Part shown: in pieces, positions 1 to 64,000 of the stretch | Layout of the letters: the number at the start of each line of letters is the position of its first letter | How positions within the stretch are numbered: position 1 is the stretch's first letter | Source of the DNA: Blastocladiella emersonii ATCC 22665 | Taxonomy: Eukaryota; Fungi; Blastocladiomycota | Length of the DNA: 64,000 nucleotides | NCBI GenBank assembly: GCA_025594325.1 | Contig: JANHCV010000001.1 | Coordinates: 620,001-684,000 of the forward strand | Direction of reading: 5' to 3' | Notes under the pieces: model-generated | Databases searched by the model: none | Seen by the model: the letters and a program-made list of their open reading frames with translations, nothing else | Told to the model about the DNA's origin: nothing | Program-made: the position numbers and the translations under genes

Positions 1-340
1 ACTTCATAGACAGTACGCTGAGAAGCGGGGTCAAGGTCATTGGAGCTCATGTCCATGTCGTGCTTTGAAAAGCGCAGCGGCCGACCGCGCAAAGTGGCAA
101 GGCTCGAACGGCGAATCCACACGAGAACAGATTTCGCCCACGGCACAAATTCGAGGACGTGGCTCGCACGGGCGACGCGTAACTTTTCACGGCACCCATG
201 CGAGCCATTTCAAAGGAAGGCACGGTGGAAGCGAAAACCGTCTTGGAGGAATGAGACAACGATGTCGATTGGAGAAAGCCATTTCACGGCTCCAGAATAG
301 TTGATCGATGAAGAGGCTTAGGCGTGAAACTCGTACATGG
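1..340 (-). pseudogene. Degenerate ankyrin-like repeat gene remnant (runs off window start)
   Basis: One minus frame reads ...VLEFVPWAKSVLVWIRRSSLATLRGRPLRFSKHDMDMSS... with in-frame stops at 318-320 and 210-212. GRPLRFSKHDMD resembles SGRPLKYNAAVLNEA in the ANK-like exon at 50826. Confidence 0.3.
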
Positions 341-980
341 TCCAGTGATTGAGAGTCGGCTCTGCAGCGAGTGATCACGAGTGCTTGGAAGTCGCGCTCC
401 TGAACCTCTCGAACTGGCTGCGCGTTGAGTAACAGCAGGCCCTTGTGAGATTGCCAGTATTCGGGCAGCAGAGTTGAAGGGCGTGCCAAAGCGCTCGTGG
501 CGGTGGTTCACCACGTCGGCCAGCAGCAAGTCCGTCAGCATTCCGTCGCTGGCGTTAAGCAAGTGCGCGAGATGTCTTGGGTTCGCAGCAAAGTCAAAAT
601 CAAGATCGGACAGCGTGCGAAAATTTGGCGCGTTCCAGGTGGCAACGGTGTCGCTGTCACGGTTTGGACATTGGGCGAGAAAAGCTGACTCGAGTGAAGC
701 ATCGCAGCGCCATGCGCTCCGAGCGAAGCGTGATCCATGGGTGCAAGAAGGTCATAGGATGCCGTTGCACCCAGTTAAATGCATGAGCTATCATTTCTAG
801 GAGCGGGTGGGGAGCCTGCTCGGGGAGACCGCGTCGACTCGAAGTGGGCGGCAACGCGCCGCTCGCGCGGGAGTCACTTGCACGCCGAAATGACCAACGC
901 GTCTGTCCGCTCACCTCAACCGGGCTCCTGATAGTTGAAAACGGCTGTTATCTATTACTGTGCACACGGCACCTTCACCA

Positions 981-3900
981 TCACCCGTCCGACCCAAACA
1001 CGCCCGCGAGCGCGCGCAGCACCTCGTCGAGCGGGACCGTGACGTTGCGGTGGGCGAGTTCGGGGACCACGTCCTTCTTGAGCAGCCACTCGAGCGGCGG
1101 CGTGGCCTCGCCCATCATCTTGAGCCGCGGCGCGAGGACCGCGGGCTCGACGGGGACAAATGTCCACGGCGACGCCGTGTCGCCGTCGTCGCCCGTCGCA
1201 ATCACCTGCAGCGTCTTGCGCGTGCGCGCGATCTCGCTCTCGTACAGCGCCAGCACGTCCTGCAGGTTGCGGTACAGGATCATGTTGAGGGCGAGGTCGA
1301 TGAGCCCGTCGAACTGCGTCACGAACACGTGCCGCACCGTCCAGTCGGCGGACGTCGTCCACGTCGACATGGTCAGGTCCGACTTTGGCACCTGCGCGAT
1401 CAGCTTGGTCGTACGCGCGCTCGACGCGGTTGTCGAAGTGGCAACGCCTGGCGCAGCGGCGCCACTTGGTGGTGCAGTCACTGCGCCAGTCCCGGGTGTC
1501 GCGACAGTCCCACGCGCACGCGCGACCCACGCCTGGACCGAGTCGGGCGTCCACCCCGCCGCCGCGTTTCCCTCGGCGGCGGCGAGCGTCACCTTGGTCA
1601 GCTTGAGCTTGTCGAGGTGCGCCTTGAGCACGCGCGGCGTCGGGTTGCCTGCGTTGACCGTGAGGTGCACAAGCGTGCGGTCGAGCGACGCGACCATATG
1701 GTCGGCGTCGAGCAGCGACTCGCCGTAGACGTGGACCGACGCGTAGCCCAGCAGGAACGTGATGTGCCCGCTGAATTCTGAGTTGGTGGTTGAGGGTGGC
1801 GGCTGGTGGACGACGAGGTGCGGCGGGCGCGGTAGACTCCCACTTGTATCGGCGGCAGGAACATCAGGAAGCACGCCGAGCGAGAGCCCGAGCACGTCGC
1901 GCACGCGGTGCTGGATGTTGAGGAACGCCGGGACCGTGCGCGCGGACGTGAGCAGGGTCACGTCGCCAACGCGCACATCGAGGCCGACCGAGGACCCCGC
2001 GACCGCGCGCGCGACGAGGAGCGCGCCGATCGTGCTCACGTTGAGGACCAGGACGACCGCCGTCTGGTACTGCAGCGTGCCGGCGATCCGGTCCAGCCCG
2101 GCCTCGACGACCGTGCGCGACGGCTGCACCTGCGCCGTGGCGTGGATCGCGACCGCGTCGAACCGCGCCTGCACGCGGCCCGTCACGACGACGCTGGCGG
2201 ACGTCGACACATGGATCGTGTTCCGCTCCGCGTGCACGAACACGTCGGGGATGGTGACGGTCGCGACGCCGATCGCCTGGCCCATCTGGACCGTCGCGCG
2301 GACCGCGCCGATTTTGACCAGCGTGTGCGGAAGGTCGAGGCGTGCGGGCTTCGCGGCGCCGCCGGCGGTGGTTGTCGGCGACGACGGAACCCACCCTCCC
2401 GCACCCTCGCGCGAGACAGCCGACGACCCGGTATTCGCGCAGCTCCCGCGCGGGGCAAACTCGGTCCACTCGTCGACCCAGACCGCCATGTCGGCGAAAT
2501 GCCGCAGGACGACGTTGACGGCGAGCTCAGGAAGCTCGCACACCATGCCCGAGCGCGGGTTGTATGCGACGGTGAGGTCGACAGCGCTCGCCGTCAGGCA
2601 GTCGTCGGTCGCGAACGGGTGGTGGATGGCGACGGCGCAGTTGGACACGTGCAGCGCGGCCTCGGTGCGCGCCGGATCGAAGAAGGCGGTCGCGGCGAAC
2701 TGGACCTGTCCGACGCACTTGGACACCTTGCCCTTGAGGTCAATAATCGTCGGCTCGATGACGACGAGGACGCGGAACGGGAACGGCGCCGCAGCGGCAG
2801 TCGCGGGCCGCGGCGATGGGAGCGCGGCCGCTGCCGCGAGAACGGGCGAGGATGGCGCAGACTGGAACGTGGAGCGGGGCGACGACGGCGACGTGGGAGC
2901 CGGTGCGCGCGGCGGCCGCGGCGACTCGAGCAGCGACCGCACGAGGTTGATGACGGACGGGAGCAGCGTGTTCCGCGTCTCGGCGACGTGCACCCACATG
3001 AGCCCGTCGCGCAGCTGCACCATGATCCACGGCAGCGCGATGACCGAGTCGATGAGCGTGCCCTTGCCGCCCTGCAGCGTGAAGTCGACGGTGAGCCCGA
3101 GCAACGAGTCGGCGGGCGCGGCTGCGGGCTGCGCCGCCGCCGCCACCGGTTCCGCGGCAACAGGACTCGGCGGTGCGATCAGCGAGTCGGCAAGGACCTG
3201 CGCCGCGAGAATGACGTTGGTCGACTCGTCGATGATGCGGAAGATGCTCGGGAGCAGGTGCGACTGGATCGTGAGCTGCGTCGGGCGCACCGTGCACTCC
3301 CAGCGCGATCCGCGATTAACGAGGACGACCTCGGGGAACGCGATCGTCGACCCGTCAATCGACAGCTTCATGTCATGGACGACGGCCACGTACTGCGTGC
3401 CGTTCTGGTTGCGCGCGAACGCGGCCTCGCGCAGGACAAATTCGGTCGAGTGCCGCGCGTCGACGAGCAGGTGGCACGTCACGCCCTCGAGAATCAGGTC
3501 AAAGTCCTTGACGACGGCGGGGGCGGCCTCGGCCTCGGTTTCCGCCGCCACCGCAGCAGAAGCAGCATCGGGCGTCGGCGACGCGGCCGTGGACCGCAGG
3601 TCGAGCGAGTCGATCACCTTCTGCGTCGTTGCCGTAAGCTTACCGAGCTCGGCCTGCTTGGCCTTGCGGCGCGCCTTAGCCTCGGCCGTGATATACGCGA
3701 CGAGGTCGACGAGCTGGAGCATGGCCTTGGGCTGGACCATCATGTCGAGGCGGTGGACGACGACGCGCATGGCGGCGGCCGACGAGACGGAGAGCCCGAA
3801 CCGGAGGTGCGAGAGGACCGCGTTGGCCGTGGACAGGAACGCGAGGCTGAACTGGTCCGAGTGGAACGTCCAGATCTCGCTTGCCTTGGACCCGGTGATG

Positions 3901-6900
3901 CGGCCCGAGTGCACGTGCAGGTTGCCGCGCTCCGTGACCATGAGCAGCGAGACGCCGTCGCACGCGACGCTGACGCGCATGTCGCTGCCCGCCGCCGCCG
4001 CCGCGGGGCCCGTGACGGCCGCAGGCTTCCCGCCCGCGAGCTTGCTGAACTCGGGCGAGAGGTACAGGAGCAGCTCGAGGACATCGTCGATCTCGCGGCC
4101 GAGGAGCGAGAGCGACGTCTCGATGGGCTCGAGCGTCGACGACGACACGGTGCCCTCGACGCGGCCGACGAGCACGTGCATGGCGCCGCCGTGCGTGTCG
4201 ATCTGCAGCGTCGGGAGCGTCACGAAGAAGGAGGCGGGCTGGCCGACGTACTGGAACCCGAGCTGGTTGCGGCTCACGTCGACCATCCAGCCCGCGGGGC
4301 CGAGCGAGACGGCGACGCTGGTCTTGGAGTGCACCGAGAGCGACGGGAGCGCGCCGAGCGAAATGGCGACGCTGGGCGCGAGGATCTGGATCTCGCCAAG
4401 GAGGCCCGGGCCCGGCGCCGATGCAGCCGCGCCATTCCCGCCGCCGATCCCGAGTGCGGACAGCGACACGTAGTTCTTCCACTCGTCGACGAACGCGTAG
4501 AACTGGATAATGTTCTGCGGGAGGTCGACCTCAAGCTCGCCGATGCGCGCGACGTGGCCGATGCGCGAGATGCCGGTACACTGGCGGAGGTTGAGGACCG
4601 CGAGCGGCGTGGTGGTGCTGACGGCGAGCCGCGCCGACGCTAGCATCCAGCTCCACGACTCGTGGCGCTCGCGCTGGTTGGGTCCCGTCGACGTCGAGTG
4701 TGGCCCGCCGCCGCCCGCGTGGCCCGAAAGCTGCAGCGCCATGCAGGTGACCCACGACGCGGTGATTTCCGAGAGCACGAGGCTGGCCGAGATCTTGGCC
4801 GACGCAAACGCCAGCGTGATGGTGCCGAAACTCACGACGACGTGGCGGTCCGTGAACGGGAACCGCGAGCGCGCGCTGGGCTGCTTGGCCGAGGCCGCCG
4901 CAGGCGCGGCCGGCGTGGCGGTAGTAGGGGATGTCGCGGTCGCCTGCTCGATAAACGTCTTCGCTAGCGCCAGGGCACTCGGCTTGAGCGCGACCGCGAG
5001 CGAGTCGGTGTGGAGGACGATCTGCTCGCCGGCGCGCGACGAGAGGTGGATCCCGTGGACCGCGAGCGTGTTATCCTCGACGGCCAGCAAAACATTGGAG
5101 CAGTTGAGCGTGACGAGTTTCTGGAGCTTCCCCGCGGCGACATCGAGGAACGACGTGCTCGCGCCGGCGCCCTCGGCCGCCCACACGAACCGGAACGCGT
5201 CGGCCATCTTCACCGGATCCATCTTCCACGCGCGCAGGAGCGCGGGAACCTGGGCCGCCGCGAACCCCGCAGGTCTACCGGCGCGCAGCTCGGCGGCGAG
5301 CGCCGCGTGCGCCGCGGGCCCGCGCATGTACGCGCGGAAGTGGCACAGGAGCCGCCACGTCTGCGCCTGCTGGTGGGTGCGGGCGCCGAGGCGCCACAGG
5401 TTGGACGGCTGCGCGAGGAACGCCGGGTCGCGCATCGCGGGCGGCGCGGCGGCCGCCATGAGGGCGAGGAAGGATTCGGCGGCGGGCGGCGAGTCGAGAT
5501 CGGGCACCGTCCACGCCTCGAGGGCGAGCGGGAGCAGCTCGGGTTTCGCCACCTTGAGATCGATTGTCGAGCAGTCGCCGCGGATCCGCTCGCTCCCGTC
5601 GAATACGATGCGGTCGATGTGGAACGTCATGACGGGGTCCGCGGTCGCCACACTCGCCGCGCCCGCGCGCGCGGTGCCCGTCGACCCGGGGGAGCCGGAC
5701 GACGGCGGCGACGCGGACGCGAGCGGGTTGCCCGGGTGCAGGTCGGCGGCGAAATCGAGCCCGGAGATTTGCAGCTGGATCCAGTCAGGCCCGAGGGCGC
5801 CCTCGACGGACCGCAGGTGCGCGCGGGTCTTGAGCAGGTCCTGCGTCGGGAGGTCCTGGACGACGACGAGGGTGACGGCGCTGAGGGCGATCCCGATGGT
5901 CACCGAGCTCGGCGCGGGCGCGGGCGCCGCGGCGCGGTTCATGGCGGCAATGTACGAGAGGTACAGCGAGTCGTACATGGAGTCGACGGTCGGGAACGTG
6001 GCGGCGAAGGCGGTCGACCGCGCGAGCGACGCGGGCGTCACGACCACGTCCATGGACCCGTGGCACTCGACGAACAGCACGCGGTCGTTGTCGGCGAGGT
6101 ACGACTCGAGCAGCGCGAGCAGCGCGTGCGGCGCGTGGACGCCCGATTTCGCCGCGGCCGCTGCCGCCGCCTCGTCCTCGGACTGCTCGGTGAGCGTGTC
6201 CGCCATAAGCACCGCGTCCGCATCATAGATGCGCAAGAAGTGGCGGTACGGCACGACGACCGCGTCGCCGCCCGAAACGGGGAACCGGACGTGCCCCGCG
6301 GCCGCTGCGGCAGCCCCGCCACCCGCGCTGCCGAAGCGGTGCTGGCTCGACGTCTGCGTCGACGACCGCTGGCGGACCGAGTCGAAATCGGGCGCCGTGG
6401 CAAACGAGTAGACGGACGTGGACGACGCCGAGTCGGGTTGGCTGACGCTGTGCGCGTGGCCCACGCCATCGCCGGTACTGAGCCGCGAGAGCCGGCTGTG
6501 CGGCGACGTGGACCCGAGCGGTGCGCCGGGCCGCGCGGAGGCCGGGCTCGGCATCATGGGGTCGACCTGGTCGTCCTCCTCGTCGTCGTACACGATGGCC
6601 GAGACGGCGTCGCCGTCGTAGCTGCTCTCCTCCCCATCCTCCTCGTCGTACGCGTCCGTCACATCCTGCTGCTGCCTCGGCGCCGCCGCGCTGGACGCTG
6701 GCGGCGCCCCCGCGTGCTCGTTGAGGTCGTACAGGTTGTAGTCGGACGCGGAGAACGGCATACCGGGCGCGGACGGCTGCGACGCCATGAGCGACGAGAA
6801 CATGGGCGGGGCGAACCAGGCGGGCGGCGACTCGGGGAGCGGGGTCCCGAACAGGTGGCTGACGCGGCCGGTCGGCGCGTCGTGCTTGCGGACGTGCGCG

Positions 6901-9900
6901 AGCCGGTGCTGGCGCGCCTTGGCCGAGTCGCCCGGCCGCGACCGCAGGTGCGCGCTGAGCATGCGCGACCGGACGCTGGCGATCTCGAGCGCGTCGTCAC
7001 CCCCACTTGCCGCGGTGGACAGCGAGTGTACGATGGCGAGGGCGTCGAGCGTGCACAGCAGCGTCGAGTCAGCGCCGAGATCCTCGACACCTGCCCGCAA
7101 CGCGTGCGCGGCGAGGTGCAGGACGTTTCCCTCGTCGCACACGACGCGCACGTCGAGGTCCTGGACATCCGCGGCGATCTGCGCGAGCGACGTTAACTTG
7201 GCCTCGGGCGGCGCGATGCGGTTGTCAAAGTCGTCGATGAGCGCGTCGAAGCACTTGGCAAAGGCGGCGAGCCCGTGGAGCGACTCGAGCGAGATGGACC
7301 CGGCGACGCGGTCGACGTCCACGCGCCACGAGACGGCGTACTCGGGGTTATCGGGCGGGAGCCCGAACAGGCGGTGGCCGTGGATCGCGATGGCGTGCAG
7401 GGCGAGGTTGTCAGCGGGGCACGCGCGGGCGCCGGTCCACGACACGGGCCACAGGTCGACCTGGATGTCCTGGAAGTGCGGCGTGATGCGGGTATCAACC
7501 GTGACCTGGTGCGTGAACAGCGCCGAGTGCGCGTCGAGCGCGTACAGGGTCTCGGGGAGGACCAGCTTGATGTCCGTCAGCACCGCCGTGATCATGGTAT
7601 CCTGCGGCGCCGACGGCGGCGCGCCCGGGACGGCCGTGGACGCGGGCGCGCGGCCGCGCGACTTGTACTCCTCGAGCGTCATGTAGTCGGGCGTGAGCCC
7701 GATGTAGTTGTCGATGAGGATGATCAGGTACCGGACGAGGAACCCGAACGCGTGGATGGTACCGGGCCCCGCCGTGATGTCCATTTCGAGCACGTCGGGC
7801 GACGCGTCGCTCGCGGGCGCCGTCGAGTTGTACGTGTAGGACCCGCGGATCCCGACCGACCGCGTCTGCAAGGCGCGCCGCGCGTCGGGCGACAGGAACG
7901 CGCCGAACGTGGTGCTCGCCGAGAACGAGAAGTCGGCCGTCGCGTCCATGAGCTCGACGTTGAACCCGACGGGGACCGTCGGCGCCATGAACTCGACGAG
8001 CGGAATGTCGATCCCCGCCGTGAGCTTGTCGGTGCGGACCACGAGGAAATTGTTCTGCTCGAGGTCGTTGGGCACGTCGATCACGTTGAGCTCGTTGATG
8101 CACAGGTACAGCACGAGGTCGCGGAACGCGAGGTCGAACCGGTACCGGAACGGCGTAAAGGCGGCGAGCGGCGGGACCGTTTTTGGCGCGAGCGGGTCGT
8201 CGGACGCCCAGTCGCCGATCAGGTCCTGGACCAGGTTGATGTGGTCGCGCAGGAGGAACGCGGTCGTCGACACGACATTCGCCCCAATCGTCCATGTGCG
8301 CTCCGCGTTCCACGTCTCCGGCGATGGCATCGCGGCGGTGATCTCGATGCGCTCACATCGTAGCATCTCGGCGTAGTTGACGCTCGACGAGACGGACGGC
8401 GCGTGCAGCGTGACATGCGCCGTGGTCGTGTACCCGACGCCGGGGCGCGCGATCATGGGAACAATGACCATGGCGGACGCGCCGCCCTCGACCTTGATAT
8501 CGAGCCACCCGTACGGCCGGCCCGAACCCGTGACGCCCGCCGCGGCAGCCGCAGCGGCCGCGTCGCCGCCGTGCGTGCTCGCGTAGGTCGCGTCCTTGGA
8601 CGCCTCGCGCGTGGGCACGCGCCAGGTGGTCGGGCCCTTAAACTTGACAAACACCTTGAGCGCCGTGTGCAGGCGCAGGTCGCCGGGCGAGAGCCGGTGC
8701 GTGACCTCGGTGTCGCGGTAGATGAACGGGAAGAAGAAGTTTTGCAGCCGCGCGCGCTGGCGGTCGGTCCAGGGCCCGTAGTGCACGGTGGCGCCCTGGA
8801 ACACGAGGTCGACGCCCCATTCCGGGTCGAGGTCGCCGTTTCCGATATCGTCGGCGGCACTGCCGCCACCGCCACTGCGTGGCGCGGTCGGGTCGCAGAT
8901 TCCCGCCGTGTCCGTGTAGTAAGAGAGGAGCAGCTCCGAGAAATCGACGACGTTGGTGACCTGCGCGTACTCGTCGGCGGCCACGGCCTCGGCCTTGCCC
9001 GCGGCGGGCTGGTACCGGTGCAGGCCGTGCCACTCGGTCTGGGCGGGTGGCGGGCGGGTCCAGCGGCCGAGGAAGAAGCTGCGCAGTTTGGCACGGAGCG
9101 AGCGGTACGCTGGCCGACTCGAGAGCCGGTTGCTACGCGGTGTGATCGTTAGTGACGGGAACGTGAGGATTGCATTGTGAGTGAGCGTACAGGTGCGACT
9201 CGCTCTGGAACGTGACACCCTGCGCAGTGAGCGACGGCGGGCGGTAGTCGACGTTGGCGCGCATCTGCATGTGGCCGCGCGAGAAGGCGAGCTGGACCAC
9301 CGACTTGTACTGGTCGAGCGGTGACCTTGACTGCGGGAGCGCGTCAGCATTCGGCCGCGATGACACCAATGAAGAAAACGTACAGGAACAATGGCGTAGC
9401 TTCCGTTGGCCTTTTTCCAGTCGAGGACGAGGACGGTCGGGAGCTGCGGGTTGCCGACGACGATGCAGCCCTTGCCCGAGACGATCTCGATGGGGAAGAG
9501 CTGGCGGAACCACGAGTCGGCGGGTGGTGGTGGCCGCGCGGCGGTCGGCGCGGTCTTGCCGTCGCCGAGGTCTGCGAATTCGCGTCAGCACACAGTCGAA
9601 TCACACCGAAAGCGGAAACCAAAGCGAGCGTACTCAGTGGGTCCTGCGACGAGAGGTGTATGCTTTGCGAGCTGGCGCGCGAGAGCGGGCGGTCCGCGGT
9701 CGACTTGCGCAGCTGCTCCTCGATCCAGTCAAAGACCGGGGTGCGGTTGTACATGATCCACTCGACGCCCTTGAGGCGGACGCCGATGCGGCAGACCTTC
9801 TGATCCGCCGATGAAGCCGATCCCGATGCGGGAGGCGCCGGCGCGGCGGTACCCGAGGCAGCAACCACGTCGCGCTCCTCGCGCACGACGAGCGACCAGT

Positions 9901-10213
9901 AGCGGAAGGTGATGTGGCCCTGCAGGATGCATATGGACTGGTTCTCGGCGTGGTAGCGCAGGTTGCGGAACGAGAGGCGGCCGCCGAGGATGGCGAGCTT
10001 GACGGACTCGACCTCGACGTGGGCGCGGTAGTTGCGCCAGGTCCAGTAGGAGGCGAACCACGACAGCACGCTGGCGACGAGCCGGTTGAAGTAGAAGAGG
10101 AAGAAGAGCATGACCACGACGACGACGAGGCAGTAGACGAAGAAGGTCCAGATCTGCAGCTCGGACGACAGGTCCTGCGTCGGGTCGACGATGACCGAGG
10201 GCGTGACGGCCAT
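981..10213 (-). CDS. CSF1: Csf1/BLTP1-type bridge-like lipid transfer protein, ~3000 aa, 3 introns near the 5' end (~9.1-9.65 kb)
   Basis: N-terminal TM anchor (VYCLVVVVVMLFFLFYFNRLVA) then LLGGR-like LAILGGRLSFRNLRY, GHITFRYW, GNPQLPT, SPLDQYK, EWHGLHRY, YYTD, YGPWTDRQR; C-terminus LAPRLKMMGEATPPLEW. Joins ORFs 9344..10213 and 981..9350 through GTACG...AG introns. Confidence 0.92.
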
Positions 10214-10599
10214 GGTGGCGGGGAGTGGTGGATCAGCCGAAACGGCGCGTTAGGTCGGCAGCGCGGCGGCGTGGGTGGGAGGGGCGGGTCGCGGGTATCG
10301 TTGCATCAAGTGTCTAGCGTCGATTCATGGGCGCGGGCGCATCGGGGCGCGAGGAAGGGCGGGAGGAAGGGGGAGAGACAGAGATAGCGGGGTGGCGCAT
10401 CTGCAGGCGCGGCGCGCGCATCACGTTGCGTCTGCGCCACGCCGGGTTCGCGTCGCTCGTCCACGTCGCGCGCGTTTCGCCATCCGCGCTCTCTCCATCC
10501 CCAACCGGCCCGCCAGCGGCCGCCCATGTAACAACAGTACCACCTACAGCAAGCTCTACACGCCACGCACCATATCATACCCGCCCGCTCCGCCGTACC

Positions 10600-13500
10600 A
10601 TGTGGGGCTTCCCTGGTGCGTGCCCCGCTCGCCCGCCCGCAGATGACGCTCGCTCACCCACCTCCCCCGCAACGCCACAGCCTTTGCCCTGCCCGCCAAC
10701 CTGCAGAAGCGGCTCGTCAAGTTCCTCCTGAAGCGCGCGCTCGGCCAGTTTCTGCGCGATGACATCAACCTCGACCAGCTCGACGTGTCGCTCGGCGCCA
10801 CGGGCACGCTGGCGCTGCGCGACCTGGCCCTCGACGTCGACCAGCTCAACGCCGCGGTCCTTGCCGCCGCCCCGCTCGCCGCCGTCTCGGGCACCGTCGC
10901 GTCCATCCACGTCGCCGTCCCCTGGACGAACCTGTCCGACGCCAGCTGCGAGATCCACGTCTCGGGCATCCACCTGCAGCTGACCCCGCGCGCCAACCTC
11001 GGCCAGTTCTCGGGGTCTCGGACTGGCGACCCGACCGCGTCCTACCTCGCCGAAATGACCAACTCGGTCTACATCGCCAACGAGTTCCTCCAGCGCCAGG
11101 GCGGCCGCATGCACGCCGCGCACTCGCCCGACGAGGACGCCCCGCCTCCTTCACCCGCCGCCGCCTCGCCCGACACGCCGACGGGGCTCGAGGGCGTGCA
11201 GCTCCTGTCGGGCATGATCGACCGCATCATGGCCAAGCTCAAGCTGCGCATCGTCAACACGGCCGTGTCCATCTTCATCGACGACGGTCCGCCGCTGCGG
11301 CTGTCGATCGGCGACATTGTCCTCGACGAGTCCTCGCCCACCTTCTTCGAGGCCACCAAGACCGCGATGCTGAGCTCGCTGCACGTCCTGCTCGGGCCGG
11401 ACCCGATCCTGTGGTGCGAGTCGCCCATCGTCATCAACTTCTCGCTCCCGACCCCCGGCCACGTCGTCGCCCGCGTCGACGTGCCCGAGCTCACCGGCGC
11501 GCTGTGGCCGCAGGACCTTCGCGCGCTCGCCCGCTTCGCGCCCATTTTCGAGGCCGCGGGCGCGTCCCGTCGACACCGGTCCCCCGAGTCGGGATGGAGC
11601 ACGCCCTCGTCCGCATCCGCGACCCCGCTCACCAGCGACGACGACGACGAGTTCGCCGGCGTGCGGCTACCCGGGCGCGCGCCGGCCCCGCCGCCACAGC
11701 CCATCCGCGCTTCTGGGACAGACGCGCCCCGCTCGCCGCGCCAGTCCCGCGGCGAGGCCGCGTCCTCGCGACCGCCGTCGCGCGGCTCGCTCAACCAGCA
11801 GCACCGCTCCCAATCCCCGCCGACGTCCGCATCCGAGAGCGACTACGACAGCGACGGGTTCGCGTCGGCGGCGCCGTTCCAGTCGAGCCAAGCCAACACC
11901 GTCTTCTACTCGGCGATCCACGAGTCGGTGCTCATCGCGCCCAAGAAGCAGGACGGCCTGTCGCTCGTCGTCGGCCTCGTCAGCGTCCTCGTCGCCCTCG
12001 CCGACCCGCCGCTCGGTGTCGCGCGCGCCGACGCGGACGTGACGCTCGCCGCTGCCGGACCGCATCTCCGGTTCTCGGTCGAGTCGCTCGACGTCGAGGC
12101 GTCGGCTACGGGCGCAGACCTGGTCGCTAAGCTCGCCAATTTCTCTGTGGATGAGAGACGCGATGCGTCGGCCGCACCGCACGTCCGTCTCCTCCACGTC
12201 CCCTCGGCCACGCTGCACGCGAGGGAGAAAGTGGTCCGCGTCCCGACTGCCGCCATGTTCAGCGACCCGGGGCTCGCGGACCGCCTCGCGGTGCTGCAGG
12301 CCGCCGTCGCGTCCGCGAGCCCCGAGCCCGCCGCCGAGGACTGGGACGGCGATGCGTCCGTCGAGCAGCTCCCGCCGCCCCCACCACCACCTCGGCCGGC
12401 GTCCGCCAGTGGCGGTGGGATCGTGCTCGAAATCGAAGACCTGCACGTCACGGCGCAGGTCCAGGCGCTCCCAACCAACCCGGTCGCGCTGTACGAGGTG
12501 CAGCTGCGCCGCGTCCGCGTCGCGCCGGACCTGTCGGGCCACGTCGCGTCGCTCTCCGTCTCGCTCGGCACCAACCCGCCGCTCCTGAGCGCCGACGCGG
12601 GGCTCGACTTCCGCGTCGTCCCCGGCACCCCGCCGGGCCTGCCCGCGCACCTCGCCCCCGCGCGCGCCAAGCAGCACCTCGTCGTGACGGGCTCGCGGTT
12701 CCGCGTGACGCTGACGCGGGGCGATTTCTGTGCCATGATGGCGGCCGCTGCGTCGCCGTACGTGCCGCCGCCGACGGCGCCCGTCCCGCTCGCGGTCCGG
12801 TTCGATGTGGCGGGGTTCGAGCTCGGCGTGCCTGACCTGCGCCTCGGGTTGCATGTGCCGAAAGTCGAGCTCACGCTCGTCGGGACCGACTACGCGCTCA
12901 CCGCGGCGTGTTTCTCGGCGACGCAGGATGGGCGGACCGTGTTTGAGCACGGGATCGAGGACGCGGAGCCCGTCGTGATTTGTGGACGTGGGGCCGAGCA
13001 CAGTGTCCTGATCCGGCACGTCCACTACTGGCCCGACCCGCGCGACCAGGCGCTCGCCAAGGAGGCCGAGGAGTACTTTGCGGTTCCGGTACGCTCTCAC
13101 GGTCATTCGCTCATTTCTGCGTCGCTGACCTGCAGTCCTCGCAGCCCGTCGCCATCGACCCACCACCACCCGCGCCGACAACAAGGCTCACGGTCAAAGA
13201 CCTGCACGTCGTCGCGACCCCCTCGCCCACCTCGTGGGTGTGCCGCGGCGACATCGAATCGCTCGAGGCCGTGTGGCACCCCGGCGCCCTGTCCGCGACG
13301 ATGCACTCGGCCGCCGTCGTGATCAACGACCACCCGATTCTGGCCGTCGAGGGCCTGTACGTCTCGCTCGACTCGGAGCCCACGGTCGCGCCCGACGGCA
13401 ACCCGACGGGCCACGTCCTGCGCCGCCTCCTCGTCGACCGCCCGCAGATCACGGTCTCGCTCACGCCCGAGTCGGTCGCCACCGCGCTCGAGGTCGCTGA

Positions 13501-15624
13501 GTGGGCTACGGCGACGTTTGCTGCGCCGGCGCCATCGCCCGAAACGGCGCAGCACGCGCGGAACCGGACGCCGGCAGCGGACCTCGACTCGTTCGACGAC
13601 CTAGCGGGCGACACGAGTGGTCCGAGCTCGCTGGCCAACTCGACGTCGTTCGGCGACGAGCTCGGTACCGGCCCGTCGTCGCTGGCCTCGTCGCGCGACG
13701 TGCTCCGGTCGCTCGACGACGACGCGTTCGCGAACCGCATCCCGCGCGCGCACTACGATCTCGCGCAGCTCAGTATCTCGGTGGTCGAGGACCTCGCGAT
13801 GCTCGAGACCGAGCTCGAGCAGACGGTGCTCGTCGACTCGGCGGATAGCAGCAGCAGCGGGAGCGGGAGCAGCGACGAGGCGAATAGCTCGTCGAGCTCG
13901 AGTTCCGTCGTCGGCCTCGAGATCGTCGACGACCACTTTGCCGACCCCGTCGACCACCACCTCGACTTCCGCACGCCGCCCGCGTCGACCGCTGCACACT
14001 CGCGTGCGAGCACCACGGGCACCGCGAGCGGCGGCGCCTGCGGCGCGTCGGCCGTCGCGGACCCGTCGGGCGCGGTGCTCGCGTGGGACGCGGTCGTCAA
14101 GGTCGCGCGCGTGATCATCAAGCTCGCGGACCCGGTCGCGGGCACCAACATCCTCGACGCGGTCCTGTCGGACCTGTGCCTCGCGGCGAACGCGTGGTCC
14201 GCGCACCCGACGTCCCTGCGCGCGTCGATCCAGGTGTCGGTCGGGTCCCTCGAGGTCCTCGACACGATGCCGAGCTCCGCGTGGAAGAAGCTCCTGACCG
14301 TGTCCCGCGCGCACACCCACGCGCACGCGAACGCGCGGTCGCCTGGGCCCGCGCACGGGTCGGCGACGCCCGGCGGGCACGCGCTCCCGTTCGTCCGCAT
14401 GGACGCGGTGTGTTTCGGGAGCGGGGATGCGCAGGAGGGCGAGTGGCGCGCCAAGGTCCGCGTCCAGCCCATGAAGCTCCACCTCGACCAGGATACCGTC
14501 GAGGCCGTGATCGGGTTCGCGTCCGAGGTCGAGAGTAAGGTCGCCGGGTACGAGGTCGTTGACGGGCCCGCGTCGCCCATGATGGCGGGCGGCGGCGGGT
14601 TTGACCCGGGGGCCGCGACCACGGCGACACCGGCGGCTTCGCACTCGCGACACGCGACGGACCGCCCCGCGCCCGCTCCGCCCGCATCGGCGCCGAGCGG
14701 CCCCTTCTTCCAGCGCGTCGAAGTGTACCCGATCAGCGTACGCATCGACTACAAGCCGAAGCGCGTGGACCTGGCGGCGCTGCACCGCGGGCACGTTGTG
14801 CAGCTGCTCAACGTGTTCCACCTCGAGGGCGCCGAGATGAACCTGCGCCACGTTACGGTCACCGGTACCCGCGGGGTGCCCGAGCTCCTCGCCGCGCTCG
14901 TCTCCGACTGGCTCCCGCACGTCCGCAACACCCAGCTCCCCAACATGGTTTCGGGCGTCGGCCCGCTCCGGTCGCTCGTCAATATCGGGACGGGCGTCGC
15001 GGACCTGTTTCTCCTGCCGGTCGAGCAGTATCGCCGCGATGGGCGGTTGATCAAGGGTACGGCGTGGTTTGGGTGAGAGGGGTTGCGGGGTGGAGGTGCT
15101 GACACAGGATGTGTGGTGTAGGGCTCCAGCGCGGCGCGCACAATTTCGTCAAGACGGCCGCTGTCGAGACGCTGAGCCTCGGCGCCAAGCTCGCGGTCGG
15201 CACGCACACGCTGCTCGAGCGCGCCGACACGCTGCTCGGTCCCACCACTTCCTCCTCATCGGCCTCCCCACCACCGCCACAACCCGCCGCATCCTCGCCC
15301 GACCGCCGCGCCGCCGCCCCCGCGCCCGCGTCGAGCAAGTACGCGCACCAGCCGCGCGACGCGCGCGAGGGCCTGGCGCAGGCCATCACGAGTCTGCGGC
15401 AGAACGTGACGCAGGCGGCGCGCGTGATCGCGATCCCCGTCGAGACCATGGAGCGCGACGGCGCCACGGGCGCGGTGCGCGCGGTCCTGCGCGCGGTGCC
15501 GATTGCCGTTCTTCGGCCCATGATCGGCGCGACGGATGCCGTCGGGAAGACGCTCATGGGGATCCGGAATGACTTGGACCCCGGAAAGCAGCAGGAGTTG
15601 ATGGATAAGTACAAGTCGGCGTGA
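10600..15624 (+). CDS. ATG2: Autophagy lipid-transfer protein Atg2; introns 10616-10680, 13089-13135, 15057-15121
   Basis: Spliced N-terminus MWGFPAFALPANLQKRLVKFLLKRALGQFL (chorein-N). Also IDYKPKRVDL, LNVFHLEGAEMNL, WLPHVRNTQL, GVGPLRSLVNIGTGVADL and YAHQPRDAREGL...IPV...AVPIAVLRPMIGAT (ATG_C). Confidence 0.95.
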
Positions 15625-15750
15625 TGCGGGGTGCCGAGAGAGAGGGTGGAGGGGGAGGGTGGAGGGAGAACATGCTGTACAGTTTGTTTCATGGAACGGG
15701 GTGGTTTATCAGAGGAGGGAGAGTAGCTACAAATGGAGGGGAGGTGTGGC

Positions 15751-16085
15751 CTAGTAGCCCCTGTACACCACCACCGCGGACGAACGTCAGCATCGTCAAC
15801 GCAACGACCAACGAAGCCAACGCACATGTCGATCATCTTCTTGGCGAGCGTGACGCGCTCCGAGACCTGGTCCTTGAAGACGCGCTCGGACCGCTCGCGG
15901 TGCAGGCGCTTGCGCTTGTCGCACGGCTTCTCGAAGTAGAGCGCGTCCTTGACGGTGCGCCGCCAGTTGTTATTGTTGAGGATGCGCGTCAGCAGCCGCA
16001 TCGACTGCTGCGGGTTGCCGCCGCACGCGATCATCCGCCCGTGCGTCTTGAACGCGTTCTTGGCGGCGTTGTGGGCTGCGTTCAT
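15751..16085 (-). CDS. MRP21: Mitochondrial ribosomal protein bS21m; intron 15761-15825
   Basis: MNAAHNAAKNAFKTHGRMI...LTRILNNNNWRRTVKDALYFEKPCDKRKRLHRERSERVFKDQV; the FEKP..KRKR motif is typical of S21. Splicing gives ...KKMIDMGY*. Confidence 0.85.
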
Positions 16086-16278
16086 GGTGTGTGATGCGTT
16101 GCAGGGTGGGTGGGGTGGGAGAGGAGAGGAGGATCGGCGACCAGCAAGCTTGACCTCGGGTGGCCCATCAACCGCATCATGTGAGCCCACGGCGCTACGC
16201 CGCGCAAAAATTTTGAGGTCGCTGCGCCGTTCACCTCGCGGCCCGTCCATCGTTAGGCCATCACACGCACGTAAAACC

Positions 16279-17424
16279 ATGAAGCAAAGCTCGACCGCAC
16301 CACCAGCAGCAAAGTCGCGGAAGCCCGCGTCAACGAAACCCGCACCGCGGGCCCGGGCACCGGCACCGGCTGCTGCGCCGGCGTTCTCGTCCGACAATGA
16401 TGATGACGAGGAAGAGATGGAGGCCTTCGATGACCGCAGCGATGACTCCGAGGAGGAAGAGGGATCTGACGACGAGGATGAAGCCGCCGCGTCCGACTCC
16501 GACGCCCCGCCCGCTTCCGACTCCGACGACGACGATCCGTTCGCCGATGCGTCCGGCAGCGACGCCGACGACGACGGCCAGGTCGCCGGTCGCGAGGTGT
16601 ACGGGTCGTCCGATTCCGAGGAGGCGAGCGGCGATGAGGAGAGCGACAGCGATGCCGAGCCCGAGGAAGCCCTGTCGTTTGCCGAGATCTCGGAGCAGCG
16701 CGAGCGCATGGGCAAGAAGGCGTACCTCGAGAGCCTCGGGTCCGACGCGCGCAGTCGAAGCGGGCGCAAGCCGGTCGCGAAACGCGATAACCGTCATGCG
16801 TACGCGTCTCGCGAGCGATATATGTGTGAGCATAGGGAGCTTACACGTTGACGTGTGTGTAGGCCAACCGAGATGACGAGCAAGCGGCCCGTGACGCGCC
16901 GCCGCACCGTTGTCGACCTGCCCGCCAAGGTGCGTCCACTTCCCATCGAGCCCTCAACTCCGATGCTGACCCGCGATCCGTAGAACCGCCGCGACCCACG
17001 CTTCGACAACCTGTCGGGCGTGTTCAACCAGGGCCTATTCGACGCGTCGTACGGGTTCCTCAAGGACTACCAGCAGCGCGAGCTGCAGGAGCTCAAGGAG
17101 CAGCTGGCCAAGAGCCGCGACCCGGACCAGACGCGCGAGCTGACGGGCGCCATCCAGACCATGCAGAACCGCATGCGCGCCAAGCACGAGGCCGACACCA
17201 AGCAGAAGATCAAGCGCGAGTGGCGCAAGAGCGAGCTCGCCAAGGTCAAGGAGGGCAAGACCCCGTTCTTCCTCAAGCGCTCCGAGCAGAAGAAGCTCCT
17301 CCTCATCTCCAAGCTCAAGGGCAAGTCCGACGACCAGCTCGACAAGATCGCCGAGAAGAAGCGCAAGCGCGATGCGGGCAAGGACTGGAAGTGGATGCCC
17401 AAGCGCCGCCGTACCGATGCTTGA
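16279..17424 (+). CDS. RRP36: rRNA biogenesis protein Rrp36; 2 introns (~16.80-16.86 and ~16.93-16.98 kb)
   Basis: Acidic N-terminus, then PTEMTSKRPV, RDPRFDNLSG, YGFLKDY, KEGKTPFFLKRSE and KKRKR...WMP. Confidence 0.9.
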
Positions 17425-17621
17425 AGGGTATGTGCCGTGCATGGTCAATAAACGCGCTTTTGCCCCACGATCAGAGCAGGCATCCGACGGAGCAGAGGAC
17501 GCGAGAAGCGCGGCGGAATGTCTCCCACGTCGCCGCCGAACCCGTGCTCCTTCATTTTCATTCATCCCAGCGCCTCACGCTGCCCCAACCATCCCGCACC
17601 TTCAATGGAACCATAGAGCAA

Positions 17622-20600
17622 ATGTCACACCATGCAATCGCCGAGCGCGAGGGCAATCCGCCGTTGCTAGACAACGCCACGGCCGCGCCGCCGGCGGCCG
17701 TGGCCACGGCGCCTGCCCCGCTGCCCGACGTGGATCCGCGCCCGCCGGCCTCCGCGGAACCGGCCTACGTCGCGGCCACTGCCGCGGATCAGCCGCGCGC
17801 GACGCGCGCTATGCTCGTCCGCCGCCCGAACGTCGCCAAGTCGCTGCCCACGCTGCTGAGCCACGGGTGCTCGAGCTCAAGGCGGCGGATCGCGCCTGGC
17901 AAGTCGTCGCCTTCATCGCTGAGTGGGCCCGATGGGAATGACTCGGACAGCAGTGCCGATGACGACGACGAGGAGGTGGACCCGCCATCCGCCATCGTCG
18001 CGGCCAACATGCCGCAGTCGTCGTCCGAGTACAGCGACTCGGAGGAGGCCAACGCCGCCACCACCGCGGCCGGGCGCCGCGCGAGCGTGCACTCGGACTC
18101 GGGCGCCGTCCTTCCTGCGCCCACGTCGATCCTGAGCGGGTCGCACAGCGTGTCGTCGCCGGTGCTCGACACGGCGCACATCACCTCCTCCCCCACTGGT
18201 CCCGACGCGCCCTCGCCCACCCCGCTCTCCCGCGACGCGGCGGCGCGCAAGCTGCAGGACTGGTGGCGGATGCGTTCGATGAAGGCGCACCTGACCAAGA
18301 TCAAGCGGCGGACGAGCAACTCGACGCTGCAGCGGTCGCTGAACGGCGGTGGGGGGCACACGCACAGCCGCAGCAGTTCGGGCGACAACCCGCTGCTCCG
18401 CGCCAACCAGCGGCACCTGACCGAGTTCAACGCGGACCCGAAGGCCGCGGTCGCGGGGATGCGCGCCGACGCGCTAAGAAAGGCGAGCGAGGCCGAAGCC
18501 GTCGACCATGTCGTCGAGTTTCTACTGCGCAACGCGGCGGCAGTGGATAAGGTCAAGCTCGGCGAGTTCTTTGGGCTGCCGTACGGAGGAGGGTTCGGGA
18601 CCGCGGAGGCCATCGACGACTGACCTCGCGGCACGCGCGCGTGTGTGTAGGGACCCCTTCTCCGTCGCCGTGATGCGCGGGTACATCACGTCGCTCGATT
18701 TCGTCGGGCACGAGTTCGACCAGGCGCTGCGCAACCTGCTGACGCACTTCCGCCTGCCGGGCGAGGCGCAGAAGATTGACCGGATCCTCGACCAGTTTGG
18801 CGAGACGTACCACGCCCACAACCCGGGCGTGTTTCGCGACCCGGCCACGGCGCTCGTCCTCGCCTTCTCGCTGATCATGCTGAACACGGACGCGCACAAC
18901 CCCGCGGGTACGTCTTGGGAATCGATGGACAGAACGCGGCCACGGCTGACTGAACGGGGTGTAGTCAAGAAGAAGATGTCGGTCGTCGAGTTCCAGCGCA
19001 ACAACCGCGGCATCGACGCGGGGAGCGACCTGCCCGTGTCGTTCCTGCGCCGGCTGTACTTTGAGATCACCTGCCACGAGATCCGCATGAACGGCGACCA
19101 CGGCGCCAAGACCGCCGCGCTGATCAAGCAGATGATTGGCGCCGAGGTACGAGTCTCTGGGAGCGCGTCGGTGACGTTGGCTGACCATCGCGGTGGCGGT
19201 GTAGCGGATACGCACGCAGTTCATGGCCGAGTTCTTTGCCTTCAAGATCATCAAGCGCGCCAAGCACGAGCGCAAGGTGTTTCTGTTCGCCGACTGCCTC
19301 GTCGTACGTACCCCCGCGGCCGCGCACCCTGACCCCCACTCACCCTCTCGCCATGCAGCTCACGAAACCAAGGCCGGGCCCGCGGTACCAGGTGAAGCAG
19401 ATCCTGGACCTGCTGACCTTCACGCCGGCCAAGCTCGCGGCCGACGACCCCGAGGCCGCGGATCTGCCCTACGCCGTGGCCCTGCGCAGCGTGGAGGGCG
19501 CATCGGTGCCCGGGTCGCCACCGACGGTCGTGATCCCCGCCACCGACCAGGCCGAGCCACAGCCACACAGCAGCAGCGGGTTCACGTGGACCGTCCAGGA
19601 CGACGAGGAGGTGGTCCTCGCGTTCGAGACGCCCGAGGAGCGCGACGTGTTTGTCGGCAACGTGTTCCGAGCCACGCAGGCGTATACGCGCGAGCTGTGT
19701 ACGGTTTCGTGACTTGGGCCGAGTGGGAAGCCGCCACTGACCGCGCGGTGTGTAGCGACCATCACCGAGTTCATGACGCAGCGCGTGGCGCTGACCAAGG
19801 CCAACCTCGAGAAGCGGTACTCGTCGAGCACGGCCATCACGTCGCTCCTCGGGACCACGGGTAGCAAGACACCCGACCCCGGCGGCGTCTCACCCTCGCC
19901 CAGGACCATGGACGTTGCCGCCATCAAGTCCGCCGCGACGACGACAGGGTCCCTGCGCGCGGCCCGCCTGAACCTACAGCGCGACGCGGCCAAGACGGCG
20001 CACACGCTGCAGCAGACGCGCTCGATGCTCCTCCAGCAGGCAAGGCGGCGCGGCGGGACCGGCGGCGGCGGGTCGCAGTACGGGTCGAGCACCAGCCTCG
20101 GCGGCGCCAGCGGTGCGAGCGCAACGGGCGAGTCGGAACCCTCGCCGACAGACACGATCGCGTCGCTCCCGCAATCCGCGACCACATCCGACGACCCTCA
20201 CCAGCCGCGCGCGGGCGCCGGGTCCATGGCGATCCGCCTGACGGCGAGCGGGACGTCGCTCGCGTCGATTGCTGCCGGCACCAGCCCATCTCCACCACCA
20301 GTGCTTCACCCGGCTGACGACCCACCGCCGCCGACCGCACACCTCGCGGCGCCCCGTCCCGCGACCGCCGGCCCGCTCCCGCGCAGCTCGAGCGCGCACG
20401 GGTACTTCACGTCGCTGCCGCGGCGGCTGTTCGGGTCCATGACGGGCACCGCGCGGACGTCGGCGAGCCGGTCGCCGAGCCGGTCGGCGGTCAGCGATGC
20501 GGGGAGCGATACCGAGGACGCGGTGCAGGCGCACGACGCGGGTGGGAGTGGGACGGCGGGGCGCGGCCGGCGCGGGTCGCCCGCGGACCTCGTGGTGGCG

Positions 20601-20816
20601 CCGCCGGCGGCGGGGCCGCGGAGTCCCATGGGGAAGAGTCCCGTTGGGAGCGTCGGTGACGTGGGGACAATCCCGCGCACGCTCGATGTGCCTGACGAAG
20701 AGGAGGCGGGCGACGACGCGCGGCCGCGCGAGCTGCCGAGCAGCAGCACAAGCGAGACCTCGGGGACGGGCACCGTCGGGCGGTGGCGGAGGCGCGCGAA
20801 TTCGGTCAAGAACTAA
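17622..20816 (+). CDS. ARF guanine-nucleotide exchange factor with IQ motif, Sec7, PH and coiled coil (IQSEC/BRAG-like architecture); ~5 introns
   Basis: IQ-like LQDWWRMRSMK (~18250-18285). Sec7: KVKLGEFFG, FDQALRNLLTHFRLPGEAQKIDRILDQF, LAFSLIMLNTDAHNP, KKMSVVEFQRNNRGID. PH-like HERKVFLFADCLVV. Start codon uncertain. Confidence 0.88.
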
Positions 20817-20856
20817 TGGTAAAGCTGCTGTTTGAACACACATAAACGATACACAT

Positions 20857-21703
20857 TCACTCCTCGATGCCGAGCGTGCGGGTGACCCAGTGGCGGAACT
20901 TGTCCTCGCCGCACACCTGGAGCGGGGTCTTTCCGTCCTTGTTGATACGGTCGCTGTCGGCGTTGGCGCGCTCGACGAGGTACGCGGCGACGGGGCCGTG
21001 GCACTCCTCGCACGCCAGGTGCAGCGGCGTGTTGCCCGTCGCGTCCGGGCTGTTGACGCGCGACCGGCCGGTCGTGTGCAGCAGCTCGACGAGCTTGACG
21101 TGGCCGAGCGAGGCGGCGCGGTGGCTACGGGTGAGGGTGAGGTTAGGCGAGGGATATTTTGCGTGAGAGGATGACAGCGCACATGGGAAGCTGTCCCTGA
21201 CTGTCGGCCAGGTTCGCGTTCGCGCCGGCGGCGAGGAGCGCGGTGAGGACCTCGAGCCGGTTCTTGGACGCGGCGTAGTGCAGGCTCGTGTTCCCGCGCT
21301 GGTTCTGCGCGTCGACGCTGGCGCCGCGGCCGATCAGGAGCTCGACGATCTGCGCGTTGCCGACCGAGGCTAGACGTCGCGGGTCAGCCATCGCTCACTC
21401 CACACCTTGCACCCCAAAACCCGTACATGCAATCATCAACGGCGTCCACCCGGCCTCGTCGACCGCGTCCACGGCGGCGCCGTACCGGATGGCCCACTCG
21501 GCAACCTCGTGCGCGGACCCCGAGCACGCCCAGTGCAGGACGGTGCGCTCGTCCTCGTCCTTTTCCTGCAGCTTGCGCGCCACGGCGTCGCGGTCCGCGT
21601 CCGGGTACCCGGCCATGGACTGCACGCGCGGCAGGTCGCCGTCGAGCGCCGCGTCGAAGATGGTGGTGGCGCCTGGGCGGATTGCGGCTTGGTCGATGGT
21701 CAT
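20857..21703 (-). CDS. NAS6: Ankyrin-repeat proteasome assembly chaperone Nas6/gankyrin (PSMD10); introns 21370-21426, 21125-21182
   Basis: DEDERTVLHWACS, DEAGWTPLMIASSVG, GNTSLHYAASKNR, GQLPIHRAASLG, GNTPLHLACEE; repeat order and length match gankyrin. Confidence 0.85.
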
Positions 21704-21936
21704 TTTGGGTTGCGTGGGTTACAGATGCATGGAGTCCCGTTGGGAGGGAGGGGATGCGTCAGCGCGAAGTGGGCCAAAAAGAGATCGCCGCGCGCAGCGC
21801 CCATGGTCAGCTGAGCGACGCGTGGCCGACGCGTCTCACGCGTTTTCGCGCCGACGCGGAGACAGCCGATCCTGCGCCCCCACCCTCGCTCTCTCTTCAG
21901 CTACACTACGCATCTCATGAACCTCTGACTCTTGCA

Positions 21937-24900
21937 ATGACATCTTACCTCCGCGATGGTGCGGGACCGCGCACCCACCCCCGCGTCTCGCGGGCAGCAC
22001 GCTGACTCAACGGCGGCTCGCTAGGCCTCGACCACAACGACCTGCAGGCGACTCTGCGCGACGAGAACCTGGAGCTGAAGCGGCGGCTCAACGCGCAAAT
22101 GGACGTGACCAAGAAGCTCAACACGCGCGTGCAGAAGATGAGCGAGGACATGGCCAAGCTCAAGGTGCGCGCCGGCGCACCACCATCTTCTGCGTTCGAC
22201 TCGCCCACGAGCGCGCTTCCAACCGGCGGCGGTGCGGGCGGTGCGCTGTCCCGACCACACGGGATCCCGCCGCCGACCGTGGTCGCCGCGCGGAACATTG
22301 TTCACAAGCGCAACCCGTCGCTCGAGGCGCTCGTCGACGACATGCGCGCGCAGCTGCGCGACCTGTCCAAGGAGAACATCAACCTCAAGTCTAAGGTCCA
22401 GCACTTTCGCGCACTGCACGAGGCCACGCTGCGCAAGCGCGGCAAGTGGGATTCGATCGGGCCAAAGGTACGCCCGACGTTGAGTGAGATTGGCGAGTAG
22501 CTGACGCAGCGCCAGCGTAGGGGAAGCGCGTCGGGTCGGCCGCGGCGCCGCAGCAACGGTCGCCAACCAAGCAGGCGGGGATGGGGACCATGGTGTTTGA
22601 TGACGACGAGCCGCCGACGTTTGTTCAGCCGCCGCCTCCACCACGTACGCCGGATTCATCTCGTGTGTACTTCGTGTTTGACAACTGACTTGTGCCACTG
22701 TAGCTCCGCCCGTGATCGAAAGCCCCGAGTACCTGGACCTGTTCGTCCGACTTTCCCACGACGCTATGGCTCGCGCGAGGCTGACTTTTACAACGTGTAG
22801 CAAGCACACGCTCGAGACCGTCCGCCACGACGCCGCGACCAAGGACGTCAAGCTCGCCGAGCTCCTCGCTCGTGTCGACGAGCTGACCCGCGCACTCGAG
22901 GTCGAGCGCGCCAAGGCGCCCGCGAAACCTGACGGCACCGAGGTGCTCGTGCTCAAGCAGCAAATGTACGTCTCACCACCCCTTCCCGCACACCACCACC
23001 CGCTCACCCGCTGTGCACCACAAGAGCCGTCCTCGAATCGCGCCAGCGCACCATGACGCAGGACGCGGCGAGCCGGTCGACCATGATCGAGGAGCTGCTG
23101 CAGCGGTGCGCCAAGCTCGAGGAGGCCGAGGTGCGGCACCAGCAGCAGATCGCCGACGCGGCCGCGGCCTCGACGCAGCTGCACGCCGAGCTCGACACGG
23201 CGCGCGCGCACGTCCTCGACCTCGAGACGGAGCTCGCACAGGCGCGCGTCGACGCGCAGGCCATGGAACACGTTCGTACCCTTTCATCCTCGTCGCCCGC
23301 GTGATGTGGATTGGATACACGTCAATTTACACCCACATATGTTTAGCTGAAGCGCGCAGCCGACGACGCGCGCACCGAGCGGCAGCTCGCGCTCGACGAG
23401 AACGCGCGGCTCATCGACCAGGCGCTCGAGTCGCAGCAGGCGGCGCGGGCGCGGCACGAGGCTGCGGTGCAGGAACTGCACGGGACCATCGCACACGTCG
23501 AGGCGAGCAACCGCCAGCTGCTCCTCGACAACAAGCGGCTGCTCGACGAGCTCGACGTGGCGAAGTCGCAAACCGCGGCCATGACCGCGCGGCACGCCGA
23601 GGCCGCGGCGCGCGCCGACACCGCCGCGCACGAGCTCGCCACGCTCAAGAAGCGCGTGCAGGTGTTCGCCGAGACCAACCACGTCTCGGCGGGCGATATC
23701 CAGGAGGCCCTCGTCCTCGTCGCGTGGCGCAGGCAGCACGGGATCGCCCTCGACACTCTCCTCTCGATGCACGAGTGGGTCGCCGACAAGGCCGGCGCGC
23801 TGCACCTCCGCCGCGAGTACCTCGCCGCCCTCCACGACCTCGACCACACGCGCCAGTTGCTCGCGCTGCAGCAGGAGGTCAACCGCGATTACCGCACCGA
23901 GCTCGCGGCCGTCCAGGACACGCTCGACGGGCTGCGCGAGGAGTACGCGAGGCAGCGCGAGCGCGACGCGCGCGTGCTCGATGCGCGGCAGCACCGGATC
24001 GCCGCCCTCGAGCGCCAGCTGCGCAACGCGGCCATGTCCGTATCCCCCGCCGCGGGCGTCGCGCAGGACCCGAGCCTCGGCCTCGCCATGGTCGTCCGCG
24101 TGCACTCGTGGACGTTCGCGCACTCGGCGCCCGCGTCGCCCGTGATCCTGCTCTTTGTCCTCGACTTCTTCACCTTCGACTCGGTCGTCACGCCCATGAC
24201 ACCGCCCGCGACCGCGCAGTCGCTGGTCCTCGACGACTGGTCCGTCGCGTGGCCGCTCGACCCCGTCACCGACGCGCTGTTCTGGTACCTCGAGTCGGAC
24301 GCGCCCGGGTGCGGGATCGCTATCGACGTGGTCGCGGTCCGCCCCGACGGCACGTTCGCGGTACTCGGGTCAGCGCGCGTCGCACGGCTCGCGCACCTGC
24401 TCAAGGCGGGGACCCCGACGGGGCTCCACTACACGCTCGAGGTCCGCGGCGATCCCGCGGGCGCCCGCGAGTGGGGCGCTGATCCCGGCCAGATCCCGCT
24501 CGACGACACGGATGATGGGCGCGTGGTCCTCGGCACGATCCAGTGCTCCGTGTCCCTGTCGCAGCCGCTCGAGGAGGCGTGGCTCGCGCACCAAGAACGC
24601 TCGCGCGGGCTCCCTTCCTCGTCCGCCTCGACCGCGCTCCCAAGCGCTCCCGGGGCGACGCCAAAGTACCGCTCGGACACCCTGCTCGTCTCGCTGCACT
24701 CGCCGCGCGGGCTGCCGACCAAGACCCGCACCCCCGCGCTGTACGCGCTCGTGGACGTGTACCACCGCACGGGGCTCCGCACCGCGTGTCCCTCGGCGGC
24801 GGCCGACCCGCTCGCCGTCAGCCTGGTCCTCGCGCCCGACGCCGTCGCGTGGCTCGGCAACCAGCCCATGGTCGTGTCCGTGTTCGACGACGCCGACCCC

Positions 24901-26892
24901 GACGATACCTCCGCGTTCCTCGGCCAGGCGCGCGTCTCGCTCGCGCGCATGCTCGAGCGGGATGCCGACGAGGTCGAGGCCGAGGTGCGCGTCAACGGGA
25001 AGGGCGTCGGGACGATAGTCGTGCGGCTCGCGTGGCGCACGGCGGCGGGGGACGGGCGCCAGGAGATGGTGGCGGCCGCGCAACCGCAACCGCCGCTGAC
25101 CGTCGCGCGCAGCCGGTCGCTCAAGCAGCTGCGCGAGAGCCAGGAGATGCAGCGCCGGCAGTCCTCGTTGTCGAGCGAGGAGCTCCCGCCGTCGCCGTCT
25201 CTGCACTCGTCGCAGCGGTCCGGCTCGGCGCGCGGCGGGCTCGTTGGCGACCCGTCGGCGGCGCGGCTCGACCACCAGCACCGCGAGCCCTCGGGCCTCT
25301 CGTCGTACAAGACGACGCCGAGCCACAGCCGCTCATTCCGCGGCAACGAGCTCGAGGTGGAAGAGCCCCGCGCGCTGTCCCCCCACGCGAGCGGGTCGGT
25401 CATTGGCGGCGACGCGGCTCGGTCCGTGCTCGGCAGCGCGCACAGTGTCGGCCGCGGGCTCGGGGAGACGGACGACGAGGTGCGCCGATCCGTCTCGTTC
25501 TCGGACCCGCCGAGCCGGCGCGATAGCAGCAGCGGCGGCCAGTTCAAGTCGCACGGCTCGGTGGGTGGGCAGCCGACTGCTGTCGACACGCTACCGCTGT
25601 CGCGCTCAAACCTGGCCGAGTCATCGTCCCTCGCTGGCACGCCGCCCGCCGACGACCTGCTGCGCTCGCGGTTGAGCCTAGACCAGTCGGCGTCGCTCGC
25701 CAATGTGCTACCCACCAAGGACCTGTCGATGTCGCGCTCAAGCCTGGCCAAGTCGGGTTCACTCGCCAAAACGCCGCCCGTCGACGCCCTGCCTCGCTCA
25801 CGATCGAGTCTGCGCGAATCCACGTCGAACCTTGTGGAAGCTGAGCCAGGACCCGACCCGGAACCCGACTCGGCGGCGTCCGCGTACATCACGTCCAACG
25901 CCGTGTCGCGCAGTCGCTCGCTCGAGGAGGAGAAGCGAAGCTCGGCCGCCGACCTCGCCCCGTCCCGCGCGACGTCGCGGCCCGAGTCCATGGCCGACCT
26001 CGGCCTCGCGGGCGACCCGGCGCTCGCGCCCAGCTCGCGCGCGCAGTCGATGCTCCTCGAGGCGACGATGCTCCGCACCTCGCGGGCGATGTTGCGCGAG
26101 GCGGGTTCCCGCGACAGTCTCGGCAACTCGCTCCCCGCTCTCGCGCCCGTCGACACGCAGCTGCAGCAGTCCGACTTCGACGACGGTGGTGGTCTCGGCG
26201 ACTCGAGCTTCGCCGCGGGCACCGACGACGCCGACGGCGGGCTGGTCCTGAGCCCGACCGTGACCGACGCGCACCGCGACGCGTTCCCGCGCGACCACGT
26301 CACGCTGGTCCTGCACACGCTGCGCCTCGCGACGTCGAGCGCAGTGGTTGCGGACCACCTATCCGCGGCGCGCGCGATGCTCGTCGCGTTCGACCTGTGG
26401 CCCGGCGCGTCGGTCGAGACGTCCGAGCGCGCGCTGTACGACGACAGCACGGGCGAGCTGAGCACGGTCGTCGATATCGGTCTCGTCGCGAGCTTCCCGG
26501 GCACCGCCGAGCGGTGGCACGACGTGCTGCTTGCGGCGGGTCAGCCGACGGCGTTCGTGGTCGCGGTGCGCGGCGAGGAGAACGAGGCCGGAGCCGATTT
26601 CGTGGATATCGCCGCGGGCCACATGTACTGGGAGCACGTCGTCGAGGCGGTCGCGCAGGACGCGGCGGCGGGTGGCGATGATGATGAGGAGGACCCGCCG
26701 CTCGTGTTCTCGGTCGATGTCGACTTTCTCGATGGGTCCGGCGCGCTCGGCACGCTCGTGGTCGAGGTCCACGGCATGCGCCCAATCCTCGCGGAACTCG
26801 GCATGGTCGGCGATGGGCTCCAGGATCTCGCGGCCGCGAGCTTCCTCTCACTTCCTGGAGTGCTCCCAGGAGGTGACGATGGTGAACTGTAG
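21937..26892 (+). CDS. RPGRIP1L: Ciliary transition-zone protein RPGRIP1L/Fantom (coiled coil + C2 domains); several 5' introns
   Basis: LRDENLELKRRLNAQMDVTKKLNTRVQK N-terminus, long coiled coil, EVNRDYRTEL, RIAALERQLR, C2-C2_1-like LDFFTFDSVVTP, central C2 (VSVFDDADPDDTSAFLGQARV) and C-terminal C2-like region. Confidence 0.8.
25580..25810 (+). repeat. Imperfect 66-bp (22-aa) coding repeat, ~3.5 copies, in the RPGRIP1L linker
   Basis: SRSNLAESSSLAGTPPADDLLR / SRLSLDQSASLANVLPTKDLSM / SRSSLAKSGSLAKTPPVDALPR / SRSSLRES. Confidence 0.6.
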
Positions 26893-26929
26893 GTGCGCCG
26901 CGTCTACCTCAGTTAGCGCGCAGATTCTA

Positions 26930-27745
26930 AGCCACAAGCTCCCAGCCCTTGGCGGCGAACATGTCTCGAACCGAATTGATGACGCGACTGTTGCCCGTGC
27001 CCGTGCCCGCCTCGCTGTGGACGAGCATGAGGAGCTGCTCGACGTCAGCGTCGCCGCGCTTGATGGCATCGAGGGTCGACTCGACGTGCTTGACGACGCG
27101 GCGCTGCTCGACATTGAGCCCTTGACACAGTACGGAGCGAGCTGCTCCTGCTGCACGATCTGGACATGAACGGCCGGCACCGGCGGTGCAACACCGCCGT
27201 CTGCTCAAAAGAGTCGAGGGCGAAGCGGCTCCGCCGAGCATTCTGCAGCAAACCAACGGGCATCCTCGTCGGCCTTCTTGACCAGGTTGGTGTAATTGGC
27301 GAGTTGCGAGAAACACGCCGGATCTGAGTCGACTTGTAGCATCTGCTGGCGAGGTGCGAATTGCATGAGGAGCACGGCCGCGTGCTGGTCGCTCTTGGAC
27401 ATGATCGACAGGATGTGGACAAAGCTGTACGTCGTGTAGACCCGCGTGTCCTCGCCCTAGCGGATCAGGTCTAGCGCGATCTGCTGGCCGCTGATCTCGC
27501 GTGACGTTGTTGAGCGGCTGACGAGACCGCGCAGAATGGAGATGGCCGAGAGCGGGAGCGGCACCGCCAACTTGAGCTTGCGCTCACGCAGTTTCTTGGC
27601 GTGCTTGAGGAGGGCGTACGTGTTGTACGAGGACGGCGGCACCTTACGAGGACGGCGGCACCTTACGAGGATGGCGGCACCCTTGGCGACGTATTTGGTG
27701 ATGTGGTAGGTCGGGTTGCGCGAGTTGATCAAGTAATGCATCAGG
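26930..27745 (-). mobile_element. Degenerate, internally deleted Helitron (Rep + Pif1 helicase remnant)
   Basis: Rep-like YHITKYVAK (27682-27708; YxxKY motif), SREISGQQIALDLIR*GEDTRVYTTYSFVHI (Helitron post-Rep motif with a stop), then Pif1-like LNVEQRRVV...QLLMLVHSEAGTGTGNSRVINSVRDMF with a damaged Walker A. Confidence 0.7.
27626..27682. repeat. 19-bp tandem triplication inside the Helitron relic
   Basis: TACGAGGACGGCGGCACCT x2 followed by TACGAGGATGGCGGCACCC. Confidence 0.9.
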
Positions 27746-28459
27746 CACGCGGAGAACGGGAACTCAGAATTCCTTCAGAACTCCATAAAACGCAGAGAGG
27801 ATGAACACGGGAACGTCTCAAGAGAAGTAAATATAATTATATTAAAGCTTAAAAAATGAATTTGTGATCGTGTCGTGATGAACACAGGCTCAAGGAAGAT
27901 GGCGAGGGACAGAGGTGAACCAATTCGGTCGAGACTCAGCAGGATGATGCTTTCTATGATGCCAAACTTGTTGCATGGAGTGACCGAGTAAAGCTATATT
28001 GGATGATTTAGGGCAAATTGAGGAAAAGATAATTCGATCGCGAGGAAGTCGCGTGGCGCGACGCGTCGCGTTGCATCACGTGAGAAGCAGCACGATCTTG
28101 AGCTCATCGATAGCCCAGCTTGACGCGGAATTCAGCTCGGCAGAAACTCAGCCTACTCAGACTACCTGCAGCCTACTGCTGAGAACCGATTCTGATCCAA
28201 GTCTGGGAGCTCGTTTCTTCGAATGGGTGCCCTCACGAATGCCAGCCGGTGCTTAGATTGCTCCCCCTCCGCCGAATCGATTTCATTTCTGGGACGCACC
28301 GAGCCTCGAGTCGGCCTCCTCCTCCTGCTTCTCAAGCGTTGCGTTGTTGTGACCGCTCCTACGTTGGTGAGGGCGCTGACAGATCTTGCCGCGCCGCTCG
28401 ACATGGATGGATGCAAGCCTTGACTTGAATCAACTGGGGGCTCGTCCTCGCAGCAACTC

Positions 28460-28479
28460 ACTCGACTCGACTCGACTCG
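28460..28479. repeat. (ACTCG)4 microsatellite
   Basis: Read directly from the sequence. Confidence 0.85.
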
Positions 28480-29083
28480 GCGAGAGTTGGAAAATCGGAC
28501 GCTCAATACGGAGCCGGAATTGAAGAGTGCTAGAGGCGAAGGAGGAGGCCAGAGCGGTCGTCAGTTCGTTGTCGGTCAGTGACGCGTCGTCTCCCACTTT
28601 TGCGCGCGCCCCCACCCCGGCTGCGCCACCACCTCCACCGCACCACCGGCCAGGCCAGACCAGAGTGCGGAGAAGAGACTTGGATTTCTTTGCGCGATAG
28701 ATCTTCGTTGGGGGGCAGCAGCACTAGGCTCTTGCCGGGACTGAGCGTATGCCTGCAGATTAGTGAGGGTGTTGGACGGCGCGGTATGGGGTTGTTGTGT
28801 GTGGGGCCGAGTTCGATTCCTATTCCTTGGCTCCTTGACGACGACTCCTGTGTGGTAAGAAGCAGCGCGCAATCCGACTTAGCCCTCCGAAATGCGGCCA
28901 ATTCCTTCCCTTTTTTTTTTCTTCCCGCCCCCTCTTGTATTTGCTCGCCCATTGTACGATTTGTGTCGCGAGAATTATGATTTCATTCCAGACGATGTAT
29001 GAGCGAGCCCACCCAGCCATTCATTCCTGTTGGTGCGAAACGACGCCTCACACGTCGCGACGTGACGTGACCACCTGCGTCGC

Positions 29084-29153
29084 TCAAGAACAGTCAAGAA
29101 CAGTCAAGAACAGTCAAGAACAGTCAAGAACAGTCAAGAACAGTCAAGAACAG
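29084..29153. repeat. Perfect 10-bp tandem repeat (TCAAGAACAG)7
   Basis: Seven identical units read directly. Confidence 0.97.
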
Positions 29154-29896
29154 AGTCGGGGACACGGCGACAGGCAGGGTGGGTTTTGGTTGCCCGCGGA
29201 CGCGACTTTCATCTCGATCCGCCGTCACGTGGCTGTGGCTTACATGATCCGCGGCGGCGCACCAGAGCCGGAGCTGGGAGCCGAGCTCGCTCGCTTCCCC
29301 TGCGTCTTGAACGCAATCCATGACCATAGCGGCTTTGCCGCGTATGTAACTACATGCATTAGCTGCCTTGGACGTCGAATGACCTCCCTCTTCTTGTATT
29401 ATGCTCACGTCCTCAAAGTGGAGTAAGCGGTCGGTCGCTCTGCTCTCATCGACCTGCTCGCCAGGCATCATCATGCCTCGCCCGTTGTTTTCAGCTCGTC
29501 GAAGGAAACGGCTGCGTGAGATACTTTGCTAAGTACTCTCTGGATTCACTTGCATTAGCTTCCATGGTGTGCTTGCATCAAGTCGGATCTGGGAACGAGG
29601 GGCGGTCCGCGACAATTTGGCGCGTCGAGGTGGGAGCAGCTGCGTCAAAAACCAACGTTTTCGAACCTCACCTGCTTCCACGTGCGATTGAGCGACGCGG
29701 CTGGAAAGGCAGCTCAGGCGCCACGAGCGAGCGCAAGTACAATCGAACGAAGTTATAACTATGCTAAAGCTATATTATTATAACGGACTTGAGAGCGTCT
29801 GGCAGTAAGTTCTCCAACGCGAGGTGACCATTGGCAGCTGACTAGCCGCAGGCGAACCAGGGCGCAAACGATCAGCGCAATCGAACGGATGTCCAT

Positions 29897-31889
29897 CTAC
29901 TCGTTCCTCGAAGCAAGAATGTCACACAGCTGGATCTCGAGCATGAAGCGAGCCACCTGTCGTCCAGCCACGACCGGAAGCGGGAGCGGCGCGTCAAACA
30001 CGCGTACGGCCCCGCCTCCACAACGAATCGGAAACACGTCAGACCAAGGGTGCACGGTCGCGCCCGCCGCGACAACGCTAGGCTCGTAGTAAGCGTTGAA
30101 TACCTGCGGCGCAACGGCGCGCGGCAAGCAAAGGCTCTGCGAGAGCTTGGGGTTGAGGTGATGGTTGACGCGGCTGAACTGGTGCATTGTGTAGGTGGTG
30201 AAGCGGAAGCGCGCGTTGAGGAACTCGCGCTCGTCTTCGCTCACAAAGAAGCTAGGGGCGATGCAGTTGCGTCGGGTGCTAGTTACACGCAAACGCGTGC
30301 AATAAGTTAGTCGAGTTCCACCGGCAGCGCAAACAAGCTTGAACGTACACGACGATTTTCGCGAACGTTTGATGGTCGCGGCCCAAGCTGACGGCCACGA
30401 TCCAACGCGAGCCGAAGCCGCCCGTCACCTCGGTCAGATTTGTGGCAAGCATCGTGGTCGAGTCGGGGCACCAGTCCAGCGCAAAGAGCACTTCGTTACA
30501 CTTCCGCTCGCAACTCGAAGCGAGTCCAACGAGCGAATAAGGGTCGTTGGGCAAGGGTGCGATGCCGTGGAGCAACTGTTTGACTTGGCCATCGTCGCGA
30601 TCCAGCAGGACCAAGCTCCCAATCATGGCCTTGCCCAGGTTTTCAGTCATGTTGACGTATGCGGTCCGAAGCGACTTTGTGTCGTAGAAGATCAGCTTGA
30701 CGAGGCCGCAAAAATCGGAGTTTCCCTTGGCAAGCGGCGAGTCAAGCACTCGCTTTTGATCCACCGGCCGCATCAGGTGGAAGCGCACCGCGAGGACGAT
30801 TTGGACTGGATTCACGCCCATCTCGCAAAGAAACTCGAATCGAGCAAACTCGGACGGGGCAAAGAACTTGGGCGACAGAACGACCTTGAGCTTGATGAAA
30901 GCCGGGCAGCCGCCGAAGATGGCGCGCGTGACAGGACAGGGCCCAAGGAATTGGAGATGTGCGATGGTCATGGAAAGGAGCGGGGTCGAGGTGCCCGGAG
31001 CGGCCCGAGTTTCGTACGTGATCACGCGCGTGAAGAATTTGACGAGCGCGTCGGCTTGGCCCAGGTCATCCGGGTGCGCGACGGCAGTGAACTCGGCGAG
31101 CAGCCAGGCGTAGTAGTTCAGGCACGCGGACTCGAGCGCGGGCAGTTCTAGGTCAGCGGGGAGTGAGTTGCGGTTGTTGTGAGAGCGACGGGCAAGGGAG
31201 CTCGTACCAAAGTAGGCAGCCGCCTCCACGATCTCGAGGAATCCGCGGGGAGACAGCCGCGCGGTGAGCGCGGTCGCGCACCCGCCGTACAGTGCGAGCA
31301 GAACGGTATCCCAAGCGTGATGTAGACGCCCGGTCCACATCTCATTGACTACTGGATCAAGAGCGCGGGAGCGGGGAAGCGGGAGCGTGACGTGGATCTT
31401 GACGGCGCCACCTGCGCGTGCTGACGGGTAAGCAAAAGTATCCTTGATGAGTTTGTCGAAAACAGGGCCCTGGGCGAGCACCGCGCGATGAAGCTGGTAC
31501 GATTTATCCTGGAACCGGACCACGACGTCCGAGTGCTCGCCCGAAACCGCCAGGTCGCGGATGTGCAGAGCAACGTGATGTGCCGGCGAGTCGGTGCAGC
31601 AGCACCGCTGAGCCAAGGTGCGCCGAAAGGAGTGTGGGGCGCCAGGAGCAGGGCCAAGCTCGTACGGTGCCCACCGCCCGGTTGCCAACGCAACAAGGTT
31701 ATCCTTATCTGGGTCTGCATCGGAAAGGGAGCCCAAGTCAGGCTCGCTGGCGTCAGAGCTCGCATCCGAGCCGCAAGACGACCAGTGGTCCTCGGCGTCC
31801 GACTCGGCCACGTCGCTGAGAAAGTCGGCGCCGGAGTAGCCGTTTCCGAAGGATTCCACGGCCCTGAATCGACTTGCGGTGTTCATCAT
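29897..31889 (-). CDS. BTB/POZ-domain protein (putative Cul3 adaptor); introns 31148-31207, 30279-30348
   Basis: HSDVVVRFQDKSYQLHRAVLAQGPVFDKL, VLLALYG and LEIVEAAAYFG|ELPALESAC are BTB hallmarks. BACK-like SEFARFEFL...VRFHLM follows. Splicing joins ORFs 30279..31889 and 29897..30292. Confidence 0.8.
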
Positions 31890-32771
31890 CGTTGCATCAG
31901 CTTACATGGGTCGATCGTTGTCCTAGGGGCGTCGCCAAGCGAGCGTCGTCCGTGTTGGGCGCTGCGACGCCCCAGGTCAGCGTGTGAGTCCCAAGTAGCC
32001 CCTGAACTCGATCGAACGTCGATGCGAGCCGCGAGTGCCGCCCAGCTGTGAGCCGGAGCATATGCGTGAACAAGGTGAGGCGACGGCGGCCTTGGTCGCC
32101 CGAGCAGCACGGAAGGGCATCAGCCGAAGCGGGCGAGGGCGGACCGAGGGTCAGCTCCCTGCCCGCAGCCTTCCCTGACCGGGACGCAATGCACGTCCGA
32201 GGAGGCGCTGGAGGGAGCGAGAGAGAGTGCGAGACGCGGCGATCACGGGCGCGGGGACGAGAGGGAAGAAGAGGCATTCCGGGAGCATCACGTGCGGCCG
32301 CGACGCGTCGCGTTTTGGCGCGTTTCGGGCGCACCTTCCCACGGAGGCAACTGAGACCGCTGCTGCTCCTCGCCCTCACCATCATCCCCTGCTGCACCGG
32401 CGCCCGCACCGCACGCCGCATTTCGCATCCCGGAGAACAAGGCTGGCCGATCACGCCGTGGGGACGCGGCGCCGACTGACCGTACGATGGCCGCCGCGAG
32501 GGAGGAGAACAAGAGAGGAGGGCGGCCGCTGACGACGCTTGGCTCCGCTTCCTTGTAGCTCTCGAACTCCTCGCGCTACGCTTACATCCCGCGCACTCGG
32601 CGCAACGGAGCTCCGCGACTCGCTGCATCCCTTCTCGACGTCCGCCTTCTCGCTCCCGGCCACATGTGTCCGGATGGCGGACCGCTCGCGCCACTGCACA
32701 CCATGGATGATCACCATCACTCGGCGACCGGCGACGGCCGCGGTCGCCGCCATCAGCGCCCGCCCGTGAAC

Positions 32772-35700
32772 ATGCACCGACCACGCCGCCGCCATCTTGC
32801 TACTATCGCCGCGGCCCTGCTCGCGCTCGTCGCCATCACCACCGATCCCGCGCATGCCCTCCCGCAGTGGTCGGCGACCCGCGGCGGCGGTCCTCCGCAC
32901 GACATGGACCCGCCGCAACAACCGCTGGCGAACCTGTGCTTCCCGATCCCCGCCTCGGCCGCGTGCCCTGGCCTGCGCGGTGTGCCGGTCCACGCCAACT
33001 TTGCGCACTTTCTCGCGCGCACCGCCTTCTCGCCGACCCCCGAGCTCGGCGTGTCGCTGACGGCGTCGCCTGGCCCCGTTCCGTTCGCGGGCGAGCTGCC
33101 GAGCCCCGACGCCGTGTACGCGGGCGGGACGGGCGCGGGGTTCGACGACGCGTTCGCGATAGCGTTCCACGACCACGCGCCGGTCCTGTGGGAGAAGGCC
33201 GCCGGGTGCGCGCCCGTGTGGCCGCCGGCCCTCACGTCGGCGCCCAGCAGCGACATTGCGCCCGCCGACCGCGCCATGGTGCTCGCGCGGAACCCGACCC
33301 CGCTCTTCTTCGACACGGCCATGTGCGCCCTGCTCGCCGCCTTCTGGGCACCCATCTGCCAGCCGCAGTCGTCGCCGGGGATCCTGCCGGGCCTGTGTCC
33401 CGCGACCGTCGTGAGCTTGACTGCCTCGCTCGACGCGATGCTCGCGGGGAACCCGGCGTGTCCGCGTAACGGGTCCGCCGCGTCGCCGTGGGTCCAGGCG
33501 TGGATGCGCGCCGTCGCGTCAGCCACGCCCGCCGCGGTCGTGTGCGTCAACGGGATCGACATGGAGCCCAACTGCCGCCTCCCGAAATCCGTCGCGTGCG
33601 CCCTCGACTGCCCCGAGCGCACCTGCCCCGCGCGCCTGCCAACCGCCAACGGGACCACCGCCGACGGGTACCCGGCCGCGTCCGCCCAGCCCTCGGCGAC
33701 CGCCGCCGCCGCGCGCCAGCCGAGCGTCATGGGCGGCGCGACCGACGCCGATTCCGCGACGGGCACGAGCTCGGCCGCATCGCGCTCGCTCACGTCGCTG
33801 ACTTGGACGCTGGTGGGCGTCGGTGTCGGCGCCGCCACGCTCGGCCTCGCGACCGTCGTCCTGCTCACCTGGCGCCGGCGCAACTCGCACCACCGTCATC
33901 CCGCGCGGTCGCCGAGCACCGGCGGCGGGAACGGCGGAGGGGGGAACCCGTACCCGCGCCGCGTCCGCATGTCGCAGCGACACCACCCGTCGCCGCGCAC
34001 CTCGTCGCTCCCGCGCAACCGGCACCGCGCGCACGGGTCACCGCCCGCGCTCGTCTCAACCGAAACCGGTGCGGGCGAGGTCGCGATGCAGCCGCTCGCC
34101 CCCACTGCTACACCACCCGAAACCCCGCCGCCGCAACCCGCCGACGACGGCAGCGGCGGCAGCCCGCGCGCGCGCCGGATCCACTCGCGCGCCTACTTTC
34201 ACCACCACCACGTCCGCGGCCAGTCGCCGCTGTCGCGCCCGCCGACGACGGCCGAGTACGACGAGGACGAGGACGACGACGAGCGCGAGCGGCTGCAGAC
34301 CCGCGCCGTCGTCTCGTCCGCCATCTCGGGCGCCGATGACGGGTACACGGCCGTGATCCGGCTGCCGGGCGGCCAAGCGGTCCCCGCCGAGGTGCGCAAC
34401 TCGGCGGCCCCCGTCACGCCCGTCGTCGAGTCGCGCCAACCCGCCGCCGCCGCACCTTCTTCGCCGTCACCGCGCCCGTTCTCGTGGTTCCCGCGCCGCA
34501 CTACCAGCCGGCGGCCGAACTCGACCTCCCCACCCGCGTCGCCCGCCGTCTCGCCCAAACGCCGTCCGTCGACACGCGTCCTCGTCTCGCCGCGGCTGCG
34601 GCACGGTGACCTCCACTCTGGCGACGAGAGCGAAGCACGGCGGCCATTGACCCCCCACCACGCGTCCGCCGACCCGCGCGCCGCCGCCACCCCGTCGCCG
34701 CTCAAACGCGCGTCCAAGTTCATCTCCAAGTGCTGGCGCCGCGTGTCCGGGTCCATGGCCAACGATGTCGGGGACGCAGCGGTGCCGCAGCCCGCGGGGG
34801 AGATACTGGCGGGGGCGGGGGCGGGGGCGGGGTCGACCACGGTCGCGGCGCTCGCGCTCGAGTACGGCCGGCACTCGGGGGCGCCGCCCTCGGCCACGTC
34901 GTCGCTTGCGGCAGGCGGGCGGCCGTCGACTGCGCCCGCGCTCCTGACGCGGTCGTCACCGCCGGACGCGCTTCTCGTCGCTTCTGACCCGGCCGCGCCG
35001 CCGTCGTGGACCCCGATCCTCGGCCCCGATGCGACCGCGAGCGGCGGCGACGACGCGTCGTCGCTCATCAACAGCAGCAGCGTGTCGAGCGACGAGTCGG
35101 TGGTGCCCGAGCAGTACCGTCCGCTCGTCGGCACGCTGCACGACGCGACGGCGAGTTTCGCGCCGCGGCTCGAGGACGAGCTCGGGGTGGCGCGCGGGGA
35201 TACGCTCCGGATCGAGTGGGTGTGGAGCGATGGGTGGGCGTGGGTACGGTTCTGCGCTGATCCTGCAAAGCGAGCGGAAACTGATGATTTGGGGGATGTA
35301 GGGCATCAACATCAAGACCGGCGACCAAGGCGCGTTCCCGCTCTCCGTCTTCTCGGACGTCGCGAGCCCGATCTCCGTCGGCCCGCCGGTCCTCGGCATC
35401 CTGGACGACCTCGACGACGTCACGGACCTACACGCCACGCACACGCGCACCACGAGCGTCGGCATCGACGACCCCGACGCCGAAGACGCCCGCTCGTTCG
35501 CCTCGTCCCGCTCGTCGTCGCTCCGCAGCCCCTCGCTCTCGTCCATCTCCATTGCGTCCTCGTCCGCGTCCTCGTTCGTCTCGCGGTCGCCCAGCGCGGG
35601 CGCCATCGCGAGTATCGTGAATGGCGGCGGGGTGGTGGTGCCACCGCCGCGACGGTGTCTCTCGCCGACGCAGCGCAGCCCGTCGATCGCGCCGTCTGCG

Positions 35701-36726
35701 CTATCGACTGGGTCAGGCGGCGGGCCGAGATCGGCGCGGAGCCTCGACGTTCTCGCTGCGGGGCACCCGCCGCCGCCGCCGCCGCGGTCGGGCAGCGGGT
35801 CGGGCAGCGGGTCACCGCTCGCGAGCCCGGCAGCGGCTCCGGCTCGACTCGATTCGGCGGCGGACGCGGCTGGCGACGACGACGACGCGAGCCCGTTGCT
35901 CCATGGGCCTGCGCCCGCGTCGCCGTTCCTCGCCGCGGCTGATCCACCTCCTGACGTCGAGGTCGAGGAGGATGAGGAGGATGAAGAAGGCGCAGATTCG
36001 ACGTCGGTCCGCAGCTCCGCGTCGTCGGACTCGGTCCCGCTGCTTGACGACCACGGTCACGACCACGACCATGGCCACGGTGAGCCCGCGCCCGCATCGC
36101 CGTTCCTCGCTGCCGCCGCTCCGCCTCGCACCGACGACGTGTCGACATCAGCCCGCGGTCCCGTGTCGTCCGACTCGGCACCGCTGCTCACCATCAACCC
36201 CGCCGACGACGGCGGCGACGCCGCGCTCGAGCCCGCGGCCCTGGTCTCGTACTCGCCGCCCTCCAGCGACCTCAGCAGCTCGACCTCCTCCTCCTCCTCC
36301 TCCTCCTCATCGACATTCACCGTCTCCCTCGCCTCGGTCTCGGCCTCCGCGTCCGCCGCCGCCGCTGCGCCCGCGCCCGCGACGCTGCTGCTCGACTACA
36401 CGCGCCTCTTCTCCTCGCACACTGCCCCACCGCCCATGCCCACGCGACCGCGGCGACCGTCGTCCGCGCCCGCCCCGCCCTCGGCGCTGCTCGCCCCGCT
36501 CGCTCTGCCCGTCCTCGGCCCGCGCCCCGCGCCCGCGACGGTGCCAAGGATGGCGCGCAGCGAGAGCAGCGGGAGCGACGACGGAGAGGTGGAGTGGGTG
36601 CTCACGCTCGAGGACCTGGCGAGCGTGTCGGCGGCCATGGCGGGCGGCGGGGTACCGCCGATGCGACCGTTGACGCCCGAAGCGCGAGAAGTTGAAGGCG
36701 ACGGAGTGATCGCGGCGTCGCCATGA
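32772..36726 (+). CDS. Receptor-like type I membrane protein: signal peptide, Cys-rich ectodomain, one TM, disordered tail with SH3; intron 35244-35301
   Basis: Signal HLATIAAALLALVAITTDPAHA; about 12 Cys in the ectodomain; TM LTWTLVGVGVGAATLGLATVVLLTW followed by RRR. SH3 is restored on splicing: ATASFAPRLEDELGVARGD...WSDGWAW|GINIKTGDQGAFPLSVF. Confidence 0.8.
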
Positions 36727-36861
36727 CACGATCGAATATTTGAATCCATCCCCCCATTCTGTACACGTCCCTCTCACCCTCGCTTTGCAATATCAATCAT
36801 CCCTTCACGCGCGTGCAAGACGAAAAACGAAACTACTACATTGAGCTACAGCAAAAACAAT

Positions 36862-39800
36862 TTAGGCGATGCCAATGATCTTCTTGAGCTTGATGACGAG
36901 CGCCCAGTCCTCGCGGGACATGTCGGCCTTGAAGTTCTCCTTGAGCACGTCGATGGACTCGCGCGAGATCTTGGAGTAGAGCGTCTCCTTCTCGAGGAAG
37001 TGGCGGCCGACCATCTTGGGCGTCTCGTAGGGGGCGCACTCGATCTTGATGGCGACGCCGGCGCCGGACTGGCCCTTCTTGACAATCTCCATGGACTTGT
37101 GGTTCATCTCGATCGAGGTCACCTTGCCGATGGTGACCATCTGGCGCTCGGCGGTCGCGGGCGCGCCGGCGACGGGCGGCATGTAGACGGTGATGGGCGT
37201 GCCGACGCGGAGCGACCCTTCGACGACGTCGACGCCGAGGATGATGGGGTCGCGCTTGTTGAAGACGTGGATGATGCGGAGCGCGCACGGGAACACGGCG
37301 ACGGGGGCGGCGTCCTTCTTCTTCTGCTCGAGGAGCGCGTTGTGGTACGCCGTGAACTTGTCGAACAGGTGGTAGATGATGTCGGCCTTGAAGATCTGCA
37401 CGCCGACATCGTCGGCGTACTCCTGGGCCTCCTTCTCGACCTTGACGTCAAAGCACAGCATCACCGCGTACTCCTTGGCCGACTCGAGCATGACCGAGGC
37501 CTTGACCACGTCCTTGCGGTGGACGGGGCCAATGTTGATGCCGGACACGGGGATCTTCATGTCCTTGAGGAACGACAGCAGCGCCTCGAGCGAGCCCAGC
37601 GTCGACGCCTGCACCCACACGCCCTTGCCGGACTTGTCGACCGACGACAGCAGGTTGGCGAGGTCGGCCTGGACCTCGCGCATGAGCTCCTCCTCGTCGT
37701 CGTCGGGCTGGACGACGAGCAGGCGGGAACCCGCGACGGCCTTCTCGAGCCCGTTGGCCGAGATCTTGACGCCCATGGCGGCCTTGATCGACTTGTGGTG
37801 CACGTAGTTGGCCTTGACGCGGAGCTCGCGCAGCGGCTGCGGCGTGAGCAGGGCGCGCACGTTGGTGACAATGGGCCCGTCGAGCCCGCACACGACGATG
37901 CGGTCGTTCTCGTGTAGCACGCCGTTGGACAGGATCACGTCGATGGTGGTGCCCAGACCCTCGATGACCTTGACCTCGAGCACCGTGGCCTCGAGCTCGC
38001 CGACGTACATGAGCTTCTCGGACATGCGCGACTGCGTGAGGTGGACGAGCAGGTAGAGCAGGTCCGGGATGCCCTCGCCCGTGATGGCCGAGGTCGGCAC
38101 CAGCGACACGTACTTGGCCATGTTGCGGTTCTTGGTGTAGAGCTCGGCGTTGAGCGACTGCTCGGCGAGGGCGAGCTTGGTGCGCTGGAGCCGGTCCTCG
38201 AACTCCTTGACGACGCTGGGCTTCTGGCGCGCGAGCGACGCCTCGAACCCGCCGTTGGGCGTCGCGTCCCACCCGTAGATGCGGTCCATCTTGTTGAGCG
38301 CGACAATGAAGGGGGTCTTGCGCTGGCGCAGCAGGTTGAGCGACTCGATGGTCTGCGGCTCGAGCCCGTGCATGATGTCGATGACGAGGATCGCGATGTT
38401 GCACAGCGACGACCCGCGGGACCGCAGGTTCGTGAACGACTCGTGTCCGGGGGTGTCGATGACGAGCAGACCGGGCACCTTGATCTCGAGGTCCTCCTTG
38501 TTGAGCACCTCGACCTTCTTCTCGATGGCGTCGACGGGGAAGTAGGTGGCACCGATCTGCTGCGTGATCCCACCGGCCTCGCCCTCCTGCACGTTGGTCT
38601 GGCGGATCTTGTCGAGCAGCTTGGTCTTGCCCGTGTCGACGTGCCCGAGAATGCAGCAGATGGGCGAGCGCAGGTTGTCCTTGGACCGCGCGGCGAGGGC
38701 CGCCGAACGGCGCGCGTTGCGGCGCGCAGCGGCCTCGCGCCGGCGCGCCTCCTCGGCCTCGCGGCGCATCTTCTCCTGCGGCGTCTCCTCGTCCTCGGAG
38801 TCGTCCGAGTCCGAGTCGTCCCAGTCGGAGCCCGAGTCGGAGCCCGAGTCGGACGCCGAGTCCGAATCCGACTAGACACGATGCGCGCACGGGTTCGCGG
38901 GTGTTAGTCGCCGTTGTTGCGTGCGGATGCACGCGCCGAGCGCGAAGAGTCGATGCGTACCTCGGCAGCAGCAGCAGCCTTACCCTTGCCCTTGGTGGCA
39001 GCGGCGGCGGCGGGGGCAGCAGCCGACTTCTTGCCGGCAGCGGCAGCGGACTTGGCGGCGGGCTTCTCCTCCTCCTCGTCCTCGTCCTCGTCGCTGGACG
39101 ACGCGTCCCACGACTCCTTGACGTCCTCGGCGTCGTCCTCGTCCGACGACGCGTCCCAGGCGTCCTTGACGTCCTCGTCCTCCTCGTCCGAGTCGGCGGC
39201 GGCCGCGGCGGGGGACGCGAGGGCGGCTTCGGCGGCGATGAGCTTGGCGGCCTTCTTGGCGTCGGCGGCGGCCTTGGCGGCAGCGGCGGCCTTCTCCTCG
39301 GCGGCCTTGGCGTCGGCGGCGGCCTTGGCCTCCTTCTCGAGCTGCTTCTGGAGCTTGTAGTCGCCGGTCGCGGGGGCAGCCGCGGCAGCAGCGTCGGCGG
39401 CGGGCTCGGGCGACGCGGCCTTGTTGTTGTTGTTCTTGCGCTTGCGGTTCTCGTAGACGACGCGCTTCTTCTTGGGCGCCTCGCCCTCACCGTCTGCGCC
39501 GCCGTTCTGGGCGAGGGCGGGGACGACGACGCCGGCGTCGAGGAGCTGCTGGAGCTTGAGCGCGGCGCGCTGCTGGGCCTCCTTCTGGGCCTTGGTGAGG
39601 AGCTTGCCCTCCTTGCGGAGCTGCTCGCGCTTGGCCTTCTCCTTCTCCTTCTTGGCGCGCTTGGCCTCCTCGCGGGCCTTCTCCTCGGCCTCGGCGCGCA
39701 ACCGCTCCTCCTCCTCGCGCTTGCGCTCCTCCTCGGCGAGGCGCGCGGCCTCCTCCTCGGCGGCGCGCTGCGCGGCGAGCATCTTCTGCAGGGCGGCGAT

Positions 39801-40586
39801 GGGCGCACCGGGCTTGGCCTTCTTCTTGCCACCACCGGCAGCCGCCTTCTTGGCCTCGGCGTCGCGCTCCTTGGTCGCCTCGGCCTCGAGCAGCCGCTTG
39901 GCCTCGTCCTGCTTCTGCTTCTCGAGCTCCTTTTGCCGCTGCTTGCGCAGCTTCTCCTTTTCCTTCTTGGACAGCGGCTTCTTGTCGATGTCATCGACGT
40001 CGTCCTCGGCGGGGGTCGGGGACGCGGCGGCAGCGGGCTCCTTCTTGCCCGCGTTCTTGCCCTTCTTGCCGCCCTTGGCCTTGCGGTTGTCCTCGGGCCA
40101 CTCGTCCTCGGCGGCCGCGGGCGCGGGGGCCGCCTCGACGGCAGCAGCCTCGGCCTCGATCTCGGCGACAGCATCAGCGGGCAGGGCGGGGGCGGGGGCG
40201 GGGGCGGGCGCGGGCGACTGCTTTCCGCCCTTCTTGCCCTTCTTGCCCTTGGCGGCCTTGCGGTCATCCTCGGGCCACTCGTCCTCGGCGGACGCGGTCA
40301 CGGGCGCGGCCGGCGCTGGTGGCTCCTCGTCGGCCTCGTCGGCGGGCAGGGCGGGCGCGGGGGACTGCTTGCCGCCCTTCTTGCCCTTCTTGCCGCCCTT
40401 GGCCTTGCGGTCGTCCTCGGGCCACTCGTCCTCGGCCGAGGCCGTGACGGGGCCGGCGGGGGCCGTGGGCTCGGCCGGATCGGCCTCAGCAGCGGCGGCA
40501 GCGGGCGCGGCGGCGATCTCGTCGCCCTTGACGTCGTAGTCGTCCCACAACTGGTTCTTCTTTCCCTTCTTGCCCTTGGGCGGCAT
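36862..40586 (-). CDS. FUN12: Translation initiation factor eIF5B; intron 38872-38960
   Basis: [71 protein letters not shown] and SRESID..K; charged N-terminus starting MPPKGKK. Confidence 0.97.
40040..40440 (-). repeat. Three copies of an [22 protein letters not shown] motif in the eIF5B N-terminus
   Basis: Three near-identical DNA and protein units separated by Pro/Ala spacers. Confidence 0.9.
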
Positions 40587-40843
40587 GGCGGATGGTGGGC
40601 GGGTGTGTGCGGGGCGGGTGCCGTTGTGGATCGATCGACTCAACGAGAGAGAGAAGGAAACGACAGCGAGCCGCGGCAGCCGACACGGCAACGCCGCCCG
40701 TGTTTGGCGAGTGTGCGTCACGTGGCTCGTCGCGCGCGCGGCGCATCGCGTCCCTCTCTTCGCCCTCCCCTTCGTTGCGTCGCAAAAATACTCGGTCTGT
40801 ATGGATAATGGTGGTTGGGGATATGTACACGCTCTCTCTCTTT

Positions 40844-43534
40844 CTACTCGACGCCGATCTCGGCGCCCGAATCCGCGCGCTCGATCGACGCCCTCGCTTT
40901 CCGTCCCGGCGACCCGCCGGACTCGCCGCCGCCGCGTGCGAGCGGCGACGACCGCGTCGGCGGGCGCCCGCGCGGTGCGGGTGCCGGTGGTGCGAGCGCT
41001 TCGCGCGCGAGGAGCGATGTGCGCATCACCACGCTGCCGCCGGCGATGCCCGAGAAAAGGCCTGCGGGCGCGGGGGTGAAGTCGGACGAGGAGGAGGGGG
41101 TCGAGGGAGCGAGGCCGGCGCGGGAGAGGTCCGTTGGTGGTCTTGGTTCGGGCGAGGAGAGGGGTTCTTCTGGCACCGCGGCAGCCGCGGCCCACCGCTG
41201 CTTGCGCGACCGGTGCGCGAGCGTCGCGTCGATGGACCGCGACAGCGACCGGCGCGACTCGGAGTGTGCTGCGTCGCCCGCCGCCCGCGACCTCGAGCGC
41301 GAACCCCTCCGCTCCGCCGCCGCGAGCCGCGCGTTCCCCGTCCCGCGGAGCGCGAGGACCTCGCCCATATACCCCTTGGCGCCCGCGAGGTGCGGCGACG
41401 CGAGGAGGCGCCAGTGGAGCAGCGACATGTTGGCGGGCATCGAGTGTTCCGGGTACGGGCCGAGGTCCTGCTTGATGGGCGGGAGCGGGTCATGCGGCGC
41501 GGCGCCGGGGCTTGCGCGCTGCTTCATGGCGTCGACCGCGAGGAGCATGTTGCGGACCATGCTGAACCGGCGCGTCGCGACGTTCGCGATCCCCGAATCC
41601 GTCGACTCGGAGTTGGTCCGCGACCCGCGGCGCGACGCGCGCGCGGCGGCGGCCGCGGCGAGGGCGCCCATGCCCTGTACGTCTCCCTCGTCTTCCTCGT
41701 ACCCGCCACCCGCGGATGTCGGGGAGGTGGGCGGCGACGCCACGAGGCTCGCGAGCACGCTCGGGTCGTTCCCGTCGACGGCCGCGAGGACACGGGCCCC
41801 CGCCTCGTCTGCGCCGGCCGACGACGCGGATGCGGCCGACGACGCGACACTCGATGGGGCGACGGGCACCGCGCGCGCCGAGAGCGCCGACAGGAACGAG
41901 AGCGACAGACCGTCGTCGTCGCTCGCCCCGTACAGCCCCGCGGGCGTGCCGCGCGGTGGACGGGCCGCTGCAGTGGTCGCGGCGGGCGAGACGGCGGCCT
42001 TGGCCTTGAGCTTCCACCGCGACCACGGCGACACTTTCTCCCCGGCGGCCGCGTGCATGGCGGCGCGCTCGGCGAGGCGCGCGCGGAGGTTGCCCGTGAT
42101 GGGCCACGCGACGGGGGAGGTGGGCGACCGCGCGTACGCGGACGTCAGGACCGTCTGCGACGGCGGCGTCAAGTGGCGGCGGTGTTCGGCGCCGAGCATG
42201 CGGAGGCCGAGGTTCGCCGATGACGGTTCCTCGTCGTCGTCGCTGGCGAGATCCTCGACCTCGCCTTCCGCGGCGACGTCGGACCCGAACAGACCCGCGG
42301 CAGCCGCGGCAGCGCGGTCGGCGAGCGCCGAGTCGTCCGTCTGGACGCCGGCGTCGCACGTGTCGAAGGTGAAGGGCGCGTGGAACGCGTCGTCGGGGGT
42401 CGCGCCGAGCCGCTCGAGTTCCGAGACGAACGAAAGGTCCTCCCCGCCGGGCCCCGTCCCCGCGTCGCTGCGGGTACTCGACCGCTCCTCCTCGAGGAAC
42501 TGGAGCTCCTCGCGCGCCGCGCGCAGGAGGGCGTCGTACTCGTCGAGGTCGCGGGCGAGCTCGTCGATGCGGCGGCGGTGCTCGAACTCGCGGGCCTCGG
42601 CCTCGCGAATTTTCGCCTTGAGGATCTCGTTCTCGAGCGCGAGCTGCTGCTCGGCCTCGTGCTCGCGGCGCATGACGGCTTCCATGGCGGACCGCTCGTG
42701 CGTCACGTACGACCGCTGTTTCGCGAGCTCCGACTTCAGCGCCGCGTTCTCGTCGCCCATGACCTCGAGCTCGGCCTCGGCTTTCGCGGCGCGCGCTGCC
42801 AGGCCCGCGAGGTCGCGTTCCGCGCGGCGGAGCTGTGCGGCATCGGCCTCGAGGTCCGCCGCGTGCGAGGTGGCCGAGGCGAGTTGGGCGTGCAGCGCCT
42901 CGCACTCGGCGTGCCAGTGCCGCACCTCGTCGGCCTGCCGCCGCGTCTCCCGGCGGAGGTCCTCGATCAGCACGTCCTGCTCGCCCATCTGCGACGAGCT
43001 CGCGCGCGCCGTCAGGTCGAGCTGGCGCTCCAGCAGGTTGCGTGCTGACTCGCTGTCGTTGAGCTACACGCATGCGGGGTCGTTAGACCATGGCCGACAG
43101 TAGACTTCCCCGCGAATGATCAGTACCCGCTGCTCGAGCAAATGCTCTCTCTCCGCGGCCGCGAGCCACTTTCCCTCGGCGACCTCCTTTTCCTGGAGCA
43201 GCTCGTACCCGAGCTGGGCGACGATCAGGAGGTCCTCGACGGTCGGCGGCGTCGGGCCCACACTGCCATCGCTCGACGACTCGCTCGCCGACGACGACGT
43301 GTCGAGGATCCCCGCGCGCGTCAGCACCGAGTGCAGGATGTTGAGGGTGCGGTTGCGCGCAAGCGCCATGGCCGACGGCGACATGGGCCGGCGCGGCGGC
43401 GCGGAAAAGTCGGCGCCCGAGGACGAGTAGACGGCGGGGACTCGAGAAGAGGAGGAGAAGCCGTGGTCGTCGTCGTCGATCGTGAGCCGCGGCGAGGTCG
43501 AGCCGTAGTCGGCGTCGGGGTCGGTGGATGCCAT
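40844..43534 (-). CDS. Long coiled-coil protein with CC1-box-like and Spindly-like motifs (candidate motor adaptor); intron 43064-43126
   Basis: EDLLIVAQLGYELLQEKE, then ~240 aa of mostly heptad-rich sequence, then GEDLSFVSELERLG, then a disordered Ser/Ala tail. Joins ORFs 43064..43831 and 40844..42988 via a GTACTG...TAG intron. Confidence 0.75.
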
Positions 43535-44182
43535 GGAACGGGCGGGCAGGGACCGGGGTGTTGTTGTTGCTGTAGTTGTGCGACCGCGAGGGGTATCGTG
43601 TGGGGGTGCGAGTGCAGCAAGTCGCCGGCCGCGAAAGTTACGTTGCAGAGCGAGGTGGGGGATGAGTTGCGATGGAGGGGAGGAGAAGGGATGCAAGGAC
43701 GGCAAACTCAAGTGGCGGCGGCGCACAGGCGGCGGCGGCGGGCGCTCCCACACCGTCTCCAACTCGACGGTCCGAAACGCTGTGGCGACCACGACTTGGG
43801 GTCTCGCTGGTTTCGCGCTTCGACTGGTCACAGCCAGTGGCGAGGAGGGCGATACTTCGTGGTGGGGGCGATGGTGCGAGGGCGACGATGGTGAGCCTTG
43901 GGCGGATCAGGCGCCTCGTCGGCTCCGCCCAGCGTTGCGAACGATACCTTCACCACGACACCACGAGGTGTTGGTGCCCGGCCGACTTGCCGCGGACGCA
44001 AAGGCGTGAGACACGGAGGAGACATTCGGCCAACGCGGTCACGCCCTTGCAGCGTGACGCGGGGGCGGCGGGGCGCCGACCTGATCGCCGCGTCGTCGCT
44101 GTGCTTCCGCGCCCCCTCCCTCCTCTCCTCTCTCCCCCACACCGCGACCTGTCGTGCCACCCACCACCCCCTGCAACGTATC

Positions 44183-44918
44183 ATGTCCGAGCTCCTGTCC
44201 AACCCGCGCGGCATCCCGCAGGCCCCCTTTGTCGAGAAGGTCGAGGCGTACATCTCGGGCTCGGTCGAGGCCACCATGGCCAAGCTCGACGAGATGACCA
44301 AGTATGCCGTTCCCTCTTGCGTTATCGCCCCCCTGATTTGCTGCTCACACGCTGGTCGGTGTGCAGGAAGTACAAGTTCATGGAGCAGAACCTCCGCCAG
44401 CGCCACGCGTCGCTGTCGTCCAAGATCCCCGAGATCCGCACTACCCTGCAGACGGTCCGCATGCTGATTGCCCAGAACGTTCGTATTGCTCTCTTTCACA
44501 CCCTCGACCAAGACTGACCACCCGCCACGCTGCACAGGAGTCGGGCGAGCCCCTCGAGACCAACTTCGAGCTCAACGACACGCTGTTTGCCAAGGCCGTG
44601 GTCGAGGCCACGCCGACGGTGAACATCTGGCTCGGCGCCAACGTGATGCTCGAGTACCCGATCGCCGAAGCCGAGGAGCTGCTCGCCACCAAGCTCGCCC
44701 AAGCAACAACCTCGCTGCAGCAGGTCGACGAGGACCTCGAGTTTCTCCGCGAGCAGATCACCACCATGGAGGTCAGTACGTATCGTTTTTCCCTTTCTTC
44801 TTTGGTGGAGTCTCTCGTCGCGTCCACTAACCAGTCGCGCACCCGGATAGACGTCGCGCGCGTCTACAACTGGGACGTGCAGCAGCGAAAGAAGGCGCCC
44901 AAGCCTGTCGCCGCCTGA
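44183..44918 (+). CDS. PAC10: Prefoldin subunit 3 (VBP1/Pac10/Gim2); 3 introns
   Basis: NPRGIPQAPFVEKVEAY, KYKFMEQNL, SKIPEIRTTL, TNFELNDTLFAKA, VNIWLGANVMLEYPIAEAEELL, LEFLREQITTMEV, ARVYNWDV. Confidence 0.95.
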
Positions 44919-44977
44919 TCGCCTTTTCACGCCCAGACACCTGTATCTCACACAGTACATGTATTTCACATCTCACC

Positions 44978-45955
44978 TCACCTTTCGCCACCTGCCCGCG
45001 TCAACGCCTCGCTCGAGTCCTCGACATCCTCCTCGTCCTCTTCGACCACATCCGCGATCGTGATCGCTCGTCGTGCCACCACCACCGCACGGCGCACCGG
45101 CGGCGCCGCCGCTTTTTTCGCCGGCTGCGCGACGGGCGCTGCCGCATGCCGCGTGCTCCCCGGGATCAGGATCCGCACCGCCGCCGCCGGCGCCACCGCG
45201 TTCTGGCGCACCCCCGACCGCGTCGCGGGGCCCGTCGGCGACGGCAGCTGCAGCACGACCGACGGCAGCTGGGCGCGCGCGCGCGGGGTCGAGGTGTCAT
45301 CGTCGCTATCGCTGTCGCTCTCCCGCCCTGCCGATGTGCGCCGCGGCGAGACGGCAGCGGTACCGCTTGGCCGGTGGTGTGTTGCGAACGGGAGCGCGGA
45401 CCGGCCGGGGCTCCTTGGCGACGGCGAAGAGGGGGTTGGGGAGGGGGAGGTCGGCGACGTTGGCGCCTTGGTGTACTGCTGGTACTGCAGGATCGACACC
45501 CACGTGCCCTGCACCGCGGTGCGCAGGAAGCCGGGGACGGCGGCGGCGGGGGTGCCGGGGTCGGTCGGCGAGTCGATGGTTGGTGAGGCGGCGGAACTTG
45601 GTGTGGGTGTAGCGCACGCGCTGCTGCCGCCGCGCAGCGAGCTCGACAGGAACGCAGACGCCGGCACGCGTTTCGCGTTGAGGTCGAGCGACGGGCGCTT
45701 GAGCGGGGTGGCGGACGTCGGCGACGCCGCTGACGGGGATGGAGACCGCGACGGTGACGGCGAGTCGTAGCCGAACAGCGACCATCTACGCTGCAGGTCG
45801 CCGCCAAGGCCGCCCGGGTCGCTCGGCAAATGCACGCCGTGCGGGTGCTGCGCGAGCTCGGCGAGCCGGCGCTTGTGCGTGTAGTAGACGCGCAGCGCGA
45901 CGAGCGCCACCGCGCACCCGACGGCCAGGATGATGGGGAGCGGTTGCACCGACAT
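44978..45955 (-). CDS. Hypothetical protein with N-terminal TM anchor and S/P-rich disordered tail
   Basis: MSVQPLPIILAVGCAVALVALRVYYTHKRR followed by low-complexity sequence; single exon; fills the gap between PAC10 and the SET gene. Confidence 0.6.
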   Translation of the reverse strand: MSVQPLPIILAVGCAVALVALRVYYTHKRRLAELAQHPHGVHLPSDPGGLGGDLQRRWSLFGYDSPSPSRSPSPSAASPTSATPLKRPSLDLNAKRVPASAFLSSSLRGGSSACATPTPSSAASPTIDSPTDPGTPAAAVPGFLRTAVQGTWVSILQYQQYTKAPTSPTSPSPTPSSPSPRSPGRSALPFATHHRPSGTAAVSPRRTSAGRESDSDSDDDTSTPRARAQLPSVVLQLPSPTGPATRSGVRQNAVAPAAAVRILIPGSTRHAAAPVAQPAKKAAAPPVRRAVVVARRAITIADVVEEDEEDVEDSSEALTRAGGER

Positions 45956-46175
45956 GGCACGGTCTGTTAGAGAGTGTTCATTCTTAGGCGTAGCGTAGCG
46001 TGTGCGTGGATCGAGGGCGGCGGCGACGAGGACGAGGCGCGACGCGTCTCGCGTCCACGCAGAGGGTGCGAGACAACGGGCCACGTGACGGCCGCCGGGT
46101 GCGGCCCAGGGGGTCTCGCATCGCGCGCCGCGGAGATCGGAGCGCTCTCCGTCTCCCCTTTCCGTGCAGACAACC

Positions 46176-47890
46176 ATGGACGCAATGAACGATCGGCAAC
46201 CCGCAACCGACTTTGACGCGCGCAACGCCGCGTTCCTCGCGTTCCTGCGCGCCGAGGGCGCCGCCGTGTCGGACGCGGTCGCGATCCGCGACTACTCGGC
46301 CGAGCACGCCGGCCGCGGCGTCGCCGCCACGCGCGATGTCGCCGCCGACGAGCAGCTGTTCGCGCTGCCGTACTCGGCGTGCCTCGGCGTCGAGACGTCG
46401 CGCGCCGCGGGATGGATCAAGGAGCATCCCGAGCTCGCGGAGAACGGGTGGGCGCCTGTCATTCTGGCCGTGCTGTACGAGCTCGCGTTCGCGGACACGT
46501 CCAAGTTCAAGCCGTACTTTGGTACGCTCTCTCCCTCGATGTTTTCGTTGAGATGTTGGCTGACTGACGAGAACAGACATCCTGCCCAGCACGCTCGACA
46601 CGCCCATCTTCTGGACCGCGTCCGAGCTCGCGCTGCTCGAGGGCACGGACGTGGTGCGGCGCATGGCCAAGGAGGAGTCGGACAGCATGTACCACTCGCT
46701 GCTGCTGCCCGTGGTGCGCCAGCACGTCCCCGAAAACGACTGGCCGCGCTTCTCCATCGACCGCTTCTACTTTGCCGCCTCGCTGCTCATGGCGTACGGG
46801 TTCCACCCGGGCCACATCCCGGGCGTCCACTCCGCGCCCACCGAGGAGGACGAGAGCGACGACGAGGAAGAGGAGGAGGAAGACGCGCTCCCGATCCTCG
46901 TCCCGCTCGCCGACACCCTCAACGCCGTGCACCCGTCGACGGCGCACCTCGAGCACGACGCCGACGCGCGCCTCCTGCGCATTCACGCGACCGCCGACGT
47001 GTCTGCTGGAAGCCAGATCTTCAACACGTACGGCGACCACGGTACCAGCGAGCTCCTCCGCCGCTACGGCTACGTCGAGTGGACCAACGCCTTTGACGCC
47101 GTCACGCTCGACGGGCCCGCCCTCCTCGAGCTCGCCGCCGCCGCGATCGCCACGTCGTGGGGCAAGAAGATGAAGGAGAAGGAGATTGAGGCGGAGCTCG
47201 AGAAGCGCGTACGTTGTCCCGCTAACCTCGCCATCGGCAAGCGACTGACTTTTGGAGTGGTAGGTCGACTTCCTCTCGGAAATCGACGTCTTCGAAGACG
47301 AATTCGAGGTCTCGCGCGACCGCCCCGTCCCCGCGGACCTCGTCCTGTCCGCAAAACTTCTCCTTGCCGACCCGGACACGTACCGCGCCGCGAAAAAGGA
47401 CCCGTCGCGCGTCTTCCCGACCCTCGAGTCCTACACGTCCGCGGCGCCCACCGACCGCGTCGCCGCGCCCGTGCACCTCACCCGCGCCGAAGCGGACCTC
47501 CTCGTCGCCCTCGCCGACCACCGACTCGCCATGTACCCCGCCGACACGCCCGCGGACGGTGTCGCGGTTGAGGAGTGTGCGGGGATCGCGGAGTTCGTGG
47601 ACAAGGTCAACGAGGTGGCGGGGACCGGCGGTGTGCGTGCGGCGTACGCGGCCTTTGTGCGGCGTGTTGAGCGCGGGCTCGTCCGCCGGCTCCGCGACGC
47701 GGTCGTGGGCGCGGGGACGGTCAAGACGTGGGATGTCGCGCGCAAGGAAGCGGACAAGGAGGTCGAGGGACAGGAGGAGGTCGGCAAGGTCGTGGTCGTC
47801 GAGCAGGCCGATTACGGCGTCGCCAAGAAGCGCGCGGCCGAGGCGCCGGCGGCCGCGGGGAAGCACGGCAAGAAGGCCAAGCGGAAGTAG
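46176..47890 (+). CDS. SET-domain lysine methyltransferase (SETD6/Rkm4-like); 2 introns (~46.52-46.58 and ~47.21-47.26 kb)
   Basis: AGRGVAATRDV, WAPVILAVLYE, SKFKPYF, TPIFW, LVPLADTLNA and GSQIFNTYGDHGTSELLRRYGYV. Confidence 0.85.
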
Positions 47891-48136
47891 AGACGAGTCG
47901 GAATACACTACTTTGTCACGAGTACTGAAGGTGGCCTTGATGAAGCGGGGAAGTGGGAAGTGTGATGAGCCTGAGAAAGCTCTCTCTGGTCGAGAGCCAG
48001 GCTGATGAAGCTCGTGATGGAGATAGAGCTCGACCGCGAGCGCTCGTTGTATGACGCTGCGAGATCAGCACTTGGACTGACCGACGCTTGCTCTCGTTCT
48101 CCCCGCCTCATAAATGAACCGAGCTTTGATTTCGCC

Positions 48137-48532
48137 ATGCAACCTAAGGAAAACTCACCATGCTTGCCCAGACTACGATATGAACTACTCGAGCTGATCG
48201 CGGCGTCAGACCTCTCTGTTGCGGACCGCCTCGCCCTTCGCGCAACGTGCTGCACGATCCTTGCCAGCCCACTTTGGCGTGCGCACATCGAATGCGTAGT
48301 GTTCCGAATACACACTAGATTTCCTTGTTCCTGCCAAGCTTTACGTAAAGTGAATGCTCTTACGCCAAGACATTCATTCACGCGCAATCGCGCGGCGAGA
48401 CCGCAGCGAGGAGCGAGACGCGTTGGTCAAACGCACGTGACGCCTGGGAAATGGCAATGCCTGTTTCTCGCGCTTCGCGTGTCGCCTCGCTCTCTAGCCG
48501 TAAAGCAAATGCACATGAGTCGCACTATGTAA
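48137..48532 (+). pseudogene. F-box-like stub (truncated gene)
   Basis: LPRLRYELLELIAASDLSVADRLALRATC resembles an F-box; no substrate-binding domain follows. Confidence 0.45.
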
Positions 48533-48767
48533 CCTGATGAAACTGCTCCCCGGCTACTACGGCTATTCGATGAGCTAGCTACTCGAAAGGCGGCGGGGCC
48601 CTGCCGCTGAAGAGGCTCTTCAGAGCCAGTGAACTTTGGATGCGCAAAACAATGTATTTTTAATCATGGATACCGAGGTCGCTGAGGGGATCCTGAACAC
48701 GGTCCATATTCTAGTTGTTGAGAATTCTTTTGAGTTGCTCATGGTGGGTGAACGGCTAGCTGGTAAT

Positions 48768-50159
48768 TTAAACGTCGTTCTGCTCCTCGACCTGCTCAAA
48801 AACGGTGTCAATCCCCTCGACATTGATCGAGCGCACCCCACGCGAAACGTAATCGTTGAACCGGGTTCCAAACTTCAAGGCCAGCTCGGCAATGTCAAGC
48901 AGGATGAGGTTGTTGGTTTGGTAATCGGGGCTTAACGAGTTGCCGCGACCAAACAGCTGGAGCAGCGAGCCAAAGGCCATGGCACCGAGCGGAACAATGA
49001 TGGCCGTGCGTTTCTCGTGCCAGCCGGCTGAGAGCGTGTTGCAGATGAGCAGGATGTGGATGCGGTTCTCCGAGTAGTCCTTGAGGGTCGAGGCCAGATT
49101 GCTCGGCGGGGTCTTGGACGTGATGATGCCGACCCGCAGACCAACAAACTTCTGCGTGATGACCTGGAACCAGTACTCGCACATGTCGATGCGCGAGCCC
49201 TTGAACAGGATGCCGGGCTGGCGGCCGTTGACTGTCATTTCCTGGGACCGGCGCAGCGCCGCGGTGAGGAGCATGATGAACGCCGCCTCCGTGCGGTACA
49301 CCTTGGCGAGGATGTTGGCCTTGGCTTGCGGGTATACGTCCGCCATCATGTCGGCCTTGAGCTGGTCGTGCGAGTCGTAGCCGATGGCTTGAAGAATGTC
49401 GGGGTGGCCAGTGTCAACGTACCAGATACACTGGCGCTTGATGTGCTCCTGCGCACCTCGGACTGGACATTCAATGTGGTGGAACTGGCAGTGGCCAGAG
49501 AGCGCGGGCGGGGGGAACGCCGTGTACGTGATGATGATCTGGCCGGGCGGGCGGTTGTTGAGCAGCGTCTTGAACGTCTTGGCCGGGATGTCCTGGATCT
49601 CGTCGATCTGGATCAGCGAGTACTTCTGCTGCGTCGCGGCACCGAGCCGAACAAACGTATTGGAGCCAAAGTACTCGTGGCACGGCTCGTCGATGACCGT
49701 CTTGTGCTTGTCCATGTTGAGCCGACCGAGTAGCGAGGCCTCATACGGCAGGGTCTGCTCCTCGTTAAAGGCGAGCTCCTTGAACCGGCCGTCGTGGAAG
49801 AACGACGAGTTGGACAGGTTGATCTGCTTCCACTTGCAGATCGTGGCCGTGGCGCCGATGCGGAGGAAGAAGGGGAGCATGGCCATGACGTAGGACTTGC
49901 CAGCACCTGGCGGGATGACGACTGAGATGGCCTTGTGGCCGCTCATGACCTGCTTGAGCACCTCGAGCAGCACGTTGCGTTGATGCGGGTACAGATTCTC
50001 GAGCGCCTCCGGTTCCATTTTGAGCGCGGTGTAGAACGACTCCCACCAGCCGTAGTTGTTGGACGGCACGGCCAGTTGGCGATGCCACGGGCCAGACCAC
50101 ATCGCCTCAACACTGTCAAACTGCAGCCGAGGATGCTCGTCGGGTGCGTTGTCGGACAT
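48768..50159 (-). CDS. Intronless SF2 helicase-like protein, ResIII/IRC3/RadD-type core, 463 aa
   Basis: Q-like LYPHQ, motif I IPPGAGKS, II IQIDEIQD, III TYTAFP, V LLICNTLSAGW and VI LLQLFGRG, in correct order and spacing. Confidence 0.8.
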   Translation of the reverse strand: MSDNAPDEHPRLQFDSVEAMWSGPWHRQLAVPSNNYGWWESFYTALKMEPEALENLYPHQRNVLLEVLKQVMSGHKAISVVIPPGAGKSYVMAMLPFFLRIGATATICKWKQINLSNSSFFHDGRFKELAFNEEQTLPYEASLLGRLNMDKHKTVIDEPCHEYFGSNTFVRLGAATQQKYSLIQIDEIQDIPAKTFKTLLNNRPPGQIIITYTAFPPPALSGHCQFHHIECPVRGAQEHIKRQCIWYVDTGHPDILQAIGYDSHDQLKADMMADVYPQAKANILAKVYRTEAAFIMLLTAALRRSQEMTVNGRQPGILFKGSRIDMCEYWFQVITQKFVGLRVGIITSKTPPSNLASTLKDYSENRIHILLICNTLSAGWHEKRTAIIVPLGAMAFGSLLQLFGRGNSLSPDYQTNNLILLDIAELALKFGTRFNDYVSRGVRSINVEGIDTVFEQVEEQNDV

Positions 50160-50170
50160 GGTGGGGAACA

Positions 50171-50277
50171 GGCCGAGTAGCGAGTTGGGCGGGCCGAGCA
50201 GAGGGTCGAGTAGAGGAGCGGGACGGCCGAGCGGAGGAGCGAGTCAGGCGGGCCGAGTAGAGGAGCGAGTCGGCCAA
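50171..50277. repeat. Imperfect GGCCGAGYRGAGGAGCGAG-like repeats just upstream of the helicase ATG
   Basis: GGCCGAG/GGTCGAG cores recur about five times between 50171 and 50277. Confidence 0.55.
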
Positions 50278-50825
50278 GCAAGTGTTTCGAGCGGGTCAAC
50301 GGTGATAGAGGACCTTCTTTTGCAGAAAGAGAAGAGCAAGAAACAGAGACCCGGCCCCGTTTTTGTAGTCGCGGCACCGGTCGTTGGAGGGGAGGGTGTG
50401 GCGGCGGGCACCCCGTTCGCCGCGCTGCATCGGATTGCCGCGCGGAAACGAAAAGAGCCGGTTTCGAGTGTGTCGGCTGAAGCCGCAGCGCACTGCTTGA
50501 TCGACAATAACGTCACCGCGGCGTGCGCCGCGCACTGTACAACATGCCCCGCGAGCTCGGCCAGCCAGCTCTGGGGCGTACCCGACTCATCCGCGTTGTT
50601 TATGATCCTGCAATCGTTTTAGATTGAGCTGGATCAAAAGCCCATGGCGCTGCTTTCACTAGGGAGACCGCGTCAAAACCGCCGAGACACGCTGCGAGAC
50701 GCGTCGAGAAAACACGTGATGGAGGAACGCCACAAAGGCTTGCCTGGAGCCCAGCTCGCCCGAAACGCCGACGCCTCGCCCATCGCCATCTGCTGTCCCG
50801 GAGTCGCTGAACCATCACGCATCCC

Positions 50826-51909
50826 ATGAATCCAATGGAAACCCGACTTCCTGCATTGCCTTATGCTCTGCTTGACCTCATCCTATGCGAGGCCGCGATG
50901 GGGCACGACGACCGGCCCGACATCATCCAGCTCCAGGGAGTGAGGCTTACCTTGCACAAGCTGCGTATGGAGTTCAGCGGTGGGGACAAGCAAGGCCTGA
51001 TGCATTATGCTCGTGTGCTGCCACGCGCGCACGCTCCGCGTACTTGGCACACCGTCAAGCAACTTGTCTTGCTCTGCACGTCCATGACGCACGCGAGCAA
51101 GAGCGGCCGAATCGACATCTTGGACGTGTGGCGCGCGTCGGGTCGCCCGCTCAAGTACAATGCAGCTGTCTTGAACGAGGCCGGCTCCGTGAATGTAATC
51201 GAGTGGTGGTACCGCAGCAACCTGCCGATGCCCAAAGCCTGGTACCGAGACGAAATTCTTGTCTATTTCAACGAGGCCATCCACTTCAGCCATTCTAAAT
51301 CCAGCACCGTGGTACGTGCACGCCGGCAGTCAGTCTGTCTTCCCAAACTCGCAATCTAACACTTCCGACTCATCCCTTTACAGGAACTGCTTCGTTGCGG
51401 CGAGTTTCGAGGCGACGCGCTGATTCGCGACCTTGTTCCGCGCCTCTCGTCCGGTTCCATCGACCAAGTAATGCTGCGGCGCTTGCGAATCAGCGAAGCC
51501 GGTATCGACATGCTTGCCACGGCTATTGCGTCACGGTCGCATCCGCGCGGTGAGCCTCGAGTGCTGCGGCATCACGGCGGCTTCGCTTCTAGCCCTCGCG
51601 CTTCCGGCGACGGTGGAAACCCTCGACCTTTCGCAGAATTGGGCGACTGATGGGTTGACGGCCGTTGTTGCTGCTGCCCCCGCTGGTTTCTCTCCGCTTC
51701 CGCCGCAGCTCAAGACGTTGATTCTTCGAAACACGCGCTTCATGAACGACGGCCACACTCAACTCTTTTTCCGCAGCCTGCCGTCATCGCTCACCACCCT
51801 CGATCTTCAGGGATCCTCCGTCAATTGGGATGTGGCCGAATCCCTTGCGCTCAGCCTTCCAGCTGGACTGAAAAACCTTGACGTTTCGCACTGCAAGTTC
51901 ACCGACTGA
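50826..51909 (+). pseudogene. F-box-like + ankyrin-like + LRR gene, frameshifted and truncated; intron 51312-51383
   Basis: LPALPYALLDLIL; ASKSGRIDILDVWRASGRPLKY...VIEWWYRSNL. Exon 2 (ELLRCGEFRGDALIR...) changes frame near 51530 relative to its paralogue, and the LRRs stop at HCKFTD*. Confidence 0.7.
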
Positions 51910-51989
51910 GATGCCATTTGGTATTTATAAGCGCAGTAGCACACGCTGGATGGGTGGGAAGGACAGGAACAACCGACGATGCGGGCCGC

Positions 51990-53400
51990 AGCGTGGTCGC
52001 CGACCCGCTTGTGCGACGAGCGACGCGTCGGCGCGCAGGCGGTTGACCGCAGCGCATGTCGCGGGAGCCGTCGCCTCGGCCGCGGTCGCCGCCAGTCCTG
52101 CTTGTTGCGCTGCTCGCGTTGTTGATGGACTTGAGCTACTCGACGGCCGACGCGAGCAGGTGGACCTTGAAGGCGGTCGGCGAGGGCAGCGGCGCGCGGT
52201 GCAGCTGGTGGACTTGAGGAGGTACTCGAGCAGCAGGTGGTGGGGACGCGCGAGAACCGAGGTGATCCCGTGCGTCGTGGTGGGGACGCGCGAGAACCGA
52301 GGTGATCCCGTGCGTCGTCGTGAGTCCGACTTCTTGACCCGGCCGTGAACGCGACCTGACTCGACAGCGAGTACAGCTGGAGCCCGGGTTGTTCAGCTAC
52401 GACTGACGCGTAACGGTCGGCTGGGACACGGGATACGGGAAGGCCGGACCGAGTCGCGTACCTTGGCCATGAACGTGTGCGCGGCCGGATACGTGCTCGA
52501 GAGCTGCGCCGACAAGTTGGTGGGCGAGCCCCGCAGCAGCTTGTCGTGGTAGATCGAGCCTATGGGTGACGTGGCGGTGACGAGTGAGCGATGATCAAGA
52601 AGGTGTTGGGCGAGCGGGTCACGTCGGCAGGCACCAGGTCAGCAACGCGAGCGCACCAGCTCGCGTGCGGTAGAACCGGACAGCGCGGACGTGCCGGGCG
52701 ATTAATCACGACGAGCACAAAAGGGATGGAGCCCGTACCGCATGATCTCGGGCGTGCCGCAAGAGCGGACGACGAGGCGGACCTTGTCGCTGCAGCGTGG
52801 TGTACTTGATGACCTACTCGAGTCGGCCGTGTCAGTGTCGGTCCGCGAGGACGCCGACCGGGTCGCCTGCCTCGAACTGGGACTCGCACGCGCAGCCGAG
52901 CGCGTGCTTGAGGCCAGCGACGACCCGAGCAGCGAGACCTCGTAGCGTGTTCTTGATCATAGTTGAGGTTTGTTGTCGTTGACCGAGGCTATGGGCGACG
53001 TGGCGGAGACAAGTGAGCAAAAGGTCAGACGAAGAGTACAATCGACGCGAACGCGCGGGTCGCGTCGTCAGGATCCATGCTGTCGACACGAGCGAATCCG
53101 CTCGGTAGGTCGAGGTCTGCGTCGCCCGCACGCAGCGCAAATCGCCTCGAGAACGCGAAGGGGAAGGCCCGTACCGCGTGGACTTGAGCGCGTCGTAGGC
53201 GCGTCGACGCGACGCGTGACGGCGCGACCCTTGTCACCGCGACTTAGCGTACTCGTCGCTCAACTCATGGCGGCCGCGAACAGGTTAGTCTCGGTCGATG
53301 GGAGAAACGGGCCGAGTCGCTTGCCGCGTACCATGTCGTGAACCTGGTCAGGATCGACGCATACACGTCGCCGCGCACTGCGGGGCGACTCTGAAGCTTG
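51990..53400 (-). pseudogene. Unidentified degenerate spliced gene
   Basis: Coding-like segments (RYEVSLLG...DKVRLVVRSCGTPEIMR; GSIYHDKLLRG...HTFMAK|LNNPG; HLLLEYLLKS) separated by GTACG...AG-like introns, with frameshifts and stops. Confidence 0.35.
52238..52317. repeat. Perfect 40-bp tandem duplication
   Basis: TGGTGGGGACGCGCGAGAACCGAGGTGATCCCGTGCGTCG x2. Confidence 0.95.
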
Positions 53401-53534
53401 AGGTGCTTGTCGAAGGCTAGAAAGCAGGGCAAAGCGGTCTTAAGGTGAGTGCGTCAGTGAGCGAACGGAGAGCCGGCGCGGAAGGCGTGGGAACGCGGCG
53501 TGGACATCAAGCGCAGCGGGTGCGAGTGCAGTCG

Positions 53535-54577
53535 ATGCGTGCAGGGCGTGTAGGGAGGGTGTTCGTCAGGGTACTGCCCATGTTTGACGACTTCGGCTAC
53601 ACGACGCCGTAACTAATGAACGCTGCCACTAGGATCTGACGCGCTGCAACGAGTACCGCGGCGACGCGGTCGTCCGAGAACTTGCGCCGCGCATTGCGAG
53701 CGGCGCCATGACCCATGTCGGGCTCCGCCGCACAAAGATCAGCGACGCGGGCATCGCCTTGCTCGCAGAAGCCATTGCTGCCGCCAACGAGCGCATTGAG
53801 AGCGTCCACCTCGAGTATTGCGGCATCACGGCCTCCTCGTTCCGCACGCTTAATCTTCCCGCGACAGCCAAGACCCTCTACTTGTCGCGCAACTGGGGGA
53901 GCGAGGGCCTTGGAGCGGTGCTTGCCAACGCCCCCGCCGACTTCTCACCGCTTCCGCCGCAGCTCGAGACCCTGGTTCTCCAGGACACGCGTTTCCTGAA
54001 CCTGCGCGACGCCGAGCTCTTCTTCCACCACCTCCCGCGGTCGCTCGGCCGGCTCAGCCTCCGCGGCACCAAGATCAAGAGCAGCGTGGTCCACGCGTTC
54101 GCGCGCAGCCTCCCGCCGAACCTGCACTCGCTCGACCTCTCCGAGTGCAGCCTTAGCGACGGCGACCTCGACGCCATCTGCCCGCACCTGCCCAAGACTA
54201 TCACGCACCTCCAACTCGCCAACAATCGGTTCATTTGGGACGGAGCGTTTGCACTGGCGGGGCACCTTCCGCCAGGGCTACTCGTGTTGGACCTGTTGGG
54301 AAACATCATCAGCGACGCCGGGGTCGAGTATCTGGCCGAGCGCTTGCCGGCCGCGCTTGGTGTGCTCGACCTCGGCTGCACAGGAATCACGGACGCAGGC
54401 GTCACGGCCGTCATGACGCACCTCCCAGCGCAGCTCGAGCACCTCCGTCTGGGCGAGGCGTTGGTGTCGATGGCCATTGTGGAGGTCATTTTCGGCAACG
54501 TCCCGCCGACCCTGCAGAGTCTCTACCTTCGCACAAACGCGGGCGTCGCGGTGAGCATGGAGTTTGCGATGGCGTGA
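53535..54577 (+). CDS. RNI-like leucine-rich repeat protein; intron 53571-53632; paralogue of the 50826 gene
   Basis: Repeated LxxLxLxxN/CxIxDxG units (LHSLDLSECSLSDGD, LLVLDLLGNIISDAG, LGVLDLGCTGITDAG). Exon 2 starts DLTRCNEYRGDAVVR at the same point as the paralogue. Start codon uncertain. Confidence 0.8.
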
Positions 54578-54897
54578 CTCAGCTGCGCGCCCGAACACCT
54601 TGCTCTAGACATTTAGCACTTTTGGATACAGTAATAGATTTTCGCGCACGCGAACCTGTCCCTCGTTTTTGAGACGCGTCGCGATATCAGGTGCCGCTCA
54701 CGCGACGACGTGGAGATCAGAGGCGCGTCGCCGCCGCCGCCGCCACGCCGCCGCGCGCGCGCTCCTCCCTCCGCTCCCCTCGACCCTCGCCTGCCTCGAC
54801 CCCGCACCCCGTTCCGAGCGGGCGACTGGCTGCAACGCGATCCGAGCCACGCCGGATCCTGCTTTTCGCAGACCCTCGCTCCCGAATCGCGCGCGTC

Positions 54898-55953
54898 ATG
54901 GACAAGTCGTACCGACCCGGCCGCGGGCGCGGTGGTGCGTTGCGTGCGCGTGTTGGCCTTGCATGCGACTTGGCTCACATGTTGCCCTTCTCGCACGCGT
55001 GTATGCTATGCCCATGATGATCGACACCATGTTATCAACATAACTTTATCCGCGACGCGTGCGTTCGCTCTGCCAGGTGGAGGCTTCCAGCCGCGCAACA
55101 CCGGCGGTCCCGGCAGCGGCCCGACCGGTAGCGGCCGCGGCCGCGGCGGCACCAACCGCTACTCGAACAGCGGTGGGCCCGGCGGCAGCTGGGGCAACGA
55201 CTACCAGCAGCCGCCGTACTCGCACGGTCCGCCGCACCAGCACCATCACCAGCAGCAGCCGTACCAGCAGCACCAGCAGTCGCACCCGATCCCCGCGTCG
55301 GCCGGCGGTAGCTGGCGCCAGGCCGGGCCTGTGTCGCCGAACGCTCACGCCTACGCGCAGTCGCAGCCCCCGCCGCCTCCGCAGCACCAGCAGTCGGCGC
55401 CTGCGGCAGCGGCCCACGCGCCCGCGCTGACGGCCGACCAGTTCCCGGCGCTCGGCACGGCGCCGCCGCCCGCGCCGCCCGCGTGGGGCGGTAAGCCAGC
55501 CGGTTCCGCCTCGTCGAACCGCGGCTCGTACGCCAAGGCCGGCGGCAACTCGCCGACCGTTCCCTCGCCGACGTCCGCGACGAACGGCGGCGGCGCCGGC
55601 GTGAGCCCGGCGTCGCCGGGGCAGTCGCTCGGGTCGGCCATGTTCGGGATGCTCGTCGAGGCGAACCGGGCGCGCGCGCACCAGGAGAACGAGTTTAGCG
55701 CGACCGAGGCGACGCAGGTCATGGGGAAGCGGCTCGAGATGGTGCAGGCGGCCGAGCACGTCGTGTACGCGGCGCCGCCGGCGGCGGCGGGTGGCGAGGG
55801 TGGTCGGATCGGGTCAAGAGGTATGTCAGCTTCGAGTTTGCGTGTCGGCGGTGGTGGTGGCGGCTAACGGTGTGCGCGCGGTGTGTAGCCGGGTACCTCG
55901 CCGACGGCACGACGTCGTTCCTCGCGCACCTGCGCGAGCAGACGGCCGCGTAA
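54898..55953 (+). CDS. RGG / Q-H-P-rich low-complexity protein with FPAL motif and small C-terminal helical domain; 2 introns
   Basis: MDKSYRPGRGRG|GGFQPRN...GRGRGG, QQPPY..HQHHHQQQ, ADQFPALG, FSATEATQVMGKRL; last exon AGYLADGTTSFLAHLREQTAA*. Confidence 0.7.
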
Positions 55954-56021
55954 CACTCACCGTTCCCTCCCCTCACCCTGTTCCGTTTCCGATGTCCATA
56001 TATCACACTCCCTCCCCCAAA

Positions 56022-57054
56022 CTACCTCACGCGGTACGGGATCTGGTCGCGCAACGTGACGGGGTCCATGAGGTGCGTCTCGACGAGGCCCTGGAGGTAC
56101 TCGACGACCTGCATCATGTCGAACTCGGCCTTGGCCAGCGCCTCGGGCGGCACCTGCGGGGTCTCGGGCGGCAGCGTCGCGAGCTCGACCACCCACATGC
56201 CGTGGTTGGCCTCGATCGGCGACACGCCGTGGAGACCCACGCGCGTTGTGCGGGTCGGTGGTGGGAGCTACGTACGCGGGACGCGTAAGCGGGGAAGGAA
56301 GGGGAGAGAAGTGGGAGGGACGCACGTTGTACACCTTGTACACGAGGATCGTCGCGACGCCCGCGCAGATGAACGCGTACCCGCGCTTGGCGTACTGGTA
56401 GTGCGGGCGGTACCCGAGCGACGCGAGGAACTCGAGACACTGCTCGAAGGTCGGCCGCGCGCCGCCGTCCGCAGACCCGCGCAGCGGCACCTGGCGCACC
56501 TGGCGGTGCACTGTCTTGGACGACTCGGTCGGGGCTTCGGGCCGGCCGAGGTGCGTGATGGTCCTAGCGGTGTGTCGGGTTTAGCGCGAGGGATGCAGGA
56601 GGATGGAGGGGAGTAACACGCACCACGCGTTGCCCGGATCGTTGAGGTTGAGCGAGACGAGCGGCGCGGACAGCCGCCAGACCACGTCCTCGTTGCGCTC
56701 GGGCCCGAACGGCGTCTCGACTGTTCCAACGTCAGCACTACGCTCTCAAGGCCCCAGCACCCCGAACCCGCGCGTACCGATGGGCACCCAGACGTACTCG
56801 ACGGACATGAACGCGGTCTCGCTCATGATCCGGTCGCGGTGGCTGCTGTTCTCGGCCCCCGCCCCCGCGCCCGCCGCCCCCGTCGCAGGATCGGATTCGA
56901 GAAAGCGCGGCAGGGACTCGGGGAACACGGCGGCAAGTCGCTCGAGGAGCCGCTCGAGCATGGCGTCGCCGACGAACCCGTGCAGCAGCTGCTGCGGGAA
57001 CGTCGGCGCAGCGGGCGCGCCCGAGACGCGTAGCGCGGCGGGCAGTTTCGGCAT
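56022..57054 (-). CDS. MED18: Mediator subunit Med18/Srb5; 3 introns
   Basis: QQLLHGFVGD..LERLLERLAAV, WTITHLGRPE, FLASLGYRPHYQYAKRGYAF...ILVYKVY, WVVEL and MQVVEYLQGLVE. Confidence 0.8.
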
Positions 57055-57464
57055 CGCGGGGTCGTTGCAGGGAGTCGCCTCAGGCGTGAAGATTCATGGG
57101 TCGGTGGTGCGTCGGTGCTGAGGTGAAGGGAAGCGAAGCCGCGGGCGGTGCGTCACATCACCTCGCTCAATCACGCGCGGCGCGACGCGACTCGTAACAC
57201 GGCTCGCGGACCCATGTCCGACGCGAACAAGCACTGGAAAGCCATGCGGGTTGTATTGTATCGACGCGCCAGAGAGTGGCGGTGTGGCTTCGTCGTCATG
57301 ATCTCGCCGCCGCGCCCCTGCCGCAGCCGCGTCGCGAGCAGCCGGCCGGCTGGTGGCTCGGCCGAGCTCTGAACGTACAAAGAGATCCCGCATCCCTGCC
57401 CTCTCCTCCTTTCGTCCATCATCCGTCGTGAGCTGGTCCTCACGTTGCATTTTTACAAAACAAC

Positions 57465-58432
57465 ATGCCCTCGTCCACTACCTCGGTGCTGGCCACCCTG
57501 CTCGTCCTCGCCCTGGCCGCGACCCACGTCGCGGGCCACGCCATCCTGCTATTCCCGGAGCCGCGCGCCGGGTCCAACGGGCCCGACAACCTCGGCATCA
57601 AGATCCCGGCGCCCGACGACCGCAGGGCCTTTGGGACGTGCGGCGGCACCTCGCCCGGCCGCCCCACGGCCTCGCTCATCGCCGGCCGCCAGACCACGCT
57701 GTCCTGGTCCATCACCATCGACCACCTCTCGGACCCCGGCGTCTCGGTCGCTATGCGGTGCAACGGGCAGCAGCAGTTCCAGTCGCTCGCCCGCGGGATC
57801 ACGGCGCAGGACCAGAGTACGTTTTCTTGCGAGGGGGGAGTGCGGCCATGAGCTGACCTGCGAGATTTCGTGTGTGTGTAGAGGCCACCGTCACCATCCC
57901 CGCCTCAGCGTCCGGCACCTGCGAGCTGCAGTGGATCTGGACGTCCGAGGAGGACGGCGGTAGCTACATTTCGTGCGCCGACGTGACGGTCCGCTCGGCC
58001 AACGGCGGCGGGAACAACAACGGCGGTGGTGGCCAGCAGCGCCAGGCTCAGCAGCGTCAGGCCCAGCAGCAGCAGCAAAAGGCGACCGCCGCGGCCCCGG
58101 CCCCGACGGCCACGGCCACGGCGCGCGCGACCAGGGCCGCGGCCAAGCCCTCCTCGACCTCCACCTCGACGGCCGCCGCCGCCGCGCCCACGAACGAGGG
58201 CCGCCAGTCCGAGTCCGGCGCCGTGGTCTCCTCGTCCACCTCGACCTCAACCTCGTCGACCTCGCGGTCCACCCCCACGGTGAGTGTGCGTCGCGGCGGA
58301 GCCGTCCTGGCCGAGGCGGGCGGCGCGGCGATCCAGCTCATGGCGCTGGCCGAGGTGACCCCGCCGCCCGTCGAGGATCTGGGCGGCCCGACGTCGCCGT
58401 TCCCGTCCGACGCGCCCTTTTACAAGAACTGA
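57465..58432 (+). CDS. Secreted histidine-brace (LPMO-like) protein with S/T/Q-rich tail; intron 57817-57881
   Basis: Signal peptide ends VAG|H, giving mature HAILLFPEPR. Second His in WSITIDH, then VTIP...CELQWIW...YISCADVTV. Confidence 0.75.
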
Positions 58433-58764
58433 CGTGCGGGAGTAGGAGTTCGGCTGGGTCGCGGCGTGGCTGGTCCTCGTCGCGAGCTTGCTGGCGTGAA
58501 TAGGGAGGAATATAATCGAATTCGGAGTCCCTCACGTGCGAGTTCATCGAGAGTGCGAGAAGGTGTGAGACGTGGAGTCGAACGCCACCCAACCTGAGAC
58601 GGATCGTGTTTGCGAGCCGGATCGTGTCATTCAAGGGCTTGCGGGAGGCATCGACGAGAGCAGTGGGAGAGAAACGAAGGGCTATATCATATCAGAACAT
58701 GCGACGCGACCCGAGGTCGCGCCGCTGGAGCAAACACGCAAGGGAGGGAGTACATCAAACGCGC

Positions 58765-59471
58765 TTAGGCGAGGACAGCAGCAGCGGCCATGGCGGCAGC
58801 AGCGACGACGCCAGCGACGCCGTTCTGGCCAGCGGCGCCCGAGGCGATACCGGTACCGGCGGCGGCGGCGGTCGTGGGCTTGGCGCCAGCGGAGGCCGAG
58901 GTCGAGGCGGGAGCAGCCGAACCGGTCGAGGCCGACGCCGAGGCGGAGGCGGAGGCGGAGCGGGTGGCCGAGGTGGTCGCGGTGGTGGTCGACGACTTGG
59001 GGCGGGTCGAGTCGGCCGAGGCGCAGAAGGCCGTCACCTCGGACTGCGCGATCTGCTTCTGGCCGGCCTGGCCGGGGCACTGGTCGTAGCAGGCGACCTG
59101 GAAGACGGGGCGGCGGGTGGAGGTCAGTGCGGGTCCCGGTCGATGTTACGACGATGGTATGGTAGTTCCAGCAGCCGTACCTTGTTGGCAACCTGCTTGC
59201 ACATACAATCGAAGTATTCGAAGCCCTGTTTCACGCGGAGGCTCTCACAATTGGCCTGGATGATGGTGGCTGCGTTGGCGAGACACGCGGCGAAAGTGGT
59301 ATCGGCCCCGTTACCGCAGGACACTCCATTCGTAGCAGGAGTGCCCGTAGTAGGCGGCGCAGCAATGGGAGCGTTGATAGGAGTGTTGCCGTCGATAATC
59401 TGCGCCGAGACGGTCGAGGTGGTGGCGGCGAAGGCGACGAGCGCGACGAGGACGGCCTGGAGGAGCTTCAT
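58765..59471 (-). CDS. Secreted, probably GPI-anchored 8-Cys (CFEM-like) protein; intron 59098-59180
   Basis: Signal MKLLQAVLVALVAFAA; Cys spacing C-10-C-11-C-13-CxC-8-C-3-C-17-C; S/T/A stalk; hydrophobic C-terminus VAGVVAAAAMAAAAVLA*. Confidence 0.8.
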
Positions 59472-61085
59472 GGTGGCTGTTGCAGGTAGTGTAGAGCGCG
59501 GAGAGAGCGAAGCAACACTTTATTGCGAAAGTATTAGTGGGGGCAGGGAGAAGGAGTGGGAGTAGACCGGCGAGCGGGAGGCGCCGACCACCGACCGACC
59601 GTGGTCGCTGCCCCCCACACGTTCACCCAGCCACTCAAACCCAATTTTGGCACGCCTCGCTCATGTGATTTCAAGTCGCGTCTCGCACTTTGCGGTTCGC
59701 GCGAGACATCCCCGCGACGAAAACCGCTGCAAGGCTGGCGACACCTCACCCTTCGCACTTTGACCTGCACAGCAACACGAACACCTCTGGGCACGCTCCG
59801 TACACGAGACTACACTCCACCCCGAGCTCGCGCCTGAAGAAGTCGCTTCGACTTGAAGTGAAGATAAATCTTCTCGCGACTACGGGCGATGTTGTCCACC
59901 ACCTTCAACGGCTTCTCTCGTGCATGAACCACCCACGTAGCGTCGCTTCTCCGTGTCACGGCCTCGCGCGCCCCTTCGCTCCCGGTTGGACGTGTCCATC
60001 AGTGGGCCACTTCGGTTCACTCACCTCCGACCCTTCACGTCCTTGGTGGGATTCCCGCGGCGGACTGCGTGTCTTCAACTTGCGTCCTCCTACGGACACG
60101 TCGTGATCCCTGATGTGCTTCAAGGTTGAACAGAGGAGGGCCGGGTACACGATGGTCCGCCTCGCAGGTCCGCGACCTTCCCGTCGTTCAATAGGCTCCC
60201 CTCACGGCTCTTGACGTGTACTTCAGCATAGTGTATGTATGCATCATTACAAAATTTGTCAAACTCAGGGCGCCAAAGCACGTCTTCGCTTGCGACTTCA
60301 GTTTCAACAGGATCCCTTGAGCGGCGAGATTGATGCGGTGCAGTCCACTTGATAGTCGTTCAGTTCGGAGAGCACAGCCACGCCGAGGTCTGTTGTTTCT
60401 GCCGCACGTCGATCACGGTAGGTTCCTCCAAGATCAGCGTGTAGCGGCGGGCCAACGTGTGAGCTCGCCGATCAGGATGCCGGTATGTCGCAAATAAGGA
60501 GCCTTGAGGAGGGACGTCAAAGCCTTGGTCCACGGGACTGTGTTCAAGTCTTCAATCGTCCGAGCCTTTGAAGTCTTCAAGTCGTAGCAATCAAGTAGGC
60601 TCCTCGCGTCGTTCGCCTCAAGGCGAGCTGACCCTCTCGCGGCAGCAGCAGCGAGCCACGTCGCCCGCAAAGCGCGTGATATTAGCTTAGCGACAGCTCT
60701 GCCAAGAATCGGGCGGCTTCATCCCTCACTCATGTCGCCGCGGACGGTAGCTTCGCCAAGTCGCCGACAACGTGAGTTGGCACCGGCCGAGGCTGGGCCA
60801 CCCACGGATCGCAGTGCATCAAGTCGCTCCATAAAATTCATCAGTTCCACGCGTCGCCGAGTGAGCGCAGCAGAGAAGAAGCCGGGCGGCCCAAGGAACG
60901 CGGGGAGAAGAGCAACGCGGAACCGCGGCGGCGTACACGTGGGCCCGCGGCATTGAAAAATCGTGCGAGTCACAGCCGCGGCGCGGTGCGTCCCTGCCCG
61001 CCTGCCCCTCGTCGCGGAGCTCCCTCGCTCTCCTGGACCGATCGCCGCGCACACGCGATGCTACTCCCGAGACCGCTGCCACACC

Positions 61086-64000
61086 ATGAAACTTGAAGAG
61101 CTCCTCAATGCAGCAGGAGCGACGGCCGACGCGAAGGTCGTCCTCGACCGGCCCGCCCACGAGTTCAAGGCCGAGCTGTTCCGCCTGCTCGCCGCGCGCC
61201 CGCTCTCCGTCGCCGAGATTGACGCCATCCCCGAAGAGTTGGGCACCCTCTGCACCGACCGCCCCGAGCTCGTCATCCCGCTGCTCTCGCCTGTCGAGAT
61301 TCTCGCTGCCGACGGCACCACGCACGCCAAGTACGTGTCTTCAGTGACGCCCACGTCTCACCTCGACTGCGGGGCTAACCGAACGCAACGCTAGCACGAC
61401 ATCGGACTCGATCCTCAAGCTCCTGCTCGATGTCGACGCGCTGCAGCTCGCCATCGTCAAGTTCATCGGGTACATCCTAACAGGCCTCGTCGAGGCGTCG
61501 GGCAACAACTTTGGCGTCAACCTGCACGCGCTCGCCCTGCGCCAGCTGCGGTGGCTCGAGTACGTCGTGGACGGCGGCTCCCTCGCCGAGGAGCTGCTCG
61601 AGATCCTGCGCGACACGGAGCCCGACGTTAAGCACGACCTCCTCGGCGCGCTGCCCGAGATCGTGCCGCACATGCACCACCGCACGCTCGTCGAGAGCCT
61701 GAGCACCCTCATCGACAAGGAGCCCGGCCTCCTCGCTCCGCTCGTCGAGTGCCTGTCGAACCTCGTCATCCCCGAGGACCTCATGACCGAGATCGTCAGC
61801 AAGATCGCCTCGCTGCTCGGCTCCTCCGCCCCCGCGACCGTGCCCGCCCTCGTGCGGTTCCTCCTCGACCACGCCGGCGAGCTCGGCGACGCGGGCTCCA
61901 CCGAGGTCGCCGTGCACCACATTCTCGACCACCTCGACGTGCGCGACATCGACACGACGCACCTCGTGCTCGACGAGTTCCGCGCCGCGCTGTTCCGCCA
62001 CAAGCTCGTCGCCACCACCATCGGCCGCTGGCTCGACAGCCGCGCCGCGCTGCAGCCGCCCGCGCCCTCGTCCATGTCGCAGCTCGACTTCCACGGGCCG
62101 ACGCAGGCCCTGACCACCGCCGCGAACATGGACGACCTCGAGTTCCTCCTGCTCGTCGTGATCATGAGCACCGGCGCCGCCGCGCAAAAGGAAATGGCCC
62201 GCATCGTGCGCCGCAACATCGCCTCGGGCCGCCTCTCGCCCGCCGTCGTCACGCGCGTCATGAAGCGGTCCTCGGTCGCCCTGCAGGGCTACCAGCCCGC
62301 GCTCGAGGCCCTGTTCGAGTCGCTCCTGCGCCGCTCGTTCGCGGTCGGCCGGCCCGCGGGGAACGGCGCCGCGGCGACGAGCGCGGCGCTCACGAGCTAC
62401 GGCGGTGTCTCGGTCATGTCCTCGCCCACGGCGTCGTCGCTCGCGCGCGCGCCGCCCGGTGTCGCCGTCGCCGCGCAGATCCTGTACGAGGCCGTGGTCC
62501 GGTTCGACCTCGCGTCGCGCCAGAACTGGCTGTGCACGCTCGTGGCGCAGGTCGGCAGCGGGCAGGGCGTGCAGATCGAGGTCGCCCTGCGCGTGCTCAC
62601 GGCGCTCGCGGTGCGCCACCGCGACCTCGTCACGCCCTTCGCCATGTTCGTCCGCAGCCTGCGCGATTACCTCGACAACCTCACGGTCGCGCACAAGCGC
62701 GCCTACTTCCGCCTCCTCGCGCTGCTCACGCTGCCGAGCGGGCCCGGCGACGCGCAGGTCAGCCCGATGCTCGAAGACCTGTACATCATTTGCCATAAGA
62801 TGATCGGGCGGACACAGCCGAGCGATAACGTCACGGGCGCTCTCGCGCTCCTCGCCATCATCGAGCGCCAGATGCACGCGCGCACGCTCGCCCCCTGGGA
62901 CCCCGAGCATCGTCTGCAGCAGGTCGAGCACACGCGGACGGCCATCTACCAGGCGGTCGAGCCCGTGATGGGGAAGCCGCCCGTGCTCGCCTTTCTGCTC
63001 TGCTCGCTCGCCGACCTCGTCGCTTCGGGCGCGCTGCACGAGGACGTTATCGAGACGCTCAACATGCTCGCGACCGAGATGTTCAACACGGCCTTCACGC
63101 CGGATGTCGCCCAGCGCCTCTACGATGAACTGACCGGCGCGCCGGGATCGAGCGCAGCGGCGTCATCGTCCAAGGCGTCGGGCGACGACAGCGACACCGA
63201 GATCGCGTCGGCCTCCACGATGTGGCGGCTCAACGACCGCGGCGGCCTCGAGCTCTACCCAAAGGGCACGCCGCTCGGCCACCTGCACCCGCCCGACGCG
63301 TTCGGCCACCAGCGCATGGTGCTCCCGTTCCTGCACCCGTCGTGCGAGTTCCTGGTCCCCATCTTGCGCACGCTGCGCGCGCTGCTCGACCCGCTGCACT
63401 CGACGATCCAGGACCTGTTCGGCGCCGAGGTCGTCTTCACCCGCGGGTACGCCCCCGCGGTCCTCGCGTACCTGCGCGCCACCCTCAACTGGCTCGCCGA
63501 CCTGCGCTCCCACCCGCACGCCGCCTCGTCCATCGCCGAGATCGCCGGCGACGACCGCGTGTTCGGCGCGATCGCTCGCCTCGTCGAGTGCCAGCGCATG
63601 ACCATGGAGATCGACGCGTGCGGCGCCGCGGACGAGTTCGGGCCCGTCGTCGTCGGCGCCGCGCCCCCGTCCGCGGAAAGCGCCGCCGCCGCGGAGAAGG
63701 CGGCGGGCGCGTCCGAGAAAAAGAAACCCAGTCGGCCCGCCGGCCCGCCTAAACCGGCCGGCGCGCTCGGGTCGGGCATGGGCGCCGGGTTCGGCGCCGC
63801 GACCGTCGCCGCCGCCGCCGCGCACGCCGCGGGCCCCGTCCCCGACTGGCTCGCGGCCGTCCGCAAGCAGTGGCCGCTCTCGCCCGCCGTGTTCCTCTGG
63901 CTGCCCAAGATCAACGACCGCGTCCAGTTCCACCGCATCCTCGCCGATTTCTACTACTGGTTGTCGAACCCGCCCGCGACGACCGCGGCGGCGGCTGGTG
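61086..64000 (+). CDS. FANCD2: Fanconi anemia group D2 homologue (partial, 3' end outside window); intron 61331-61394
   Basis: SDSILKLLLDVDALQ, LALRQLRWLEYVVDG..LAEELLEIL...VKHDLLGALPEIV, LVECLSNL and VPALVRFLL align by eye to the FANCD2 N-terminal solenoid. Frame is open to 64000. Confidence 0.8.

What the first reader, a model, noticed from the sequence alone, without database searches (positions are those of the whole stretch)
40844..43534. Candidate BICD/Spindly/TRAK-type dynein activating adaptor in a fungus
Seen: DLLIVAQLGYELL (~43195-43230) at the start of a long coiled coil, and S-F-V-S-E-L (~42416-42434) about 240 codons downstream after removing the intron. Established: animal activating adaptors (BICD2, BICDR1, Spindly, TRAK, HAP1) carry a CC1 box (DLxxAAxxGxxLL) that binds dynein light intermediate chain and a Spindly motif (S-L-F/A-A/S-E) roughly 230-300 aa later that binds the dynactin pointed end. 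The well-studied fungal adaptors are Hook and Num1 types. Inference: a CC1-box adaptor system in zoosporic fungi, with the long disordered tail as cargo or membrane linker. Both motifs deviate from consensus (VAxxG; SFVSE).
Basis: partly seen in the sequence, partly recalled or inferred. Interest (0 to 1): 0.72.

Follow-up and report, generated by a model that had tools for sequence, protein, structure and literature searches.

The report
Candidate blastoclad CC1-box dynein adaptor
This two-exon gene of the water mould-like fungus Blastocladiella emersonii encodes an unnamed coiled-coil protein, found only in its phylum, whose conserved motifs and geometry match those of animal adaptors that switch on the dynein motor, but binding has not been tested.

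Summary
The gene lies on the minus strand (exons 43534-43127 and 43063-40844). It encodes 875 aa, identical to hypothetical protein H9P43_000233 of Blastocladiella emersonii. DLLIVAQLGYELLQEKE opens a single predicted helix of 232 residues (about 34 nm, heptad-periodic). FVSEL lies in the loop 17 residues after the helix ends, 243 residues from the VA pair.

An HMM search of 1.84 billion protein representatives found relatives only in Blastocladiomycota (Allomyces, Sorochytrium). All keep both motifs, spaced 238-259 residues apart. The Sorochytrium orthologue has the canonical AAxxG box (LAAELGFSLL), and its FLSEL opens a short helix after the coiled-coil break.

Language-model neighbours of two orthologues are mostly CC1-box adaptor families (CDR2L, TRAK/HAP1_N, BICDL), scoring below 0.9, so this is a lead only. 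Pfam and PDB profile searches give no match to HAP1_N, BicD or any solved adaptor. There is no canonical Qxx[HY] site, the first box alanine is Val here, and the Spindly-type motif starts with Phe.

Zoosporic fungi already have true Spindly orthologues with CC1 boxes, so the adaptor class is not new there. This gene is a separate, unannotated family.

Best reading (about 0.5): a lineage-restricted CC1-box-type dynein-dynactin adaptor. Other first-reader notes of this scan list further CC1-box candidates in this genome, on other DNA.

The parts
40844..43534 (-). Whole gene: 875-aa protein, identical to hypothetical protein H9P43_000233 of Blastocladiella emersonii ATCC 22665
43127..43534 (-). 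Exon 1 (residues 1-136): disordered leader, short conserved helix, CC1-box-like motif, start of the long helix
43064..43126 (-). Intron of 63 nt, GT..AG, with a CTAAC branch-like site and an in-frame TAG if retained
   Evidence: orthologues align across the junction
40844..43063 (-). Exon 2 (residues 137-875 plus stop codon)
43316..43378 (-). Short N-terminal helix (residues 53-73, TLNxLHxxLxRxGxL). It is conserved in Allomyces and not seen in Sorochytrium. It may be a shielding helix, which is inference only.
43184..43234 (-). CC1-box-like motif DLLIVAQLGYELLQEKE (V105, A106, G109). L102, A106, L108, G109, L112, L113, K116 and E117 are invariant in three genera.
42482..43240 (-). Single predicted helix, residues 99-330 (232 aa, about 34 nm), heptad-periodic; spans the intron
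42479..42637 (-). [quoted passage not shown] This is the position where known adaptors touch dynactin pointed-end sites 2 and 3 (inference).
   Evidence: bioRxiv 10.64898/2026.04.25.720804
42410..42442 (-). Spindly-type motif EDLSFVSELER (FVSEL = residues 348-352) in the loop after the helix
41873..41908 (-). Tail island LSLSFLSALSAR, conserved in Allomyces
41522..41569 (-). Tail island RFSMVRNMLLAVDAMK (predicted helix 629-651), conserved in Allomyces
41366..41485 (-). Tail island LPPI..PYP....PAN..LLHW.LLAS.H..G, conserved in all three genera; candidate cargo-binding site (inference)
41219..41254 (-). Tail island RRSLSRSIDATL, a basophilic-kinase-like RRxS site by inference; conserved in Allomyces and partly in Sorochytrium

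Best explanation
The gene encodes a Blastocladiomycota-restricted coiled-coil protein that most likely works as a CC1-box-type activating adaptor for cytoplasmic dynein-1 and dynactin.

Proposed mechanism (inferred, not shown):
- The protein dimerises through the 232-residue helix.
- The N-terminal box (V/A-A-x-x-G-x-x-L-L) binds the C-terminal helix of the dynein light intermediate chain.
- The roughly 34-nm coiled coil lies along the dynactin filament between dynein tails.
- The highly conserved end of the coiled coil, together with the F-[VL]-S-E-[LM] motif after the break, contacts the dynactin pointed end (p25/p62).
- The roughly 520-residue, mostly disordered tail, with its conserved islands (especially PYP..PAN..LLHW..LAS.H..G), binds an unknown cargo and is probably regulated by phosphorylation.

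Shown here: gene model, motif positions, helix extent, conservation, spacing and taxonomic range. Inferred: every binding step.
For: 1. Both motifs and their spacing (243, 238, 238 and 259 residues) are conserved in three genera that are only about 30-48% identical.
2. The Sorochytrium orthologue carries the canonical box L-A-A-E-L-G-F-S-L-L. The same core is seen in published Spindly orthologues, e.g. Spizellomyces I-A-A-E-L-G-S-S-L-L and Saccoglossus K-A-A-E-L-G-K-Q-L-L.
3. The first box position varies naturally in true Spindlys: Ser in Allomyces, Batrachochytrium, Capsaspora and Monosiga; Ile in Brugia. The second Ala and the Gly are invariant in this family.
4. The box opens a 232-242-residue helix. 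A break follows, and then the second motif sits in the loop (B. emersonii) or at the start of a short helix (Sorochytrium H278-291). Published CC1 lengths are 35-39 nm with the Spindly motif after the break (PMC9481740).
5. The box, the end of the helix and the second motif are the conservation peaks of the N-terminal half.
6. Language-model nearest named clusters for two orthologues are mostly CC1-box adaptor families (CDR2L, HAP1_N/TRAK, BICDL2/BICDR), plus NUDE and, at rank 20 for one, CCDC85. Scores are 0.83-0.90, so this is a lead only.
7. The motif pair is rare in shuffles.
Against: - No profile-level similarity to HAP1_N, BicD or any solved adaptor chain.
- In B. emersonii and Allomyces the first box alanine is Val. 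Ala-to-Val at both alanines abolishes light-intermediate-chain binding in human Spindly and BICD2 (PMC5379953).
- The second motif starts with Phe, whereas published consensus has Leu or Ile, and true Spindlys show L/M/V.
- No Qxx[HY] heavy-chain site about 33 residues after the box. Only a conserved Gln (Q150, at +44) followed by an acidic cluster 14-21 residues later.
- On a whole-proteome scale the bare motif pair could arise by chance a few times.
- First readers flagged several other 'CC1 boxes' in this genome, so the motif may be over-called.
- No expression, localisation or binding data; no RNA run was listed.
Confidence: 0.5

Rival explanations
1. It is a lineage-specific structural coiled-coil protein (for example a component of the centrosome, kinetosome or zoospore cytoskeleton) that does not bind dynein. 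On this reading the two short motifs resemble adaptor motifs by chance, or because small-residue and leucine patterns recur in coiled coils, and they are conserved for another reason.
For: - No homology to any adaptor family.
- Deviations at key positions: Val for Ala, Phe for Leu, and no Qxx[HY].
- Whole-protein shuffles give the pair at 1e-3 to 5e-3, so a few chance cases per proteome are expected.
- Structure searches return only generic long helices.
- Language-model scores are below the 0.9 level at which hits stop being leads.
Against: - Chance does not explain why the motifs are the conservation peaks.
- Chance does not explain why they sit exactly at the start of the helix and just past its end.
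- Chance does not explain why the spacing is held at 238-259 residues despite indels around the second motif.
- Chance does not explain why one orthologue has the canonical AAxxG.
Confidence: 0.3
2. It is a true evolutionary member of an animal CC1-box family that has diverged beyond detection. By architecture the most likely candidate is TRAK/Milton-HAP1 (leader, box, about 230-aa coiled coil, long disordered tail), or else BICDL/BICDR or CDR2. It would then share that family's cargo logic, for example Miro/Gem1 on mitochondria.
For: - Nearest named language-model clusters are these families for both orthologues tested.
- The architecture resembles TRAK as described in bioRxiv 10.64898/2026.04.25.720804, including a possible shielding helix upstream of the box.
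Against: - Pfam HAP1_N and BicD give nothing at E<=10 on whole proteins or fragments.
- The HMM search of 1.84 billion representatives found no protein outside Blastocladiomycota.
- No Milton, BICDL_C or CDR2_C tail domain, and no Qxx[HY] site, which TRAK1 and BICDR1 have.
- The upstream helix is absent in Sorochytrium.
Confidence: 0.15
3. It is the Spindly orthologue, or a recent Spindly paralogue, of Blastocladiella, recruiting dynein to kinetochores through the Rod-Zwilch-ZW10 complex.
For: The second motif aligns in register with the Spindly box: S-F-V-S-E-L-E-R against S-L-F-A-E-V-E-D. The box resembles those of fungal and holozoan Spindlys.
Against: - Allomyces and Catenaria have distinct published Spindly orthologues with T-L-L-[ST]-E-V boxes and CxxQ tails, and Allomyces also has this family.
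- This protein ends AEIGVE, with no Cys at -4.
- A first-reader note places a Spindly with a CxxQ tail elsewhere in this genome (s1-260098; not verified here).
Confidence: 0.05

Closest known systems
TRAK1/2-Milton and HAP1 (Pfam HAP1_N, PF04849)
   Same: - An N-terminal leader precedes the CC1 box, with a possible helix upstream of it.
- A coiled coil of about 230 residues ends in a Spindly-type motif.
- The C-terminal half is very long, mostly disordered, and carries the cargo contacts.
- These families are among the nearest language-model neighbours.
   Different: - No HAP1_N or Milton profile match.
- No QxxH heavy-chain site.
- The long helix is predicted as continuous, whereas TRAK1 has a very short CC1a followed by a break.
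- The first box residue is Val in two genera.
- The taxonomic range is Blastocladiomycota only.
BICDL1/BICDR1 and BICD2
   Same: - The AAxxG-type box sits at the start of an uninterrupted CC1 of about 35 nm.
- The second motif resembles BICD2 L-L-S-E-L (residues 336-340; bioRxiv 10.64898/2026.04.25.720804), against F-V-S-E-L or F-L-S-E-L here.
- Spacing is 243-259 residues, against 293 in BICD2.
   Different: - No BicD or BICDL profile match.
- No Q150/H153-type site at +33 from the box.
- No second or third coiled coil for Rab binding; the tail is disordered instead.
Spindly orthologues of zoosporic fungi (Allomyces, Catenaria, Batrachochytrium, Spizellomyces; van Hooff et al. 2017, Dataset EV1)
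   Same: - The extended box is of the same type (D-L-x-hydrophobic-[ASV]-A-x-hydrophobic-G-x-x-L-L) in Allomyces, Batrachochytrium and Spizellomyces; Catenaria's is more degenerate.
- A Ser/Thr-hydrophobic-hydrophobic-x-E-hydrophobic motif lies roughly 230-300 residues later.
- They occur in the same organisms.
   Different: - They are separate genes.
- Spindlys have a conserved region after the box and a CxxQ prenylation tail; this family has neither.
- This family has its own tail islands.
CDR2/CDR2L (Centrocortin)
   Same: - They were recognised as adaptors from an N-terminal CC1 box in a first coiled coil (PMC11580933).
- CDR2L is the top named language-model neighbour.
   Different: - CDR2 proteins are about 450 aa, have an HBS1 site and a C-terminal kinectin-binding helix.
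- No sequence match here.

Membership tests
CC1-box class of dynein-dynactin activating adaptors (functional class) | Strict AAxxG box in the first coiled coil (PMC5379953; PMC9481740) | tested here: not met
   The window gene has V105-A106-Q-L-G109 and Allomyces has V-A-Y-L-G. The orthologous position in Sorochytrium is A20-A21-E-L-G24, which meets the motif. The second Ala and the Gly are invariant in the family.
CC1-box class of dynein-dynactin activating adaptors (functional class) | Heavy-chain binding site 1: Qxx[HY] about 30-33 residues after the box, plus an acidic patch 15-20 residues later | tested here: not met
   There is no conserved Qxx[HY]. A conserved L..D......LE.Q block sits at +31 to +44, and an acidic cluster at +58 to +65 (E164-D171). 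The 2026 preprint reports that many adaptors, and possibly fungal dyneins, do not use the canonical motif, so this lowers membership more than it lowers function.
CC1-box class of dynein-dynactin activating adaptors (functional class) | Largely uninterrupted CC1 of about 35-39 nm between the box and a break (PMC9481740) | tested here: met
   Helix 99-330 (232 aa, about 34 nm) in B. emersonii and helix 12-253 (242 aa, about 36 nm) in Sorochytrium. Heptad z is 2.9-5.2. Dimer formation was not tested.
CC1-box class of dynein-dynactin activating adaptors (functional class) | Spindly motif L-hydrophobic-x-E-hydrophobic (updated: [LI]-x-x-E-small hydrophobic) after the CC1 break | tested here: inconclusive
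   The motif is F-V-S-E-L, F-V-S-E-M or F-L-S-E-L. Positions 2-5 fit, and so does the location (loop, or start of a short helix, after the break). Position 1 is Phe in all members.
CC1-box class of dynein-dynactin activating adaptors (functional class) | Binds the light intermediate chain helix and the dynactin pointed end, and activates processive motility | not testable with these tools
   No multimer prediction or experiment is available here.
HAP1_N / TRAK-Milton (PF04849) and BicD (PF09730) | Significant match to the family profile | tested here: not met
   No hit at E<=10 for whole proteins or for fragments of three orthologues. No adaptor chain was found in PDB profile searches.
Spindly (SPDL1) orthologous group | Single orthologue per genome, with a Spindly box and a C-terminal Cys at -4 (CxxQ) in fungal members | tested here: not met
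   Separate Spindly orthologues are published for Allomyces and Catenaria. This protein ends AEIGVE and its orthologues end AVYHPD and MIGGND.

The most novel reading that the evidence does not exclude
Blastocladiomycota evolved, or alone retained, a dynein-dynactin activating adaptor family of their own, with no detectable kin. It uses a natural Val-Ala variant of the CC1 box and a Phe-initiated Spindly motif, implying co-adapted light intermediate chain and p25 surfaces. Through the conserved PYP..PAN..LLHW tail motif it would tether a phylum-specific cargo, such as the zoospore nuclear cap, side-body complex or single mitochondrion, to the microtubule cone.
Probability: 0.15. Interest if true: 0.65.

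Novelty: new member of a known kind. Interest (0 to 1): 0.48.

Why it matters
Work on fungal dynein adaptors has centred on Hook, and on Num1 for cortical anchoring. The CC1-box class is defined almost entirely from animals.

- A second, non-Spindly CC1-box-type protein confined to one early-diverging fungal phylum would show that this adaptor design is older or more easily evolved than the animal families suggest.
- It would supply natural variants at positions where mutations disable the human proteins: Val at the first box alanine, and Phe at the first Spindly-motif position.
- It would give a handle on microtubule-based organelle positioning in zoospores.

If binding fails, it is a caution that the two short motifs plus spacing are not enough to call an adaptor.

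Tried and rejected
- **Pfam:** scans of exon translations, whole proteins and fragments gave only noise-level coiled-coil hits.
- **PDB sequence and profile searches:** four queries gave no adaptor. The best hit was a ZMYND8 coiled coil at E 0.05.
- **Word-index protein searches (3 of 3):** only Allomyces was found.
- **Full HMM search of 1.84 billion representatives:** it added only Sorochytrium. No chytrid or other orthologue exists to survey.
- **Foldseek against PDB and a shape search of the ESM Atlas, using the Sorochytrium N-terminal model:** no PDB hits, and only generic long-helix clusters (RUFY3, CARD10, HOOK3, ODAD1) at TM below 0.5. This is uninformative for a single helix.
- **RNA evidence:** no run was listed.
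- **Synteny:** none between B. emersonii and Sorochytrium.
- **Net charge of the coiled coil:** -20 and -23 in two genera but -3 in Sorochytrium, so not diagnostic.
- **Spindly orthology:** considered and rejected.
- **NudE-like reading:** considered because a NUDE cluster was among the language-model neighbours. Rejected for lack of any NUDE_C match.
- **Position-weight matrix from published Spindly boxes:** not built, because that would have meant typing many sequence pieces. The comparison with them is by eye.
- **Exon joining:** the two exons were searched separately by reference. The full-length protein was used only as the database record P0001, which a search returned.
Full report
**Gene and organism.** The window is about 70% G+C, so long mechanical ORFs occur in every frame. 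The real gene is on the minus strand.
- Exon 1 is 43534-43127 (136 codons).
- The intron is 63 nt, GT..AG, at 43126-43064, and carries an in-frame TAG.
- Exon 2 is 43063-40844 (739 codons plus stop).
- Searching exon 2 alone returned an identical 875-aa database protein, hypothetical protein H9P43_000233 of Blastocladiella emersonii ATCC 22665 (P0001). The published model therefore equals mine.
- Allomyces orthologues align through the exon junction without a gap.
- Full-length work used the database record P0001.

**The observation.** DLLIVAQLGYELLQEKE is residues 101-117 (43184-43234). EDLSFVSELER is residues 344-354 (42410-42442). V105 to F348 is 243 residues.
- AlphaFold2 with the shallow family alignment predicts three features: a short helix at 53-73; one continuous helix at 99-330 (pLDDT mostly 78-95); and a mostly disordered tail with weaker helices at 629-651 and 699-763.
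- The first motif therefore opens the long helix, and the second lies 17 residues past its end.
- Heptad periodicity of the long helix exceeds shuffles in three orthologues (z 3.8, 5.2 and 2.9). This fits a coiled coil of about 34 nm.

**Relatives.** Three word-index searches found only Allomyces javanicus and A. macrogynus proteins.
- A profile HMM search of 1.84 billion cluster representatives found only Blastocladiomycota. It added one protein, RI367_000038 of Sorochytrium milnesiophthora (P0005, E 8e-32).
- No chytrid, Mucoromycota or animal protein reached E 1e-3.
- All members keep both motifs:

| Genus | Box | Second motif | Spacing (residues) |
|---|---|---|---|
| Blastocladiella | V-A-Q-L-G | F-V-S-E-L | 243 |
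| Allomyces | V-A-Y-L-G | F-V-S-E-M | 238 |
| Sorochytrium | A-A-E-L-G (within R-L-R-L-A-A-E-L-G-F-S-L-L-R-D-K-E) | F-L-S-E-L | 259 |

- In a three-genus alignment only 21% of columns are identical overall. The box has 7 of 13 identical. The end of the long helix (residues 283-331) has up to 8 of 13. The pattern E-D...F-[VL]-S-E-[LM]-x-R survives indels around it.
- A model of the Sorochytrium N-terminus gives a helix at 12-253 (242 aa, about 36 nm), a break, and a short helix at 278-291 that begins at H-F-L-S-E-L.

**Comparison with what defines adaptors.** Published definitions list four features:
- a CC1 box (AAxxG) that binds the light intermediate chain;
- a heavy-chain site, Qxx[HY], about 30-33 residues downstream, with an acidic patch 15-20 residues later;
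- a CC1 of 35-39 nm;
- a Spindly motif, L-hydrophobic-x-E-hydrophobic (updated to [LI]-x-x-E-hydrophobic), in the loop after CC1 or at the start of CC2.

Sources are PMC5379953, PMC9481740, bioRxiv 10.1101/2022.03.17.482250 and bioRxiv 10.64898/2026.04.25.720804.

Geometry and motif placement fit. Three points deviate:
- The first box residue is Val in Blastocladiella and Allomyces.
- The first Spindly-motif residue is Phe throughout the family.
- No Qxx[HY] is conserved. There is only a conserved Gln (Q150, at +44) followed by an acidic cluster at E164-D171.

Ala-to-Val at both box alanines abolishes light-intermediate-chain binding in human Spindly and BICD2. A24V alone, at the second alanine, compromises human Spindly's recruitment of dynactin to kinetochores. 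In this family the second Ala is invariant.

The Spindly orthologue set of van Hooff et al. 2017 (Dataset EV1) shows that the first position is naturally variable. It is Ser in Allomyces, Batrachochytrium, Capsaspora and Monosiga, and Ile in Brugia. The extended box (D-L-x-hydrophobic-x-A-x-hydrophobic-G-x-x-L-L) matches this family closely. For example, Capsaspora D-L-I-L-S-A-Q-L-G-Q-A-L-L shares 8 of 13 positions with D-L-L-I-V-A-Q-L-G-Y-E-L-L.

The 2026 preprint also reports that most adaptors do not use the canonical Qxx[HY] contact. It adds that the dynein residues involved are not conserved in Aspergillus.

**Family membership.** Pfam gives nothing for HAP1_N, BicD or any adaptor family at E<=10. 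PDB sequence and profile searches find no adaptor chain.
- The gene is not Spindly. Allomyces and Catenaria have separate published Spindly orthologues with T-L-L-[ST]-E-V boxes and CxxQ tails. This family has no Cys at -4 and no membrane segment.
- That dataset also shows that CC1-box proteins in zoosporic fungi are not new as such.

**Other evidence.** Language-model neighbour searches with the N-terminal halves of two orthologues (about 30% identical to each other) returned mostly the same named clusters: CDR2L, HAP1_N/TRAK, BICDL2/BICDR, and NUDE. One query also returned CCDC85 at rank 20.
- Scores were 0.83-0.90. Below 0.9 these are leads only, and no negative control could be run. The enrichment for CC1-box adaptors is nevertheless notable.
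- Shuffling gives the motif pair with 225-300 spacing in 1e-4 to 5e-4 of core shuffles and 1e-3 to 5e-3 of whole-protein shuffles. A few chance cases per proteome are therefore possible, and the weight rests on conservation and placement.
- Shape searches were uninformative.
- No RNA run was listed.
- There is no synteny with Sorochytrium.

**Verdict.** The best reading is a lineage-restricted protein built like a CC1-box dynein-dynactin activating adaptor, with the cargo end in the disordered tail (confidence about 0.5).
- The tail island L-P-P-I..P-Y-P....P-A-N..L-L-H-W.L-L-A-S.H..G is conserved in all three genera and is the best candidate for cargo binding.
- The main rival is a non-dynein coiled-coil scaffold (about 0.3).
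- Hidden membership of TRAK/HAP1 or BICDL is possible but unsupported by profiles (about 0.15).
- The Spindly reading is effectively excluded.
- This scan's first readers also noted other CC1-box candidates and a CxxQ-tailed Spindly elsewhere in this genome. I could not check those.

Noticed in passing
window 44361-44918 (+): The divergently oriented neighbour encodes a prefoldin subunit (Pfam Prefoldin, E 8e-19). The shared upstream region with the adaptor-like gene is only about 0.6-0.8 kb.
   Followed up: partly
window 38904-40553 (-): The tandem downstream gene starts about 300 bp after this gene's stop codon with [10 protein letters not shown] and a Lys/Glu/Ala-rich low-complexity region. 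A first-reader note calls it the eIF5B N-terminal extension. This part has no Pfam hit.
   Followed up: partly
P0004 (AMAG_09690) and P0003 (AMAG_07806), Allomyces macrogynus: Both public gene models look flawed. P0004 carries an unrelated 19-residue stretch exactly where B. emersonii has its intron, which suggests a retained or mis-spliced intron at a conserved position, and it ends early. P0003 loses the RFSMVR island in a way that looks like a frame error.
   Followed up: no
L001 5449-6000 (Sorochytrium contig JAVQLU010000001.1): The open frame continues upstream of the annotated start of RI367_000038 and includes an ATG roughly 95 codons earlier, so the annotated N-terminus may be too short. 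The TLNxLH helix seen in Blastocladiella and Allomyces is not present there.
   Followed up: partly
window 39500-45000, all frames: At about 70% G+C, ORFs of 500-900 codons occur in several frames over the same DNA. ORF length alone is no evidence of a gene in this genome.
   Followed up: no
ESM Atlas, rank-1 neighbour of P0001 residues 50-370: An unnamed cluster of about 354-aa Mucoromycota proteins (62 members) scored 0.90 with 168 shared features. It might be a comparable short CC1-box-like protein in Mucoromycota. It could not be fetched or tested.
   Followed up: no
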